64,000 nucleotides of DNA. Source: Myxococcota bacterium (GTDB lineage: Bacteria > Myxococcota_A > SURF-8). Location: positions 4,224,001 through 4,288,000 of the forward strand of contig OZ223209.1 in the NCBI GenBank assembly GCA_965140415.1, given 5' to 3'. Position numbers and translations under genes: made by a program. The notes under the pieces were generated by a model. That model saw only the letters and a list, made by a program, of their open reading frames with translations. It was not told where the DNA came from and did not search any database. The stretch's first letter is position 1, and each line of letters begins with the position of its first letter. Of this stretch, positions 1 through 64,000 are shown piece by piece.

Positions 1-948
1 GAAGCACACGAGGTTGCCTGCTTTCAGGCGACCGCCGCGCACCGCCGTATCCAGCGCCATGGGAATCGAAGCCGATGCCGTGTTACCTGTTTTTTCGATG
101 GTTAACACCACTTTGTCCAGCGGCAAATCCAAGGCTTTTGCACCGGACTCGATAATGCGCAGATTCGATTGATGCGGGATCAACAAATCCAGATTCTCCG
201 GCACCAACTGCTCCTGAGCCAAAGCGCGCTCGACGCCCACGGCAAAGACCTGTTTCCCATAACTGGCCACCGCCGCACCATCCATCACCAATGCGGGCGT
301 TCGCTTGGTTTCCTCTTCACTTTCATTCTGTTCGGAGGCAGGAACGTAGAGTGTTTTAAAACTCTCTCCCTGCGAACCGGCCACAGCAGAGAGCATTCCC
401 CGATTGGGATCGTCGCAGGCGGAAACGACTGCCGCCCCGGCGCCATCGCCGAATAATACCGTTGTTCCCTTGTTGCTGGGGTCCACCAGTTGGCTGCCCT
501 TGTCCGAACCGATCACCAGGATATGTTCGTAGCGCCCAGCCATGATGTAATAGCTGGCCGCCTCCAGCGCTTCTACGAAGCCGGTGCAATCCTTGCCAAA
601 GTCGTAAGCCGGAACGCTGTGCAGTCCGATCTTGTGCGCGACCAATGGGCAAAGCTTGGGAATGGTGACATCCGGTGTGGACGTAGCCAGAATCACCAAG
701 TCAATCTCGTCCGGATGAATCCCCGCCGCTTCGATGGCGGATTTTCCGGCCCTGGCAGCCATGTCGCTCACGCTTTCGCGTTCGGCGTATCGACGCTCTA
801 AGATGCCGGTTTTGGAAAGAATCTCATCCGAAGTTACGGAATACACTTCGCCTCTTCGATTGGTGAAAGTGCGTGTCTCCAGTTCCTTATTGGTCAACCG
901 CTTTTCCGGCAGATAACTGCCGGTTCCGGTGATAATGGCAGTAGGCAT
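1..948 (-). CDS. fabH: 3-oxoacyl-ACP synthase III (FabH family), 3' end runs off the window
   Basis: Absent from the ORF track because its stop lies outside the window. Manual translation from ATG at 948 gives MPTAIITGTGSYLPEKRLTNKELE, catalytic Cys in YDFGKDCTGF, then LIPHQSNLRII and TGNTASASIP (Cys-His-Asn triad motifs). GAGG RBS upstream. Confidence 0.9.
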   Translation of the reverse strand, partial: MPTAIITGTGSYLPEKRLTNKELETRTFTNRRGEVYSVTSDEILSKTGILERRYAERESVSDMAARAGKSAIEAAGIHPDEIDLVILATSTPDVTIPKLCPLVAHKIGLHSVPAYDFGKDCTGFVEALEAASYYIMAGRYEHILVIGSDKGSQLVDPSNKGTTVLFGDGAGAAVVSACDDPNRGMLSAVAGSQGESFKTLYVPASEQNESEEETKRTPALVMDGAAVASYGKQVFAVGVERALAQEQLVPENLDLLIPHQSNLRIIESGAKALDLPLDKVVLTIEKTGNTASASIPMALDTAVRGGRLKAGNLVCF

Positions 949-1034
949 ACGAAAAGCCTCCAACGTAAACAGCATTGATAGCAACAAGAACAAGAAAGGA
1001 ACGACGAGCTGTCAGAATCAGCCCTGAGATCTAG

Positions 1035-1063
1035 AAATTAGCAAAGCCGCGTGAAACTGTCAA
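1035..1063 (-). promoter_or_regulatory. sigma-70-like promoter for fabH
   Basis: Minus strand TTGACA-N17-TAATTT, about 90 bp upstream of the fabH start. Confidence 0.5.
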
Positions 1064-1241
1064 TCATCTGCACACTAGAATACGTAGTATTGCAAAAATA
1101 AGCACAATTCCAGGTGTAACCATCAATCGGTTTTCTCAGAGGAAGAATCTGTGCTCTCATCTTGCGAAATCGCCTGCTTGCTCGTACAATGGCTTCGCTG
1201 AAATGACAGATCGGTTTTCAGGTCACTTAAGGAGGTAAAAA

Positions 1242-2351
1242 ATGGACGAACGGACAAAACGATTGGCAAAAAACCTGGTGCAGTATTCCATGGCGGTCAA
1301 ACCCGGTGAAAAAGTGCTGATCGAAGCGATTGGAGAGAATACCTTCCCGCTGGTGGAAGCACTTATCGAGGAAGTCTATCAGGCGAAAGGCATTCCGTTT
1401 TACCTGTTGCATCAGGATCTGATCAAGCGCGCACAGCTACAAGGCGCAAGCAAAGAACAATTCGAAATGGAAGCGGCCTGGCAGAAGGCGCGCATGGAAC
1501 AGATGGACTGCTACGTCGGAGTGCGGGGAAGCAACAACGTACTGGAACTCTCCGATGTTCCAAGTGAGAAATTGCAAATCAGCTCATCGACGGTCACCAA
1601 GAACGTCCATATGGAAATTCGCGTTCCCAATACGCGCTGGGTCGTGCTGCGCTACCCGAATCCGACCTTCGCTCAAGCCGCCAAAATGTCCACCCGGCAA
1701 TTCGAGGACTTCTTCTATAAAGCCTGTCTGCTGGACTATTCCGAAATGTCCAAAGCCATGGACCCGCTGGTCGACTTGATGAACCGCACGGATAAGGTCC
1801 AGATCAAAGGCCCGGGAACGGATTTGACGTTCTCCATCAAGGATATCCCCGCCATTAAATGCGATGGCAAGTTGAACATCCCGGACGGCGAAGTGTTCGC
1901 GGCACCGGTTAAGGATTCCATCAACGGAACGATCCACTACAACACGCCCACGCTGTACGAAGGCAACCTCTTCGACGGCATCCACTTCACGTTCGAAAAC
2001 GGCAAGATCGTCAAAGCAGGCTGCGATGTCGGAGACGAGAAGAAGCTGAACAACATTCTGGATCGCGATGAAGGCGCACGTTACGTGGGTGAATTCGCCA
2101 TCGGCGTCAATCCACACGTCGATCGTCCGATGCTGGACATTCTATTCGACGAGAAAATCTCCGGTTCCTTCCATCTGACTCCCGGCGGCTGCTATGATGA
2201 AGCCGACAACGGAAACAAATCCGAAGTACACTGGGATCTGGTCATGCGCCAGTTCGCCGAGCAAGGCGGCGGAGAAATCTGGTTCGACGACGTATTGATC
2301 CGCAAGGACGGACTGTTCGTGGTAGAGGAATTGAAAGCGCTGAATCCGTAG
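1242..2351 (+). CDS. Aminopeptidase, M29 family (AmpS/aminopeptidase T-like)
   Basis: Motifs NIPDGEVF, GEFAIGVN, LFDEKISGSFH and SEVHWDLV; strong AAGGAGG RBS. Confidence 0.9.
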   Translation: MDERTKRLAKNLVQYSMAVKPGEKVLIEAIGENTFPLVEALIEEVYQAKGIPFYLLHQDLIKRAQLQGASKEQFEMEAAWQKARMEQMDCYVGVRGSNNVLELSDVPSEKLQISSSTVTKNVHMEIRVPNTRWVVLRYPNPTFAQAAKMSTRQFEDFFYKACLLDYSEMSKAMDPLVDLMNRTDKVQIKGPGTDLTFSIKDIPAIKCDGKLNIPDGEVFAAPVKDSINGTIHYNTPTLYEGNLFDGIHFTFENGKIVKAGCDVGDEKKLNNILDRDEGARYVGEFAIGVNPHVDRPMLDILFDEKISGSFHLTPGGCYDEADNGNKSEVHWDLVMRQFAEQGGGEIWFDDVLIRKDGLFVVEELKALNP

Positions 2352-2358
2352 CTCTATC

Positions 2359-2390
2359 GTATCCGCCTGTCAAGTTGGCGGGCGGATACG
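2359..2390. terminator. Stem-loop after the aminopeptidase
   Basis: GTATCCGCCTGTCAA pairs with TTGGCGGGCGGATAC (G-U pairs allowed); weak U tract. Confidence 0.45.
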
Positions 2391-2468
2391 TTGATTATTC
2401 CACCGACTGCATAACCTCTGATTATCATCGGTGAAGCAGCAGAACAATGAGCGGCTGAAAGGGAAACG

Positions 2469-3659
2469 ATGAGCAAGGAAATCGTGCTGCGGCTGGCCAA
2501 GGAAAAATGGATCACCCGCTGGCAGATTGAAAATGCGCTGGAACGTCAGTTGATTTATCAGGGCAGCCTGGTAGACAACCTGATCCGCCTGGGCTACCTG
2601 GATCAGGAGCGTATGCTGCATTACTTCAGCACGACCTTTGACTTACCGACCATCAATCCGGAACTGCTGCGCTCTATCCCCAGTCACGTGCTCGAAATGC
2701 TGCCTCGCGATCTGGTCACGTCCTATCGTGTCCTGCCTGTGGGAGTGAAAAACAATCACCTGATCATTGCAACCTTTTCACCATTGAGTAAGCAAGATCA
2801 CGACGATCTCGTCTTCTTTACCGGCATGGACCTGAAAGTTACCTTGACCAGCGAAAACCTGCTGGTGGATACCATTCGATATTATTACGGAATCCTTCTG
2901 CCTTCCATCATTCTGGACAATATCGGGCTGGGCGACAAGCTCTTCGTTCCAGAAGAAGCTCCCGATCTCGAAGAACTTATCGACATGGCGGGAGAATCGC
3001 CAGAACCGGAAAAAGTCGATCTGCTTGCCACTCCCGTACCGGAGGCGATACATACCACGCCCCAAGAAGAACTCTCTCCTCCTCCCTCCTCCGATCAGGA
3101 TGCCGCATCCGCAGAACGAAACATCCTCAATCAAACCAATCCGAAAATGCAGGAGGATGTTCAGGAAGAAACCATTGAAATCGACGAGTTGGAAGATCTT
3201 CTGGACGCCGCCGATACACGGGACGAAATCATTATGGGAGCCTGCGGCTGGCTGAGAAGTTACTATTCCGTAACACTTTTTCTGACCATCAAGAAATCCT
3301 CGATTGGCGGCTATTACGGCGAAGGCTCTCCAGAAGTAAAGGAAAATGTTAAAGATCTGGAATTGTCATTAAATCTGGATTCGGCGCTAAAAACAGCGGT
3401 CGATGACAACGAAGTGCAGTGCGCCACGTTTGATGAAGATACCAGCGTGGATCATATCGTTAAATTCTGCGGGATGACTCCCCCGGAAGAAGCGTTGATT
3501 CTGCCGATCTTTCTAAAATCGAAAGCTATCGGCTTGGTAGTCGCACTGAAACCCAATGACGACACCCCTACAGTGAATGCCGAAGTGGGAGAACAAATCC
3601 GCCAGGCAATCTCCGCAGCGTTTGAAACCCTGATTCTTTCCAAGAAAATCGGAATTTAA
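2469..3659 (+). CDS. MshEN/T2SSE_N-like N-terminal domain, acidic linker and C-terminal GAF-like domain
   Basis: N-terminus WITRWQIENALERQ...LIRLGYLDQERML and ...YRVLPV...LIIATFSPL resemble the GspE/PilB N-domain. No ATPase Walker motifs. C-terminal LILPIFLKSKAIGLV is a GAF-like strand pair. Confidence 0.6.
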   Translation: MSKEIVLRLAKEKWITRWQIENALERQLIYQGSLVDNLIRLGYLDQERMLHYFSTTFDLPTINPELLRSIPSHVLEMLPRDLVTSYRVLPVGVKNNHLIIATFSPLSKQDHDDLVFFTGMDLKVTLTSENLLVDTIRYYYGILLPSIILDNIGLGDKLFVPEEAPDLEELIDMAGESPEPEKVDLLATPVPEAIHTTPQEELSPPPSSDQDAASAERNILNQTNPKMQEDVQEETIEIDELEDLLDAADTRDEIIMGACGWLRSYYSVTLFLTIKKSSIGGYYGEGSPEVKENVKDLELSLNLDSALKTAVDDNEVQCATFDEDTSVDHIVKFCGMTPPEEALILPIFLKSKAIGLVVALKPNDDTPTVNAEVGEQIRQAISAAFETLILSKKIGI

Positions 3660-3786
3660 CAAGATATCCGTATCGTCAGAATATCAGTGAATATTTCGGA
3701 AGAATTCATCATCCTGCCTTGATTTCCAGAAATTCACTCTTATAGTAATGTCAACAGAGAGTACATCTTTCAAGGAGCACAGACAC

Positions 3787-3990
3787 ATGCCTATTTATGA
3801 ATATCGTTGCAAATCCTGCGGTCATGTTTTCGAAGAACTGATCCTGCGCGCAGCGGATGTAACCGATTTGAAATGCCAGTCCTGCGGATCGACCGAGGTT
3901 GAACGAGTAACCAGCAGCTTTGCGACCAATACAAGCGGACCAAGCAAATCCACTTCCATTCCTTCCGCCCCGGCTTGCAGCGGCAGTTGA
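3787..3990 (+). CDS. FmdB-family zinc-ribbon protein; probably a selenoprotein extending to TAG at 4005
   Basis: AAGGAG RBS, then MPIYEYRCKSCG...CQSCGS (two CxxC). Ends ...PACSGS-TGA followed by a SECIS-like hairpin. Confidence 0.85.
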   Translation: MPIYEYRCKSCGHVFEELILRAADVTDLKCQSCGSTEVERVTSSFATNTSGPSKSTSIPSAPACSGS

Positions 3991-4020
3991 AAGCCGCGCT
4001 TTTAGACGGCGGTCGCCGTC
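3988..4020 (+). promoter_or_regulatory. Putative bacterial SECIS element
   Basis: TGA (3988-3990), 14 nt, then a perfect stem GACGGC/GCCGTC (4005-4010/4015-4020) closing a GGTC loop 20 nt after the TGA. Confidence 0.7.
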
Positions 4021-4076
4021 CGAGATTCAAGCACACGTTGAATTGAAGTTTTTATCAGGGGAAAACCTAACACGCC

Positions 4077-4113
4077 CGGCGGCGGAAAAGGGAGACTCCC
4101 CTTTCCGCCGCCG
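4077..4113. terminator. GC-rich hairpin between convergent genes
   Basis: CGGCGGCGGAAAAGG...CCCTTTCCGCCGCCG inverted repeat at the end of the acyl-CoA cluster. Confidence 0.6.
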
Positions 4114-4127
4114 ATTGATGTATTTTG

Positions 4128-4706
4128 CTAGAAGGAGAAGCCTTCCGGCAGATCAGCTTGCGCCGTACCTTCCGGCACCCATGCCAGATCGGTAATGGTA
4201 TAAGTCGGATTCGCTTTACGGAAGATCGGGAGCACACGCATTCCGATTGAAGGTTTACCTTTAAGCAGATAGCTCATCAGAATGGTGGAAACACCCTCGA
4301 ATTCGATATTGATAAAGTGAATGGGCTTGTCCAGCGTATTGAACGCTCCGCTTCGTTCGCAGATCATGAACGTATGCACCTTGGCGGTTTCGCGGGCCAC
4401 ACTGGTAAGATCCACGATTTCCGTTTTTTCCAGGCAATCCGGGCAATGAACACGGAACGGGATGAAAATAGACTGGTAGCCGTCCGTGCAATCAGGATTC
4501 ACACAGCGAGTAGCCAGCAGTTTGCCTTCGGCCAACGCGCTGAAAAACGGTGCTTCTCCGCCATAAGAGTGAATGTGGGTGATATTGCGCGGATTGGTTA
4601 CACCACACAACTTGCCTTCTTCATTATTTATCGGCGTATTCGGTTCAGGAACATGGAATTTGCCGTTGATTTTGTATGCTCCATTTTGGACTTTTGCGGT
4701 TCCCAT
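4128..4706 (-). CDS. Zn-ribbon/OB-fold (DUF35-type) thiolase partner protein
   Basis: FFSALAEGKLLATRCxxxxC...PFRVHCPDC rubredoxin-like ribbon plus OB-fold; lies directly downstream of a thiolase-fold gene. Confidence 0.8.
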   Translation of the reverse strand: MGTAKVQNGAYKINGKFHVPEPNTPINNEEGKLCGVTNPRNITHIHSYGGEAPFFSALAEGKLLATRCVNPDCTDGYQSIFIPFRVHCPDCLEKTEIVDLTSVARETAKVHTFMICERSGAFNTLDKPIHFINIEFEGVSTILMSYLLKGKPSIGMRVLPIFRKANPTYTITDLAWVPEGTAQADLPEGFSF

Positions 4707-4717
4707 TTATCACCTCC

Positions 4718-6136
4718 TTATTTATCCAACCGATTTTCCGGTTTGGACAGAATCGTCGCGGTTACATGACTACCAACGCCAGCGTGACTGATCGCCAGCG
4801 CCCGCTTGGCTCCCTTGACCTGTAGATCCTGCCAATCTCCCGGCTTTTCTTTACCATATCGCGCCCATCGGGCTTCATCACCATGAATTTCCGCCCAGCG
4901 GTTATGAATATGGTACATGAGTTCATTGACCTGCATGATACCGGTTGCACCCACAGAATGCATACAACCCAACAGACCGCCGCTAAGGTTGGCAGGTAGC
5001 TTTCCAGGCTGGCCGGTTTTCGGATTGGTGTGGTAGCAGTCGCCGCTTTCAACGTATTTGCGTCCCTGGCCATAGGGGCGAATACCGATATCTTCATAGG
5101 TCTGAATGTCGCTGATGGTGAAAGCGTCGTGCAGTTCCACCAGATCCAGATCCTCGTTGGGATCTTTGATACCCGCCATGCGATAACCGTAATACGCTGC
5201 CATGCGAGCAGCCAAAAAGCCCGTAAATCCGGGGTAACGCTCTCCGCCTGGGAATTCTTTTTCCAGGTTTGCGTATTGATCCGCACTTTCGTTGGGTAAC
5301 AGTGGAATCTCCATGGCCCGCCGATCCGCCGGTCTCAAAGTATGGGAACCTGCGGCGACGTAGATCAATAGAGGATTGTCGGTCAGTTTGTACGCGGTCT
5401 CTTTGTCGCAGAGAATCGAACAGGCCGCACCGACACTCATCAGGCAGGCATCCAAGGCGCGCAAGGGATAAGCGACGACCGGCGAATTCAGAACATCCTC
5501 CACCGTGATGCGCATGGGAGCCTGGGCGAAGGGATTATGTACCGCATAACCATGATTCTTTACGGAAATCTCCGCCATGGTCCTGCGGAAACTGTCTTCC
5601 TCTTTACCAAACACCTGCCAGTATTTCTGCGCCATAACCGCATAATAACCGGTGTAAATGTGCCCCAGCGGAGTTTCCCAGTCCTTGTCCGCTGCGCAGG
5701 AAATGTAGTTATTGCCTTCATCGGTGGGAACCTCGTCCATTCGCTCCCAACCCATCGCCAGCACGCAGTCGGAATAACCGCTGGCAACGGCTTTAGCCGC
5801 TTCCCATAACGTCGAACCGCCCGTTGCACCACCGGTCTTGACGCCAACGTTACCCAACGGATCCAGACCCAAACGGTCATGAATTACCGACTCACCCAGC
5901 AATTGATCGCCGAAGTGATCCGCGAAATGCCCGTAGTAGCAGGAATGAATGTACTTCTTCAGGTTCTGTGCACTCATGTTGATGTATGAGGCGGCTTCCT
6001 GTAACGCCTCGATGCACAGTTCCTCCGTTTTACGCTCCGGGAAAGCACGACGGAATTCGCTCATCCCGCCGGTCACCATGTATACGTCCCGGGAAAATTT
6101 AGGTGTCTTTAACTGTTGCTCACTGAAAGTAATCAT
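4718..6136 (-). CDS. SCP2-type thiolase-superfamily protein lacking the N-terminal nucleophile Cys
   Basis: HDAF motif and NLSGGLLGCMHSVGATG present. The usual ENACAxG position reads VKTGGATGG. Confidence 0.85.
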   Translation of the reverse strand: MITFSEQQLKTPKFSRDVYMVTGGMSEFRRAFPERKTEELCIEALQEAASYINMSAQNLKKYIHSCYYGHFADHFGDQLLGESVIHDRLGLDPLGNVGVKTGGATGGSTLWEAAKAVASGYSDCVLAMGWERMDEVPTDEGNNYISCAADKDWETPLGHIYTGYYAVMAQKYWQVFGKEEDSFRRTMAEISVKNHGYAVHNPFAQAPMRITVEDVLNSPVVAYPLRALDACLMSVGAACSILCDKETAYKLTDNPLLIYVAAGSHTLRPADRRAMEIPLLPNESADQYANLEKEFPGGERYPGFTGFLAARMAAYYGYRMAGIKDPNEDLDLVELHDAFTISDIQTYEDIGIRPYGQGRKYVESGDCYHTNPKTGQPGKLPANLSGGLLGCMHSVGATGIMQVNELMYHIHNRWAEIHGDEARWARYGKEKPGDWQDLQVKGAKRALAISHAGVGSHVTATILSKPENRLDK

Positions 6137-6235
6137 GTGTCAGTCCCCTCCTATTTCAGGTTTGTGACGATTGGGCCAATCCCAAGTATCCATCCTCTGG
6201 TTGATTGAAAATGCTTTTTCACGACAAGCAATCGC

Positions 6236-7393
6236 TCAGGCAAACTGCGAAAGCACATCGCGGGCGATCACGATGCGCTGTACTTCGCTGGTACCTTCGC
6301 CGATTTCCAATAATTTCTGATCCCGATAGAAACGTTCCGCCGGATATTCCTCCATCAGACCGTAACCGCCGTGCAACTGCACGCAGTGGTTCGCACATTC
6401 ATGTGCCACTTCCGAGCAGTACAGTTTGGCCATGGCGGAGACGGAACCAAGTGGTTTGTGGTTGTCTTTTAGCCAGCAGGCCTTGTAAAGCAGGTTGCGA
6501 GCCGCTTCGATGTGCATTGCCATATCTGCAAGCTTGAACTGGCTGATCTGGAACGTGGCGATAGAGCGTCCGAACTGTTTGCGCTCGACCGCATACCGCG
6601 CCGCCACTTCATAGGCGCCCTGAGCCAGTCCCAAGCCCATCGCTCCGATGCTCAACCGTCCTAAATCCAGGGTAGACAGCATCTGGTGGAAGCCGTCACC
6701 GCGTTTTCCAAGCAGATTTTCTTCCGGTACACGGACATCTTCGAAGAACAATTCCCCGGTATTGCTGGCGCGCCACATCATTTTCTTGTGCATTTCCTTG
6801 GCGGTATAACCGGGTGTGCCGTTTTCGACGAGAATGCAGCTGTATTCTTTGCGACCATCATCCCGTTTTCCGGTGATACACTGCACGGTCGATCCCCAAC
6901 TCATGGGGCAACTGGAATTGGTGATAAAGATCTTCGATCCGTTGATGATCCACTGGCCATTTTCCAGCAGCGCCTTGGTGCGACTGCCACCGGCGTCGCT
7001 GCCTGCATCCGGCTCGGTCAGGCCAAAGCCCCACAGCCGTTTACCGGTGCACAATTCGGGCAGATACTTTTTCTTTTGCTCTTCGCTACCGAAATAGTAA
7101 AGCGGGCCGATGCCTAACGAGTTTCCCGCTGCAACGGTGGCGGCCTGTGAGCCATCAATCCGCGCGATCTCCTCCACGGCGATGATGTAGCTCAGATAGT
7201 CCATGCCCTGTCCGCCATAGTCGGGATCGACTACGCAGCCGAACATGCCCATGTCCCCCATCTTGCGGGTCAGCTCTACGGAAAAAGTTTCGTTGCGGGA
7301 GAGTTCCTCTGCTACCGGTTTGATTTCCTTCTCGGCGAAATCGCGCACGGACTTGCGTAGAATCTCCTGTTCAGATGAGAAATTGAAATCCAT
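6236..7393 (-). CDS. Acyl-CoA dehydrogenase
   Basis: FGLTEPDAGSDA, NGSKIFITN, RKQFGR, QLHGGYG and EIGEGTSEVQR. Confidence 0.95.
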   Translation of the reverse strand: MDFNFSSEQEILRKSVRDFAEKEIKPVAEELSRNETFSVELTRKMGDMGMFGCVVDPDYGGQGMDYLSYIIAVEEIARIDGSQAATVAAGNSLGIGPLYYFGSEEQKKKYLPELCTGKRLWGFGLTEPDAGSDAGGSRTKALLENGQWIINGSKIFITNSSCPMSWGSTVQCITGKRDDGRKEYSCILVENGTPGYTAKEMHKKMMWRASNTGELFFEDVRVPEENLLGKRGDGFHQMLSTLDLGRLSIGAMGLGLAQGAYEVAARYAVERKQFGRSIATFQISQFKLADMAMHIEAARNLLYKACWLKDNHKPLGSVSAMAKLYCSEVAHECANHCVQLHGGYGLMEEYPAERFYRDQKLLEIGEGTSEVQRIVIARDVLSQFA

Positions 7394-7615
7394 CGTCTTC
7401 CTCTCCGATACGGGTTTCGAAACACACGTGGGAAACGGCTACCCGGATCATAAAAGACCCTGCAATCCGTATCCCTGCTTCTCTAAGCCAGTTGCGTGTC
7501 TACTCGTGTCGAACGTGGAAAACGATGTTTTCAACCTGTGCGAGTGGGAATCTCAACAACACGCTTATAAGTTTCATTCGGTCAATACCGACCGATGATC
7601 TCATACAACGTCAGT

Positions 7616-8032
7616 CTATACGTTCTTGCTTTTCTCCCCTACCGTCTGGTGAATGAACTGGACGATGTCCGCCGTGTCCGTTCCCGGCGGAAATAGCGCT
7701 GCTACGCCCATTTCCTTCAATTTCGTAACATCCTGGTCGGGGATGATGCCTCCACCGAAAACGATAATGTCCTCGGCTTCCTTTTCCTTCAACAACTTCA
7801 TGATTTGCGGGAAAAGGTACATATGCGCGCCGCTCATAACGGACAACCCAACAAAATCCACATCTTCTTGAACTGCGGCGGCAACGATCATTTCCGGCGT
7901 CTGGTGTAGCCCGGTATAGATCACCTCGAATCCCGCATCGCGCAATGCGCGTGCGACGATTTTAGCGCCCCGATCGTGACCGTCCAGACCCGGTTTTCCT
8001 ACCAATACACGTACTTTCGATGCACTTGCCAT
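7616..8032 (-). CDS. icmB: Acyl-CoA mutase small (cobalamin-binding) subunit, IcmB/MCM C-terminal type
   Basis: GLDGHDRG DxHxxG B12 motif and GLSVMSGAH. Start set at MASASK, behind an AGGAG RBS. Confidence 0.85.
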
Positions 8033-8045
8033 CGGAATTTTCTCC

Positions 8046-9734
8046 TTAGATATAAGCCGGATCGCGGTATTCACCGAATACCGAACGGAACGCATCGCAG
8101 ATTTCCTGTAATGACACGTAATCGCGAACGGCGTTGATGATGTGCGGCATGGTGTTCTCGTCGGTGGCCGCGACTTGCTTCAGCTTTTCGATATGCCGCC
8201 GCACCGTTTCCGGATCGCGTCCCTGCTTGATCGATTGCAAAGCCGCCACCTGCGCACGCTCCGTCTCTTCCTCGATATACAACGTCGGAATGCCGGGGTC
8301 GTCATCCGTATTGTACTTGGTGACACCCACCACTTCCTTTTCGTGCTTTTCGAGCTGTCGCTGGTATTTGAAGGCGGCATCCGCGATTTCCTGCTGCGGA
8401 TAACCACGTTCGATGGCTGCGATGATGCCGCCCATGTCGTCGATCTTGCGGATGTATTCCAGCGCTTCCTGCTCGATCCTGTTGGTCATGGCTTCAACCT
8501 GGTAACTTCCGCCCAATGGATCGATGCTGTTGATCACGCCGGATTCTTCCGCGATGATCTGCTGGGTGCGCAAGGCAATTGTGACCGCCTCTTCGGTAGG
8601 CAGCGCCAGGGTTTCGTCTAGCGAATTGGTATGCAGTGACTGCGTTCCACCCAGTACCGCCGCCAGCGCCTGCAACGTGGTACGTACTACGTTGTTATAC
8701 GGCTGCTGCGCGGTCAGGCTACATCCGGCGGTCTGCGTGTGGAAACGGCACATCCAGCTACGCGGATTCTTCGCGCCGAAACGCTCGCGCATCACGCGCG
8801 CCCAGATTCTGCGCGCCGCACGGAACTTGGCGATCTCTTCGAAGAAATCGCTGTGAGAATTGAAGAAATACGACAGCCGCCCGGCGAAGGAATCCACATC
8901 CATTCCCGCATCGATGCAAGCCTGAACGTAACCGATGCCGTCCGCTAAAGTAAAGGCCAGCTCCTGCGCGGCGGTGCTGCCCGCTTCGCGGATGTGGTAA
9001 CCGGAAATCGAAATGGTGTTCCACAGCGGCACATTTTCGGTGCAGAAAGCGATCATGTCCGTGATCAGCCTTAACGAAGGTTTTGGCGGGAAGATCCAGG
9101 ATTTCTGGGCGATGTATTCTTTTAGAATATCGTTCTGGCTGGTTCCACCCAGTTTATTCCAGGCAATGCCCTGCTTCTCTGCAACGACTAGATACATCGA
9201 CAGCAGAATGGAAGCCGGCGGATTGATCGTCATCGAGGTCGTGATTCGATCCAACGGAATGCCGGAAAACAGAGTTTCCATATCCTGCAAGGTATCGATG
9301 GCTACACCACATTTACCGACTTCTCCCCGGCTGCGGTCGCTATCGGAATCGTAGCCCATCAAGGTGGGATAATGAAATGCCACCGACAAGCCGGTCTGTC
9401 CGTTTTTCAGCAGGTAATGATAGCGCTGGTTGGTGTCTTTTGCCGTACCGAATCCGGCGAACTGGCGCATCGTCCACAAACGCCCGCGATACATCGTCGG
9501 CTGAATGCCGCGCGTGAACGGATACTGACCCGGCATCCCCAGATCTTTTTCGTAATCCAGCTCACCCACATCTGCAGGCGAATACACACGCTGCATCTCC
9601 ACATCCGATAGCGTCGTGAACTTCTCCCGGCGTTCCGGATGCTTTTCCAGCACCTTTGCCAGTTCTTCAAGCGTCCAGCTTTCCTGCTTTGCAATGACAT
9701 CTTGCAAGGCTTTGGAATCGAATAGTTTACTCAT
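8046..9734 (-). CDS. icmA: Acyl-CoA mutase large subunit with isobutyryl-CoA mutase-type specificity residues
   Basis: MCM-family motifs [11 protein letters not shown] and [10 protein letters not shown]. Reads MRQFAGF (Phe) and KEYIAQK (Gln) instead of the Tyr and Arg of MCM. Confidence 0.8.
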
Positions 9735-9752
9735 GATGTTTTCCTCATGATT

Positions 9753-10898
9753 CTAATTCTCCAGCAGGTGGCGCGCGATCACGATGCGCTGCACTTCGCT
9801 AGTACCTTCATAAATGGTCGTTACTCGACAATCGCGGTACAGTCTTTCCACCACGTATTCTTTTACATATCCGTAGCCGCCGTGAATCTGTAGCGCTTCG
9901 GCGCAGGCTCGATTGGCTGCCTCGGTGGCGTAAACTTTCGCCATCGACGCTTCCTTGGTAAACGGCTGCCCCGTTTCCTTCAAGTACGCCGCCCGCATGA
10001 TCAGCAGTCGCGCCGCTTCCAACTCGGTGGCCATATCCGCCAGTTTCCACTGGATCGCCTGAAACCCCGCAATGGGCTTTCCGAATTGCTGCCGCTCAAG
10101 CGCATAATCCCGTGCCGCCTCCAGAGCAGCCAGACCGATCCCCAATGCCTGGCTAGCCACTCCGATGCGTCCACCATCCAGTGCCATCATGGCGATGCGG
10201 AAGCCGTGGTCTTCTTCCCCCAGCAAGTGATCCGCCGGAATGCGGCAATCCTCGAACACGACTTCAAGCGTCGAAGATCCGCGCAGACCCATCTTGTCTT
10301 CTTTTTTTCCCATAATAAGACCGGGCGCACCGGCGGGAACGACGAAGGCCGTCACGCCACCGGGCGAATTCTGGGTTCGGTTGGTGCGCGCCCAGGCCAC
10401 AAACACCCCGGCATGATCGGCACTGGTAATGAATTGCTTGACGCCGTTGATCACCCACTCATCGCCATCTTTTACGGCGGTGCTTTTCATGGCATTCGCA
10501 TCGCTGCCGGAAGCCGGTTCCGTTAAGGCAAAAGCCCCAGCAACCGCATCACCGGAGGTGATCTGCGGAATGTATGTTTCCTTCAGCGAATCGGACCCAA
10601 AAGCTTTAATGACTTCGGCCACCATATTGGTGACGGCCATTCCAACCGCCACCGAGGCGTCGCCCTTGGCCACTTCAGTTATCGCCAGCGAATAAGCCAC
10701 TACACCGACTTCGGAGCCCCCATAGCTTTCGGGAATATTCATACCCAGCATGCCCAGTTGCGCCATGGCGCGATACTCTTCTTCCGGATACGTGCCGGTT
10801 TCATCACGCCACTTGGCTTTGGGCGCCAGTTCGCCCCTCGCGTAATCGCGAACCGCGTCCTGTATCATCTGCTGTTGCTCGCTCAATTCAAAAAGCAT
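9753..10898 (-). CDS. Acyl-CoA dehydrogenase (short/branched-chain type)
   Basis: FALTEPASGSDA, RQQFGK and IYEGTSEVQR. Start MLFELSE behind AAGGAGG; the ORF-track extension overlaps the upstream gene. Confidence 0.93.
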   Translation of the reverse strand: MLFELSEQQQMIQDAVRDYARGELAPKAKWRDETGTYPEEEYRAMAQLGMLGMNIPESYGGSEVGVVAYSLAITEVAKGDASVAVGMAVTNMVAEVIKAFGSDSLKETYIPQITSGDAVAGAFALTEPASGSDANAMKSTAVKDGDEWVINGVKQFITSADHAGVFVAWARTNRTQNSPGGVTAFVVPAGAPGLIMGKKEDKMGLRGSSTLEVVFEDCRIPADHLLGEEDHGFRIAMMALDGGRIGVASQALGIGLAALEAARDYALERQQFGKPIAGFQAIQWKLADMATELEAARLLIMRAAYLKETGQPFTKEASMAKVYATEAANRACAEALQIHGGYGYVKEYVVERLYRDCRVTTIYEGTSEVQRIVIARHLLEN

Positions 10899-10945
10899 TA
10901 CGCCTCCTTTCGGGTCCGTACAGTGACCGATCGTGACGACGCTAG

Positions 10946-12118
10946 TTATGCTTTGTAGAGCGGGCTTTCCTGCAACACGGAATTGGCGATGACCATGCGC
11001 TGCACTTCGCTGGTGCCTTCGTAGATTTCGGTTATCTTGGCATCGCGGAAATGACGCTCGACCGGATAGTCCTTGGTGTAGCCGTAGCCACCGAATACCT
11101 GGATCGCCTTGGTGGTGACCCACATGGCGGTTTCAGCTGCAAACAGCTTGCCCATGGCCGAGGCTTTGGAAATGCGCTTGCCGGTCTTTTCCGAAATATC
11201 TTTTTCACAGGCGGCGCGATACACCAGCAGGCGGCTGGCTTCGATGCGGGTGGCCATGTCGGCCAACATCCATTGGATCGCCTGGAAAGAGCCGATCGAC
11301 TTGCCGAACTGCTGGCGCTCCAGGCTGTAGTCGCGGGCGGCTTCGAAAGCGGCCTGTGCAATACCCAACGCCTGGGAGGCGATGCCGATGCGGCCACAAT
11401 CAAGCGTATGCATGGCGACCTTGAATCCCTTGCCTTCTTCGCCCAGCAGGTGATTGGCCGGAACGCGCACGTCTTCAAATACCAGTTCGGTGGTGGAAGA
11501 ACCGCAGATGCCCAGCTTATCCTCGACTTTGCCGACACTGAAACCGGGAGCGTCACAGGGAACGACAAACGCCGTGATCCCGCCGTGCTTGGCTTCTTTG
11601 CTGGTGCGGAAGAAACAGACCGTCGCATCCGCTTCGCGGCCATTGGTGATAAAGTTCTTGGTGCCGTTGAGAATATAGTGATCGCCATCCTGAATGGCAG
11701 TGGCGCGCGTGCCACCGGCGTCGGTGCCGGCGTTGGATTCGGTCAGACCGAAGCAACCCAGCTTCTGTCCGCTGGCAAACGGCTTCAGGTATTTTTCCCG
11801 GATTTCATCGGAGCCGAAATGATGCACCGGGTCGCAGTATAGCGAATTATTCACAGACATAATCACGCCGGTGCTGGCGCAGCCGCGCGAGATTTCCTCG
11901 ATGGCGATGGCATAGGCCAGGTGATCCATTCCGGCACCACCCCATTTATCGGGAATGGCTACGCCCAACAGACCCAACTCGCCCAGTTCTTTCACGATTT
12001 CGGTTGGAAACATATGTTCGCGGTCGATCTTTTCAGCCATCGGCTTCAGTTTGTCTTCCGCAAAACGATGGGTCATGTCCCGTATCATTTGTTGTTCTTC
12101 GGTCAACTCGAACTTCAT
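10946..12118 (-). CDS. bcd: Acyl-CoA dehydrogenase, butyryl-CoA dehydrogenase-like
   Basis: FGLTESNAGTDAG, RDAKITEIYEGTSEVQRMVI; lies next to crt-hbd-thl. Confidence 0.88.
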   Translation of the reverse strand: MKFELTEEQQMIRDMTHRFAEDKLKPMAEKIDREHMFPTEIVKELGELGLLGVAIPDKWGGAGMDHLAYAIAIEEISRGCASTGVIMSVNNSLYCDPVHHFGSDEIREKYLKPFASGQKLGCFGLTESNAGTDAGGTRATAIQDGDHYILNGTKNFITNGREADATVCFFRTSKEAKHGGITAFVVPCDAPGFSVGKVEDKLGICGSSTTELVFEDVRVPANHLLGEEGKGFKVAMHTLDCGRIGIASQALGIAQAAFEAARDYSLERQQFGKSIGSFQAIQWMLADMATRIEASRLLVYRAACEKDISEKTGKRISKASAMGKLFAAETAMWVTTKAIQVFGGYGYTKDYPVERHFRDAKITEIYEGTSEVQRMVIANSVLQESPLYKA

Positions 12119-12251
12119 TGCTCTTCCCTTTCGAGTCCATGCGATGCTCTGGTAAACGTCGCGTTTTTATACTCAGGTTGGTTGGTTACTCACGTTTTCA
12201 AAAAACGGGATTGCAGGTGCTCAGGTTCCCGCAATCTGGAATAACAAATCT

Positions 12252-12288
12252 AAAAAAGCTGCCGAGCCTGCAAAGGCAGGCTCGCAGC
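12252..12288 (-). terminator. Intrinsic terminator-like hairpin between crt and bcd
   Basis: GCTGCCGAGCCTGC-AAAG-GCAGGCTCGCAGC, followed on the minus strand by TTTTTT. Confidence 0.65.
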
Positions 12289-12306
12289 GGTAAAACGAAA
12301 GGAAAC

Positions 12307-13128
12307 TTATTTCCCTTTAAAGTCCGCCGGGCGTTTTTCCACGAAAGCCGTGGTCCCTTCCAGGCGATCTTCGGTTGCAAAACTTCCCAGGAACTGATCG
12401 AATTCGATCTTGTTACCTTCGTCCAGATCCTTGTTGTAGCCATCGTTGATGGCTTTCTTGCTGGCAGCGACGGCGATCGGCGCACATGCGATGATGCGCT
12501 TGGCCAGTCCCAGCACCTTGTCCATCAGTTCTTCATGCGGGAAGACATAGCTGACCATCCCAAGTTGCAGGGCGCGCTCGGCGTCGATGATGTCGCCGGT
12601 GTAAATCAGTTCCTTGGCTAGGTTGCGACCAATCAGGCGCGGCAGGCGCTGCGTGCCGCCAAAACCCGGAATCAGGCCCAGTTTGACTTCCGGCTGACCG
12701 AACTTGGCGCGCTCGGAAGCGTAAATGATGTCGCAACTGATGGCCAACTCGGTACCGCCACCCAGTGCGAAACCATCCACCGCAGCGATGACCGGAATCG
12801 GTAGATCTTCCAGCATCTTCATAACTTCCTGGCCCAATCCGGCGAACGCTCCCGGCACGTCTTTGTCTTCCACGGGAATCGTGCTCATCATTTTGATGTC
12901 CGCACCTGCAACAAACGCCGCAGGCATCGGCTTTTTACCTTCTTTGGGTTCATCTTTTGCACCGGTGATGATCAGCACGCGCATGCTCTTGTCGGCATAC
13001 ACCTTGCCCAGCGCATCTTTCATCTCCGTCAGCACCGCCTGATTCAGCGCATTGAGCGCGTAGGGACGGTTCACTTTCAGAATCGCGATCTGGTCATTCA
13101 TTTCGAACAGTATGTTTTCGTAATTCAC
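12307..13128 (-). CDS. crt: Enoyl-CoA hydratase (crotonase)
   Basis: AFVAGADI, GFALGGGTELA and FGQPEVKLGLIPGFGGTQRL. GTG start behind AAGGAGG. Confidence 0.92.
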   Translation of the reverse strand: MNYENILFEMNDQIAILKVNRPYALNALNQAVLTEMKDALGKVYADKSMRVLIITGAKDEPKEGKKPMPAAFVAGADIKMMSTIPVEDKDVPGAFAGLGQEVMKMLEDLPIPVIAAVDGFALGGGTELAISCDIIYASERAKFGQPEVKLGLIPGFGGTQRLPRLIGRNLAKELIYTGDIIDAERALQLGMVSYVFPHEELMDKVLGLAKRIIACAPIAVAASKKAINDGYNKDLDEGNKIEFDQFLGSFATEDRLEGTTAFVEKRPADFKGK

Positions 13129-13175
13129 CACAACCTCCTTTGGCGGCTCGCCCCTCTCGGCGGCCACATCTGCAA

Positions 13176-14024
13176 CTATTCGTATTTGTACACACCCTGT
13201 CCGGTCTTACGGCCTAACAGGCCCGCATCCACATATTTCCTAAGCAACGGGCAAGGACGATATTTCGAATCGCCCAATCCGTCATGCAACACGTTCATGA
13301 TCGCCAGGCAGGTATCCAAACCGACCAGATCCGCCAGAGCCAGCGGCCCCATCGGCTGATTGGTTCCCAGCTTCATTCCGGTATCGATGGCTTCCGGCGT
13401 ACCGACGCCTTCCATCAAGGTATAGAACGCCTCGTTGATCATCGGCATCAGAATGCGATTGACGATGAAACCGGGATAGTCGTTGGCCTCGGCCACGGTT
13501 TTTCCCATTTTTTCGCTGGCATCCTTGGTCGCATCATACGTCGCCTGATCGGTGGTCAGCCCTCGGATGATTTCCACCAGTTTCATCACCGGCACGGGAT
13601 TCATGAAATGCATACCGATCATTTTTTCCGGGCGCTTGGTCGCGGCGGCAATCCAGGTGATGGAAATCGACGACGTATTGGTCGCCAGAATCGCCTCCGG
13701 CTTGCAGACGGCATCCAGCTTCTTGAAGATTTCGCGCTTGAGATCGGGGCGCTCCGTTGCGGCTTCCACCACCAAATCGGCGTTTTTGAAATCCTCGTAA
13801 TCCACGATACCCTTGATGCGGCCCATCACGTCCGCTTTACCCGCTTCGTCCAGTTTTCCTTTGCTCACCGCGCGGGTCAGCATCTTGTCGATGTATCCGA
13901 TGCCTCCCTCTACCAATTCCTTGCTGATGTCCAATAGTAGAACTTGGTATCCGGCCTGGGCGGCAACCTGAACGATGCCGCGCCCCATTTGCCCTGCGCC
14001 GATGACTCCGATGGTTTCGATCAT
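13176..14024 (-). CDS. hbd: 3-hydroxybutyryl-CoA dehydrogenase
   Basis: GAGQMG Rossmann motif, [25 protein letters not shown] and PMGPL. Confidence 0.95.
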
Positions 14025-14040
14025 GATTTTTCTCCTGTGC

Positions 14041-15222
14041 CTATACAGACTCGACGATCATGGCGTTGGCTTCACCGCCACCGATGCACAACGTCACCAG
14101 ACCTCGTTTCGCACCTTTAAGCTTCATGGCGTACAATAGAGTTACAAGCAACCGGCAACCACTCGCACCGATCGGATGACCCAAGGCTACCGCGCCACCA
14201 TGAATATTGACTTTCTCTTCCGGAATGTCCATTTCGCGCATGGCGTACTTGGTCACAACGGCAAAGGCTTCGTTGATCTCGTATAGATCGATGTCACCCG
14301 CAGTCAGTTCCGCGCGTTTCAGAGCACGTTTAACGGCGCCCACCGGTGCGATGGTGAACCATTGCGGCTCTTCCGCATTCTCACCGTAAGACACAAAGCG
14401 CGCCAGCGGTGTCAACCCACGCTCTTTGGCGGCTTCCGCAGACATCACGACCACGGCGGCAGCGCCATCGTTGATCGAAGAAGCATTGGCTGCGGTGGTC
14501 ACACCATCTTTATTAAAGACCGGTCGCAGTTGCGGAATCTTGTCGAATTTCACTTTTGCCGGATTCTCATCGGTATCGACGACCGTTACGCCCTTTTTCG
14601 TTTCAATTTCCACCGGAACGATTTCTTCCTTTATTGCACCGCTTTCCTGCGCCGCCAGGGCTTTTTTAAACGAACCGGCAGCAAAGGTATCCAGTTCCTC
14701 GCGGGAAAAACCTTTTTCCTTCGCGCACAGATCGGCAAAGCCACCCATATGCGAGTTGTTGTAGGGATCCCACAAACCATCGTTGACCATCAGATCCAGG
14801 ATATCGCCTTTGGGCATGCTCATACGATATCCGCTGCGCGCCTTGGGCAGTGCGAAGGGGGCGTTGCTCATGCTCTCCATACCACCGGCCACGATGACAT
14901 CGGCATTGCCAACCTTGATCTCGTTGATCGCCAGTTGCACGGCCTTCAAGCCCGAACCGCACACCTTGTTGATCGTCAAGCAGGGAGTAGACACCGGGAG
15001 CCCCGCCCCTATTGCTGCCTGACGCGCAGGAGCTTGTCCCTGACCACCCATCAGCACATCACCCATGATCACCTGATCGACTTCTTCGCCTTTCAAACCG
15101 GCACGCTTGAGTGCTTCGCCGATTGCGATCGATCCCAGCTTCACAGCCTTGACCGGCGCGAGCGATCCCAAAAAGACTCCGACGGGGGTACGAACGGCAC
15201 TTACGATAACGACATCTTTCAT
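14041..15222 (-). CDS. Acetyl-CoA C-acetyltransferase (thiolase)
   Basis: [21 protein letters not shown] and CIGGG all intact. Start [13 protein letters not shown] behind AAGGAG. Confidence 0.95.
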
Positions 15223-15232
15223 GGTTTTCTCC

Positions 15233-15646
15233 TTAGTCCTGATTATCGTGATTTTCCTGACTATCCAATTTTCTGGCAATCCGGTCTTTGTAAGACGAGA
15301 TTTCCTGTTTCAACTTGCTTAAATCATGAATATTGCGGTCGATCCGCTCTGAATGAGAGTCCAACAACTCCAGCAACCGCAACAACACTTTTCCATTGGA
15401 ACGGTGAATGCTGTATATTTTTCTCAATTCCGCCATTTCTGCCAGCGACAACCCCAGAAGTTTCAAGCGTTTGATGAATTTCAAACGTCGAACGTCCTCT
15501 TCAGCGTAGAAACGTCGGTTTCCTTTACGTTTGGGATGACCGATAAGACCGATTTCCTCGTAGTATCGAATAGTTCGCGTACTTGTCCCAACCCTCTCGG
15601 ATACATCTCCAATACTAAGGTGGATTTCATCATTAGTTACAGGCAT
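15233..15646 (-). CDS. MerR-family transcriptional regulator (LiuR-like context)
   Basis: SIGDVSERVGTSTRTIRYYEEIGLI...RRFY HTH and C-terminal coiled coil; heads the acyl-CoA cluster. Confidence 0.9.
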   Translation of the reverse strand: MPVTNDEIHLSIGDVSERVGTSTRTIRYYEEIGLIGHPKRKGNRRFYAEEDVRRLKFIKRLKLLGLSLAEMAELRKIYSIHRSNGKVLLRLLELLDSHSERIDRNIHDLSKLKQEISSYKDRIARKLDSQENHDNQD

Positions 15647-15661
15647 TTACAAGAACCTCTG

Positions 15662-15716
15662 CCAGTGAACGTTAAGTGGTGAGAAGAACGCTATCAAATG
15701 TCACTATAGCTGTCAA
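15662..15716 (-). promoter_or_regulatory. sigma-70 promoter and imperfect palindrome upstream of the MerR-headed cluster
   Basis: Minus strand TTGACA-N17-TAGCGT, followed by the palindrome CCAGTGAACGTTAAGTGG (15662-15679, 14/18 symmetric). Confidence 0.5.
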
Positions 15717-15897
15717 GAGTTTTTGCATGTCCTAAATCGTTTTTTCATTTTCACCTTGTTTTTTGAACTCACATGAAAAGCAGCAAATCAGCAGTGGGTT
15801 TCCAGACAATCTCTATCGCTGCACTGGTTTGTTCAGTACATCACCCAGCTTTTCCCGCTTCGTTCCGCAAGCTTTCTTGATCCCTTGGGAAAAAGGT

Positions 15898-15928
15898 TTG
15901 ACAAAAGCCACTACACCTAATATATAAT
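15898..15928 (+). promoter_or_regulatory. sigma-70-like promoter for the FHA/TPR gene
   Basis: TTGACA at 15898-15903, with TATATAAT at 15921-15928. Confidence 0.5.
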
Positions 15929-16029
15929 GACCTCGCCTGGAAATCAGATCACGCTTGCAAGTGGAAATAATGAGTATCGTTGGAGAAATCCAAACTCATC
16001 AGACAGATTGTCAAAGAGAGAGGTAGGGA

Positions 16030-18642
16030 ATGGCCGAGGATAAGGGAAAAAAGGAGGCTGGAGGTTTTTTTGACAACGAAGTCGAAGAGGATTACCTCTC
16101 GGAAAGCACGGTTGTCGATACGGATGTACTGAAAAAGCTTCACGACAAATTATCGGAGGAGGAAGAAGCCCAATCTCTTTCGGATGATGCCGAGTTGCTT
16201 GAAGAAGTGGTGATTGAGAAAACCAAGGAGCCGCCACCACCACCGTTCCCGCCGCCTCCCGCTGCGGACGCCAGCGCGCCGCAGGCCGCTCCAGAGCCCC
16301 CAAAACCTCCGAAGCCAAGTATTCCTTCTGCGGTTCCCAAGAGCACGCCTTCACCGGCAAGTGGTCCGGGACCGTTGGCCTCTTCATCTCCCAGCGGCAA
16401 CGATCAAAACAAAGTCGATCGCGTCCATGAACTGTTCGAGCAAGCGGACGAATCCGACGAGCCGTCAGACGATGAAAAGACGGTCATTCTGGGTGACGAT
16501 GAAATTGCCGGAATGCCCCAGCCCAAAGGCGCGAAGCTGGTGGTTACGGAAGGCCCGGAGCGCGGCAAAGAATACACCATCGAATTCAACGAAATCTTTA
16601 TCGGGCGTGGCGTGGAAAACGACTTCGTTATCCCGGAGCGCTCCATTTCCCGCAAGCATTTCCGCATTCGTCGCCGTTTCGATGAATACATTATCGTGGA
16701 TCTGGGCAGCGGAAACGGAACCCGTGTCAACGGCGCTCGCGTATCGGAAGCCGTGCTGAACCACAAAGACGAAATCGTTATCGGTCGCACGACTCTGCGT
16801 TTTGTCGATCTGGCCCAGGAATCCACGGATAAAGCAGCGGCACCCGTACCCGTACAACCGGAACCCAAAGCGGAAGCCGTCGCGGAACCTGTAGAACCAC
16901 CGAAAGCGGAACCGAAAGCGGAAGAACCGCCCAAGGTCGAAGAAACACCGGCAGCACCGGTTGCCGCCCAGGCGCCACCCGCACAACAACCGGTAGCGCA
17001 GCAAGCCCCTAAAGAAACTCCTCCTGCTGCTAAAACATCGAAGATCGCTGCTCAAACAGCGGCTCCGGTCGACGCCAAACCTGCACAACCCAAGCCGACT
17101 CGAGCGACACCCATCGAAGATGACCGCCCCGCTCGTCGTTCCAGTCGAGATCGTTTCGAACCGATCTCCGCGCAGCGTCCGGGTAGTCAGGCAATCAAGG
17201 AAGAGGAAAAAACCGGCGGCATGGGCGGAATCGCCATCGGCATCATACTGGTCATCATCATCGTGGCCGGATTGATCCTAGTGCGCCAGTATTCGGAACA
17301 GGAAAGCAAGCCTGTTGCCAAAGCCCCGGCCCCGGCTCCCGTTGCTCAAGCACCGGCTGCGCCGGTAGTTGAAAAACAGGAAGTCCCCTTGGAAGGTCAG
17401 GTCAAAAAGTTGATCGACCAAGGCAACGTGCTGATGCAAAACAAGTTCTACGCCAAAGCGGTAGACAAGTTCAACGAAGCGCTGGCGCTGGATTCGGGCA
17501 ACAGCCAGGCGGAAGTCGCCAAAGCACAGGCACAACGTGAAATCGCTAATCGTGAAGCGCTGGAAGAAGGCAAAAAGCTGTTTGAAACCTCGGATTACGG
17601 CAAAGCGGCAATCCGCCTGAAAGTCATCGGCGAAGCTAGCGTATTTTACACCGAAGCCCAGACCTATCTCAAAAAGATCGAAGACAGCAAATACGACAAG
17701 CAGGTGGAGCAAGGCAAGAAACTGCTGGATCAACGCAAATACGATCAATCTATCGCCGTTTTCGACACCGTGCTGAAAGAAAAACCGGGGCACGAAGCCG
17801 CAACCAAATTCCGCCAGATTGCCGTTCAGGAAAAAGCCGCCGCCGAGCAGGCCAAACTCGCCTCGGAACAGCAAAAGCAGGCGAGAGCCGCAGAGACGGA
17901 ACAACGTCGTCAGGCGCAAGCCGAAGAGCGGAAACGCAAAGCCGAACAGGAACGTAAACAGAAACTGGAACAGGAGCGAAAACGCAAAGCGGATGCGGAA
18001 CGTCAGCGTAAAGAAGAAGAAAAGAGACGGCGTGCCGAGGAAGAAGCAAAGAAACGTCAGGTTTCTTCTACCCGTGATCTGGACAAAGGTATCGGATATT
18101 ACAAAAAAGGTGACATCGAGAAATCGATTGTCGAACTGTATGCCATCGCCAATGGCCGCGGAAATCAAAGTGTAATCAAAAAGGCCAAAACACTCGTTGC
18201 AAACATAAAGAAATTCAACGAGTTGTACGAAGCAGGCAACAAAGCCCACAAGCAGAAGAAAGCGCAAACGGCAATCCCGAAACTGAAAAACGCCATGCGT
18301 ATGGATCTGAAGATTGCCAGCGGCTCCGTGTTCGGCAACGAACTGAGCAAGAAACTTGCCGATATGTACTACCTGCTCGGTAACAGCGCCAAGAAAGACC
18401 AGAACTGGGTAAATGCTTACAAAGCCTACTCCCGAGCGCTGAAGTTCTACTCCGGCCACGGTCCGTCTAAGGAAGGTCTTGAAGATCTTTCCAATCAGGC
18501 CCGCAAACTCTACTATGAAGGTTTCGCAATAAAAGACGTCGAACCGGAACAGGCAGAGAAGAAGTGGAAAACCGTGAAAAGTATTGTGCCGAAAAGCAAT
18601 CAGTGGTACAAGAAAGCCGACCAAGGTCTGAAGGAGTTATAA
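16030..18642 (+). CDS. FHA domain, single transmembrane helix, TPR/coiled-coil protein
   Basis: FHA core IGRG...SISRKH...DLGSGNGTRVNG, Pro/Ala-rich linkers, TM IAIGIILVIIIVAGLILV, TPR-like helices and a charged EQERKRK coil. Confidence 0.85.
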   Translation: MAEDKGKKEAGGFFDNEVEEDYLSESTVVDTDVLKKLHDKLSEEEEAQSLSDDAELLEEVVIEKTKEPPPPPFPPPPAADASAPQAAPEPPKPPKPSIPSAVPKSTPSPASGPGPLASSSPSGNDQNKVDRVHELFEQADESDEPSDDEKTVILGDDEIAGMPQPKGAKLVVTEGPERGKEYTIEFNEIFIGRGVENDFVIPERSISRKHFRIRRRFDEYIIVDLGSGNGTRVNGARVSEAVLNHKDEIVIGRTTLRFVDLAQESTDKAAAPVPVQPEPKAEAVAEPVEPPKAEPKAEEPPKVEETPAAPVAAQAPPAQQPVAQQAPKETPPAAKTSKIAAQTAAPVDAKPAQPKPTRATPIEDDRPARRSSRDRFEPISAQRPGSQAIKEEEKTGGMGGIAIGIILVIIIVAGLILVRQYSEQESKPVAKAPAPAPVAQAPAAPVVEKQEVPLEGQVKKLIDQGNVLMQNKFYAKAVDKFNEALALDSGNSQAEVAKAQAQREIANREALEEGKKLFETSDYGKAAIRLKVIGEASVFYTEAQTYLKKIEDSKYDKQVEQGKKLLDQRKYDQSIAVFDTVLKEKPGHEAATKFRQIAVQEKAAAEQAKLASEQQKQARAAETEQRRQAQAEERKRKAEQERKQKLEQERKRKADAERQRKEEEKRRRAEEEAKKRQVSSTRDLDKGIGYYKKGDIEKSIVELYAIANGRGNQSVIKKAKTLVANIKKFNELYEAGNKAHKQKKAQTAIPKLKNAMRMDLKIASGSVFGNELSKKLADMYYLLGNSAKKDQNWVNAYKAYSRALKFYSGHGPSKEGLEDLSNQARKLYYEGFAIKDVEPEQAEKKWKTVKSIVPKSNQWYKKADQGLKEL

Positions 18643-18782
18643 GCCTTCCTCGCCTGGAGGAAGCCACAACTCCAGGTGATGATTACATGCAAAACGAGTG
18701 GCGAAAATAACCGATCGATCTTCTAGTGCCGGGTGGGCATTGTCCGCCCGGCATTTTCATGTTCAGTCCAAGGAGTTGCGGA

Positions 18783-20159
18783 ATGAAAACGATAATCGAA
18801 CCGTTTCGAATCAAGGTGGTTGAACCTCTGGCTTTTACCACAGCCGAGCAGCGGCACGAGATTCTGAAAAACGCTCACTACAACGTTTTTCTGATCAAAT
18901 CCAAAGACGTCATGATCGACCTGCTGACCGACTCCGGCACCTCCGCCATGAGTTCCGAGCAGTGGGCTGCGATGATGCGCGGCGACGAATCCTATGCAGG
19001 CAGCCCCAGCTTTTTCCGCTTTGAAGAGGCCGTACAGGATATTTTCGGCTTCAAGCACGTCATCCCCACTCATCAGGGGCGCGCTGCCGAACGCATCCTG
19101 TTTTCCGTCATCGGCGGTGAAGGCACGGTCATTCCGAACAATACCCATTTTGACACCACCCGCGCCAACATCGAATTCACAGGTGCGGACCCGGTGGATC
19201 TGGTAATCGAAGAAGGCAAACATCCGGACGTGCAGCATCCTTTCAAGGGCAACGTCGATATCGACAAGCTCAAAGAGTTGGTAAACAAACTCGGCAAGGA
19301 ACGCATCCCGGTCGGCATGGTTACGATTACCAACAATTCCGGCGGCGGCCAGCCGGTATCGATGGAGAATATCCGCCAGGTCTCCGAAGTGTTGCACGAA
19401 GCGGGAATTCCCCTGATCATCGACGCTTGCCGCTTCGCCGAAAACGCCTACTTCATCAAGAAGCGCGAACCCGGCTACGAAGACAAACCGGTCAAGGAAA
19501 TCGCTCAGGAAATCTTCTCCTATGCGGATGGCTGCACCATGAGCGCCAAGAAAGACGCCCTGGTCAATATTGGTGGATTCATCGCCTTAAACGATGACGA
19601 ACTCGCCTTAAAATGCCGCAATCTGTTGATTCTTACGGAAGGCTTTCCAACCTATGGCGGTCTCGCGGGACGCGACCTGGAAGCCATCGCGGTCGGTTTG
19701 AACGAAGTGTTGGACGAGCGCTACCTGGACTACCGAATTGCCAGCATCGCCTATTTCGCTCGCGAGTTGCGCAAAGGCGGCGTGAAAATCGTCGAACCGC
19801 CCGGAGGTCACGCCATTTTCCTGGATGCGCGTCAGTTCCTGCCGCATATCCCTCTAGAGCAATTCCCCGCCTGGGCGTTAGCGAATGCGCTGTACGAATA
19901 TGCGGGAATTCGAGGGGTCGAAATCGGATCGGTCATGTTCGGTAAAACCGATCCGGAAACAGGCAAGGAAATCCCTTCCACCATGGACCTGGTGCGTTTG
20001 ACCATTCCTCGTCGCGTCTATACGCAGAGTCATGTCGATTACATGGCCGAAGCCATCCTGGAACTCTACCAACAGCGCGAAAGCATCAAGGGTGTCCGTA
20101 TCACCTGGCAACCGCCCATGCTGCGCCACTTCTCCTCTCATTTCGAACCGGTAGAGTAA
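18783..20159 (+). CDS. tnaA: Tryptophanase (beta-eliminating lyase)
   Basis: EPFRIKVVEP, IDLLTDSGT and PLP Lys in MSAKKD. C-terminal LRHF has the His typical of tryptophanase rather than the Phe of tyrosine phenol-lyase. Confidence 0.88.
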   Translation: MKTIIEPFRIKVVEPLAFTTAEQRHEILKNAHYNVFLIKSKDVMIDLLTDSGTSAMSSEQWAAMMRGDESYAGSPSFFRFEEAVQDIFGFKHVIPTHQGRAAERILFSVIGGEGTVIPNNTHFDTTRANIEFTGADPVDLVIEEGKHPDVQHPFKGNVDIDKLKELVNKLGKERIPVGMVTITNNSGGGQPVSMENIRQVSEVLHEAGIPLIIDACRFAENAYFIKKREPGYEDKPVKEIAQEIFSYADGCTMSAKKDALVNIGGFIALNDDELALKCRNLLILTEGFPTYGGLAGRDLEAIAVGLNEVLDERYLDYRIASIAYFARELRKGGVKIVEPPGGHAIFLDARQFLPHIPLEQFPAWALANALYEYAGIRGVEIGSVMFGKTDPETGKEIPSTMDLVRLTIPRRVYTQSHVDYMAEAILELYQQRESIKGVRITWQPPMLRHFSSHFEPVE

Positions 20160-20186
20160 ATATCCCGATAAATGTCACGCATTGCC

Positions 20187-20214
20187 AACCGGCGGAGTTT
20201 TCCGCCGGTTTTTT
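20187..20214 (+). terminator. Intrinsic terminator after tnaA
   Basis: AACCGGCGGA-GTTT-TCCGCCGGTT followed by TTTT. Confidence 0.75.
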
Positions 20215-20404
20215 CGTTCATCAGCACATTTCACAACTTACCTGTTGCAACGATCAGCCTCTTCATACTCATCCGATGGAAATGAATCCATACTGACCGA
20301 TTCTTCCGGAATATTTTGCCTTTGCACATTACCTAACCCATGGTCGGCTTCATATTGGCCCGACATTCACGCGGTCGCTGTTTTATCGTCGAAGAGGAAA
20401 CATC

Positions 20405-21217
20405 ATGTCCTACAAGGTTTTGGATATTTACAAGGATCTGCCGAAAACCAACTGCAAGGATTGCGGCCTGTCCGGCTGTTTCCCGTTCGCAACCGCCGTA
20501 TACTTGCAGGAAGCTCAACTCGACGCCTGCCCGCATCTGGGAGAAAATTTCTCGATCATGCAGGCCAAATTGGCGGAAAGCCGCGATACCGGCAACGGCG
20601 TACGACCACCGAACTCGACCCAGGCTTTGAATTACCTGCTTACCGTCATGGAAACGCTGGACTTCGAACGGCAGGCAACACTGGCCGGATTTGAATACGA
20701 TTCCACCAAGGAAGAGGCCCGATTGACCTTTTTCGGTCGTCCCATTTCGATCTCACGAACGAAAGTCCAGGCATTGGATGGAAGCGACTTGCCGATCTGG
20801 GCTCACGTCTTTCTATTCATCCACCTGATCCAGACCAAAGGAACCCCCGCAAAAGGCGAATGGGTCGCGTTTAAGGAGCTACCAAATACCATCAGTAAAA
20901 CCCAGTCTTTCGACGATCACCTGGACAGGCTGTGTCGGCATTTCGAGAACGATCTGGAACGCCTGCAACAGGCCTCCCATGCCCTTGGAGGCAAGCCGGA
21001 AGATCATGGTTCGGCGGATTTCAGCTATCGATTCCATGCGTTACCCCATATCGACACCGTACTCCTCTACAGAAAAGGCGATGAGGATTTCGAACCCCAC
21101 GCATCACTGCTGCTCGACCGGGGCGTGCTGAACCACCTGGATCAGGAAGCGGCGGTCTTTTTAGCGGAAACTCAGGTCGACTTACTGATCGACTACAGCA
21201 AGCAAACTTCCAACTAG
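20405..21217 (+). CDS. Fe-S domain (LPxTNCxxCGxxxC) plus DUF3786-like domain protein
   Basis: LPKTNCKDCGLSGCFPFA...CPHL as in the CFeSP/RnfB-type FeS domain. C-terminal GEWVAFKELP...ALPHI...GDEDF pattern. Confidence 0.75.
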   Translation: MSYKVLDIYKDLPKTNCKDCGLSGCFPFATAVYLQEAQLDACPHLGENFSIMQAKLAESRDTGNGVRPPNSTQALNYLLTVMETLDFERQATLAGFEYDSTKEEARLTFFGRPISISRTKVQALDGSDLPIWAHVFLFIHLIQTKGTPAKGEWVAFKELPNTISKTQSFDDHLDRLCRHFENDLERLQQASHALGGKPEDHGSADFSYRFHALPHIDTVLLYRKGDEDFEPHASLLLDRGVLNHLDQEAAVFLAETQVDLLIDYSKQTSN

Positions 21218-21358
21218 GTACATCCGGTTTTGAACAAAAAACAGAGAATCTTCCCATCAGGTGAGCTTGACCTGAACAAAATAGCGCGGTACTCTTAGCG
21301 TCAGCTATGTACTCTGACGATTTCAGGTCGGAAACCGCTCATTCTCAGGAGATTAGTA

Positions 21359-22870
21359 ATGCGAAACGTTCCACTGCTCTTTCACTCTATACCTTTAACT
21401 TCTTCAGCTCACCCACACCGTTCGCGTTTTTGGGGCGCGATACTGCTATCGCTGCTCTTCATCATTGCGCTTTCCGCCTGTGGCTCGGATGACGATGACG
21501 GCCTACAGGGAGACAGCGACTGGGAATCGATCGGCGACGGCGACAGCGATAGCATCGAAGCCGAGGCCGAAGCCGCTATCGAACCAACCTCATTCTGGGT
21601 AGGTTACGGTGAACGGGATATCACCCCGCCGGATGGAACCGTCATGGGGGCCTTCGGTGCGCCGGGCGGCGCTCGCGTCACAGAGGGCGTTCACGATCCT
21701 CTGATGGTTCAGGTGGCTTTCTTCACAAACGACGCTAAACAAGCCATGTTCATCATCAGCATCGATTCCGCCGGTTATTCCTACGAGTTCGGCGACTGGG
21801 GACCGGGCGTCAAGGTGCTGCGCGAACGCATCGCAGAGGCGGTTGCCGACGACATCAAAATCGATCCGCATAACATCATGCTTGGCAGCAGCCACAGCCA
21901 CTCGTCTACCGATCTGGTCGGTTTCTGGCAACCGGTCGGTGAAGGCGTACCGCTGGACATCTTGAACGACGTACTGGAGAAAACTGTCGCCGCCAGTGTC
22001 GATGCCGTCAACAATCAGCAACCTGCGGAACTGTTCTACGCCCATACCGAACTGGTCGGTCATTCAGGTCGCGATGCAGATTGCAGCCCGGTTATCGACA
22101 ATTCCGTCAATATCCTGCAACCGCGAACGCTGGACGGCGAACCGATCGTCACCATCACCAATTACGCCAAGCATCCAACAGCGCTGGGTTCCGGAAACAA
22201 GCTCGCCTCTGCGGACTGGATTTGGGGCTATCGCGAGGAAATGAAGTTGCGTACGGGAGTCAGCGGCATGTTTTTACAGGGCGAAATCGCCGCCGTCCAT
22301 AGCGGACCGCTGTCCGGCACGGTTCCCGGAGATGATGCCTGGGAACGCGCATACAACATCGGTTCCATCCTTGCCGATTCGGTTATGGAAGCGTTGGGAG
22401 AAGCGGAAGTAAGCGACGAGTACGACATTCGCCATCGCTGGGCCAACTTCAGTTGCGAAACGGTCGATTCGATCATGAAGGATGTTTACACCATGCTCGA
22501 TATGCCCAAGCGCAACATCACACTTACCGCTGACAACCGTTACATCGTTGAAGAAATGGAAACGAGCTGGCATAAGCTGGGTATCGCCGAATTCGGTTGT
22601 CTACCAGGAGAAGGCTCCCCTGAATACTCGATTTTCCTGCGCGAGCGGATGATCAGTCCCTACAAATTCACCGTCGGTCTGTGCAACGACGAAATCGGCT
22701 ACATCGTCGAGCCGGAGTCATTGGCCAACGACACTTCCGGACAACTGGAAGGCTACGAGTCGAAAATGGGAGTCGGCATGAAATCCGGTCCTGCGATGTG
22801 GGAAGCGCTCGAATCGCTGAACTGTTTCAATGGTGCATGGCAAGACACGGTCTTCACTCCCAACCCATAA
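21359..22870 (+). CDS. Lipoprotein with neutral ceramidase-like hydrolase domain
   Basis: Lipobox ALSAC and acidic linker, then DITPP...GVHDPL...SHSHS...NYAKHPT...PGE...N-GYI motifs. Start uncertain. Confidence 0.65.
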   Translation: MRNVPLLFHSIPLTSSAHPHRSRFWGAILLSLLFIIALSACGSDDDDGLQGDSDWESIGDGDSDSIEAEAEAAIEPTSFWVGYGERDITPPDGTVMGAFGAPGGARVTEGVHDPLMVQVAFFTNDAKQAMFIISIDSAGYSYEFGDWGPGVKVLRERIAEAVADDIKIDPHNIMLGSSHSHSSTDLVGFWQPVGEGVPLDILNDVLEKTVAASVDAVNNQQPAELFYAHTELVGHSGRDADCSPVIDNSVNILQPRTLDGEPIVTITNYAKHPTALGSGNKLASADWIWGYREEMKLRTGVSGMFLQGEIAAVHSGPLSGTVPGDDAWERAYNIGSILADSVMEALGEAEVSDEYDIRHRWANFSCETVDSIMKDVYTMLDMPKRNITLTADNRYIVEEMETSWHKLGIAEFGCLPGEGSPEYSIFLRERMISPYKFTVGLCNDEIGYIVEPESLANDTSGQLEGYESKMGVGMKSGPAMWEALESLNCFNGAWQDTVFTPNP

Positions 22871-23214
22871 AAGGAAAATGCCACAGCGGAAAACCCGACG
22901 CGGCAAGCAACTGTGAAATCCTCATGCGGCCCACCTGTCACATCAGGCGGGCCGTTTCTTTTGAGTAAGTATTACTCATTCCTGTCCATCGAGCAATCAG
23001 GATGTGGCATGGTCTCACGGAATGGAAATTCCGGGAGGCCGTGTGTAACCACAAGAAAACACGTAGCCTTGACGGCTGCGCGCGCCTCGGTACAAGCCAC
23101 AGATGATGCGTGGCAGGTGGCGGAAGGCGGAAGGGAAGCCCTTCTTTGATGGTGGGCCTTGTGGATTTTCGCCGGTCCGTTCTACTCCCCGATTTTGGGA
23201 TTAGAACCTATTTT

Positions 23215-25137
23215 TTAATACTTAGTCACCAGAATGCTGTAATCCCCAAGGGCGCTGGTCATTTCCACGGCGAAATAATAATTCCCGGCGTTGGGTGCGG
23301 TTATGGTCAATTCCTCATCACCGGTAAACAGCACCGTCCCCGCCGCAGCCTGACAGAACGTGAAATTGTTCCCGCATTGATCGCGCACGGTGAGATAAGG
23401 ATCGAACATCACACCGAAATCGGTATTGACTTCGATCTTGAACGTATCCCCTGCCTCCGCCGTAACCTGATACACACGCTCGTAGGCTCCGTCTTGCGGA
23501 GTTACGGGGCCCATTTGCTGGCATCCGGTCGTCGACAAGCTATTGCCGGCGCCGAACATCAACCAGACGTGATAAAACGGGAACGAATCAATCACGATGG
23601 GATCGGAGCAGGTACCGCTATAGGTGTCGTAGTTGTCGCACTTGCACTTGAAGCGGTTGTTCGAAGAATCGTTGGAATCGGTATACCAGCCGCATTCGTC
23701 CAGATAAGGATAGCCCTCTTCCTCGCAATATTCGGCGCAATCCACGATTTCGGCCTGGTCATTGTCATTACAGGCGCAGAGGAAATCCGTACTGTTGATG
23801 CAGAACTGGGAATCGGGATAGGTACAGGAACCCGAGCATAAGCTGCTGCCGGGCCAGCAACGCCCGGTGCTGTTATTGCAATCGAAGCCGGTATCACAGC
23901 CATCGACCAGGCAATGCCCACTACCCGGCTCGCACAGTCCACTCTGGCTGTCGCAGGCATACAAGTCATCGCAGCCGGTGTTTTGGCAATGCGTACTGTC
24001 CGGATCGCATAAGCCGGTTTCCTGATTGCATTCAAAACGCACGGGGCATCCCAACGTGGCACAATGATTCGAGGCAGGCTCGCACAACCCCGAAACCGTG
24101 TTACAGTCGAAACGCGGTGCGCAACCGGCATTGCTGCAATGATCGATATCCGGAATGCACAAGCCGCTTTGCTCCTCGCAGGCGTAGCGATCGTCGCACA
24201 GCGTGTTCAGGCAATGCTCCGCAGAAGGATCGCAAACGCCGGTTTGATCGTTGCAATCAAAACGGTCCGGGCAACCGGTTTCGCTGCAATTGTCGGATGA
24301 CGGCTCGCACAGACCGGAGAGTTCGTTGCATTCGAAGAACGCCGAGCAGGGATCGTTTAGACAATGGTCCGAACCGGGACCGCATAATCCGGTAGTTTCC
24401 ACACAGCTATAGCGATCCTGACAACCGGTGTTCGAGCAATGCTCCGCATCGGGGTCGCAGATTCCGGTTTGTTCGTTACATTGAAAACGCTCACCACATC
24501 CGGTGTTCAGGCAATGATCTTCGATCAGTTCACAGGTTCCTTTTTCCTCATCGCAGGCGGAACCCGCATCACAGCCGGTAGTCAGACAATGGGTGTCATC
24601 CGGCTCGCAATGACCGTTATCGGTATTGCACTCATAGTGATCGTCGCATTCGGCAATCAGGCAATCCTCAATAACCAGATCGCCGTCCGTCTCCCCGTCG
24701 CCATCCGTTGTCGGAAGCTTGCAACAACCGTAGGAACAGACGTAGCCGTCGAATCCTTTGGCCGGACAATCCGAATGCATGCTACAAGTCTGATCATCCG
24801 GACACACCGTATTCTGGTTGCCGGAAGAATCGCCATCGGAATCACCATCCGACGCGAATTCTTCGCAATAGCCGGTGTTTGTATTGCAATACTGCAACGG
24901 TGGGCAATCCATATTGGAGGTGCAGGCCACCGCCACGACCGCAGGCGCTTTGCAGAAATAATCCACACAGGTCTCCCCGGCAGCCGTGTTGCAGTCGTTA
25001 TCGGTAAAACAGGCAACGGCATCGCCATCCACCGGATCGTTATTCTGATCCGTCTCCGAATCGCGGCAGGCGCTCAACAGACCAAACAGAACAACAAGAG
25101 CCAATCCAACCATCCATACTTTCGATCGGGACATCAC
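23215..25137 (-). CDS. Cys-rich repeat lipoprotein with C-terminal PPC-like beta-sandwich
   Basis: Lipobox LLSAC, DGD linkers and 11 four-Cys repeats. C-terminus FDPYLTVR...AGNYYFAVE...GDYSI. Confidence 0.8.
   Translation of the reverse strand: MMSRSKVWMVGLALVVLFGLLSACRDSETDQNNDPVDGDAVACFTDNDCNTAAGETCVDYFCKAPAVVAVACTSNMDCPPLQYCNTNTGYCEEFASDGDSDGDSSGNQNTVCPDDQTCSMHSDCPAKGFDGYVCSYGCCKLPTTDGDGETDGDLVIEDCLIAECDDHYECNTDNGHCEPDDTHCLTTGCDAGSACDEEKGTCELIEDHCLNTGCGERFQCNEQTGICDPDAEHCSNTGCQDRYSCVETTGLCGPGSDHCLNDPCSAFFECNELSGLCEPSSDNCSETGCPDRFDCNDQTGVCDPSAEHCLNTLCDDRYACEEQSGLCIPDIDHCSNAGCAPRFDCNTVSGLCEPASNHCATLGCPVRFECNQETGLCDPDSTHCQNTGCDDLYACDSQSGLCEPGSGHCLVDGCDTGFDCNNSTGRCWPGSSLCSGSCTYPDSQFCINSTDFLCACNDNDQAEIVDCAEYCEEEGYPYLDECGWYTDSNDSSNNRFKCKCDNYDTYSGTCSDPIVIDSFPFYHVWLMFGAGNSLSTTGCQQMGPVTPQDGAYERVYQVTAEAGDTFKIEVNTDFGVMFDPYLTVRDQCGNNFTFCQAAAGTVLFTGDEELTITAPNAGNYYFAVEMTSALGDYSILVTKY
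23839..24663 (-). repeat. 11 x 75-bp (25-aa) intragenic Cys repeats, C-x4-C-x5-C-x6-C-x6
   Basis: Units such as CLNTGCGERFQCNEQTGICDPDAEH and CSNTGCQDRYSCVETTGLCGPGSDH, with a constant 25-aa period. Confidence 0.9.
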
Positions 25138-25344
25138 TACTTCCTTTTCAAACTGGCGCTAAACATGAACTCCTTATACTACAAACAGGACGTAAATGAA
25201 AACAAGCGAAAAATTAACTCCAGTCAAATTTACAGCATGCTTCTCGAAGGGCTTCTACTCCCATAAATTGAATGTAATATAGTGATTGATGTGCTATGCT
25301 ACTGCCCCAGAGCATCGGAGGCATTCAATTTTGGAGGTGCGCTC

Positions 25345-26364
25345 ATGCGCAAATCTTTTATTCTTCTTCTTCTTCTCCTTTTCCTTTTTTCCATTTCGCT
25401 GGTCACATCGACCGGCTGTAACCGTTTGATCAAAGATGATGATGTATATGCCGGCGATCCCGACCTGGAAGCGGAAACGGAAGCGGATTCCGATTCCACA
25501 GATGGCGACGAAGACGTTCCTGTCGTCGTAATCGATGGCGATGAAGAACATCAACTCGTGCGCATCGCCACCTACAACGTGCGCCGCTTCTTCGATACCG
25601 TTTGCGACAGCGGCTCCTGCGGCTACAACGAATACGAGCCCAATGTCTCCCAGCAACAGTTCGATAACAAGGCGGATTCTATTGAGTCTTCGATCGAGCG
25701 CATCGGAGCGGATATTCTGTTGTTGCAGGAAATCGAAACGGAAACCTGTTTGAATGCCCTTACGCAACGCCTTGGTGACCGCTACCCGGTAGCGTATCTT
25801 GGCGAAACCGGATACAACGCCTCGGTGGATGTCGCCGTTTTGGCCAAAGGGGAATTGCTGAACGTTTATACGCATCGCGAACAGCCGCTAGTTACCGATG
25901 GCACGGAAACGCTCTACTTCTCGCGGGAATTTCCAGAAATTCACCTGGCATTGTATGGCAAACGAGTAATCGTCTTTCCTGCTCATTTCAAATCCAAAAG
26001 CAGCGACGATCCCCAACGACGGCTTGCAGAAGCGCGCACGGCAGAGCAGATCGTCAGCGACGTGGCGGCCAGTCATACAAGCTCCCTGGTTGTCATGGGT
26101 GGAGACTTGAATGACACTCCCGGTTCCGATCCATTAAACGCATTGGAAGCAGGGGGAAAGCTGCTGCGCGTCGCCTCCGATCTGCTTACAGGCGAAGATG
26201 CCACCTATTACTACGATGGGCCGATCGCCCTGGATCATCTCTATCTGGCAACGGAAGCCGGGGGCGCTTACGTCTCTAAAAGCGCATACGTCGTATCGGA
26301 TGATTACTACTCGCTGGGGGATTCGGATCACGCCGCCTTGCGGGCGGATTTCTTACTTCCGTAA
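25345..26364 (+). CDS. Endonuclease/exonuclease/phosphatase family lipoprotein
   Basis: RIATYNV, LLQEIE, HFKSK, MGGDLND, LDHLY and SDH motifs; signal peptide ending TGC; GGAGG RBS. Confidence 0.88.
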   Translation: MRKSFILLLLLLFLFSISLVTSTGCNRLIKDDDVYAGDPDLEAETEADSDSTDGDEDVPVVVIDGDEEHQLVRIATYNVRRFFDTVCDSGSCGYNEYEPNVSQQQFDNKADSIESSIERIGADILLLQEIETETCLNALTQRLGDRYPVAYLGETGYNASVDVAVLAKGELLNVYTHREQPLVTDGTETLYFSREFPEIHLALYGKRVIVFPAHFKSKSSDDPQRRLAEARTAEQIVSDVAASHTSSLVVMGGDLNDTPGSDPLNALEAGGKLLRVASDLLTGEDATYYYDGPIALDHLYLATEAGGAYVSKSAYVVSDDYYSLGDSDHAALRADFLLP

Positions 26365-26512
26365 AAAGAGAAAAACCTGTCTTTTATATAAGTGCTTATT
26401 TGACTTCTGTATTCTTCTTTGAAGCGGCGAGGTGTAAACCCGCCGAAAAACATCGAAGTAACGGTGGGGTTACAACGAAAATCAACTGGCAAATTTGCTT
26501 AGTCAGTCTAAC

Positions 26513-28873
26513 TCAATTTCGTCCGAATGAACGCAGGCTTAACGCCGCCACCGCATAGCAAATCGCGGCCAGAATCAACACCATCTGAAAACCGACGCCC
26601 ATTGCCACTACAACCGCCAGAATCGAGGCGGTGACGGAACCGACGCCGTTCCAAGCCCAGTACATGCCCAGTTCCTGCTCGCCGCCATTGTTCAGCCTGC
26701 GAACCGCCTCGGGGAAGGCAACACCCATCAATACGGCAGCCGGAGCGATCAACAGCACGGCAATGGCCATGCGGGCCACCGCAGGCCAGGCGATCAGCGC
26801 CCGCAAAAACGGCGTCCCGAACGCCGCCCACAGCAGCAGGTATCCAACTAGAATCAACAGCACGGTCGGCACGGAAACCACACTGCGAATGCGTTCCACC
26901 AATAGCGAACCCAACCCACTGAACACCAGCACGGTAAACATGACGATACTCAACGCATAGGCGGGATGACCCAGGAACAAGACCAGCCGCTGGGAGAACG
27001 TCACTTCCACCAGCATGAATCCCAGTCCGATGGCCAGGAAATACAGCCAGCCGCCCAGTTGCGGACGCCCTTTCTGGAAGCGGAAGGACAGCACAAGCAG
27101 AATCACAGACGCCAGCAGCATTTCCATCAACAGCATGGCCAGAATCGTCTGACCGTCCAGGCCGTTGCCCCATCCGGTCAGGAAAGGCTGAAATTTGTAG
27201 AGGTTCTTCAGCTTGCGATGCTCGAAAAAGAAGGGGTTGTCATCCGTGGGTGCCGCGACATTGAACTCGTAGGCATCCAGCCAGCTCTTGCGATCCTTGG
27301 ATTCCAGATAGCTGGCATAGGGAGCCGCAGCCGGAATATCCTTGCCCGCCTGATAAAGGTAGGCATAGTTTTTATTCTTCACTTGCCGGTCGATGCGCGC
27401 CAGCTGCGTCACTTTAAACGGGGTTTTCTTGATCAGGATTACGGTAAATTCACCGGAACGCACGAAAAGAATGTGCTTCGCGGGATCTTTCACACCCAGT
27501 TTGGTCAACGCGTCCACCGCCAGGGTAAACAGGCGCATCGAAAAACGCGGCGTACCGTCTTTGCTGGGCCAGTACCAACGGGTAAGCGTCAACACCCCTT
27601 CCGGGTTCAAATGCTCGAAATAAGACTGAATCGCCTCGCCGGTGTACAGAAAATTTTCGGACAGCGCAAACGCACCGGCCTGGGTAGCGCTGTAGGTATC
27701 CACGCCGGAAAGCTGTACGATATCGTATTTGCGATTGCAGGACTCGACGAACCGACGCCCCTCGGCCAAGTGTCCATGGACGTTGGGCTGCGTATAAACA
27801 TTGCCGGAATACGCAGCCAAAGGACCGTGAAGCGCTTCGAAAATGCCGGGATTGATTTCGACCGCATCCACATAGCTTGCCCGATTGCGCAACGCGCCCC
27901 GAATGTCCATGCCGCCGCCGGACCCGATAATCAGCACCGAGGGTGTATCGAACAACGTGTACACCAGATACGCAGGCAGATAGTCGAGGAAGTCATAGTA
28001 ACCGGCATCCGGCTTGTCTTTGATGATGGTGGTGTAGGCCCAGTAATCGATCAGCACTGCCAGTCGTTCGGGATGAGGCCGGGAATACTTCGATGACAAC
28101 CCCCAAAGCCCCACGCCGTAATTATGCCAGATGTAGTTTTCGATGATATCGACTTTGGACAGGCTGGTCCATTCCGTATAAACCAGGTTTTCCTCGCCAC
28201 CGGCATAAGCGCTGGGTTTACTGAGCGGACTTTTCAGCGGGTACACGCTTTTCTGCAAGGGCAATGCCGCCAGCAGCAGAAGCGCCAAAAGCAGCGACGC
28301 CAGTGAAATCTTGCGCGCCATCGGCCAGCCGTACCAGAAACCGAGCAGAGGCAAAGCCGCGCTAAGCAGAATGAACGTACTCAGTCCACCACCCAGATCC
28401 AACAAACCGATCGCGACCAAACAGCCAAGACCGCTTCCCAGCAGGTTGGCGCCATATAGGCGGCGCACGTCACCCGGCCAGCGTTGCAACATATACAGAG
28501 TCGTCATCCCCATGAACACGAAAGGGATCACCAGCGCAACCGAAGCCAATATCAACTTGGCGGCCTCGCTGAAATTCTCCGTAATCACCAACGGCTCAAG
28601 CGGATGATGCGTAATGATGCCCATCGCAACCGCCAGGGCCAATCCACTGGTGGAAACACCCAGCGCAATCAATCGATCCGGTTCGGCGCGTTGAATGCTA
28701 GTGCGGAAAATGCGCATCAGCACCCCGGCAAGCCCAAAGCCCAGCATGGATGTAGAAAGAATCAGGAATCCGTAATGATACCAGAAGATCACGCTGAAAA
28801 TGCGCGTGATGGCGATTTCGCTGGCCAGCACGGCACAGGAAAACAGGGCTATGAGGATAATGCGTCGGTTCAT
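26513..28873 (-). CDS. Multi-pass membrane protein with central spermidine-synthase-like SAM-binding domain
   Basis: N- and C-terminal TM bundles flank VLIIGSGGGMD...AVEINP...EGRRFV...YDIV; PTDDNPFF motif. Confidence 0.8.
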   Translation of the reverse strand: MNRRIILIALFSCAVLASEIAITRIFSVIFWYHYGFLILSTSMLGFGLAGVLMRIFRTSIQRAEPDRLIALGVSTSGLALAVAMGIITHHPLEPLVITENFSEAAKLILASVALVIPFVFMGMTTLYMLQRWPGDVRRLYGANLLGSGLGCLVAIGLLDLGGGLSTFILLSAALPLLGFWYGWPMARKISLASLLLALLLLAALPLQKSVYPLKSPLSKPSAYAGGEENLVYTEWTSLSKVDIIENYIWHNYGVGLWGLSSKYSRPHPERLAVLIDYWAYTTIIKDKPDAGYYDFLDYLPAYLVYTLFDTPSVLIIGSGGGMDIRGALRNRASYVDAVEINPGIFEALHGPLAAYSGNVYTQPNVHGHLAEGRRFVESCNRKYDIVQLSGVDTYSATQAGAFALSENFLYTGEAIQSYFEHLNPEGVLTLTRWYWPSKDGTPRFSMRLFTLAVDALTKLGVKDPAKHILFVRSGEFTVILIKKTPFKVTQLARIDRQVKNKNYAYLYQAGKDIPAAAPYASYLESKDRKSWLDAYEFNVAAPTDDNPFFFEHRKLKNLYKFQPFLTGWGNGLDGQTILAMLLMEMLLASVILLVLSFRFQKGRPQLGGWLYFLAIGLGFMLVEVTFSQRLVLFLGHPAYALSIVMFTVLVFSGLGSLLVERIRSVVSVPTVLLILVGYLLLWAAFGTPFLRALIAWPAVARMAIAVLLIAPAAVLMGVAFPEAVRRLNNGGEQELGMYWAWNGVGSVTASILAVVVAMGVGFQMVLILAAICYAVAALSLRSFGRN

Positions 28874-28935
28874 CGATTTTGTGACTTTCTTTCCATTCCA
28901 ATCCTAGGGCCGCACCTGCCGCACCCGAAAGAAAC

Positions 28936-29784
28936 TTAATTCTTTTCTTTGTTGTCCACAGAAGGATCGTACACATCCGGCGGCAGTTCGCCGGTCAATC
29001 GTCCCCTGTCTTTATAGGCAAAGCCCAAAATGATAAGCCCGAACAGGAAAAACGGAATGCTGAGATACTGACCCATGGTGAGCGGGGAATTGTAGCTGAG
29101 TGTCTGGTACTCTTTGAAGAATTCGACGAAGAAACGACCGGAGAAGTAAAGCACCAATAGCAAGCCGATCAGCAACCCGCGCGGTCTTCTGTTGCCGAGT
29201 TTGTGATCGACGATATACAGCACGCCCAGGATAATCAATCCCATGGCGGCTTCGTATAGTTGCGACGGATGCCGGGCCAGTCTGCCGCCATCCCAACTGC
29301 GCGGAAACACCACCGCCCAGGGCAGATCGCTAGGGCGTCCGACGATCTCGGAGTTGAAGAAGTTTCCAATGCGCACGAACGTCGCGGCACACGCAGCAGT
29401 ATAGGAAGCGCCATCGGCCACGACCATCCAGGGAATACGCTTGGCAAAAGCGTAAGCGGTCACACCGAGAATAATACCGATCGTCCCGCCGTGACTGGCC
29501 AGTCCGCCCTTCCAGATATACAGAATTTCCATGGGGTTTGAGAGATAGCGCATGGGTTCGTAAAACAGGCAATGCCCCACGCGCGCACCGATAATCCCGA
29601 AAATCGTAAGCCAGTAGAAATATCCGTAGATTTTCTCTTCCGGATACTGTTTGCGCTGCATGAAATCTTTCCAGAAATGGAAACTGGTCAACAGCACTAC
29701 GGCAAACAGGATTCCGTAATAACGAATCTGTATCGGTCCCCAACGAAAAATAGTTGGATCGATATCCCATACCCAATGATCCAT
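28936..29784 (-). CDS. lgt: Prolipoprotein diacylglyceryl transferase
   Basis: IRYYG, GARVGH, GGLASHGG, RIGNFFNSEIVGR, RHPSQLYE and RFFVEF. Confidence 0.95.
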   Translation of the reverse strand: MDHWVWDIDPTIFRWGPIQIRYYGILFAVVLLTSFHFWKDFMQRKQYPEEKIYGYFYWLTIFGIIGARVGHCLFYEPMRYLSNPMEILYIWKGGLASHGGTIGIILGVTAYAFAKRIPWMVVADGASYTAACAATFVRIGNFFNSEIVGRPSDLPWAVVFPRSWDGGRLARHPSQLYEAAMGLIILGVLYIVDHKLGNRRPRGLLIGLLLVLYFSGRFFVEFFKEYQTLSYNSPLTMGQYLSIPFFLFGLIILGFAYKDRGRLTGELPPDVYDPSVDNKEKN

Positions 29785-29829
29785 GAAATGGCTCTCCTTG
29801 CTATCACATTACGACGATGCGGACCGGCA

Positions 29830-30501
29830 TCAGGCGTCGTCTTCGAAATCGTCGGTCAGGCTCGAAATGTAGCGTTTGACATCTTGCTTGTTTTTTCGCG
29901 AATCGTATCGCAGTTCCACACCGAATCCCGGTGGATCGGCGGTTGCATCCGACCAGATCACGTTTCCTTCCAGCACCATGGGACGAAGGAATTGCGTGTC
30001 ATTCAGAAAGAAAATCAGCGGCTGCCCTTCTTCAAGCATGTGCTTGCTGCGAAAATGAACTCCCTTTGTGGACAGGTTGGCCACCGAAGCCTTGACAAGT
30101 TCATCTTTATATAAGTATTCGCAACCCAGCGACACCTTGACCCGGCGCTCTTCGCGATCGTCTCGGACGTGCATCAGACCATCTTGTTTTTCCACAACGA
30201 AGCGCAGCAAATCGGTAAGCGTTTTCTTTGAAGAAGAACGGAACTCGAAGCCGATTCCCGGTGGAAAGCTCGGCTTCATCGGCGGACTTGATTTGCGCCA
30301 GACCACGTTGGCATCCAGTTCAAAGGGCTCAGTATGGCCGACGAAACTAAAACGCACCGTAACCTGATTCTCCAGTTGAACGTTGTTTCCAACGACCCAC
30401 TGAAAACCGCCGATACCGACATCGGGCAGATAGTATTTCAGGAAATCCTGTCGATGCAGAAAGCGAATTTTGACCATTCTCTTGTTAAGAACTTTTGGCA
30501 T
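29830..30501 (-). CDS. Tandem PilZ-domain protein
   Basis: Two domains ending ANVVW..GIGFEF and GNVIW..GFGVEL. The second has REERR and NLSTKG c-di-GMP motifs. Confidence 0.8.
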   Translation of the reverse strand: MPKVLNKRMVKIRFLHRQDFLKYYLPDVGIGGFQWVVGNNVQLENQVTVRFSFVGHTEPFELDANVVWRKSSPPMKPSFPPGIGFEFRSSSKKTLTDLLRFVVEKQDGLMHVRDDREERRVKVSLGCEYLYKDELVKASVANLSTKGVHFRSKHMLEEGQPLIFFLNDTQFLRPMVLEGNVIWSDATADPPGFGVELRYDSRKNKQDVKRYISSLTDDFEDDA

Positions 30502-30615
30502 GATACTAAACTCTCTCGCTTCAAATACAACAGGCTGAAAGTATAGTCCCGATAGTGCTTTTTTTCAACCGTCCTGTTGACCTGTCAACAGATAACACTG
30601 AACTCCTAGCTCGAT

Positions 30616-31344
30616 TTATCCTACCTTCGGCAGCAATCGCATCGAATCGATGACCTCGGGGTCGTCTTCATCGATCACACGAATCGCTTCCATATTGGCT
30701 CGTCCCTTCATTTCGCTGAAGATTCCACGCTTTTTATGGAATGTCTTCGCGAATTCCATAGCGGCTTCGTTTACCCCCTCAACACCCTCTACGGTTTGGA
30801 TAATGCCTCCGGCAGCACACAGTTCCGGACCACCAACGCGCTTCCCGCATAGTGTCATTTCATACAGCTTGGAATAGGGAATGGCGCGCTTGACAATAGC
30901 CCACATTCCCGGCATGAACGGAATGCTGATATCCACTTCCGGGAAACAGAAGAAACCGCGATCCGAACGCATCAGGCGAAAATCGCAGGCACAGGCCATA
31001 ATCGCACCATCACCAAAGGCATGTCCTGAGATGGCTGCAATAATCGGAACCGGGAATATCAGCAGGCGCTTGAACAGATCGTCCAGTCGATACAGAAACT
31101 GCTTGACTTCACCATGCCTGGAAGAATCACCTAAAATCGGAATCATCCACTCCAGATCGATCCCCAAAGACCAGTTCTTTTGATCGCTGGAAGTTAAAAC
31201 CACCGCTTCAATTTCGGAATCGGCTTCGATCTCATCAAAAGCCGTCAGTATTTCTTCCAGAAATTCGGGATTATGCCGGTTTTCCGCCTGATCCATCACA
31301 AGTCGAGCTACGCTACCTTCTTTTTCCCAGAACACGATCGCCAT
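30616..31344 (-). CDS. Enoyl-CoA hydratase/isomerase family protein
   Basis: WSLGIDL, AAISGHAFGDG, ACDFRLMRSDRGFFCFPEVDI (delta-isomerase-like). Confidence 0.88.
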   Translation of the reverse strand: MAIVFWEKEGSVARLVMDQAENRHNPEFLEEILTAFDEIEADSEIEAVVLTSSDQKNWSLGIDLEWMIPILGDSSRHGEVKQFLYRLDDLFKRLLIFPVPIIAAISGHAFGDGAIMACACDFRLMRSDRGFFCFPEVDISIPFMPGMWAIVKRAIPYSKLYEMTLCGKRVGGPELCAAGGIIQTVEGVEGVNEAAMEFAKTFHKKRGIFSEMKGRANMEAIRVIDEDDPEVIDSMRLLPKVG

Positions 31345-31639
31345 GTATCTTTCCTCCTACTAAAATCACGCAGAAATCTTCCGCGAATTCACACATAAAA
31401 TCTTTGGCAGCATACCCAAGCAAACACGATCTGTCCATTACATATATGTAAATAAACGCAGAGTAGACAACTGGATTCCGAATCCCGTGATTTTCCCGTT
31501 GGAGCCGAGTTCCCGTCCTGCTCCTTGTGTTTGTCTTGTGCAATCACGCTAACCGACTATTCGCTCTTGACGCCCACTCGCGCACATGTCAGGATACAAG
31601 TCACACAATTAACTAACCGCAACGAAGACGGACAAAGAA

Positions 31640-32920
31640 ATGCGAGTTAAATACGATATCCTTTTGATTTTCCTGCTTTTATTGCTCCCTATGACCGCCT
31701 TTGCGCAAACGGAGCAACCTGCACGGCAAAGCACCTCTGCCCTGCATGTACCGGACAACGACGTCTACCTGATTACACCGGAATTGTTCTCGATTCTCAG
31801 CCGGTATCGTGCGGGAGAAGCCTTCGAACCGCTGGGTGAAATCGAACAGGCGTTAAACAAGCGCGCCTATCTGCCGTCCCTGCATTTCTGGGCGGGCATG
31901 CGCGCCTTGGCGCTGGCATCGGCTCACCGGGATACGGACGCCTATGACGAAGCGGTGCAGCAGCACTTCAATCAATGTATCGAACGGGCCGAACGAGCGG
32001 CCACGATCGATAAATTCCACGTCGCCGGTTTGTTTTACGAGGGACTGTGTCACGCCAGTCTGGGCATGTACCAGGCCATGAGAGACAATGTCATCCAGGC
32101 AGGATTGAGCGGGCGGACGGCGATAAAGCGCTTTTTCGAGGTTCTGGAGTTGCGACCCGACCTGCATGGTGCGCTGTTGATGATCGGTGCTTATAACTAC
32201 TACACAGCAAATCTGGGAACGCTGGGGCGGATCCTGTTAGGCATTCTCGGCTTGCCCAAAGGCGATCGTGAAACCGGCCTGAAGCAGATGAGACAGGCGG
32301 CACAGACCGGCAGTCCAGTGGATGTACTGGGCAAAATGATGTTGGCCTCCGCGCTGGTTCACCGAGAAAAGAAGCCGGAAGAAGGCTTGGCGTTGATGCA
32401 GGAAGTCGTGCAATTGATACCCAACAGTGTGGAAGCCTACATGCAACTGGCCGATCTCGCGCTGATGTCGGGTCGCCTGGAAATGGCCGATCAAGCGATA
32501 CAGCAGGCAAGAGAACATCAACCGCCCAAAGAAGTCCGAAATTCCCTGGCGGATTTCAGACAGCAGGACCATCGTCTGGCGTTAACGGAAGCCATGATCG
32601 GCATTCTGGTTCAGCATAACCCGGATGGACTGCACACCCTGAACCGATATCGAACCGAATTGCCCAAGGGTGCGCCTCCGTTTTTGAAATTGTTTTCTGC
32701 GGTTCGCCTTGGGCACATATACAAGCTGGCAGATGAGATGACCACCGCCAATCGCCTGTATCGCTGGGCATATGACGAAGATGGGCCGAATTCGATTCGT
32801 GACCAGGCGCAACGTTACCTGGATGGCGAGGAAGATATTCGCAAACGAATTCAACTGGATGAAGAAACCAGGGACTCCCTGAAGCAGTGGCTGATCACGC
32901 AGCCTTCACCGTTTGAATGA
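31640..32920 (+). CDS. Exported TPR-like helical protein
   Basis: Signal peptide ending TAFA; helical repeats; GAYNYY...GDRETGL pattern. Confidence 0.65.
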   Translation: MRVKYDILLIFLLLLLPMTAFAQTEQPARQSTSALHVPDNDVYLITPELFSILSRYRAGEAFEPLGEIEQALNKRAYLPSLHFWAGMRALALASAHRDTDAYDEAVQQHFNQCIERAERAATIDKFHVAGLFYEGLCHASLGMYQAMRDNVIQAGLSGRTAIKRFFEVLELRPDLHGALLMIGAYNYYTANLGTLGRILLGILGLPKGDRETGLKQMRQAAQTGSPVDVLGKMMLASALVHREKKPEEGLALMQEVVQLIPNSVEAYMQLADLALMSGRLEMADQAIQQAREHQPPKEVRNSLADFRQQDHRLALTEAMIGILVQHNPDGLHTLNRYRTELPKGAPPFLKLFSAVRLGHIYKLADEMTTANRLYRWAYDEDGPNSIRDQAQRYLDGEEDIRKRIQLDEETRDSLKQWLITQPSPFE

Positions 32921-32952
32921 GCGTCCCGAAGATTAGGTATCGAAGCCGGGAC

Positions 32953-34725
32953 TCAGTCGGAAAAATACGCGATCTGTGCGCGTTCGTAAAAGGCCGACCA
33001 ACTGCAATACATGAACGGAATAATGAACAATATCGCAAGGATACCGGAAACACCCATCCAAATCGGCGCTGCCACCGGAACCCCGGCATGACTTTGCAAT
33101 AACCAGCCAATCAACACTGCGCCGCCACCAAGCAATCCCAGTACAATCGAGCTTACGATTCCCAGCAAAATGTAGAAAATTACAAAAGAGAATTTTCGTC
33201 CCTGCATGATTCGCCAGCTTACCAGCAAGGCGGAAATGCCGGAATAGCTGGTATCCATTGCAACGAGAATGGCCTGTGAAAAACCGGTGAAAATCACGAT
33301 CTGAGTCAAACTGAATACACCGAAAACCAAGACATGATAGATCAGGTTGAAATGCTCCGCATATGCCTTGGCAACTCCGCTTTTCATCAAGAATACAACA
33401 ACCTTGTTTTCCTGTAATAACGGCAGGTAAACCAGAATCGCCGCTGACAGTGCAAATACAATCCCCATCACCAGTATAGTCACGGTAATTGAAACCACAC
33501 GCGGGAATGCGTTAAACAGATCGCTGATGCGCACCTTGTGCGAGCGCAACGCATGTAGCGTAGCGGAAAAGAAACCGGCTACAAGCAGAGTTTGAATCCA
33601 TAAAACCAATAGCGTAATCCCCCCGGAGACCAGCAGTTCTTTCGGCCAGCTTCTGGGATCGACCGACATCGAGGGTGGAACCGAATTCGAAATCGAAGTC
33701 GGCTTCACGAAAGCCGCCAAAGCAGCCAAAAGCCCGGTAAATAAGGCCAACATCAAAATCGTCGTCAATGTCAGCTTGGACCAGTTCGAGCGCAGGCTTT
33801 TCCATCCAAGGCGAAGGGCCCCCAGCGCCTGTCCGCCTTTCATCAAGTCCTCGACATACGCAGCATGCGCAACACGAGTATCCGGCACATTACGATTAAG
33901 AAACAAACCGGGCGCGGCCTGCTCGGAATCTTCGGATAATTCAACCCGTCGGGCGGTTTCCAATTCCAGCGAAGGCAAGTTGGAGTCCGCAGGCGAGCTT
34001 CCCGCCGGATACGCATAGGCTACGGCAGCAGGCGGAGCCGTCTCACTTGATTCTTCTTCTTGCTGCGGCGTTTGCATCTCCGTAGAAGGGGAAAGCTCCA
34101 AAGGAGGCAGTTCGCCCGGATCACTCAACTGCACCGCTTCGTTCGGCTCGTTCGGCTCGTTCGGTTCAACTAGTTCGACTGGTTCGACCGCTTCGCCCTG
34201 CCCTTCCAGTTCATCAGGCTTAGCCTGTTCCGGTTCTGTATTCCGGTCTAAATCCACAACCTCTTCAAAGCTCGGAACCAGTTGGGGCTGCTTGTCGGAA
34301 GTTTCAACAGGCAGTCTTTCTTCCGGCTGCAATAGACCTTCCCAGGCCGTGTTTTTCGCCAGAGGAAGCAGGCGTTTTTTTATGGCATCGGAAATAGAAA
34401 CGTGGCCGTCCGTTTCGACGGCAATGGAGCGGCTGAATCGATCTTCTGAAGAATATTCTTCCTTGCGGACAAAGCGTTTTTCCACACTGGCCAGCAGCGG
34501 GTCAGTTGAAGCTTTGATCGTTCGATAGGCATTTTGCAGTGCGGCTTGCGTTTCGGTTTGTACGAGCAGACAGAGCGAACCGTCTTGCAGTTTGCCGTGC
34601 TGTAAGCGGAAAACTCCCAGATCATCCGGCGCGAAACTTCGGAAAACCAAGCTGTAAATGGCTTGGCCGGCGGATTTGGGTTTTATCGCTGCACTATCAA
34701 AACGAATCCCCAGGCGATAGGGCAT
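32953..34725 (-). CDS. Hypothetical membrane protein (soluble N-domain, acidic linker, about 5 C-terminal TM helices)
   Basis: 590-aa ORF behind an AAGGAG RBS; E/P-rich linker with NEP repeats; hydrophobic C-terminal third. Confidence 0.65.
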   Translation of the reverse strand: MPYRLGIRFDSAAIKPKSAGQAIYSLVFRSFAPDDLGVFRLQHGKLQDGSLCLLVQTETQAALQNAYRTIKASTDPLLASVEKRFVRKEEYSSEDRFSRSIAVETDGHVSISDAIKKRLLPLAKNTAWEGLLQPEERLPVETSDKQPQLVPSFEEVVDLDRNTEPEQAKPDELEGQGEAVEPVELVEPNEPNEPNEAVQLSDPGELPPLELSPSTEMQTPQQEEESSETAPPAAVAYAYPAGSSPADSNLPSLELETARRVELSEDSEQAAPGLFLNRNVPDTRVAHAAYVEDLMKGGQALGALRLGWKSLRSNWSKLTLTTILMLALFTGLLAALAAFVKPTSISNSVPPSMSVDPRSWPKELLVSGGITLLVLWIQTLLVAGFFSATLHALRSHKVRISDLFNAFPRVVSITVTILVMGIVFALSAAILVYLPLLQENKVVVFLMKSGVAKAYAEHFNLIYHVLVFGVFSLTQIVIFTGFSQAILVAMDTSYSGISALLVSWRIMQGRKFSFVIFYILLGIVSSIVLGLLGGGAVLIGWLLQSHAGVPVAAPIWMGVSGILAILFIIPFMYCSWSAFYERAQIAYFSD

Positions 34726-34836
34726 CTGTCGCTCCTTAACCAGATCTGTAGAAGTTTCTTCGAATCCGGATGATCGTCAATCACACTGTAGCAAATGCAA
34801 CGGTAAAACGGAACAGAAAGAAACAATCGCATAACT

Positions 34837-34867
34837 AAAACGCCCCCGACCAATCAGGCCGGGGGCG
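34837..34867 (-). terminator. Intrinsic terminator of fadN-fadA
   Basis: CGCCCCCG...CGGGGGCG stem followed by TTTT on the minus strand. Confidence 0.7.
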
Positions 34868-34900
34868 AATGTCATTCATGTGAATGAACGAACTTAGGCA

Positions 34901-36082
<1,182 letters not shown>

Positions 36083-36137
36083 AATATTCACTCCTTTAAT
36101 AAAGGTTTGTTATTTGGTTGCTATTCGTAACGCCGTC

Positions 36138-38525
36138 TTAGTTACGCAGCGGACGTCCGGTGGTCAGCAGCGACTGCATACGCTCGATGGCTTTCTGCTC
36201 GCCAACCAGACTCATGAACGCTTCGCGTTCCAGATCCAACAGATGCTGCTCGGTTACCGCCGTGTTGGGTTCGATGTCGCCACCGCACAGCACGTTGGCC
36301 AGCTTCGTCGCGATCTTGACTTCGAATTCGGTCACGTAGCCGCCCTGTACCATGTTGTACAGACCCGTCTGGAAAGTAGCCTTACCCGGCTTGCCCGGCA
36401 GGATCAGGTAATCCGGCATTTCGGGAGCGCGGTAGCCGCCCAGGTACATGCCCTTGGCCAAGCGCTTGGCTTCCCAGATCTGCTCGTCGCGGTTCATGAC
36501 GATACGGTCACTGGCGCGCAGCACCTTGGTGTCCTTAGCCATTGCAGCCGATAAGCTGACGTTCGCCATGGCGATCTGCTCGAAGACACGCTGCACGATC
36601 GGGAAACGATCGATCTTCATGTCCGCCGGGATGTTTTCCAGGTAGTGGATCAACAGGTTCTTGTTACCCGCGCCGCCAGGAATCAGGCCCGCGCCCAATT
36701 CGACCAGACCGGCGTACAGTTCGCAGTGCGAAACAACCGCGTCACCGGAGAGGATGACTTCGCAGCCACCGCCCAGCGCCATGCCGTGAGGAGCAATGAC
36801 GACCGGCTTCGGACAATAACGCATACGCATCGAACCCTGCTGCAAACCGGTGACCGCTTCTTCGATCATGTCGAACTGGCCGCCCATGGCGCCCATCATG
36901 ATCATGGCCAGGTTCGCGCCGACGGAGAAGTTCTCGCCTTCGTTGGCGATTACCAGACCGGCCCAATCGTCCGAGGATTCCACCAGGTCGCAACCTTCGT
37001 GGATCATCTGAATGATTTCGCCGTCGATGGCGTTCATTTTGCAATGGAATTCGACCAGCGCCACGCCGTCGCCGATATCATGCAACGAAGCGGAAGAGTT
37101 GGTCTTCAAAGCCTGTTTGTGGGTTTTGTGCAGCGTCAGGCTGAAGTTTTCGGGTTTGGTCGGAACCGGCTGATAGGCTTCGGTCTTCACATCCCAGAAA
37201 TATTTCTTGCCTTCACGCACCACATACCAGCTACCTTCGGATTTGGCAACCATGGTGTCCACGGTAGCCGGAACGGCCAGACCGTCGGCTTTCATGCGTT
37301 CCACGGATTCTTTCACGCCGATGGCATCCCATACTTCGAAGGGACCCATTTCCCAGGCATAGCCCCACTTCATACCGTTGTCGATGTTGACGACGTCTTC
37401 GCAGATTTCACCGATCCGGTTCACGGCGTAGATGGCGCCGCGAGAGAGCAGCTTCCATGCGAATTTACCGAATTTGTCATCGGTGTTGACCAGCTGCTTG
37501 ATGCGCAGGCCGGGATCGTCGGTGTTTTTGGCGATCTTCAGGCAATCGGCCTTGACCTTCTCCAAGGGTTTGTATTCCTTGGTTTTCCAGTCCATGACCA
37601 TCTTCTGCTTGCCTTCTCTTTTGTAGAAGCCGGCTTTGGTCTTGTTGCCCAGCAGGTTGTTGTCGAGCATTTTCTGCAAATAATCGGGGATCACCAGCTG
37701 ATCGCGCGCTTCGTCGTTGGGCAGCGCTTCGTAGCTGTTGGTGATGATGTGGCCGATGGTGTCCAGACCAACCAAATCAGCGGTCTTGAAGGTCGGCATT
37801 TTGTGAGCCATCGCGGAACCGGTGACGGCATCGACTTCTTCGATCGTCAGATCGTCTTCGACCATGGCGGACAGAACGCCCATCATCGAACCCACACCGA
37901 TGCGGTTACCGACGAAGTTCGGGGTGTCCAGACCGTACACGATGCCCTTGCCCAGTTTGCTTTCACCGAAATCGGCCATCAGTTTGATGACTGCGGGATC
38001 GGTCTTTTCGCCCGGAACCAGTTCCAACAGGCGCATGTAACGAACCGGGTTGAAGAAGTGAGTGACCAGGAAGTTCTTCTGGAAGTCTTCCGGGTAGCCT
38101 TCGACCATCGTGTTGATGGCGATACCCGAGGTGTTACTGGAAACGATGGTTCCCGGCTTGACCACTTTGACCAGTTTGTCGAACAGGCTGCGCTTGATGT
38201 CCAGCTGTTCCAACACGACTTCGACGACCCAATCGCACTCGGCGACTTTGTCCAGGTCATCCTCGATGTTTCCGACTTCGATCAAGCTCGCACGTCGCTT
38301 GTTCATCAAGGGCTGAATCTGGCCCTTCTGCTTGATCATCTTGGTGACCGCGCCAGCAGCGAAAGAATTTCGCTTGGCTTTGTTTTTTTTCTCCTCATCG
38401 GAGAGGTTGGGTGGAACGATGTCCAGCAGGATGCTGGGAATGCCCGCGTTCGCGAGCTGAGCCGCAATCCCGCTGCCCATTATTCCGGCTCCCACAACTG
38501 CCACTTTCTTGATTTCTCTCGCCAT
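36138..38525 (-). CDS. fadN: 3-hydroxyacyl-CoA dehydrogenase/enoyl-CoA hydratase fusion (FadN type)
   Basis: GAGIMGSGIA, SSNTSG, HFFNPVRYM, then crotonase NFSVGANL and ALGGGCE; ends TGRPLRN. Confidence 0.9.
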   Translation of the reverse strand: MAREIKKVAVVGAGIMGSGIAAQLANAGIPSILLDIVPPNLSDEEKKNKAKRNSFAAGAVTKMIKQKGQIQPLMNKRRASLIEVGNIEDDLDKVAECDWVVEVVLEQLDIKRSLFDKLVKVVKPGTIVSSNTSGIAINTMVEGYPEDFQKNFLVTHFFNPVRYMRLLELVPGEKTDPAVIKLMADFGESKLGKGIVYGLDTPNFVGNRIGVGSMMGVLSAMVEDDLTIEEVDAVTGSAMAHKMPTFKTADLVGLDTIGHIITNSYEALPNDEARDQLVIPDYLQKMLDNNLLGNKTKAGFYKREGKQKMVMDWKTKEYKPLEKVKADCLKIAKNTDDPGLRIKQLVNTDDKFGKFAWKLLSRGAIYAVNRIGEICEDVVNIDNGMKWGYAWEMGPFEVWDAIGVKESVERMKADGLAVPATVDTMVAKSEGSWYVVREGKKYFWDVKTEAYQPVPTKPENFSLTLHKTHKQALKTNSSASLHDIGDGVALVEFHCKMNAIDGEIIQMIHEGCDLVESSDDWAGLVIANEGENFSVGANLAMIMMGAMGGQFDMIEEAVTGLQQGSMRMRYCPKPVVIAPHGMALGGGCEVILSGDAVVSHCELYAGLVELGAGLIPGGAGNKNLLIHYLENIPADMKIDRFPIVQRVFEQIAMANVSLSAAMAKDTKVLRASDRIVMNRDEQIWEAKRLAKGMYLGGYRAPEMPDYLILPGKPGKATFQTGLYNMVQGGYVTEFEVKIATKLANVLCGGDIEPNTAVTEQHLLDLEREAFMSLVGEQKAIERMQSLLTTGRPLRN

Positions 38526-38652
38526 TAATTCCTCCGTCTTAGTTAAGCCTCAAAAAATTTCCGACTTTGCTTGAAACAAAATGGAACCGGAGTCAAAAAA
38601 AGAAGAACTTCACCTGTTGGCTTGATGAAGTTCGTCAACTCTCGCCAGCTAA

Positions 38653-38709
38653 TGAATGACGGTTCATTCACGATAAAAGAAATCATACCCCATCCATACG
38701 CCCTGTCAA
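38653..38709 (-). promoter_or_regulatory. sigma-70 promoter and TetR-type (FadR/YsiA-like) operator of fadN-fadA
   Basis: Minus strand TTGACA-N16-TATGAT (38709-38682). Palindrome TGAATGA-CGGT-TCATTCA at 38653-38670, just downstream. Confidence 0.75.
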
Positions 38710-38943
38710 GGCAAAAAATAATAAGGAATTGCCACTTCCTACCATATGTTGGGGTCTCTGCTCTAAATAGCGCCTATCAATCTTGCCTAGATATGCCATA
38801 ACCGATTGTTTTCTTTACAATATAAGCTGAATGAGCTATCTCTGGGAAAGGTATCGATCCTCTTAACGCGCTGCGAAATTGTCAGGATCATTGACCCGAT
38901 CTCGGCTTGCTGATAGCGTTATCATATAAGGATGTGACCTGAA

Positions 38944-41076
38944 ATGAACCACGCAGTAGCTATACATGTAATGTTTCAACAGAATGCCCGCGAGCTATCG
39001 TTCGCATTTACCGGCAATGAGCAACGCGATGCGTCACCTTGGAAGCAGTTTGTCAGCACAATACAAGGTAATCCACAAGCCGAACTGACGATTGAACTCT
39101 CCGCCGAACCGACTGGCTTCCCGGCAACGGTCAAACTTCTTCGCCGCCTTAAAAGCCTGGTAGATGAGCGGCTGCACTGGAAGCTGAAGTGGCCAGATTC
39201 TCCCCTGCCCGCTTCGCTGAAAGCGAGTTATCAGCAGTTGTTCGAACTTTTCAGCCACGCCACCGTTTCGGCAAAAGGCAATGAAAAGCTGATCATCAAC
39301 ACAACCTATAAATGCAACAACCATTGCATCTTCTGCTCGATTGCGGACCGGGAAATCCGGCATGGCGATTTCGAACGCCAGAAACAGGCCATCGATCAGG
39401 CGCGGGAACGCGGGGTGCGTATGCTGGACATCGACGGCGGCGAGCCGACGCTCTATCCGCGTTTGTTCGACCTGCTCGACTACGCCCGGCAAGCCGGCAT
39501 GGAAACCTTGACCATCACCAGTAATGGCCGCCTGCTTTCGGATCCTGCACTTGTTGAAAAACTGGCCGCCTATCCGTTGAATCTGTTGATTTCCCTGCAC
39601 GGAGCCAATCCTCAGATTCATGAAAGCTTGACGACCCAGCCCGGCTCCTTCCGTCAAACCGTGCGCGGACTGATGAACGCCCGCAAACATTTTCCTGCTG
39701 TCGGAGTCAACACCACCGTCACGCGCGACAACCTGCACGAATTGCCTGCCATGGCAGCCCTGCTGATCAAGCTGGGAATCAAAACCTGGAACATCCAGTA
39801 CTACACTCCCTTCGGCGAGGTAGATCCAGCACTGGCGCCCGATCCTTACGAAGCCGGAGAAAAAATCAGCCAGGTCATTCAACAGGCAGGCGACCGCTTG
39901 AAAATTCTGGTGATCAACCTGCCCTTCTGCCTGCTCCCCGGCTACGAACGCTACGCATTGCAGGATTATTACAAGTCCGTGCGCCATATGCTTTTCGTCG
40001 ATGGCGAGGAAGTGAACTTGGCGGATTTCCTGGCCGAAGCGCGTTTCAAAAACGGCAAATGCGCCCACTGTCCCTACGATCCGGTCTGCAACGGCTTCTG
40101 GGATTTCGGCCCGCATCCAGACACGGGGCGTCCCTCCCGCATTCGTCTGCTCGACGTGCTGCCCGGCTATCCCTGCTCGGCAAAATGTATCTTCTGTGCC
40201 GTACCGGATGAGATGCTGGAGCAGCAACTGGATACGGAGCAGGTCAAAGCGGAGATTTCACGCGCCATGGCCTATGGTCCCCGCCTGATCCGCTTCGGCG
40301 GCGGAGAACCTACCGACCGCGAGGATCTTCCCGAGTTGCTGCGTTATGCCAAGTCCATGGAGCCGGAGCGGCTCTCCCTTCAAACGCACGGCTTCCGCCT
40401 GGCGGATTCCAGCTATTTGAACAGCCTGATCGACGCCGGTGTGGATCGCTTCAACATTTCGGTTCGCGGCGCAGATGAACAGACTCATGAGACGCTGACT
40501 GGCGTGCCCGGCTCCTTCGAGCAGCTTCGAACGGCCATCCGCAATGTCGCAAAAGCCACTGCCACTATCGAGTTGGAGCTGGATGCGATCCTGACCCAAC
40601 AGACAGTCGGCTCCTTAGGCGAGCAGGTCCGCTTTTTCCATTCGCTGGGCGCAAGACGCATGAATGTCTGGTTCGTCACGGCTCAAGGCAGAGCGCGCCT
40701 GCGTTGGAAGGAACTGGTTCCCAACATGACCGAAACCGCTCGCGCCGTCAGTGAAGCCGCACGTTTGGCAGAGACACTGGGTTTCGAGAGCTTCCGCTGC
40801 TACTACATCCCCTACTGCTTTTTCCCGGAAACGCCGGCGCTGGTCTGGCATCCGCTGGAGGAAAACGCCCTGGTCGTCACACCCACATCCCGCTTTACGC
40901 TGGATCGCGGCTCGCTCGATCTCGGCGTAAAAACGGCAGCCTGCGAGCGTTGCGCCATTTGCGACGACTGCTTCGGCATCGCGCCCAGTTACCTGGAGCA
41001 TTTCGGCTACAGTGAACTGCGTCCCTTCAGCGCACCGCCTCCCGGTTTTTCTCCGTTACGTAAAAAGAATGGTTAG
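38944..41076 (+). CDS. Tandem double radical SAM protein
   Basis: Two CxxxCxxC motifs (CNNHCIFC, CSAKCIFC), each with GGEPT and each followed by CxxCxxxxxCxG (CAHCPYDPVCNG, CERCAICDDCFG). Confidence 0.9.
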   Translation: MNHAVAIHVMFQQNARELSFAFTGNEQRDASPWKQFVSTIQGNPQAELTIELSAEPTGFPATVKLLRRLKSLVDERLHWKLKWPDSPLPASLKASYQQLFELFSHATVSAKGNEKLIINTTYKCNNHCIFCSIADREIRHGDFERQKQAIDQARERGVRMLDIDGGEPTLYPRLFDLLDYARQAGMETLTITSNGRLLSDPALVEKLAAYPLNLLISLHGANPQIHESLTTQPGSFRQTVRGLMNARKHFPAVGVNTTVTRDNLHELPAMAALLIKLGIKTWNIQYYTPFGEVDPALAPDPYEAGEKISQVIQQAGDRLKILVINLPFCLLPGYERYALQDYYKSVRHMLFVDGEEVNLADFLAEARFKNGKCAHCPYDPVCNGFWDFGPHPDTGRPSRIRLLDVLPGYPCSAKCIFCAVPDEMLEQQLDTEQVKAEISRAMAYGPRLIRFGGGEPTDREDLPELLRYAKSMEPERLSLQTHGFRLADSSYLNSLIDAGVDRFNISVRGADEQTHETLTGVPGSFEQLRTAIRNVAKATATIELELDAILTQQTVGSLGEQVRFFHSLGARRMNVWFVTAQGRARLRWKELVPNMTETARAVSEAARLAETLGFESFRCYYIPYCFFPETPALVWHPLEENALVVTPTSRFTLDRGSLDLGVKTAACERCAICDDCFGIAPSYLEHFGYSELRPFSAPPPGFSPLRKKNG

Positions 41077-43346
41077 AACATACCGAGTTTCGGAATCGTC
41101 GTTTCGATGTAGAAAATGGCGTGGCCGGAAATGTTCCAGCTATCGGGAATGTAGTCTTTCTGCATTCCGATCATGGTGGACTTGATCATGCTGGGTAAGC
41201 TTGGGCGCTGTTCATACCAGTAATTCACCGCAATCTCCACGCCGAAGTTGATAATGGAATGCAGTGGCTCGCCACCTCGGAAATCCCGGCGACTCCACAG
41301 ATGATTGTACTGCAAGCGCACGCCACCTTCGACATTGAACAGGTTCGTGTTCGTCAGATCGTCGCGAATGCCGCCGAACAACTTGTAGGAGAACTTGTCG
41401 TCGAATAGACTTCTGTCGTAAATCAGCGTGAAGTAGCCCATCAGCGACGCATCGCGCCGGGTCGCCTTTTCCAGATTCAGAACGATGATCTCCGGTGCAA
41501 TACCGACCGAAAGCAACAGCTTGCGCTCCAGAAACCCCGGTGTAAAGCCATTCCCCAGCGGATTGAAAACGATCCCGAATTCGATGGGACGAAAACCGAA
41601 CGAATCCGCGCTGCCATCGAAAGGTTCGCTATCGTAAAGCATTTCCAACAGGTCGAGCTTGATTCCCCAGGACGATCCCGGTACGCATTTTACGGCAAAG
41701 GGATTGACAAAGGGATAGTCGATTTCCTCCCGATCTGAGCCATCCTCGGCTTTCACGGAACAGAAGTGCAGAATGGGGCTTTCAATCGCCTTGGCGTGTA
41801 TGGTATACGCACTATCCGTAAACGCAACCGATGCGCTCAATGTCAGAACGCGAAACATGCCGCCCATGGTTTCGCCATCGGCCAGTGTAAAACCGAAAAT
41901 CATACCCGGATAATTGCCCGCCGCCACGCGCAGCTTTCCGATATTGATGCCATGGGTTTCTTCCCTGCGCGTCTGCTTGCAGCTTTCATCGTCAGGACCA
42001 CAGGGCATTTTAGGATCGAAATTACTCGAATAGCGGGGTTCGACGTTCATGTCATACAGATCGATTGCGGGTGAATCGCCAAATGGCCCGAACATGTCAA
42101 GCACGTCGCGGCGAATGTTTTCGATGATCCAGGGAAAATCCTCTTCGGTCACCCAGGGGTTTTCCTTATCAGGCAGAATGAATTTTGGAACTTGTTCGTG
42201 CAGTACGCTAAAGCGCAGTTCATACAGATCGGTCAGCAGCAGGTTCTGCGGTCCCCGCATAGGAATCGGCATGACAAACGCATCTTCTTTTCGATCTCTG
42301 CAATATGGCGAGTATTCGTCCGGGATGATCCACGGCGTGATCGTATCTCCGGCATCGAGATTTCTACGAGTGACCATCGACATGTCCGGCATGCTTTTCT
42401 TGCGATCCCACCAGACGCCATCCACTTCGTTCAGCGTCAGCTTGCTCTGCTTGTTCGGTAACGGCGCAAGTTTGTGAATCATGGCGTACAGCACGTCATC
42501 CATCGCTTCGTCATAGGGTTTCCCGCTACGCAGGGCATCGGCTCCCAGCTTCGCTCCCAGCGCATTGCTGAACATGTCTTCCGGAGAAAACGAAGACAGC
42601 CGCTCGGAAAACAATTCGACACTACGGTGGTCGTACCAAGTCACGATTTCATGCCAGACCGATAACTTAAACGAGATGCGCTGCGCCAATAGCAGAGCCA
42701 GTTCGTCTTTTTCCGCATCCGAGAGCGACACGCCCGGCAGGCGGATCACGATCTTCCGTTTCGCCGCTTCATCGGCAATGGGAATTACGGCGCCCGAACC
42801 GACGACCAGGCGGATTCGCTCGTAGAGATACGCCGTCCAATCCGCGTAATCCCGGATGTGCGCCAGATCCACCACACCGGCCCGGCAGGTATAGATCAGG
42901 CCGTTCTGCTCGGTTTGAATGTCGCTCAATCGGTAGGAATGATTTCCCAGTTGATCCGGATACAGGATATTATCCAGTTTGACGGGAACGGAAGAACCGG
43001 AGATCGTCGTTCTCAAACTATGCCCGAACGCGCAACAGGGACGCAGCTTGGGAGCTTTCACAAAGCGCGAAACGGCGGAGTCTCCTTCGCCGTCCGAATC
43101 GGACGCGCGCTCCCCTTCTTCGCAAACCACGGCTTTCTCATCCGCTAAGGCTGCGCCGCTTGTCTGTTCGGGGTTCTGTTCCGCGCCGGAACTCGACTCG
43201 CCCGCTTCACTCATTTCTTCCGCAAATGCAATTCCGGCACTGCCAGTCACAACTACGCTGTAGTATAGACTCATACACAAAACCGCGAGAAGCAGTACTA
43301 AAATACTGGGCAATTCGGAAAGCGATTTCACGCGAGGACCGTGCAT
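41073..43346 (-). CDS. Exported DUF4056-like protein with beta-strand-rich C-terminal extension
   Basis: LRPCCAFG, NGLIYTCRAG..D.AHIRD.AD, WHEI..W and SFSPEDMFSN.LG motifs; amphipathic strands and terminal Phe. Confidence 0.7.
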   Translation of the reverse strand: MHGPRVKSLSELPSILVLLLAVLCMSLYYSVVVTGSAGIAFAEEMSEAGESSSGAEQNPEQTSGAALADEKAVVCEEGERASDSDGEGDSAVSRFVKAPKLRPCCAFGHSLRTTISGSSVPVKLDNILYPDQLGNHSYRLSDIQTEQNGLIYTCRAGVVDLAHIRDYADWTAYLYERIRLVVGSGAVIPIADEAAKRKIVIRLPGVSLSDAEKDELALLLAQRISFKLSVWHEIVTWYDHRSVELFSERLSSFSPEDMFSNALGAKLGADALRSGKPYDEAMDDVLYAMIHKLAPLPNKQSKLTLNEVDGVWWDRKKSMPDMSMVTRRNLDAGDTITPWIIPDEYSPYCRDRKEDAFVMPIPMRGPQNLLLTDLYELRFSVLHEQVPKFILPDKENPWVTEEDFPWIIENIRRDVLDMFGPFGDSPAIDLYDMNVEPRYSSNFDPKMPCGPDDESCKQTRREETHGINIGKLRVAAGNYPGMIFGFTLADGETMGGMFRVLTLSASVAFTDSAYTIHAKAIESPILHFCSVKAEDGSDREEIDYPFVNPFAVKCVPGSSWGIKLDLLEMLYDSEPFDGSADSFGFRPIEFGIVFNPLGNGFTPGFLERKLLLSVGIAPEIIVLNLEKATRRDASLMGYFTLIYDRSLFDDKFSYKLFGGIRDDLTNTNLFNVEGGVRLQYNHLWSRRDFRGGEPLHSIINFGVEIAVNYWYEQRPSLPSMIKSTMIGMQKDYIPDSWNISGHAIFYIETTIPKLGMF

Positions 43347-43402
43347 GGCTGCCCCTTCACAGAAGGAAAGTCAGCGAGAAACGAATCCTTATCAGGTTAT
43401 AA

Positions 43403-44374
43403 TCAGCCGCGTATGCGGTTCATACGCTGGTGGACCTCTTCGGCTTCGGCCATGATTTCGGCCACGATGTCTTTCGCCGGCATGATCTTGTTTTTCAGCC
43501 CGATGGCTTGCGAGCAGGAGACCGTCCCGGCTTCCAGCACACCGGTTTCGTACATATCCCGAGCCGCCTGGCCGGAAACGTAGGGGAGGATATCTTCCAG
43601 CCCACCGCCCTTGGCTTCGATTTCGATGGTCTTCTTGGCCGGTTCGTTCAACCACACGCGGTGAGCGAAGCCGATCGATTCCATAATGATGTCCGTGTCC
43701 AGCTCGGTCGCCTGGCATAAGGCCTGTTTCAGATCGTAATGAATCGGGCATTCTTCCGAAAGCATGAAGCGCGAACCGATGATTGCCGCCTCCGCACCGA
43801 GAGAAAGCACCGAATACAGTCCGCGTCCGTCCATCACGCCGCCGCCGCCAACCACCGGAATGTCTATGGCGTTGACCGTGCTTGGCACCAGCACCAGCGT
43901 GGTAACGTTCAGCGTTCCGGTCGCACCGCCGTTTTCGTAACCGACGACCGTCACCGCATCCGCACCCATCGCCGCGACCTTCTTCGCATAACGAACGCCA
44001 ACGCACTTATGAATCCAGGTGATGCCGTATTGTTTGAACAGATCCACCAGTTCAGCCGGAGCGCCAAAACCGGAGGTCTCCACAATTTTCACACCTTCCT
44101 CGGCCAGCACTTCGACAAATGCCTTGTTATCCGGCGGAGCAAGCATGGGAAACAAATTGATATTGACGCCGAACGGCTTATCCGTCAGATCTTTCGTGCG
44201 CTTCAATTCGTCGCGCAGTTTCTCGGTATCCTTGAAAATAGCCGAGGCGATAATGCCTAGCGCACCAGCGTTTGAAATCGCAGCGACGAAAGGTGCCGTC
44301 GCCAGATCCATCATCGTGCCGCCGATAATCGGCGTTTCGATTCCCAATAGTTCCGTAATGCGAGTCTTGAACAC
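43403..44374 (-). CDS. Nitronate monooxygenase/enoyl-ACP reductase FabK-family flavoprotein
   Basis: TRITELLGIETPIIGG, SNAGALG, KPFGVN, IPVVGGGGVMDGRG and GSRF. Confidence 0.88.
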   Translation of the reverse strand: MFKTRITELLGIETPIIGGTMMDLATAPFVAAISNAGALGIIASAIFKDTEKLRDELKRTKDLTDKPFGVNINLFPMLAPPDNKAFVEVLAEEGVKIVETSGFGAPAELVDLFKQYGITWIHKCVGVRYAKKVAAMGADAVTVVGYENGGATGTLNVTTLVLVPSTVNAIDIPVVGGGGVMDGRGLYSVLSLGAEAAIIGSRFMLSEECPIHYDLKQALCQATELDTDIIMESIGFAHRVWLNEPAKKTIEIEAKGGGLEDILPYVSGQAARDMYETGVLEAGTVSCSQAIGLKNKIMPAKDIVAEIMAEAEEVHQRMNRIRG

Positions 44375-44441
44375 GGCTAAATCCTCCAGAGTGATGTGTT
44401 ACGGTAATAGCTGGAATTATGCTACTCCATTTTCAGCATCT

Positions 44442-47400
44442 TTACCACTTTTTCGAATTGGCCAATCTTCTGCGTCGCACTACGAAAATCAAAAGACCGG
44501 CAACGAACCAACCTGCAAAACCGCCAGTCGTGGGCGGCTGCGAACATCCGCCGTCATCTACTGTTTCGGTTTCCAAATCGCCATCGACGACATCCCCATC
44601 GGACTCGCTGTCGCCATCGATTTCATCGCCATCCACCAAGTCACCGTCAATCACATCGCCGTCGACGACATCCCCATCCTTTTCACTGTCGCCATCGACT
44701 GCGTCGCCATCAACCTGATCTCCGTCCGGCAAGTCACCATCAATCCCATCGCCGTCTACAGAATCCCCGTCAATGACATCTCCATCGACGACATCGCCAT
44801 CAGGCAGATCACCATCGATGCCGTCTCCATCGGGTGCATCGCCATCCGGATCGGGCAGCAGATCGCCGCACTGGCACTCGGGAATATTCTGGGCATCCAA
44901 CTGGCAGGCATTGAATTCACGATTCTGTTGCAGGCAGTATTCCTCGCAGTTTTGCGCGCGCCAGGTTCCCTGATCGCAAACACAGGTGTTGATCGTCTCC
45001 ACGCAATGTCCTAGCTGCCAGGGCAAACAGGGGCCGTAGCAATTTCCCGGCTCGTAAACTTCGGTCACGCCTTCCGCTGCCACGATATGCACCGTTTTTT
45101 CCGTCTTGACGACGTTGTCGCCTTCATCGGTGACGCTCAAACCGATCACGTAATCCCCAACCTCATCGAAGCTATAAATGAACCACATCTGCGAGGCGTT
45201 CTTTTCTGCCGGGGTCTCATCGTCGATGGTCCAGTTCCACTCGATGATGCCGCGATCATCCAACGTACCCGCGCCGCTGAAAACCATGCGCTCTCCGACC
45301 ACACCGTACTCCTCTGCAAAGATCGCCGGTTCGGGAGGAGTCTCATCGATCATTGCGGTGACGCTGGCATTCAGTAAACCCGGCGCCCAAACTTTTCCAT
45401 AACCCCAGCCGATATCCGGCGTCGTACGATTTAACGTGCGGTCCGATCCAAGCATGTACGCCTTACGTACGCCTGCCGGGTCCAGGTTCGGCGCGTACTG
45501 CAACAACAACGCCGTAATTCCCGCCATCAGCGGAGAAGACGAACTGGTGCCGCTGAACATGGTGTAGGCTCCATGATCGAAATGATCTCCATTTGGATTG
45601 TAGTTGGTATAATACGGCAATGGCGCGCGCTGCTCCCAGGTTCCACTTACGGTGACGATCGGTTTGCCGTCGATGCGCAAGCCCCGCCCGCTGTAGTAAG
45701 TCAATCCTTCCTGTCCGCCGGTATGATCGTGGGCGGCCACGCCGATTCCGGCGTCGCTGGTGCTGGGGAAATCGGCGGTGGTAATATGCGCGGTGGCTTC
45801 ACTGCCGTTATTGGCATCGGAGGTAAAAACCGCCCCGTAAAAGAAGGATGATACGTTGTCGCCAACGAAACCGACCACATCCACCGGCACTCGTCCCCGG
45901 TTGACCAGACGGAATTTGCGCGGAAGCGTCAAGGCCGATTCGTCTTCCATCCAGTAGATAATTTCAATATTATCCGTACCACGCTCGCTTTCACCCATTG
46001 TCACCCATTCAACCGCGCCGCTCTCATCCCACAAATAGCCGCTCTTCAATTCGCGACCGAACATACCATTGGGTACCCATACGAATATATCCTGATCCGG
46101 TCGCCTCCAGCGGAAATGCAACGACAGATAGTAAGGATCGCCTACGAAATAGGTAGGATCCAGCGCAACCGAAATTTCGTGGCTGCCACCAGCCGGCACA
46201 CGGAAACGTGCGGCTTTCTTGGAACTATGGAAATTGCAGGTCGGGTTGATCTGCACCATGCCCGCCGCTTCGGCTTCATTCATTGCAAGAGAATCGTTGG
46301 CGGAGCCATCCAGCGGAGCCGGTCCATTTACGCACCATTCGTGCAACGCGATATCCGCGCCTGCATCCGCGCAGAAAGAGAGCGTCGCCGCCAGATGGGA
46401 AAGTCCGCCCTCGCCTTCTCCCTCGTAATAGCTGCTGATAATGCTCTCCACCAGCACCAGTTCGGCGTCGTATGCCACGCCGCGCAGACGATGCCCCGGA
46501 TGCCCCGAAGCGCTGATGCCCGAAGTTCCCGTTCCGTGAGAGCCAGTGCCCTGGCGGTCGAAAGGATAGTTGATGAGGTTATCGCCACGAGTATACACGC
46601 CCAGTTGCTGGGTGTAATAATCATAGGTATAAGCGATTTTCACCTTGCTGGTGCCCAGTCCGACCAGAAGTTCCCCCACGTCGAGTTGGTTGTTCTCGTT
46701 GTCGTCCAATACATAAAACAGCCGCTCTCCGTAGCAGGGATCTTGTTCCGTGAATCCTTGATCCGGGCCGAAGTTGCGCTGATGATCTTCGTTGGCATCG
46801 TTGTATAAATGATCGAGATCCGCCTGGAATACACCGTCGTTGTTGCTGATCTGACCCCATTCGCTGATGACGGCATCGAAGAAATCAAGAATCTCGCCAG
46901 TGTCCGCAATATCGTTGCCGTTTAAATCCACCGCGTCCACCCCGGGAGTAAACGCCTGATCCAGATCGACGTCGATCCAGGAGAACTCGCCGCCATCGCT
47001 TTTAAAATACGCCGGATGAAAAAGATCCACCGTGGAATCGTCGATGCAAACCGTGGAACCCAAGCCCGTTACAGGCTGCTCATTCTGATCGCTGTAATTT
47101 TCATAAACCTGATCGATGCCGTTTGAAACTCGCGCCGTTTCCATGGGACGCAGGATTTTCGCCAGTCCCGGCTCGATGCGCGATACCGTTGCAATCGTCG
47201 CCACACGTTCAAGATCCGCTCGCTTTATCGAACCTGGATAAACGCGCCCGACATGCATCCAGCGACCGTCGTGAACGATTGGACGAAAACCGGCCTGCTG
47301 CAATCTCTGACGCTCGGCGACATCCGGGAGAAATTCCAATCTTAAGGAAACGGCCCGCAGATCCAGATCGGTCGCTTTCAACGCGGGAATGCCCGGCATG

Positions 47401-47525
47401 GACATCGGAGCCAAGAGCGAAGGATGAATTTTTTCCTGCTTATCCAGAGCCATAGCGCTGGTAAAACCCAAACAGGAATAGAGTAAAAAGAGAAGGCAAA
47501 GGGCGCGTACGGCAGATCGTTTCAT
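44442..47525 (-). CDS. Secreted S8 subtilase with PKD-like domain, Cys module, DGD-repeat stalk and MYXO-CTERM-like anchor
   Basis: Signal peptide; catalytic triad IDDS / HGTGTSG / GTSSSSP; tail DDGGCSQ...GWFVAGLLIFVVRRRR. Confidence 0.9.
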   Translation of the reverse strand: MKRSAVRALCLLFLLYSCLGFTSAMALDKQEKIHPSLLAPMSMPGIPALKATDLDLRAVSLRLEFLPDVAERQRLQQAGFRPIVHDGRWMHVGRVYPGSIKRADLERVATIATVSRIEPGLAKILRPMETARVSNGIDQVYENYSDQNEQPVTGLGSTVCIDDSTVDLFHPAYFKSDGGEFSWIDVDLDQAFTPGVDAVDLNGNDIADTGEILDFFDAVISEWGQISNNDGVFQADLDHLYNDANEDHQRNFGPDQGFTEQDPCYGERLFYVLDDNENNQLDVGELLVGLGTSKVKIAYTYDYYTQQLGVYTRGDNLINYPFDRQGTGSHGTGTSGISASGHPGHRLRGVAYDAELVLVESIISSYYEGEGEGGLSHLAATLSFCADAGADIALHEWCVNGPAPLDGSANDSLAMNEAEAAGMVQINPTCNFHSSKKAARFRVPAGGSHEISVALDPTYFVGDPYYLSLHFRWRRPDQDIFVWVPNGMFGRELKSGYLWDESGAVEWVTMGESERGTDNIEIIYWMEDESALTLPRKFRLVNRGRVPVDVVGFVGDNVSSFFYGAVFTSDANNGSEATAHITTADFPSTSDAGIGVAAHDHTGGQEGLTYYSGRGLRIDGKPIVTVSGTWEQRAPLPYYTNYNPNGDHFDHGAYTMFSGTSSSSPLMAGITALLLQYAPNLDPAGVRKAYMLGSDRTLNRTTPDIGWGYGKVWAPGLLNASVTAMIDETPPEPAIFAEEYGVVGERMVFSGAGTLDDRGIIEWNWTIDDETPAEKNASQMWFIYSFDEVGDYVIGLSVTDEGDNVVKTEKTVHIVAAEGVTEVYEPGNCYGPCLPWQLGHCVETINTCVCDQGTWRAQNCEEYCLQQNREFNACQLDAQNIPECQCGDLLPDPDGDAPDGDGIDGDLPDGDVVDGDVIDGDSVDGDGIDGDLPDGDQVDGDAVDGDSEKDGDVVDGDVIDGDLVDGDEIDGDSESDGDVVDGDLETETVDDGGCSQPPTTGGFAGWFVAGLLIFVVRRRRLANSKKW
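44577..44846 (-). repeat. 18 x DGD pentapeptide (about 15-bp) repeat stalk
   Basis: PDGDAPDGDGIDGDLPDGDVVDGDV... in the subtilase C-terminus. Confidence 0.9.
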
Positions 47526-47719
47526 CGGTGATTCCTCCAAATACGAAACAACACAAATACAGAGAACCAGACTGCCACCGCTGATGTCCGCTGTCAACAG
47601 GTTTTATCGTTTTTCGATAAACCCACTTTTCGCATCGGTGTGCTAGCCGGGTTGGGTTTTGGCAAAATCGATAGACATGAAAAGCTGCTTTCTACGATTT
47701 TGTAAGACCGTTCTACTTC

Positions 47720-47925
47720 GACCGTAGACCGACAGTAAATGACACGAAAACGACATCAACTGACCGTAAACGCACAGTAAAAAATTCACTGAATTTGCCA
47801 CATATCCTAGCAAATAAGCAAACAGGCCACTTTTGCGACTGATACTGAAAATCAAGTGGTCATCTGCGGTCATTTCGTGTGGTTTTTGTGCGATTCTACT
47901 GTAGTTTTAGTGCGGTTTTTGTACG
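47720..47925. repeat. Two convergent arrays of helically phased 10-11-bp degenerate repeats
   Basis: Plus-strand units start at 47720, 47731, 47741, 47752, 47762 and 47773. Minus-strand units start at 47861, 47871, 47881, 47892, 47903, 47914 and 47925. Consensus about (G/C)AC(A/C)GTAAAN. Confidence 0.75.
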
Positions 47926-48187
47926 TTTGCCGCCGCGTAGTGGCAGAACTTGCTTCGCGGTTGCTACAGATATAAGCCATTATCAGGATATTTTACAGCA
48001 TAAAACTTGCTGTACTCGGTTCTTGAGAACAAGCTACAATTTCTGAAACCGTCCCAAAGTTCTCACATTCAATTTTCCCCGCCCGCCAGCCATCATAATT
48101 TCATTGTGATTCCGGCAAACTTGAGTACACTGCATGCTGTCGCATAGGCCGGAAAAAGACTTCTAAAGAAGAAACAAGATTAAACGC

Positions 48188-49546
48188 ATGACCCAGTCAC
48201 CGAAAACCACCAACCTGACGCAACTACCCATGAACCGGGCGATTTTGACGATGGCGATTCCTGCCAGCGGAGCGATGGTCATCGAATCTTTGTATCATTT
48301 GGTAGACACGTTCTGGGTCGGCAAACTGGGCGCGTTGCCATTAGCCGCCGCCAGCGCGACTTCCTTCGTATTATGGATGCTGATGTCTTTCGGCGATTTA
48401 ACCGGCGTTGCCGCCAATGCGTTAAGCGCCCAGGAAGTCGGAGCCAATCGCAGCGAGCGCGTCAAGGAACATCTCGGCCAATGCCTGAGCCTGGCGCTAA
48501 TCTTGAGCGTCGCTTTTCTGCTTATCATGCTGCCCTTGCGACAGGTTCTGTTTGGCTGGCTGAATCTGGAAGTAGAGGTCAGCTCCCTGGCGGTTGAATA
48601 CCTGCTTCCCTGGCTATTGGGATTGCCGGTGATATTTTCCGCCATCACGGTCAATGCCGCCTTTCGCGGCGTCGGCGATGCGAAAACGCCGATGCTGCTG
48701 ATGGGCATTGCAGTTATTTTCAATGCCATACTCGACCCTCTTTTCATTTTCGGCCTGGGACCGATTCCCGGCATGGGTTTGACAGGCGCTGCCTGGGTGA
48801 CGGTCGCCGCTCACGCCGTGATTCTGGCTATCGGTTTGAAGATTCTGCGTAAACGCGAGTTATTACCCCGTTTTTCACTGCGCCAACTGAAAGTTCCCTG
48901 GGATGACGCCCGCAGAATTATTTCGGTTGGCCTGCCCATCGCCTTAAACGGCGCGTTTTTCAGCTTGATTTACATCGGCTTGACCTGGGTAATCGCTTCG
49001 TTCGGTTCGACTCCTATCGCCGCTTTGGGAATCGGCCATCGCATGGAGGCGTTCCCATGGTTTATCGCCTACGGTTTCTCTATCGCCGCCGCCAGCTTGA
49101 TCGGGCAATACGTCGGCGCGGGACAACCCGAGCAAGCTGAAAAAGCCGCCTGGCGCACCGGCTTCGTTGCGCTGGCTTTCGAAGCGGTCTTCGCGGTATT
49201 GATCTTGATCTGGGTGGAACCCATCGTTCGTTTTTTCATCGACGATCCGGCGGTGGTTTCGCAGTCGGCGGTGTATCTGCGAATCGTGGCGGTCTGCTGG
49301 CTGATCGGCGTGTTCGAAGTCGTTTTAGAGGGCGCTTTCGGCGGCGCCGGAGACACCCTGCCCCCTTTGTTGATCGGCGTGATTTTCACCGCGTTGCGCA
49401 TCCCCGCCGCCTATCTTTTCGCCATTGTGCTGGATGGCGGTATCGTGGCGGTCTGGTGGACCATCGGGCTTTCTTCGGCAGTGAAAGGCGCGTTGTTGAT
49501 TTTCTGGTTCAAGCGTGGAAAATGGAAACGGAAGCGGCTGGTGTGA
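48188..49546 (+). CDS. MATE-family efflux transporter
   Basis: MAIP...YHLVDTFWVGKLG, FRGVGDAKTPM, NAILDPLFIFG and GAGDT repeat; about 12 TM helices. Confidence 0.93.
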   Translation: MTQSPKTTNLTQLPMNRAILTMAIPASGAMVIESLYHLVDTFWVGKLGALPLAAASATSFVLWMLMSFGDLTGVAANALSAQEVGANRSERVKEHLGQCLSLALILSVAFLLIMLPLRQVLFGWLNLEVEVSSLAVEYLLPWLLGLPVIFSAITVNAAFRGVGDAKTPMLLMGIAVIFNAILDPLFIFGLGPIPGMGLTGAAWVTVAAHAVILAIGLKILRKRELLPRFSLRQLKVPWDDARRIISVGLPIALNGAFFSLIYIGLTWVIASFGSTPIAALGIGHRMEAFPWFIAYGFSIAAASLIGQYVGAGQPEQAEKAAWRTGFVALAFEAVFAVLILIWVEPIVRFFIDDPAVVSQSAVYLRIVAVCWLIGVFEVVLEGAFGGAGDTLPPLLIGVIFTALRIPAAYLFAIVLDGGIVAVWWTIGLSSAVKGALLIFWFKRGKWKRKRLV

Positions 49547-49621
49547 TCTGATATATATCCGCTTATATTTCTACTAGGCATTCAGAATTACCAGCTTCGC
49601 CTAACCGCTTACTCTCTTTGT

Positions 49622-49711
49622 TGGTTCAAGGCTCCTGTCTTGAACCACAGGTTTTTGATCGGGGCTCCCGTCCCGACCACAAAGACAAACGTCAGGAGCA
49701 GGACAGGAGCC
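49622..49711. repeat. Cluster of REP-like hairpins with conserved GCTCCYGT loop
   Basis: TGGTTCAAG-GCTCCTGT-CTTGAACCA; GATCGGG-GCTCCCGT-CCCGACC; an inverted third copy GGAGCAGG-ACAGGAGC-C is interrupted by the IS. Confidence 0.6.
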
Positions 49712-51017
49712 CACAGCTGTCCCGCTAACTTCCAGGTTCAGCGCTACAACTACTTATTATTACAGATTGAATTTGTGATTATCAGGTGTCCGCGATAGTT
49801 TTTCTGCATTTCGAATAGTCAAGAAATGCAGGAGATCAAAATGACACAGACTGTCTTTTCGCAAGTGCTCGACTATTTGCCGGATCGCCATTTCCGCCGT
49901 TGTGTCAATCGCTATCAGGGGAACAAGCGCATTCGTACCTTTTCCTGTATGGATCAATTCATTTGCATGGCATTTGCCCAGCTGGCCTACCGCGAAAGCC
50001 TGCGCGATATTGAAGCGACCTTGCGGGCTATTCAGCTGAAACTTTATCACATGGGTCTGCGTGGAAAAGTCTCTCGCAACACACTGGCCAGAGCGAATGA
50101 AAAACGCGACTGGCGCATTTACGCAGATCTCGCTCAGCCCCTGATACGGCGCGCCCGCGCGCTGTATGCGGACGAGAAGCTCGCCGTCGACCTAGACGCC
50201 ACCACCTACGCGCTCGACACGACAGCGATTGATTTGAGTTTGTCGCTTTTTCCATGGGCCAAATTCACGCGATACAATGGATCATTGCGTCTTCACACGC
50301 AAATGGACCTTCGCGGACGGATTCCCGCCTTTATTTCCATTACGGACGGCAAGAGCCATGACAAGCGTTTACTGGATATTCTGCCTTTGGAAGCGGGCGC
50401 ATTTTATATCATGGATCGCGGTTATGTCGATTACGGACGCATGCATCGCATCCATCGGGCGGGAGCCTTCTTCATTCTTAGAGCCAGCAAGAACACCAGC
50501 ACAAAGCGAATCTATTCACACCCCATCGACAAGAGCTTGGGATTGCGCGCCGATCAGACCGTGAGCTTCGTGGACCGTGCTTCCATTCGACGCTATCCGG
50601 ATCATGTGCGGCGAATCAACTACATCGATCCAGAATCGAACACCCGATTTGTCTGGCTGACCAACAACTTTGATCTTTCTTCGGAAACGATTCCGGACTT
50701 GTACCGGCTGCGGTGGAGTATCGAAGTGTTTTTCAAATGGATCAAACAGAATCTGCGAATCAAGGCGTTTTACGGTCGCAGCGCCAATGCGGTAAAGACA
50801 CAAGTGTGGATTTCGATTACGGTTTATCTGTTGGTTGCGATTCTGAAAAAGGATCTGAATCTCGAGCACAGTTTGATGACGATTCTACAGATTTTAAGCG
50901 TCACGCTTTTCGAGGAAAGCCCCATTTTACAGGTGCTAAAGGCAAACGCCTCCCTGCCTACCAATATCCCTTTTGGTAAGCAGTTGGAATTATTCAATAG
51001 TTAACGGGACAGCTGTG
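49712..51017 (+). mobile_element. IS4-family insertion sequence (1306 bp)
   Basis: 19-bp terminal inverted repeats CACAGCTGTCCCGCTAACT (49712-49730) and AGTTAACGGGACAGCTGTG (50999-51017), one mismatch. Flanks GACAGGAGCC and GGCGGGAGCC match 8/10. Confidence 0.9.
49826..51004 (+). CDS. IS4-family DDE transposase (DUF4372-type N-terminus)
   Basis: MAFAQLAYRESLRDIE, ALDTT, IMDRGY and YRLRWSIEVFFKWIKQ (YREK). Confidence 0.95.
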   Translation: MQEIKMTQTVFSQVLDYLPDRHFRRCVNRYQGNKRIRTFSCMDQFICMAFAQLAYRESLRDIEATLRAIQLKLYHMGLRGKVSRNTLARANEKRDWRIYADLAQPLIRRARALYADEKLAVDLDATTYALDTTAIDLSLSLFPWAKFTRYNGSLRLHTQMDLRGRIPAFISITDGKSHDKRLLDILPLEAGAFYIMDRGYVDYGRMHRIHRAGAFFILRASKNTSTKRIYSHPIDKSLGLRADQTVSFVDRASIRRYPDHVRRINYIDPESNTRFVWLTNNFDLSSETIPDLYRLRWSIEVFFKWIKQNLRIKAFYGRSANAVKTQVWISITVYLLVAILKKDLNLEHSLMTILQILSVTLFEESPILQVLKANASLPTNIPFGKQLELFNS

Positions 51018-51225
51018 GGCGGGAGCCATGATCCAACATCAGACATCCAATTGTCGGGCAGATTGGTGTCGGGCAAGACATTTGCCCTACCTACGAGACT
51101 ACATGCTGATCAACCTAAAAAATTGAGGAAAGCCTACGAATTTTACTATGCATTGCGTCATGCCCGGGGTAGACTCGCTTCCGTTGTTGTTTGAAGTTGT
51201 TTGGTCTGTTGAAAGGTGATTTGTA

Positions 51226-52455
51226 ATGACGAGAATACTGGATCTGCACGCGCATCCGAGCTTGAAAATGTATTATCTACCCTACCTGCGCGATACGTTT
51301 CATGCTGCGGTCTATGCGGGAAACCACTGGAATCCGCTGTCGTTTCGCACTCAATATCACAACCTGAAAAGCAGTCCGATCAAAATCATGCTGAACGCCC
51401 ATTACGTCATCGAGAAAGGCTTCGTCGCCCAGGGTATCAAGGCTCCGGCGCGCGCGCTCTCCTGGATGCTCGCGCCATTGTTCTATGGCAAACTGCGCAC
51501 CGCCGATCCATGGAAAACGCTGATGGGCATGATGGATACGCTGGAAAACAGCATCACCAAAACGAACCGCTGGGTCTTGCCCGGAAAGAAAAAATTCAAG
51601 CTGATCAGACGCTATAGCGAAATCGCCGATCTGCAAGATAACGAGATGGCCTTTATTCATGCCATCGAGGGCAGTCACGCGCTGGGATACGGACCCGAAA
51701 AGGACGAATCGCTGGAGCAGTTCTGGGCGAAAACCGAGCGCCGCCTAAAATATTTGAAAGAGCGCGGCGTCTGCATGATTACCCTGGCCCACTTCTGGGA
51801 TAACGTATTCGCGCCCCAGACCGACGGTACCGAGGTCATCACGAAGGAAGTAAGCGGCAAGGTGCTGCCTACCTACGACGACGTGCTGGTGCATATGAGA
51901 CGGGCGGAATGGTCCTTCGACGACCGCAACCGCCTGGCGGAACGCTTTGCCCGCAAGTTATTCGAATTGGGCATCGTCATCGATCTCGCTCACGTGCAGC
52001 CGCACGCCCGGCAGCGCATTTACGAACTGGCGGAAGAATACAATCGTCCGATTATCGCCTCGCATAACGGGCTAACTCATTTCTTCGACCACGAATACAA
52101 CCTGACCGACGCCGAAATCAAGCGCTTCCACAAACTGGGCGGCGTCATCGGCCTGATTTTGTCGCGCCGCTGGCTGGTGGACCCGATCAAGCGACACAAG
52201 GCCGATACTCCCGGCATTCCCGATTTGGTTGAAAACATGGTGTATATTCGGGATCTGGTGGGCGACGTCTCCTGCATCGGTCTTGGAACCGATTTCGACG
52301 GGCTGACCCATCCCTTTAAAGACTGCTACAAGCCCAGCCAGTTGCATCGTATCGCTGAAGCCATGAGCAAGCACTTCAGCGAGGATGAAATCGATCAGAT
52401 TCTGTATCGCAATTCCCTGCGCGCACTGGAGCGTGGCTGGACCGAACAGCGCTAG
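51226..52455 (+). CDS. Membrane dipeptidase (M19)/amidohydrolase-family protein
   Basis: DLHAH, AIEGSH, ITLAHFW, IDLAH, IASH, NLTD and IGLGTDFDG. Confidence 0.82.
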   Translation: MTRILDLHAHPSLKMYYLPYLRDTFHAAVYAGNHWNPLSFRTQYHNLKSSPIKIMLNAHYVIEKGFVAQGIKAPARALSWMLAPLFYGKLRTADPWKTLMGMMDTLENSITKTNRWVLPGKKKFKLIRRYSEIADLQDNEMAFIHAIEGSHALGYGPEKDESLEQFWAKTERRLKYLKERGVCMITLAHFWDNVFAPQTDGTEVITKEVSGKVLPTYDDVLVHMRRAEWSFDDRNRLAERFARKLFELGIVIDLAHVQPHARQRIYELAEEYNRPIIASHNGLTHFFDHEYNLTDAEIKRFHKLGGVIGLILSRRWLVDPIKRHKADTPGIPDLVENMVYIRDLVGDVSCIGLGTDFDGLTHPFKDCYKPSQLHRIAEAMSKHFSEDEIDQILYRNSLRALERGWTEQR

Positions 52456-52482
52456 TTTCCAAGTTCATATGTTTTCATGATG

Positions 52483-52509
52483 ATGGCGGGCTTTTGTCCC
52501 GCCGTTTTT
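52483..52509 (+). terminator. Hairpin terminator between convergent genes
   Basis: GGCGGG-CTTTTGT-CCCGCC followed by GTTTTT. Confidence 0.55.
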
Positions 52510-52514
52510 CATCG

Positions 52515-53237
52515 TCACCAGCGAATCCACTCTCCCTCGTTTTTGCGCACATGGCCGTTGTGCTCGATTCGCGCCAGTCTGTCGTTCTTGCCTTTACGGC
52601 TTAAATGCAAGCGCATCTCATTGCAGCCTAACGGCGTCGGCTCATGGCCCTGGCGGATTTTCCTTAATAGCAGCAAGCTACAGGCGCGCCGACGGCAGAG
52701 CCAGGAAACCGAACGCAGCGCACGCAGAAAAGCGGCACGTTGCGGGCTACGTTCCATCGGGCGATTGCCACCGGAAAGCGCCTGTTGTTCGATGACGCCT
52801 GGCGCGACGATCACCACATCCACCAATAACCTACCGAGCAGGCGAATCAACGCCATCGCCAGTTTCAGCGGCTCGGTTTCCCGCAGAATCAGGGTGGCGT
52901 CCATATCCAAAATGGGAAGCTCATCGCGCAGTTCCTCGAACTCGCCAAAGGGGTCCACCAGCACGACGACGCCGCCCTTCAGTTGCACGTCACGGGCCTG
53001 GATACAGGCGAAACGCCAGAGCTGCCGGGGCTGCTCGCTCCATAATTCCAGGCTGATGCCACGGGGAACGATCCACGGCGCGTTGCGATCCGGCTCAGAC
53101 CGACACACATTGCGCCAATGCTGCATGGCGGGAGAATTCGGATCTTCATGCAGATCCTGCTCGCAATAACGAAGCAAATCCGCCAGCATTTGCTGGGATT
53201 GTTTGGCGCTGCGAATCAAATGGTCGAATGCGGACAT
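52515..53237 (-). CDS. RecA-fold protein lacking Walker A (ImuA-like)
   Basis: PRGISLELWS, QLKGGVVVLVDP, LDMDATLIL and LVDVVIV follow the RecA/ImuA strand order with no GKT; AAGGAGG RBS. Confidence 0.6.
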   Translation of the reverse strand: MSAFDHLIRSAKQSQQMLADLLRYCEQDLHEDPNSPAMQHWRNVCRSEPDRNAPWIVPRGISLELWSEQPRQLWRFACIQARDVQLKGGVVVLVDPFGEFEELRDELPILDMDATLILRETEPLKLAMALIRLLGRLLVDVVIVAPGVIEQQALSGGNRPMERSPQRAAFLRALRSVSWLCRRRACSLLLLRKIRQGHEPTPLGCNEMRLHLSRKGKNDRLARIEHNGHVRKNEGEWIRW

Positions 53238-53558
53238 GTTTCCTCCTTGGCCAGCGATGTCGATCAACCTGGATCATGCGAAAGCCGTACCAAAGAGAAT
53301 TACATGGAATATCATGTACTTTCATATTTCCAAGTATCATCTGAATGACCGGTTTCCAGCCACTTTCCAATTTTCAAACGCTGTAAATGGTGAATCTGCG
53401 AGGAAAAGTTGGCGAGCCGGAGTCGGTTTCCGCTCGTCTTCCGGTAACCGAAGTATGAGACGATTACTCTTCCAGGTTGCCTCTGACCGTGAGGCATGAT
53501 AGATAGAATGCTTCAAAGGCTTAGGAAAAAAACACGTTTGAAATAGACAGGATGCACG

Positions 53559-56147
53559 ATGGGGAGTAAGCGCAAACCCAAGGGAATCAAACTGGGGAAG
53601 AAATCGCCGAACAAGGTCAAGCCGGGGAAGCTGCCATCCCCGGAAGAGTTGAAAAACGCCTTTACACAGGCGGTGCAGTTGCACCAGGCCGGGAAACTGG
53701 ATCAGGCCGAGCAGCAGTATAAAGCCTTGCAGGTCATGCTGCCCAATCATGACGGCTTGCTCACGCTGATGGGCATTCTGGCGTTGCAGAAGCAGAAACC
53801 GGCGCAGGCCGTGGAATATTTGCAACGCTCCCTGGAGCAGAACGCCGAGAACGCCAAAGCTTGCGATTCGCTGGGGGCGGCATATCTGATGCTGAATCAA
53901 CCGGAGCAGGCACTTTCCCATACCACACAGGCAACTCGGCTGCAACCCAACAATTCGGAGTATCGCTTTAATCTGGCGGTGATCTTGAAAAAGCTGGAAC
54001 GCACGGAAGAAGCCGTCAAGCAATACCAGAAAGCGATTCGACTGCAACCGAAGGCGGCGAATGCGCGCACCAATCTGGGAGCGATATACTGTGAACGCGC
54101 AGAATGGGACGAGGCCAAGGAGCAATTGAAAGCGGCTTTGGAGATTCGTGCGGATCTGATTCCCGCCCGCTTGAATCTGGCGCGAGCCTATTTCGCTACC
54201 GACGAGTTGGATTTGGCCAGTGAAGAATTCGAAAAGGTGCTGACAGCACAACCTGAAAATCCGGATGCCTTACTTGGGCTGGGTCGACTGGCGCATGGGC
54301 GCGGCGATCACGAACTGGCGCTGTCGTATTACAATCGGGTCGAACAACTCGCCCCCGAACATCCTCACGTTCACGGCGACCGGGCGCGAACCTTGCTCGA
54401 ATTGAATCGACTGGATGAGGCGTTGCAGGACAGCGAACGGGCGCTTGCACGAAGTCCCGAAACGGCGTTATTGCAATTGACGCATGGGGCCATCGAATTG
54501 CGCCTGGCGCATTACGGGCGCTCGTTGGAGCACGTGCAGAAAGCGCTAGAGTTGAATAACGGCCTGGCGCGGGCCTGGTGGCTGTCGGCTTTTGCGATGG
54601 TAAAACTGGGCCACTACGAAGAAGCACTGCCTGCATATAAACAGGCATTGAAACTGGATGAAGAGTCGGGGCCGCTGCATCAGGAGTTTGCCGAGTTCTT
54701 GATGCAGGACATCAATAAACACGAGCAGGCCGTTCAACATCTGGAGCGGGCCATGCAACTTGGTGTACCTAAGATGCTGGCGCTTCAAAGCAAGCTTGCC
54801 GAAGCACAGGCGTATCTGTGCGACTGGGATGCATTCGAGAATAGTTGCGACACACTGATTCCGGCGATGGAAGCCAAGCTCGATGCGGGTGAACCGTTAG
54901 GTGTGGCCCTATTGGTGGCGATGGGATTTCCCATCTCTGCGGGGTTATTGCATCGTCTGGCAAAGAGCGAGGCGAGAAGCATCGACAAGCGCCGCACCGC
55001 GCCGCGTTTCACTGCGGTGAAGCATTCGCATTCACGCCTGCGCATCGGGTATGTCTCTCCCGATTTCTCCTCGCATGCACTGGGTTTTCTGTTACAGGAT
55101 CTCTTCAGCCATCACGACCGGGAAAAATTCGAAATCAGCGCGTATTCACTGCGCAAGCGCTCCGACACGTTCCGGGCGACGATTGAAGGCAGCGTGGATC
55201 ACTTCATCGATCTTACCGAGTTGTCGGATCTGGATGCCGCCCGGCGCATTCATGCGGACGAAATCGATATTCTGATCGATCTGGCGGGCTACACCTCCGG
55301 CTGTCGTCCGGGCATCTTCAGCTATCATCCGGGGGCGATTCAATGCGCCATGCTCGGCTATCCGGGCACACTGGGATCGAGCGCGATGGAGTACGTCGTT
55401 ACGCATTCTCTTGCAGTACCAGAAGAATTACGCGAGCACTACAGCGAGAAGATCGTCGCGTTGCCCGAAACTTTGTTTGCCACAAAAGGCTTTACCATAC
55501 CGGAACAACCGCCCCGGCGCAGCGACTACGGTCTGCCGGATAGCGGCGTGGTGTTCTGCTGCTTCAACAATACCTATCGCATTACGCGCGAAGTCTTTTC
55601 GGTGTGGATGGAGATCCTGAAGCAAACACCGGAGAGCGTGCTGTGGCTGAACGTGCGCAACGAAGCCACGCGCAAACGCCTGCTTCTTGCAGCCAAAGAG
55701 CAAGGCGTCAAAAAGGACCGCCTCGTCTTTGCCAACTTCAAAAACATGAGCGACAACTGGCCACACCGCCTGGCGGATCTGTGGCTGGACACTTTCGTGC
55801 TCTCCGCAGGAACGGCGACATTCCTGGCCGCCTGGGCCGGGTTGCCGGTATTGACACTGGCCGGAAACACGCCGCAATCGCGTACCGGCGCTAGCCTGGT
55901 TTCGGCCTGCGGGCTGGACGATCTGGTGGTGGATAGCATCGAGGCGTATCGGCAGCGAGCCATCGAACTGGGAACGCAGCCGCAGGCACTGCATCAATAC
56001 AAAGCGCAGCTATTGGAGCGACGGGAGCAGTTGCCGCTGTTCGATCCGCTGCGATACATCAAGCACCTGGAAGCCGCATTCCGACAGATGAACGAGCAGT
56101 TTCTTTCCGGTGAACCTGTGACGGATATTGATGTGAAAGCGGTTTAA
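53559..56147 (+). CDS. TPR-containing O-GlcNAc transferase/SPINDLY-like glycosyltransferase (GT41)
   Basis: Multiple N-terminal TPRs, then RLRIGYVSPDF..H, IDILIDLAGYT, LGYPGT, FCCFNN and ADLWLDT. Confidence 0.9.
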   Translation: MGSKRKPKGIKLGKKSPNKVKPGKLPSPEELKNAFTQAVQLHQAGKLDQAEQQYKALQVMLPNHDGLLTLMGILALQKQKPAQAVEYLQRSLEQNAENAKACDSLGAAYLMLNQPEQALSHTTQATRLQPNNSEYRFNLAVILKKLERTEEAVKQYQKAIRLQPKAANARTNLGAIYCERAEWDEAKEQLKAALEIRADLIPARLNLARAYFATDELDLASEEFEKVLTAQPENPDALLGLGRLAHGRGDHELALSYYNRVEQLAPEHPHVHGDRARTLLELNRLDEALQDSERALARSPETALLQLTHGAIELRLAHYGRSLEHVQKALELNNGLARAWWLSAFAMVKLGHYEEALPAYKQALKLDEESGPLHQEFAEFLMQDINKHEQAVQHLERAMQLGVPKMLALQSKLAEAQAYLCDWDAFENSCDTLIPAMEAKLDAGEPLGVALLVAMGFPISAGLLHRLAKSEARSIDKRRTAPRFTAVKHSHSRLRIGYVSPDFSSHALGFLLQDLFSHHDREKFEISAYSLRKRSDTFRATIEGSVDHFIDLTELSDLDAARRIHADEIDILIDLAGYTSGCRPGIFSYHPGAIQCAMLGYPGTLGSSAMEYVVTHSLAVPEELREHYSEKIVALPETLFATKGFTIPEQPPRRSDYGLPDSGVVFCCFNNTYRITREVFSVWMEILKQTPESVLWLNVRNEATRKRLLLAAKEQGVKKDRLVFANFKNMSDNWPHRLADLWLDTFVLSAGTATFLAAWAGLPVLTLAGNTPQSRTGASLVSACGLDDLVVDSIEAYRQRAIELGTQPQALHQYKAQLLERREQLPLFDPLRYIKHLEAAFRQMNEQFLSGEPVTDIDVKAV

Positions 56148-56562
56148 ATCTCGTAGATGAAATAATGGGTTGACCATTATAAGGGTGGCACGTGGCCAAG
56201 CGAAGTGAAACGGAGCTTGCCCGTGTTCTTGTTTTGATACATGGGCAACCTGCGGTTAGCCCATGCCACCCGGTCGTGAAAGCGATTTAATTCTCGTAGA
56301 TGAAATGATGGGTTGACCATTGTAAGGGTGGTACGTGGCCAAGCGAAGTGAAACGGAGCTTGCCCGTGTTCTTGTTTTGATACATGGGCAACCTGCGGTT
56401 AGCCCATGCCACCCGGTCGTGAAAGCGATTTAAATCTCGTAGATGAAATAATGGGTTGACCATTATAAGGGTGGCATGTGGCCAAGCGGAGAGAAACGGA
56501 GCTTGCCCGTGTTCTTGTTTTGACACATGGGCAACCTGCGGTTAGCCCATGCCACCCGGTCG
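56133..56562. repeat. 3 x 143-bp tandem repeat, each unit carrying an inverted REP-like pair (BIME/REPIN-like)
   Basis: Near-identical units start at 56133, 56276 and 56419. Each has GGGTGGCAYG...CATGCCACCC outer arms and a CATGGGCAACC-TGC-GGTTAGCCCATG hairpin. Confidence 0.92.
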
Positions 56563-56645
56563 ACCTATCCTGTTCCCAATTTTAATTCATTTGCATGATC
56601 ATATGATACCCCTATGATGCTGTTTGAAAAAACTCTGCATCTCAT

Positions 56646-56799
56646 AAAAGAAAGGAGCGGCAGCCTCAGGAGGGTGAGACTGCCGCCAGGGGAAAGGGGA
56701 TGAGAAAAAAGGATGCTATCCACTTGGGGATCGAGTCCCCTATGCGACGACGGACCAGGGATTGGGGAGTAGGTGTGCTTGGTCGCAGTGCCGTCGCAT
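56646..56799. ncRNA. Candidate structured small RNA / 3' UTR element
   Basis: Four consecutive hairpins. Minus strand: C-rich loops (CCCTCC, CTCCCC) and a terminal U tract. Plus strand: nine GGA motifs. Confidence 0.4.
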
Positions 56800-56837
56800 T
56801 TCAAAAAACATATGTGTTTTCAAGGTTCAAAGTTACT

Positions 56838-58571
56838 TTAAAAGAGGTGCTCGAAACGATGTTCGTTGCCTCCTTCAGTAGATACAACCAATAGCTCCTC
56901 GCGCTTATTCCCGAAGTTGAACAAAAGATGCGAGGTTTCGCCGTTTTTGTCTTTCATTAAGTGTAACTGACTGGCATCACCCTTGAATTCGGCCTGCTCT
57001 TCCGTCAGATCGCCAGACAGTGACAAGGTATGATAAGTCTGCTCGTCCTCATCCGAATCGTAATCGCCCAGCAGATACAACGTTGCCGAGTGGTCATCGA
57101 CCACGTAATCTTCAAAGTATTCGGTAAGTTGCAGCACATTGGCGTTCAAGTCGGATTTCATCAGTTCGCCAAGATCCACCGTCGTCAAGTCGCGACCACC
57201 CAGATTCAGCGCGATCACCAAAGGCGAGTCGCCGTCTACAAAGGCGAAATCATTGGGAATAAAGCCCAGATCGGCCTGCTGCACGTTCTTTTCGCCGAAG
57301 ACATCCAAGTCGGCCAGCGTTACCAGCATCAGGCTGCTATCGCCGTATAGGGCAACGATTTCCGTGTCGTCGATTTCCATCGGTCGAATCAGGCTGGCTC
57401 CATCCGGCAGCGCCAGTGTTTGAATGTTAGCGCTGCTCAACTGCACGCTGGCTGCCAGATCATCTCCGGAAACTGCGAAAACATAGAGCTCGTCATGATC
57501 CAGGTACGGGTGCATGTCGGTTAGAACAAAGGGCAGACCCAACTTGTTGATGTTGTATTCCAGGGCTTCTTCCGTTTTATTCCAATGCATCGAAATGCTG
57601 ATCAGGTCGCGGCTACTGCTCAAGCGCACAAACAGCGTTTCCCGATCGTCTATGCCGTCTGTAGCGAAATCTTCCAGATTCGCCGAACTCGCCAGGCTCA
57701 CCGGGTTCAAGTTCTCGCTTTCATTGACGGATAAGGGAATGACATCCGCCTGGGCATCCGCGCCCGCTTCCGGATCGAGTAACCACATACGCGAAGAACC
57801 GAAGGCCACAAGCCGCTCGATCGTCGCCGCATCGGAATCGTTGCAGCTATCGCCGCTCTGACAGATCGCGAATGGACCGGTGAAATGGATGGAACGAATG
57901 GTCTGATCGTTTTTCTTCAGCGAAGCAAAGGCATGTTCGCCGCTTTCCCGATCCAATAGCAGAATCGCGTTGGGATTGGATACGACCGACTGCTGCGATT
58001 TGAAGCCATAGTAATGCGCGTTGATGTTGATGGTCGCGGTCGGCGAGCCATACTGCCAGGGCTTATAGGTGTTGGTATAGGCATAGTCCGAGCCGTAGTA
58101 TTCATTATAGTAATAGTCGTCGTAGTAGTAATCGCTCTGCCATTCGCCGGAACCTTGATAGGCGGCCATCCAGCGCCCGTCTGCGGAAAAGGCGAAGCTG
58201 TTGAATTCAAGGGGCAGTTGCGGAATGGTCCACTCGATGCGCCCGGTATCGTCGCTGAGGATGTAGTAGGTTTGTGTGTCTTCAGACACGAAAATAAGGT
58301 GGCTGTTGTCGATGAAACTCGCCACGAAACGCCAGCTCGGATTGTCTTCATCCGTTTCGGTCGACAACTCGAATCGAGCAACATTGTTCTTCTGCACATC
58401 GACAACCACGACTTTTCCACTTAGCTGATCCAGGTAAAAGGCGTGTTGATCAAGCACGATTGGACCAACCCAGTCGCTGTCCGAACTCGGGCAGGCGGTG
58501 AGCAATGGAATCAAGGCTGCAAGCGTCAGTATCATCAAAATGCGGGAAATCCAGGTTTTCCGGCTTGTCAT
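56838..58571 (-). CDS. Beta-propeller-like lipoprotein
   Basis: Lipobox LLTAC; repeated strand motifs such as FAFSADGRWMAAY; AGGAG RBS. Confidence 0.7.
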   Translation of the reverse strand: MTSRKTWISRILMILTLAALIPLLTACPSSDSDWVGPIVLDQHAFYLDQLSGKVVVVDVQKNNVARFELSTETDEDNPSWRFVASFIDNSHLIFVSEDTQTYYILSDDTGRIEWTIPQLPLEFNSFAFSADGRWMAAYQGSGEWQSDYYYDDYYYNEYYGSDYAYTNTYKPWQYGSPTATININAHYYGFKSQQSVVSNPNAILLLDRESGEHAFASLKKNDQTIRSIHFTGPFAICQSGDSCNDSDAATIERLVAFGSSRMWLLDPEAGADAQADVIPLSVNESENLNPVSLASSANLEDFATDGIDDRETLFVRLSSSRDLISISMHWNKTEEALEYNINKLGLPFVLTDMHPYLDHDELYVFAVSGDDLAASVQLSSANIQTLALPDGASLIRPMEIDDTEIVALYGDSSLMLVTLADLDVFGEKNVQQADLGFIPNDFAFVDGDSPLVIALNLGGRDLTTVDLGELMKSDLNANVLQLTEYFEDYVVDDHSATLYLLGDYDSDEDEQTYHTLSLSGDLTEEQAEFKGDASQLHLMKDKNGETSHLLFNFGNKREELLVVSTEGGNEHRFEHLF

Positions 58572-58583
58572 TATTGGCTCCTT

Positions 58584-60239
58584 CTAGTCGATCCGACCGT
58601 TAAGTTCAAACCCGGTGATGGTGCTGGGGCTGTCATCGTCTGCGCTTAAAAACGTGATGCGTCCATCCGGGTGATCTTGAGACACGTACACCATACCCGT
58701 AGCAGGAATCACACCCAAGCCGGTTGGCGTGGAGCCGAGCGACAACTCGCTGATTAGCGTTCCGCTGGGAGGAGTCAGATCCAGAATATTGATTTTACGC
58801 ACCTGTGCTTCATCGGTGACCAGCACGTAGCCCTTCTTCCCGTCAGGGGTGAAGGTAAAAGCCCCCGGATCGGCTTCGGTAAGTTGCAGTACCTGCACCA
58901 GGCTGCTTAAATGCAGCACCGTGTAGCCGTAGGATTGATCGATCAGTTCGTAATAATCGTTGCTGCCGCTACCCGCCTTTTTGGTATGGAAAATCAGCGC
59001 GACCTGCTCTCCGTCCGTCTGACGGGTGGCGAAAGTCACCGAGGCCACGCCTTTTTGTAGAATATGCTTGGTAAAGACGTTTCCAGTCATATCGTAGCTG
59101 TAAATCTCTTCTTTTTCCGTGCCGGTGCTGTAAAGCAGCAGGGTTTCGCCATCAGCGGAAACGCTTAGCAGACCGCTGTGCTCGGGCAGATCCAACCAGG
59201 TGATGCTGGTTTCATCTGCAAATCCGCCCGGAATGGGAATGCGTGCGACCTGACCTTCCGAACGCAAGGTCACCAAGGCTTCGGAGCCATCGGGCAGTAA
59301 ATCCAGATCGGTGGGGGCACTGGGAAGCGTGAGCACCTGCCGCTCGTGCGTTGCCAGATTGACGGCGGTCAGCGTCGCCTGATCGAAGCGACGTACCAAG
59401 GCGTAGGCGCCATCCGCCGTGATTTTCACCTCGCGGTCCACCGGATCGCCCTGCACGTCTTCAAGCTGGATATTGGGTGTGACGGCGACTTCGGCGCTAT
59501 CGGAGAAATCCAGCATCGTGATACCGGCATCGGTCACGACGTAAGCCCGTTGGCCGTCCGGGCTCCAATGCACCATGACCGGGTTCAAGCCTACCGTAAA
59601 ATGAGAAATGGGGTCGTCCAGTTCGCTCAGATTCTCCGCATCGCTCAAGTCCACTACGCCGATATCCTGCAAACTGCCCAGGCCGTCCACGCTTAAATTC
59701 GCCGTAGTGCTGTTGAAGTAGACGATGGCCCGGTTGCCGCTTGGGGCGGGTGAAATGCTGTTGTAGCCGGTCTGGTGGCGACGATCCAAGGGCCAACTGA
59801 CGGCTTCGGCGGCGTTTTGCGTAACCAGCGCCAGCTTATCGGTGCCTTTGTCGATGACCAGGGCGACATCCTGCCCCGGCAGCGTGGCGACGACCGCAGG
59901 CTGCTGGCCGACCTGAATCGAGCGAATGGCGCGGGTTTCACCGTGAATCATCACCAGCGTACCCGCTTCCCGGTTCAGGATGTAAAGGTAATCCTTGCCG
60001 ATCACCGGCAGGCTCATGGTCTCTTCGTCTTCCATTTCGGGAGAGTTCGGGTCGATGTAGTCCCCGTCGGTAGCGTCGCCATCGACCCAATACGCATCAC
60101 CATCCGTCATCATATCGTTGGAGGCACTGTCGGATTCGCCCGCCATGCCGCTACAGGCTGTCACTAACAGCAGGCTCAGTCCCAATAGGAACAGAGCGGC
60201 TTGATTGGCCCGCAATGGTTGAATTTTCCATACCCTCAT
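58584..60239 (-). CDS. YncE/YVTN-like beta-propeller lipoprotein
   Basis: Lipobox LVTAC and DGD linker; repeats IQVGQQP, TVGLNP..WSPDGQRAYV and FTPDGKKGYV. Confidence 0.78.
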   Translation of the reverse strand: MRVWKIQPLRANQAALFLLGLSLLLVTACSGMAGESDSASNDMMTDGDAYWVDGDATDGDYIDPNSPEMEDEETMSLPVIGKDYLYILNREAGTLVMIHGETRAIRSIQVGQQPAVVATLPGQDVALVIDKGTDKLALVTQNAAEAVSWPLDRRHQTGYNSISPAPSGNRAIVYFNSTTANLSVDGLGSLQDIGVVDLSDAENLSELDDPISHFTVGLNPVMVHWSPDGQRAYVVTDAGITMLDFSDSAEVAVTPNIQLEDVQGDPVDREVKITADGAYALVRRFDQATLTAVNLATHERQVLTLPSAPTDLDLLPDGSEALVTLRSEGQVARIPIPGGFADETSITWLDLPEHSGLLSVSADGETLLLYSTGTEKEEIYSYDMTGNVFTKHILQKGVASVTFATRQTDGEQVALIFHTKKAGSGSNDYYELIDQSYGYTVLHLSSLVQVLQLTEADPGAFTFTPDGKKGYVLVTDEAQVRKINILDLTPPSGTLISELSLGSTPTGLGVIPATGMVYVSQDHPDGRITFLSADDDSPSTITGFELNGRID

Positions 60240-60281
60240 CGTTTGTCTCCTGTTCGTAATCATACGATTGCCCCCCAATCT

Positions 60282-60297
60282 AGCAAAACTTGGGCCA
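60282..60297 (-). promoter_or_regulatory. sigma-54 promoter for the lipoprotein pair
   Basis: Minus strand TGGCCC-AAGTT-TTGCT (GG-N10-GC), about 40 bp upstream of the start codon. Confidence 0.65.
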
Positions 60298-60455
60298 GAC
60301 TGCATTTTATTCTGATAACGCCAATTATATCATACAGATGCGCATGATGCGAAGTGGAATACTACAGACAGAGAAAGGAGACTGTCAGCCTGGATTGTCA
60401 TACTTGCCACAGAGGGTATGACAACATTGTCCGAATTGGAGGTAAAAACGGGAAA

Positions 60456-60749
60456 TCAGGCGAGAATATCCAGTAGCGCTTCGGTCTGTTCGTCTTCCTG
60501 CTTGATCACGGCCAGATTGGCATTAAAGCCGTGCTCCACTTCGATCAGGTTGACGACTTCGCGCGAAAGGTCTACGCGATCCACACTTTGTTGGGTGGCT
60601 CGCACACCGCCATCGGGTAATTCGCTCATGCTGACTTGCTGGGAGGAAGCGTCGGGGTTGTTTAGATTGGCCAGATTGTGCGCGGTCGCGCGTAGTTTCT
60701 GTCCGAAAGCCTGCAATGCACTGGATGCAATCCCTTGAATGCGTGACAT
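60456..60749 (-). CDS. Small flagellar basal-body rod-domain protein (FlgB/FlgC-type N and C motifs)
   Basis: ATAHNLANLN N-motif and VDLSREVVNLI...FNANLAVIK...LLDILA C-motif. Confidence 0.8.
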   Translation of the reverse strand: MSRIQGIASSALQAFGQKLRATAHNLANLNNPDASSQQVSMSELPDGGVRATQQSVDRVDLSREVVNLIEVEHGFNANLAVIKQEDEQTEALLDILA

Positions 60750-60947
60750 GGACTTTCGCCTCTATTTGCTTGTGGCGGCCACACCGTCACCCTACCTCCT
60801 TCAGTATGCCAGATTGCCGAAGGACATGCAAGGGCGAGTGCAGGGGGAAGGGATCAGTCAACTAACCTATGTCATCGCAATTTTCCCAGGATCATTGTAA
60901 TTTAACACTCTATCTTCAAAGACATTGCGGATAGGGTTGCTCTTGTG

Positions 60948-60974
60948 GTATTACGATATACAGTTACGTGCTAC
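60948..60974 (+). promoter_or_regulatory. Putative NikR operator upstream of fmdE
   Basis: GTATTAC-N13-GTGCTAC, matching the half-site sequence and 13-bp spacing I recall for Geobacter-type NikR sites. Confidence 0.6.
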
Positions 60975-61027
60975 TACGTCGGGCCGATGGCAATGATATC
61001 AGAATTGGAAACACAGGAGAAATCAAC

Positions 61028-61636
61028 ATGAATCACAGCTTTTCGAAGAACGAAGACTGGACACGTTGCATCACGTTCCACGGTCATGAGTGTCCGGGGC
61101 TGGCCATCGGTTTCAAGGCGGCGCAGGCAGGTCTGGCATGGATCGAATCCACCCATGCCGAGGATGAAGAAGTTGTAACGATTGTCGAGAACGACGCCTG
61201 CGGCGTGGACGCCGTACAGGTTTTGACCGGTTGCACATTTGGTAAAGGTAACTTGGTCCACAAGGATTACGGTAAGCAGGCCTTCACCTTTTTCAATCGG
61301 GACACGGGCCGGGCCGTTCGCTATTCTCTAAAGTCCGGCGTCATTCCGCAGGATGCCCGCTATCGCGAATTGATGATGAAAAAACGCGACGGTAACGCCA
61401 CGCCGGAAGAAGCAGAGGAGATGGGCCAGCGACGAAATGCGCTCATGCAGGCCATACTGGAAAAACCGCTGGTGGAACTGTTTGTGGAATCCGGTCCTCA
61501 AGTGGAATTGCCGGAGAAGGCGCGCGTGCAACGCTCGGAACTCTGCGCCGACTGTGGCGAGCCGACCATGCCGTTAAAGATGATTGAACGGAACGGAAAA
61601 ATGCTCTGCCGGGGCTGTGCGGGAGAAAATGGATGA
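61028..61636 (+). CDS. fmdE: FmdE-family protein with C-terminal zinc finger
   Basis: FHGHECPGLAIG, ENDACGVDAVQVLTGCTFGKGNL and CADCGE...CRGC. Confidence 0.92.
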   Translation: MNHSFSKNEDWTRCITFHGHECPGLAIGFKAAQAGLAWIESTHAEDEEVVTIVENDACGVDAVQVLTGCTFGKGNLVHKDYGKQAFTFFNRDTGRAVRYSLKSGVIPQDARYRELMMKKRDGNATPEEAEEMGQRRNALMQAILEKPLVELFVESGPQVELPEKARVQRSELCADCGEPTMPLKMIERNGKMLCRGCAGENG

Positions 61637-62232
61637 TTGTTCCCCTCGATCTATATGTGCTGGTGCAGAAGCTTGGGCGCTGCACGCCGTCACTGGTATT
61701 GGGCTGGCGAGTGGGTCATTACCTGCGGGAGATGTTCGAGGGCTTGGCCGAGTTGCGCCTGGCGGTCTGTGCGCGAGGAGACTTCTTAGAGGGGCTGCGT
61801 TTGACCCGCACGGAAAACGCCTTTCCGCTGGATCTCGTCGAAACCGACGAAAACGAAGGCTGGCATGCCTGCGCCTGGCACCCCGGAACCGGCACGTTGA
61901 TAGAATTCACTTTCAGCGCCGAGCATGTGGCGATGGACGTCAAAGGGGCAGAATCCAGACAGGACGCCGAACGGCACAATTTCTATGGACTGGCAGCCTA
62001 CGGGTCAGCTTTGGATCGTCAAATCGCCCGCTTGATGGAAGAACCTCTGGAATCGCTATGTAAAATCCGCGAACGCCTGGTAATGAAAAGCCGCTCGGTA
62101 GCGGATGCGTCTCCGGTACGTTGTAGAAGTTGCGGCAAGCTGACTGCCGTTGAAAACCTGTGGCACGCCGATGGAATTCCGGCCTGTTCCACATGCGCCG
62201 GGGTGCATCCGAAATGGATTGAATTGAATTGA
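61633..62232 (+). CDS. Degenerate FmdE-like protein with C-terminal zinc finger
   Basis: KLGRCTPSLVLGWR aligns with FHGHECPGLAIGFK but lacks the His pair; CRSCG...CSTC; ATGA overlap with fmdE. Confidence 0.6.
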   Translation: MIVPLDLYVLVQKLGRCTPSLVLGWRVGHYLREMFEGLAELRLAVCARGDFLEGLRLTRTENAFPLDLVETDENEGWHACAWHPGTGTLIEFTFSAEHVAMDVKGAESRQDAERHNFYGLAAYGSALDRQIARLMEEPLESLCKIRERLVMKSRSVADASPVRCRSCGKLTAVENLWHADGIPACSTCAGVHPKWIELN

Positions 62233-62273
62233 AAAAAGCAAGCTGACCGGTTACTGCGGCTATTGCATGTTAG

Positions 62274-62960
62274 TCAACTCCAGCTTTGCAGGACATCCTC
62301 GAAAGACTTCTGCTGAATCCCCCCCGCACCGCCTTCGATATGCAAGGCTTTGCCGCATACGAGACGCGCGAAATCGATATCGTGAGTGGCGATCAGCATC
62401 GACGCCTCTAGCTTCTGCAACAGCTCGGCCAGCTTTCGTTTGCCAGGCGGGTCCAGCCCGGCAGTCGGTTCGTCCAGCAGCAACAGTTCCGGCTTCGTTA
62501 CCAAGATACCGGCCAGCGCCACTCGCAGTTTCTGCCCGTGGGAAAGCTCGTAAACCGGTCGCTCGGCCAGTTGCTCGATCCCCATGCCCGCAAGGGATGC
62601 ACGGGCGCGCTCCAACGCCTCGGACTTTGGAACTTTACGTTGCCTGAGTGAAAAGGCGACGTCATCGATTACGCGAGGAAATAAAAGCTGGTCTTCCGGA
62701 ACGTTGAACAGGAAACCGACTTTGCCCCGAACCTGTGCCAGCGAATTCGATGCGACCTGTAGTCCGTCTACCGTGATTTCGCCTTTGTAGGCGAGCAGCC
62801 CTACAATCGATTTCAATAATGTGGTTTTGCCCGAACCGTTCAAACCCAAAAGCGCCACCTTTTCACCCGCTTCAATGCCGAAGCTCAGATTTTCGATGAC
62901 CGCTCGCTCCGCTCCGGGGTAGGCGATGCTTACTTGCCTGCATTCCAATCTCATGCTCAA
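62274..62960 (-). CDS. cbiO: ECF-type Co/Ni transporter ATPase
   Basis: GLNGSGKT, PEDQL, LSHGQ, LLLLDEPTAGLDP and ATHD. Confidence 0.88.
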   Translation of the reverse strand: MSMRLECRQVSIAYPGAERAVIENLSFGIEAGEKVALLGLNGSGKTTLLKSIVGLLAYKGEITVDGLQVASNSLAQVRGKVGFLFNVPEDQLLFPRVIDDVAFSLRQRKVPKSEALERARASLAGMGIEQLAERPVYELSHGQKLRVALAGILVTKPELLLLDEPTAGLDPPGKRKLAELLQKLEASMLIATHDIDFARLVCGKALHIEGGAGGIQQKSFEDVLQSWS

Positions 62961-63718
62961 CTCCCTGCGACTCGTACGAGGATGGCGACCAGAAAAGCGC
63001 CTATCCCGAATGTGATGGCCAGGGGCTGTGCAGGATGAGCCGCCCTGTCCCGGGTAATGTCCGTGTTCAGTTCGTAATCGCGTATTTCCATTGCATCTCC
63101 AACACGCTCGGCTCGGTACAGCACGCGCGGCAGCCAGACTCTCGGCAGCGCAGTAGCCAGCACAATCACCGAGCGCCAGCCCATCGACGCGCCACGCACT
63201 CGAATAGCCTGAGAAATGGCGCGCGTTTCCTCGGCCAGAGCATGGGCTTGATGGACGATTTGCAGCAGCAGTTCCGCCAGCGGTTTTGGAATTCGCAAGC
63301 GGACCAAAGCAATTTCAAACTCGTGAAGCCCAAGCGTGGAAGCCGTCCAGGCGCTGATCAATAATGCTGCGATTCCCTTGATTCCGATACGCCAGGCGAC
63401 GGCCCAGGGCATGGGTATCAACAGATCGACGCCTGCTGCGGTTGGCGTTTGCACCCACGGCGTCAATAAGAAGAAAGGACCGAACAAGGTAAAGGCAAAA
63501 AGCAGCAGCGGACCGATTAGCAGACTCGGAGGTTTGACGGAAACAAACCATATCGACGTAATTGCCAGAATGAACACAAAACCGGTTGCCGTTGCGGGAT
63601 CGCTGGCCAGAACCGAAGCGAACAAAAGCCCTCCGGTCAACAGGCGCGTAGCGGGACCGAGAACCTTGACAGGCCCTGCGGCGCTTCCCCACACCTCGAC
63701 GAAACGGTTACAGCTCAT
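62957..63718 (-). CDS. cbiQ: ECF transporter transmembrane T component (CbiQ/NikQ-like)
   Basis: TM helices, ALVRLRIPK, AIRVRG and RAERVGDAMEIR motifs; coupled to the ATPase. Confidence 0.82.
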   Translation of the reverse strand: MSCNRFVEVWGSAAGPVKVLGPATRLLTGGLLFASVLASDPATATGFVFILAITSIWFVSVKPPSLLIGPLLLFAFTLFGPFFLLTPWVQTPTAAGVDLLIPMPWAVAWRIGIKGIAALLISAWTASTLGLHEFEIALVRLRIPKPLAELLLQIVHQAHALAEETRAISQAIRVRGASMGWRSVIVLATALPRVWLPRVLYRAERVGDAMEIRDYELNTDITRDRAAHPAQPLAITFGIGAFLVAILVRVAGS

Positions 63719-63721
63719 CGG

Positions 63722-64000
63722 CTAGTTCATTTCCTTCTCTGCGCTGATTAGATACTCATTGTCGGAATCGACGATTTCCTCAATATCAAAGCCTATCTGG
63801 CGAACGAGTTCGGCAAGCTCGGAAGCAGGAACCAAGACGTCTTTCTGCACGGCTTCACCGGCGTTGGCATGAACGTGATTGATGGTCTGGCGAGAATCGA
63901 TATGCCAGATATGAAGAACGCCGCCAGGCTTTAGAATGCGCTTGATCTCTTGCAGGGCCACCTTCGGATCGGCAACGTGGGGCCACATCGAGAAGCAGAA
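63722..64000 (-). CDS. Class I SAM-dependent methyltransferase, C-terminal part (5' end outside window)
   Basis: FCFSMWPHVADPKVALQEIKRILKPGGVLHI; frame stays open to the window edge. Confidence 0.8.
   Translation of the reverse strand, partial: FCFSMWPHVADPKVALQEIKRILKPGGVLHIWHIDSRQTINHVHANAGEAVQKDVLVPASELAELVRQIGFDIEEIVDSDNEYLISAEKEMN

Follow-up and report, generated by a model that had tools for sequence, protein, structure and literature searches.

Why should two short arrays of repeats, each recurring at about one turn of the DNA helix and each pointing toward the other, occupy the gap between a subtilase gene and a divergently oriented MATE transporter gene? The site lies in a stretch of 64,000 nucleotides, hereafter called the window, within a single-contig genome of 5.98 Mb (93.7% complete by markers). 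It is a member of a family of ~200-240-bp DNA platforms confined to its lineage. In each platform, two inward-pointing arms of 4-7 sites at ~10.7-bp steps enclose a centre with a second type of phased site. These platforms have, in our judgement, an even chance of being selected sites around which two proteins would wrap the DNA, with a role in chromosome architecture, and this is the reading that we favour.

Paired arrays in the subtilase/MATE gap

The gap measures 662 bp from the likely subtilase ATG (47525) to the MATE ATG (48188). Both arms consist of a unit, termed X, with a G/C-rich half followed by an A-rich half, and the locus is organized as follows (window positions; subfamily A is described below):

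44442..47525, minus strand: subtilase-like protein with a MYXO-CTERM tail, a neighbour outside the element
47719..47782, plus strand: left arm, six X units pointing toward the spacer (chain score 48.2 bits)
47783..47851, no strand: subfamily-A spacer, 69 bp, homologous to nine other copies
47801..47840, plus strand: weak 8-bp-period tract within the A spacer (from pooled autocorrelation of ten A spacers), candidate sites for a second protein
47851..47925, minus strand: right arm, seven X units pointing toward the spacer (5' ends 47861-47925)
47926..47945, minus strand: outer tail, common in alignments to the A copies at 968k, 1225k, 3171k and 5303k of the same genome, which reads as more degenerate units
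48188..49546, plus strand: MATE transporter (TIGR00797 over cut-off), a neighbour outside the element

All 13 units listed in a preliminary description of the locus, six on the plus and seven on the minus strand, were found where it had placed them, with left-arm starts at 47720/31/41/52/62/73 (steps 11, 10, 11, 10, 11). Periodicity was scored as the summed autocorrelation at lags 10/11, 21, 31/32 and 42 and compared with 2000 dinucleotide shuffles. None of these shuffles reached the value of the whole region (0/2000) or of the left arm (likewise 0/2000), and two reached that of the right arm (2/2000), which confirms the proposed 10/11-bp period; the spacer of this copy was matched by 1774/2000 shuffles. 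The arms, as had also been noted, do not form a clean long inverted repeat: their best inverted match covers 29 nt at 76%, and the fold of the element does not stand out from those of shuffled sequences (z = -1.16). Tandem Repeats Finder did not include the array among its repeats in the window, an Rfam search of the array returned 0 matches at E<=1, and 0 sigma-70-like promoters were found in the gap. Among the available sequencing runs, one contig spans the element with no difference, contigs of a second run (which may be the source) overlap within the right arm without differences, and none of the joints listed falls at the element.

Two other repeats were recorded in the window. An IS4-family element (NF033592, window 49620-51060) with ~13 matching loci in the genome is flanked by REP-like hairpins, and reads show divergent relatives of it as well as circle-like joints. 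At window 56133-56562, directly after a TPR protein gene, a 143-bp unit is repeated three times in tandem at 95% identity.

A dispersed family within one chromosome

Copies were collected by BLAST and nhmmer, and arms by an iterated matrix with a chain of 10-or-11-bp steps. This yielded 51 arms above 22 bits vs. 1 in a block-shuffled genome, while chains with steps of 8/9, 12/13 or 14/15 gave 0-1, and a pair scan found 25 convergent pairs above 28 bits vs. 0 and 0 in two shuffles. Block shuffles replaced the reversed genome, which is invalid as a null because arrays of the commonest unit are mirror-symmetric. Of the 35 loci on the working list, 34 are intergenic and the other overlaps the start of a gene; six are single or same-direction arms. 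Two arrays in protein linkers (488k and 5064k) were left out of this list, and a three-unit coding hit at 3485k was removed before spacing counts. The possibility that the array is a dispersed genome-wide element, raised at the outset, is thus borne out by ~35 loci.

Orientation and step are regular throughout the family: 19 of 21 neighbouring arm pairs are convergent, two point in the same direction and none is divergent, and the unit steps (126 of 11 bp, 65 of 10 bp) average 10.66 bp. The copies sort into subfamily A (10 aligned, including that of the window), subfamily B (13 aligned) and unassigned copies, the subfamilies being clear, with graded identity of 60-90%. Three young copies have 400-480 bp in common at 84-89%, REP-like hairpins included.

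Some relatives of the arms depart from this plan. Four A-type copies (near 1971k, 2203k, 2495k and 4056k) have, in place of the left arm, a CACA-rich 10-bp variant resembling DnaA boxes by eye. X arrays also occur in frame, as the signal-peptide-like stretch of a subtilase (1833160-1833230) and, in the two cases excluded above (488330-488392 and 5064657-5064709), as low-complexity linkers of exported proteins.

Distribution in other genomes

The search for such arrays elsewhere, fruitful within this genome, gave no credible copy in its relatives. The array had no blastn match in 40 relatives, and a pattern search hit one of the 40, by chance, in a signal-peptide codon run. Two profile models (R1 and R2) each gave marginal matches in 2/40 (E 0.03-0.05), none of them an array on inspection, and among the 14 candidates scored per genome R1 found nothing at E 0.001 in 150 genomes of the phylum. 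No credible copies were found in five genomes of the same family, and in two of these (G001 and G004), of which 400 kb each (<10% of each) were scanned, no X/Y array exceeded ~19 bits. In the species collection, the one exact pattern tried matched 4 times. Three of these matches are in DNA that appears to be coding; the fourth (L023:1480-1540), a short same-strand X-like 10-bp run forming a single arm and overlapping a Porphyromonadaceae gene start, is possibly chance. Searches with a few exact patterns returned 0 matches in metagenomes, in viral contigs and in plasmid and phage collections, and a MATE scan of metagenomes found no close relative; all of these negatives apply to collections from which very near genomes may be absent. 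We found no description of the array family in the main texts of the open-access literature.

Internal anatomy of the platforms

In the 46 arms scored, the position next to the innermost unit on its inner side is at background (0/46 above 4 bits), units 1-3 score in 70-80% of arms, and units 4-7 in 59, 50, 13 and 13%. The arms are therefore sharply bounded on the inside and weaken toward the outside, opposite to what transposon ends show.

Beyond what the preliminary description contained, the spacer itself holds a periodic array. In subfamily B the centre is an array built from another unit, termed Y (core GCAGCA), with steps of exactly 10 bp in 13/13 chains (two of them weak) and a pooled autocorrelation of z = 14.4 at lag 10, 10.0 at lag 20 and 8.2 at lag 30. 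The A centre has a weaker 8-bp period (pooled z = 5.6 at lag 8, ten A spacers).

The distance between the arms is likewise quantised in helical turns. Inner-anchor distances in B are 88 in 8/13 copies, 98 in two and 78 in one, while the remaining two copies, which align poorly, give 80 and 112; in A they are 95-97 in 8/10, with 105 once and 85 in the window copy, i.e., one helical turn below the common value. The eight 88-bp B spacers differ by substitution without gaps (ungapped identity 50-92%, median 61%), compared to small gaps relative to the reference in 29/35 diverged copies of an unrelated control repeat, where the gaps are not independent events. Indels of a whole turn or whole unit in the 10-bp B spacer could come from slippage alone, and the lack of small indels is the stronger sign of selection. 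These phase analyses, together with the absence of covariation described below, uphold the earlier view of a bipartite, helically phased and predicted protein-binding architecture in which periodicity rather than base pairing is kept.

Outside the loci the two units behave differently. Y-unit pairs number 199 at lag 10 vs. 83, 89 and 88 at lags 13, 16 and 19, whereas X-unit pairs show no phasing (34 at lag 10 vs. 34, 30 and 37 at the same-frame control lags). This points to two binders, the one restricted to the platforms, the other more broadly distributed. Stand-alone Y arrays lie upstream of genes, and also in coding stretches for signal peptides or transmembrane segments. One of them (552410-554320, L235) is located upstream of a gene for a 147-aa protein without Pfam family, and the next gene is terminase-large-subunit-like (label by eye). 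Two small proteins encoded near arrays matched no Pfam family.

Chromosomal spacing

The third feature to emerge is an even distribution of the loci along the chromosome. With the locus list fixed ahead of the test, the coefficient of variation (CV) of the gaps between the 35 loci is 0.64, lower than expected under uniform placement (p = 0.0035) or placement in random large intergenic gaps (p = 0.0026), and stricter sets are also even (p = 0.048 for 25 loci, 0.024 for 23). Only 2 gaps are shorter than 60 kb vs. 10.1 expected, at a threshold chosen after seeing the data. Four control repeat families in this genome have random or clustered positions (CV 0.80-1.52). The median gap is ~130 kb, and locus-free gaps of 290-470 kb occur.

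In six Mantel tests (p 0.11-0.79), similarity between copies was linked neither to chromosomal distance nor to distance from the terminus, and, judging from copy coordinates and skew, both orientations of the element occur on both replichores of a chromosome with one ori/ter skew pattern. A partition site, one of the functions first considered, does not fit this layout: the loci are spread over the whole chromosome, none was found near dnaA/parAB, and the nearest arm to dnaA (148797-150131) lies at 272 kb. A plasmid parC or iteron origin is not supported either, given ~35 chromosomal loci with unrelated neighbours and no match in the plasmid and phage collections.

Neighbouring genes

By our own gene calls, 14 of the 34 intergenic loci are in tandem, 10 in convergent and 10 in divergent gaps, compared to 382, 101 and 347 for all gaps of 300-1500 bp (n = 830). 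The 70 flanking proteins include one paralogous pair, and co-duplication with genes was rejected. In five same-family genomes, the orthologues of the MATE gene (52-59% identity) have no array, differ in their neighbours and lack synteny. This speaks against the regulatory loop for the subtilase and MATE genes that had been envisaged, as neighbours are not shared and all gene orientations are represented, and suggests that the element is not a switch for adjacent genes.

A proposed architectural role

Kept phase and even spacing together point to nucleoid organization or supercoil management rather than control of adjacent genes. In the reading that we favour, one protein would polymerise head-to-tail on each arm, anchored at the sharp inner edge, and a second protein, or a bender, would occupy the centre, the DNA being wrapped or looped such that both arms stay on a fixed face of the helix. 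Copies would have spread by duplication, and selection would keep their phase and, apparently, their even chromosomal spacing. We place such wrapping platforms ahead of, in this order, a mobile element, gyrase sites or operators, and hairpins. It is tempting to speculate further, in a version that is doubtful as a whole, that the ~35 two-protein platforms, at roughly regular intervals of 70-200 kb, serve to anchor loops or delimit domains and are recognised by an undescribed family of nucleoid proteins in a lineage devoid of CdbA, and that the centre-binder also shapes coding DNA in stretches where the protein is under little constraint.

The prevailing view credits the domains of bacterial chromosomes mostly to transcription, SMC loading and nucleoid proteins of loose specificity, and the sequence-defined sites that we know of (parS, matS, SlmA/Noc) mark regions and are not regularly spaced. 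Phase kept to the base pair in copies that avoid each other would thus offer a direct test of sequence-encoded loop anchors in bacteria.

Two known systems come close in role. BIME/REP mosaics, as portrayed in the relevant sections of PMC6379681, are dispersed, intergenic, lineage-restricted and modular, often lie between convergent genes and have a proposed role in genome organization. The arrays are similarly dispersed, intergenic and restricted to a lineage, but lack a palindromic unit and a conserved hairpin, and are made instead of two kinds of helically phased direct repeats evenly spaced on the chromosome. CdbA, according to the cited part of PMC7156744, is a nucleoid protein of Myxococcus xanthus that recognises a direct repeat spaced by one helical turn; its >500 sites are found within genes as well as between them, and it bends DNA with little effect on transcription. 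The phylum is probably shared: MYXO-CTERM, along with the CdbA family in genomes of the same phylum as the present one, suggests Myxococcota. The genome-wide phasing of Y units resembles CdbA sites as described, while the sites given there are two-repeat motifs and those found here are 200-bp inverted platforms.

Two further systems come close in geometry. The E. coli oriC, in the portion of PMC4285127 drawn on here, has two opposed arrays of low-affinity DnaA sites that guide polymer assembly and are not in mutual helical phase, whereas the phase between arms is kept in the platforms and no array was found beside dnaA. BldC, Xis and RdfS, members of the winged helix-turn-helix (wHTH) group, form filaments on degenerate repeats, variable in number and spaced by about one turn, with an AT-rich half and a conserved C (parts of PMC5859096 and PMC11963761); the sites treated there are single arrays at promoters or att sites, unlike the inverted pairs with a central array seen here, which have no cognate gene nearby. 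By analogy, then, the role of the array would be that of BIME-2 or CdbA sites and its geometry that of BldC or oriC arrays, but it differs from each of the four in a defining feature; the nested second array and the even spacing set the family apart.

Candidate binding proteins

No candidate binder was found among the families searched, which counts against the platforms, as does the lack of any copy in the five same-family or 150 phylum genomes, odd for an essential architectural site. The CdbA family (TIGR04563) has 0 matches in this genome and is present in 10/20 relatives, and the best hit of a purpose-built CdbA profile had an E of 1.8. CdbA is essential in M. xanthus. Within the same family of genomes it was found in G003 and G005 and not found in G001, G002 and G004 or here; with three array-less genomes also devoid of it, the lack of CdbA alone has no explanatory value. 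Matches to the histone fold stayed below cut-off, and a weak one falls in a FliG-like protein (judged by eye). HU/IHF genes number 7, compared to 2-12 in nine relatives.

Alternative explanations

The family could instead be a non-autonomous mobile element (MITE- or attP-like), which we consider possible though less probable than selected platforms. The arms would then be transposase or integrase sites and the centre accessory-factor sites; phase would be kept since only assembly-competent copies spread, and even spacing would result from target immunity, as in Tn7. The clear subfamilies of graded identity and the lineage restriction are in line with this, and the young copies, with their long common stretches and REP-like hairpins, behave as mobile DNA would. 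Tn7 ends, too, are inverted arrays of weakly conserved, spaced sites, with an immunity exceeding 190 kb that could space copies, although the Tn7 sites described in the cited sections are of 22 bp behind a fixed 8-bp end (PMC9308760), compared to units of 10-11 bp with no fixed outer end in the arrays.

What argues against a mobile element is that the copies are ragged on the outside and sharply bounded on the inside, and that no terminal motif is common across subfamilies. For a comparison of flanks (target-site duplication), the ends are too ill-defined. The six single or tandem arms have no opposite arm above 17 bits within 8 kb, and hence no gene-carrying copy was seen. Mu/Tn7-type transposase genes matching the arrays were not found in the genome (the PF09299 search matched no control genome), and the rve-type ORFs encode 134-324 aa, shorter than Tn7-type transposases. 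None of 14 tyrosine-recombinase matches has an array beside it, and the sequencing runs showed neither a change nor, among the joints listed, any joint at the window element. If the platforms were mobile all the same, they would preserve, as fossils, a trace of target immunity that acted over long range on a non-autonomous element. In both cases, the arrays supply defined baits with which binders can be found by pull-down.

Strong gyrase or topoisomerase sites, or bendable DNA read by shape, are an unlikely explanation, although the alternating G/C- and A/T-rich halves would favour wrapping. As given in the relevant part of PMC6379681, the E. coli gyrase motif consists of a centre and two periodic arms (10.75 bp), close to the mean step found here, and BIME-2 repeats are transcription-independent strong gyrase sites; in raw counts, 10/34 loci lie between convergent genes vs. 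101/830 large gaps. However, the centre described there is ~35 bp (-16 to 19) and the motif degenerate, whereas the centres of the platforms span 78-112 bp and their arms are base-specific and polar. Gyrase is also universal, unlike the array family, and runs of four or more A number only 50 in 255 units, so that curvature alone is not the conserved feature.

Similarly improbable are operators for a BldC/Xis-type protein or a response regulator that would control the flanking genes via a loop. BldC binds direct repeats head-to-tail at an AT-rich tetramer with a C four bases on (cited part of PMC5859096), and 167/206 X units fit this rule, a loose one whose register was set by our own matrix; the fit is compatible with a wHTH polymer and not diagnostic of one. 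HTH_17 fusions to receiver-like and PilZ-like domains (partners judged by eye) are encoded, but HTH_17 genes are equally common in array-less relatives, and ten of the 11 HTH_17 matches were inspected and had no array upstream. The operator view is further weakened by the 10/34 loci between gene 3' ends, the single paralogous pair among flanking proteins and the lack of sigma-70-like promoters in the gap.

A REP/REPIN-like hairpin or structured RNA, to which the inverted arms, the REP-like hairpins adjoining a few copies and ten Y1 transposase matches in the genome might point, is very improbable and largely refuted, as arms pair with their own partners no better than with those of other loci (permutation p = 0.81 and 0.38), 0/11 predicted pairs covary in subfamily A, Rfam gave no match, the fold is unexceptional and array gaps are not richer in high-copy repeats (5/31 vs. 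122/799 other gaps).

Other phased repeats

Helically spaced repeats of other kinds were also recorded. In the same-family genome G004, unrelated inverted 11-bp repeats (L164:17490-17790) lie directly downstream of a gene for a 729-aa VirE-like primase-helicase and adjoin two tandem tyrosine integrase genes (labels by eye), a layout reminiscent of an iteron origin within an integrated element of satellite type. In the genome of the window, G-rich boxes at ~10-bp steps (1908975-1909030) precede the single copy of mraZ, presumably as expected for MraZ autoregulation. Direct-repeat runs of 10-11 bp with other unit sequences (at 305200, 1519043, 1790340, 1990392, 2389318, 4080455, 4292726 and 4504624) stand alone, mostly upstream of single genes, and are probably ordinary operators or island ends.
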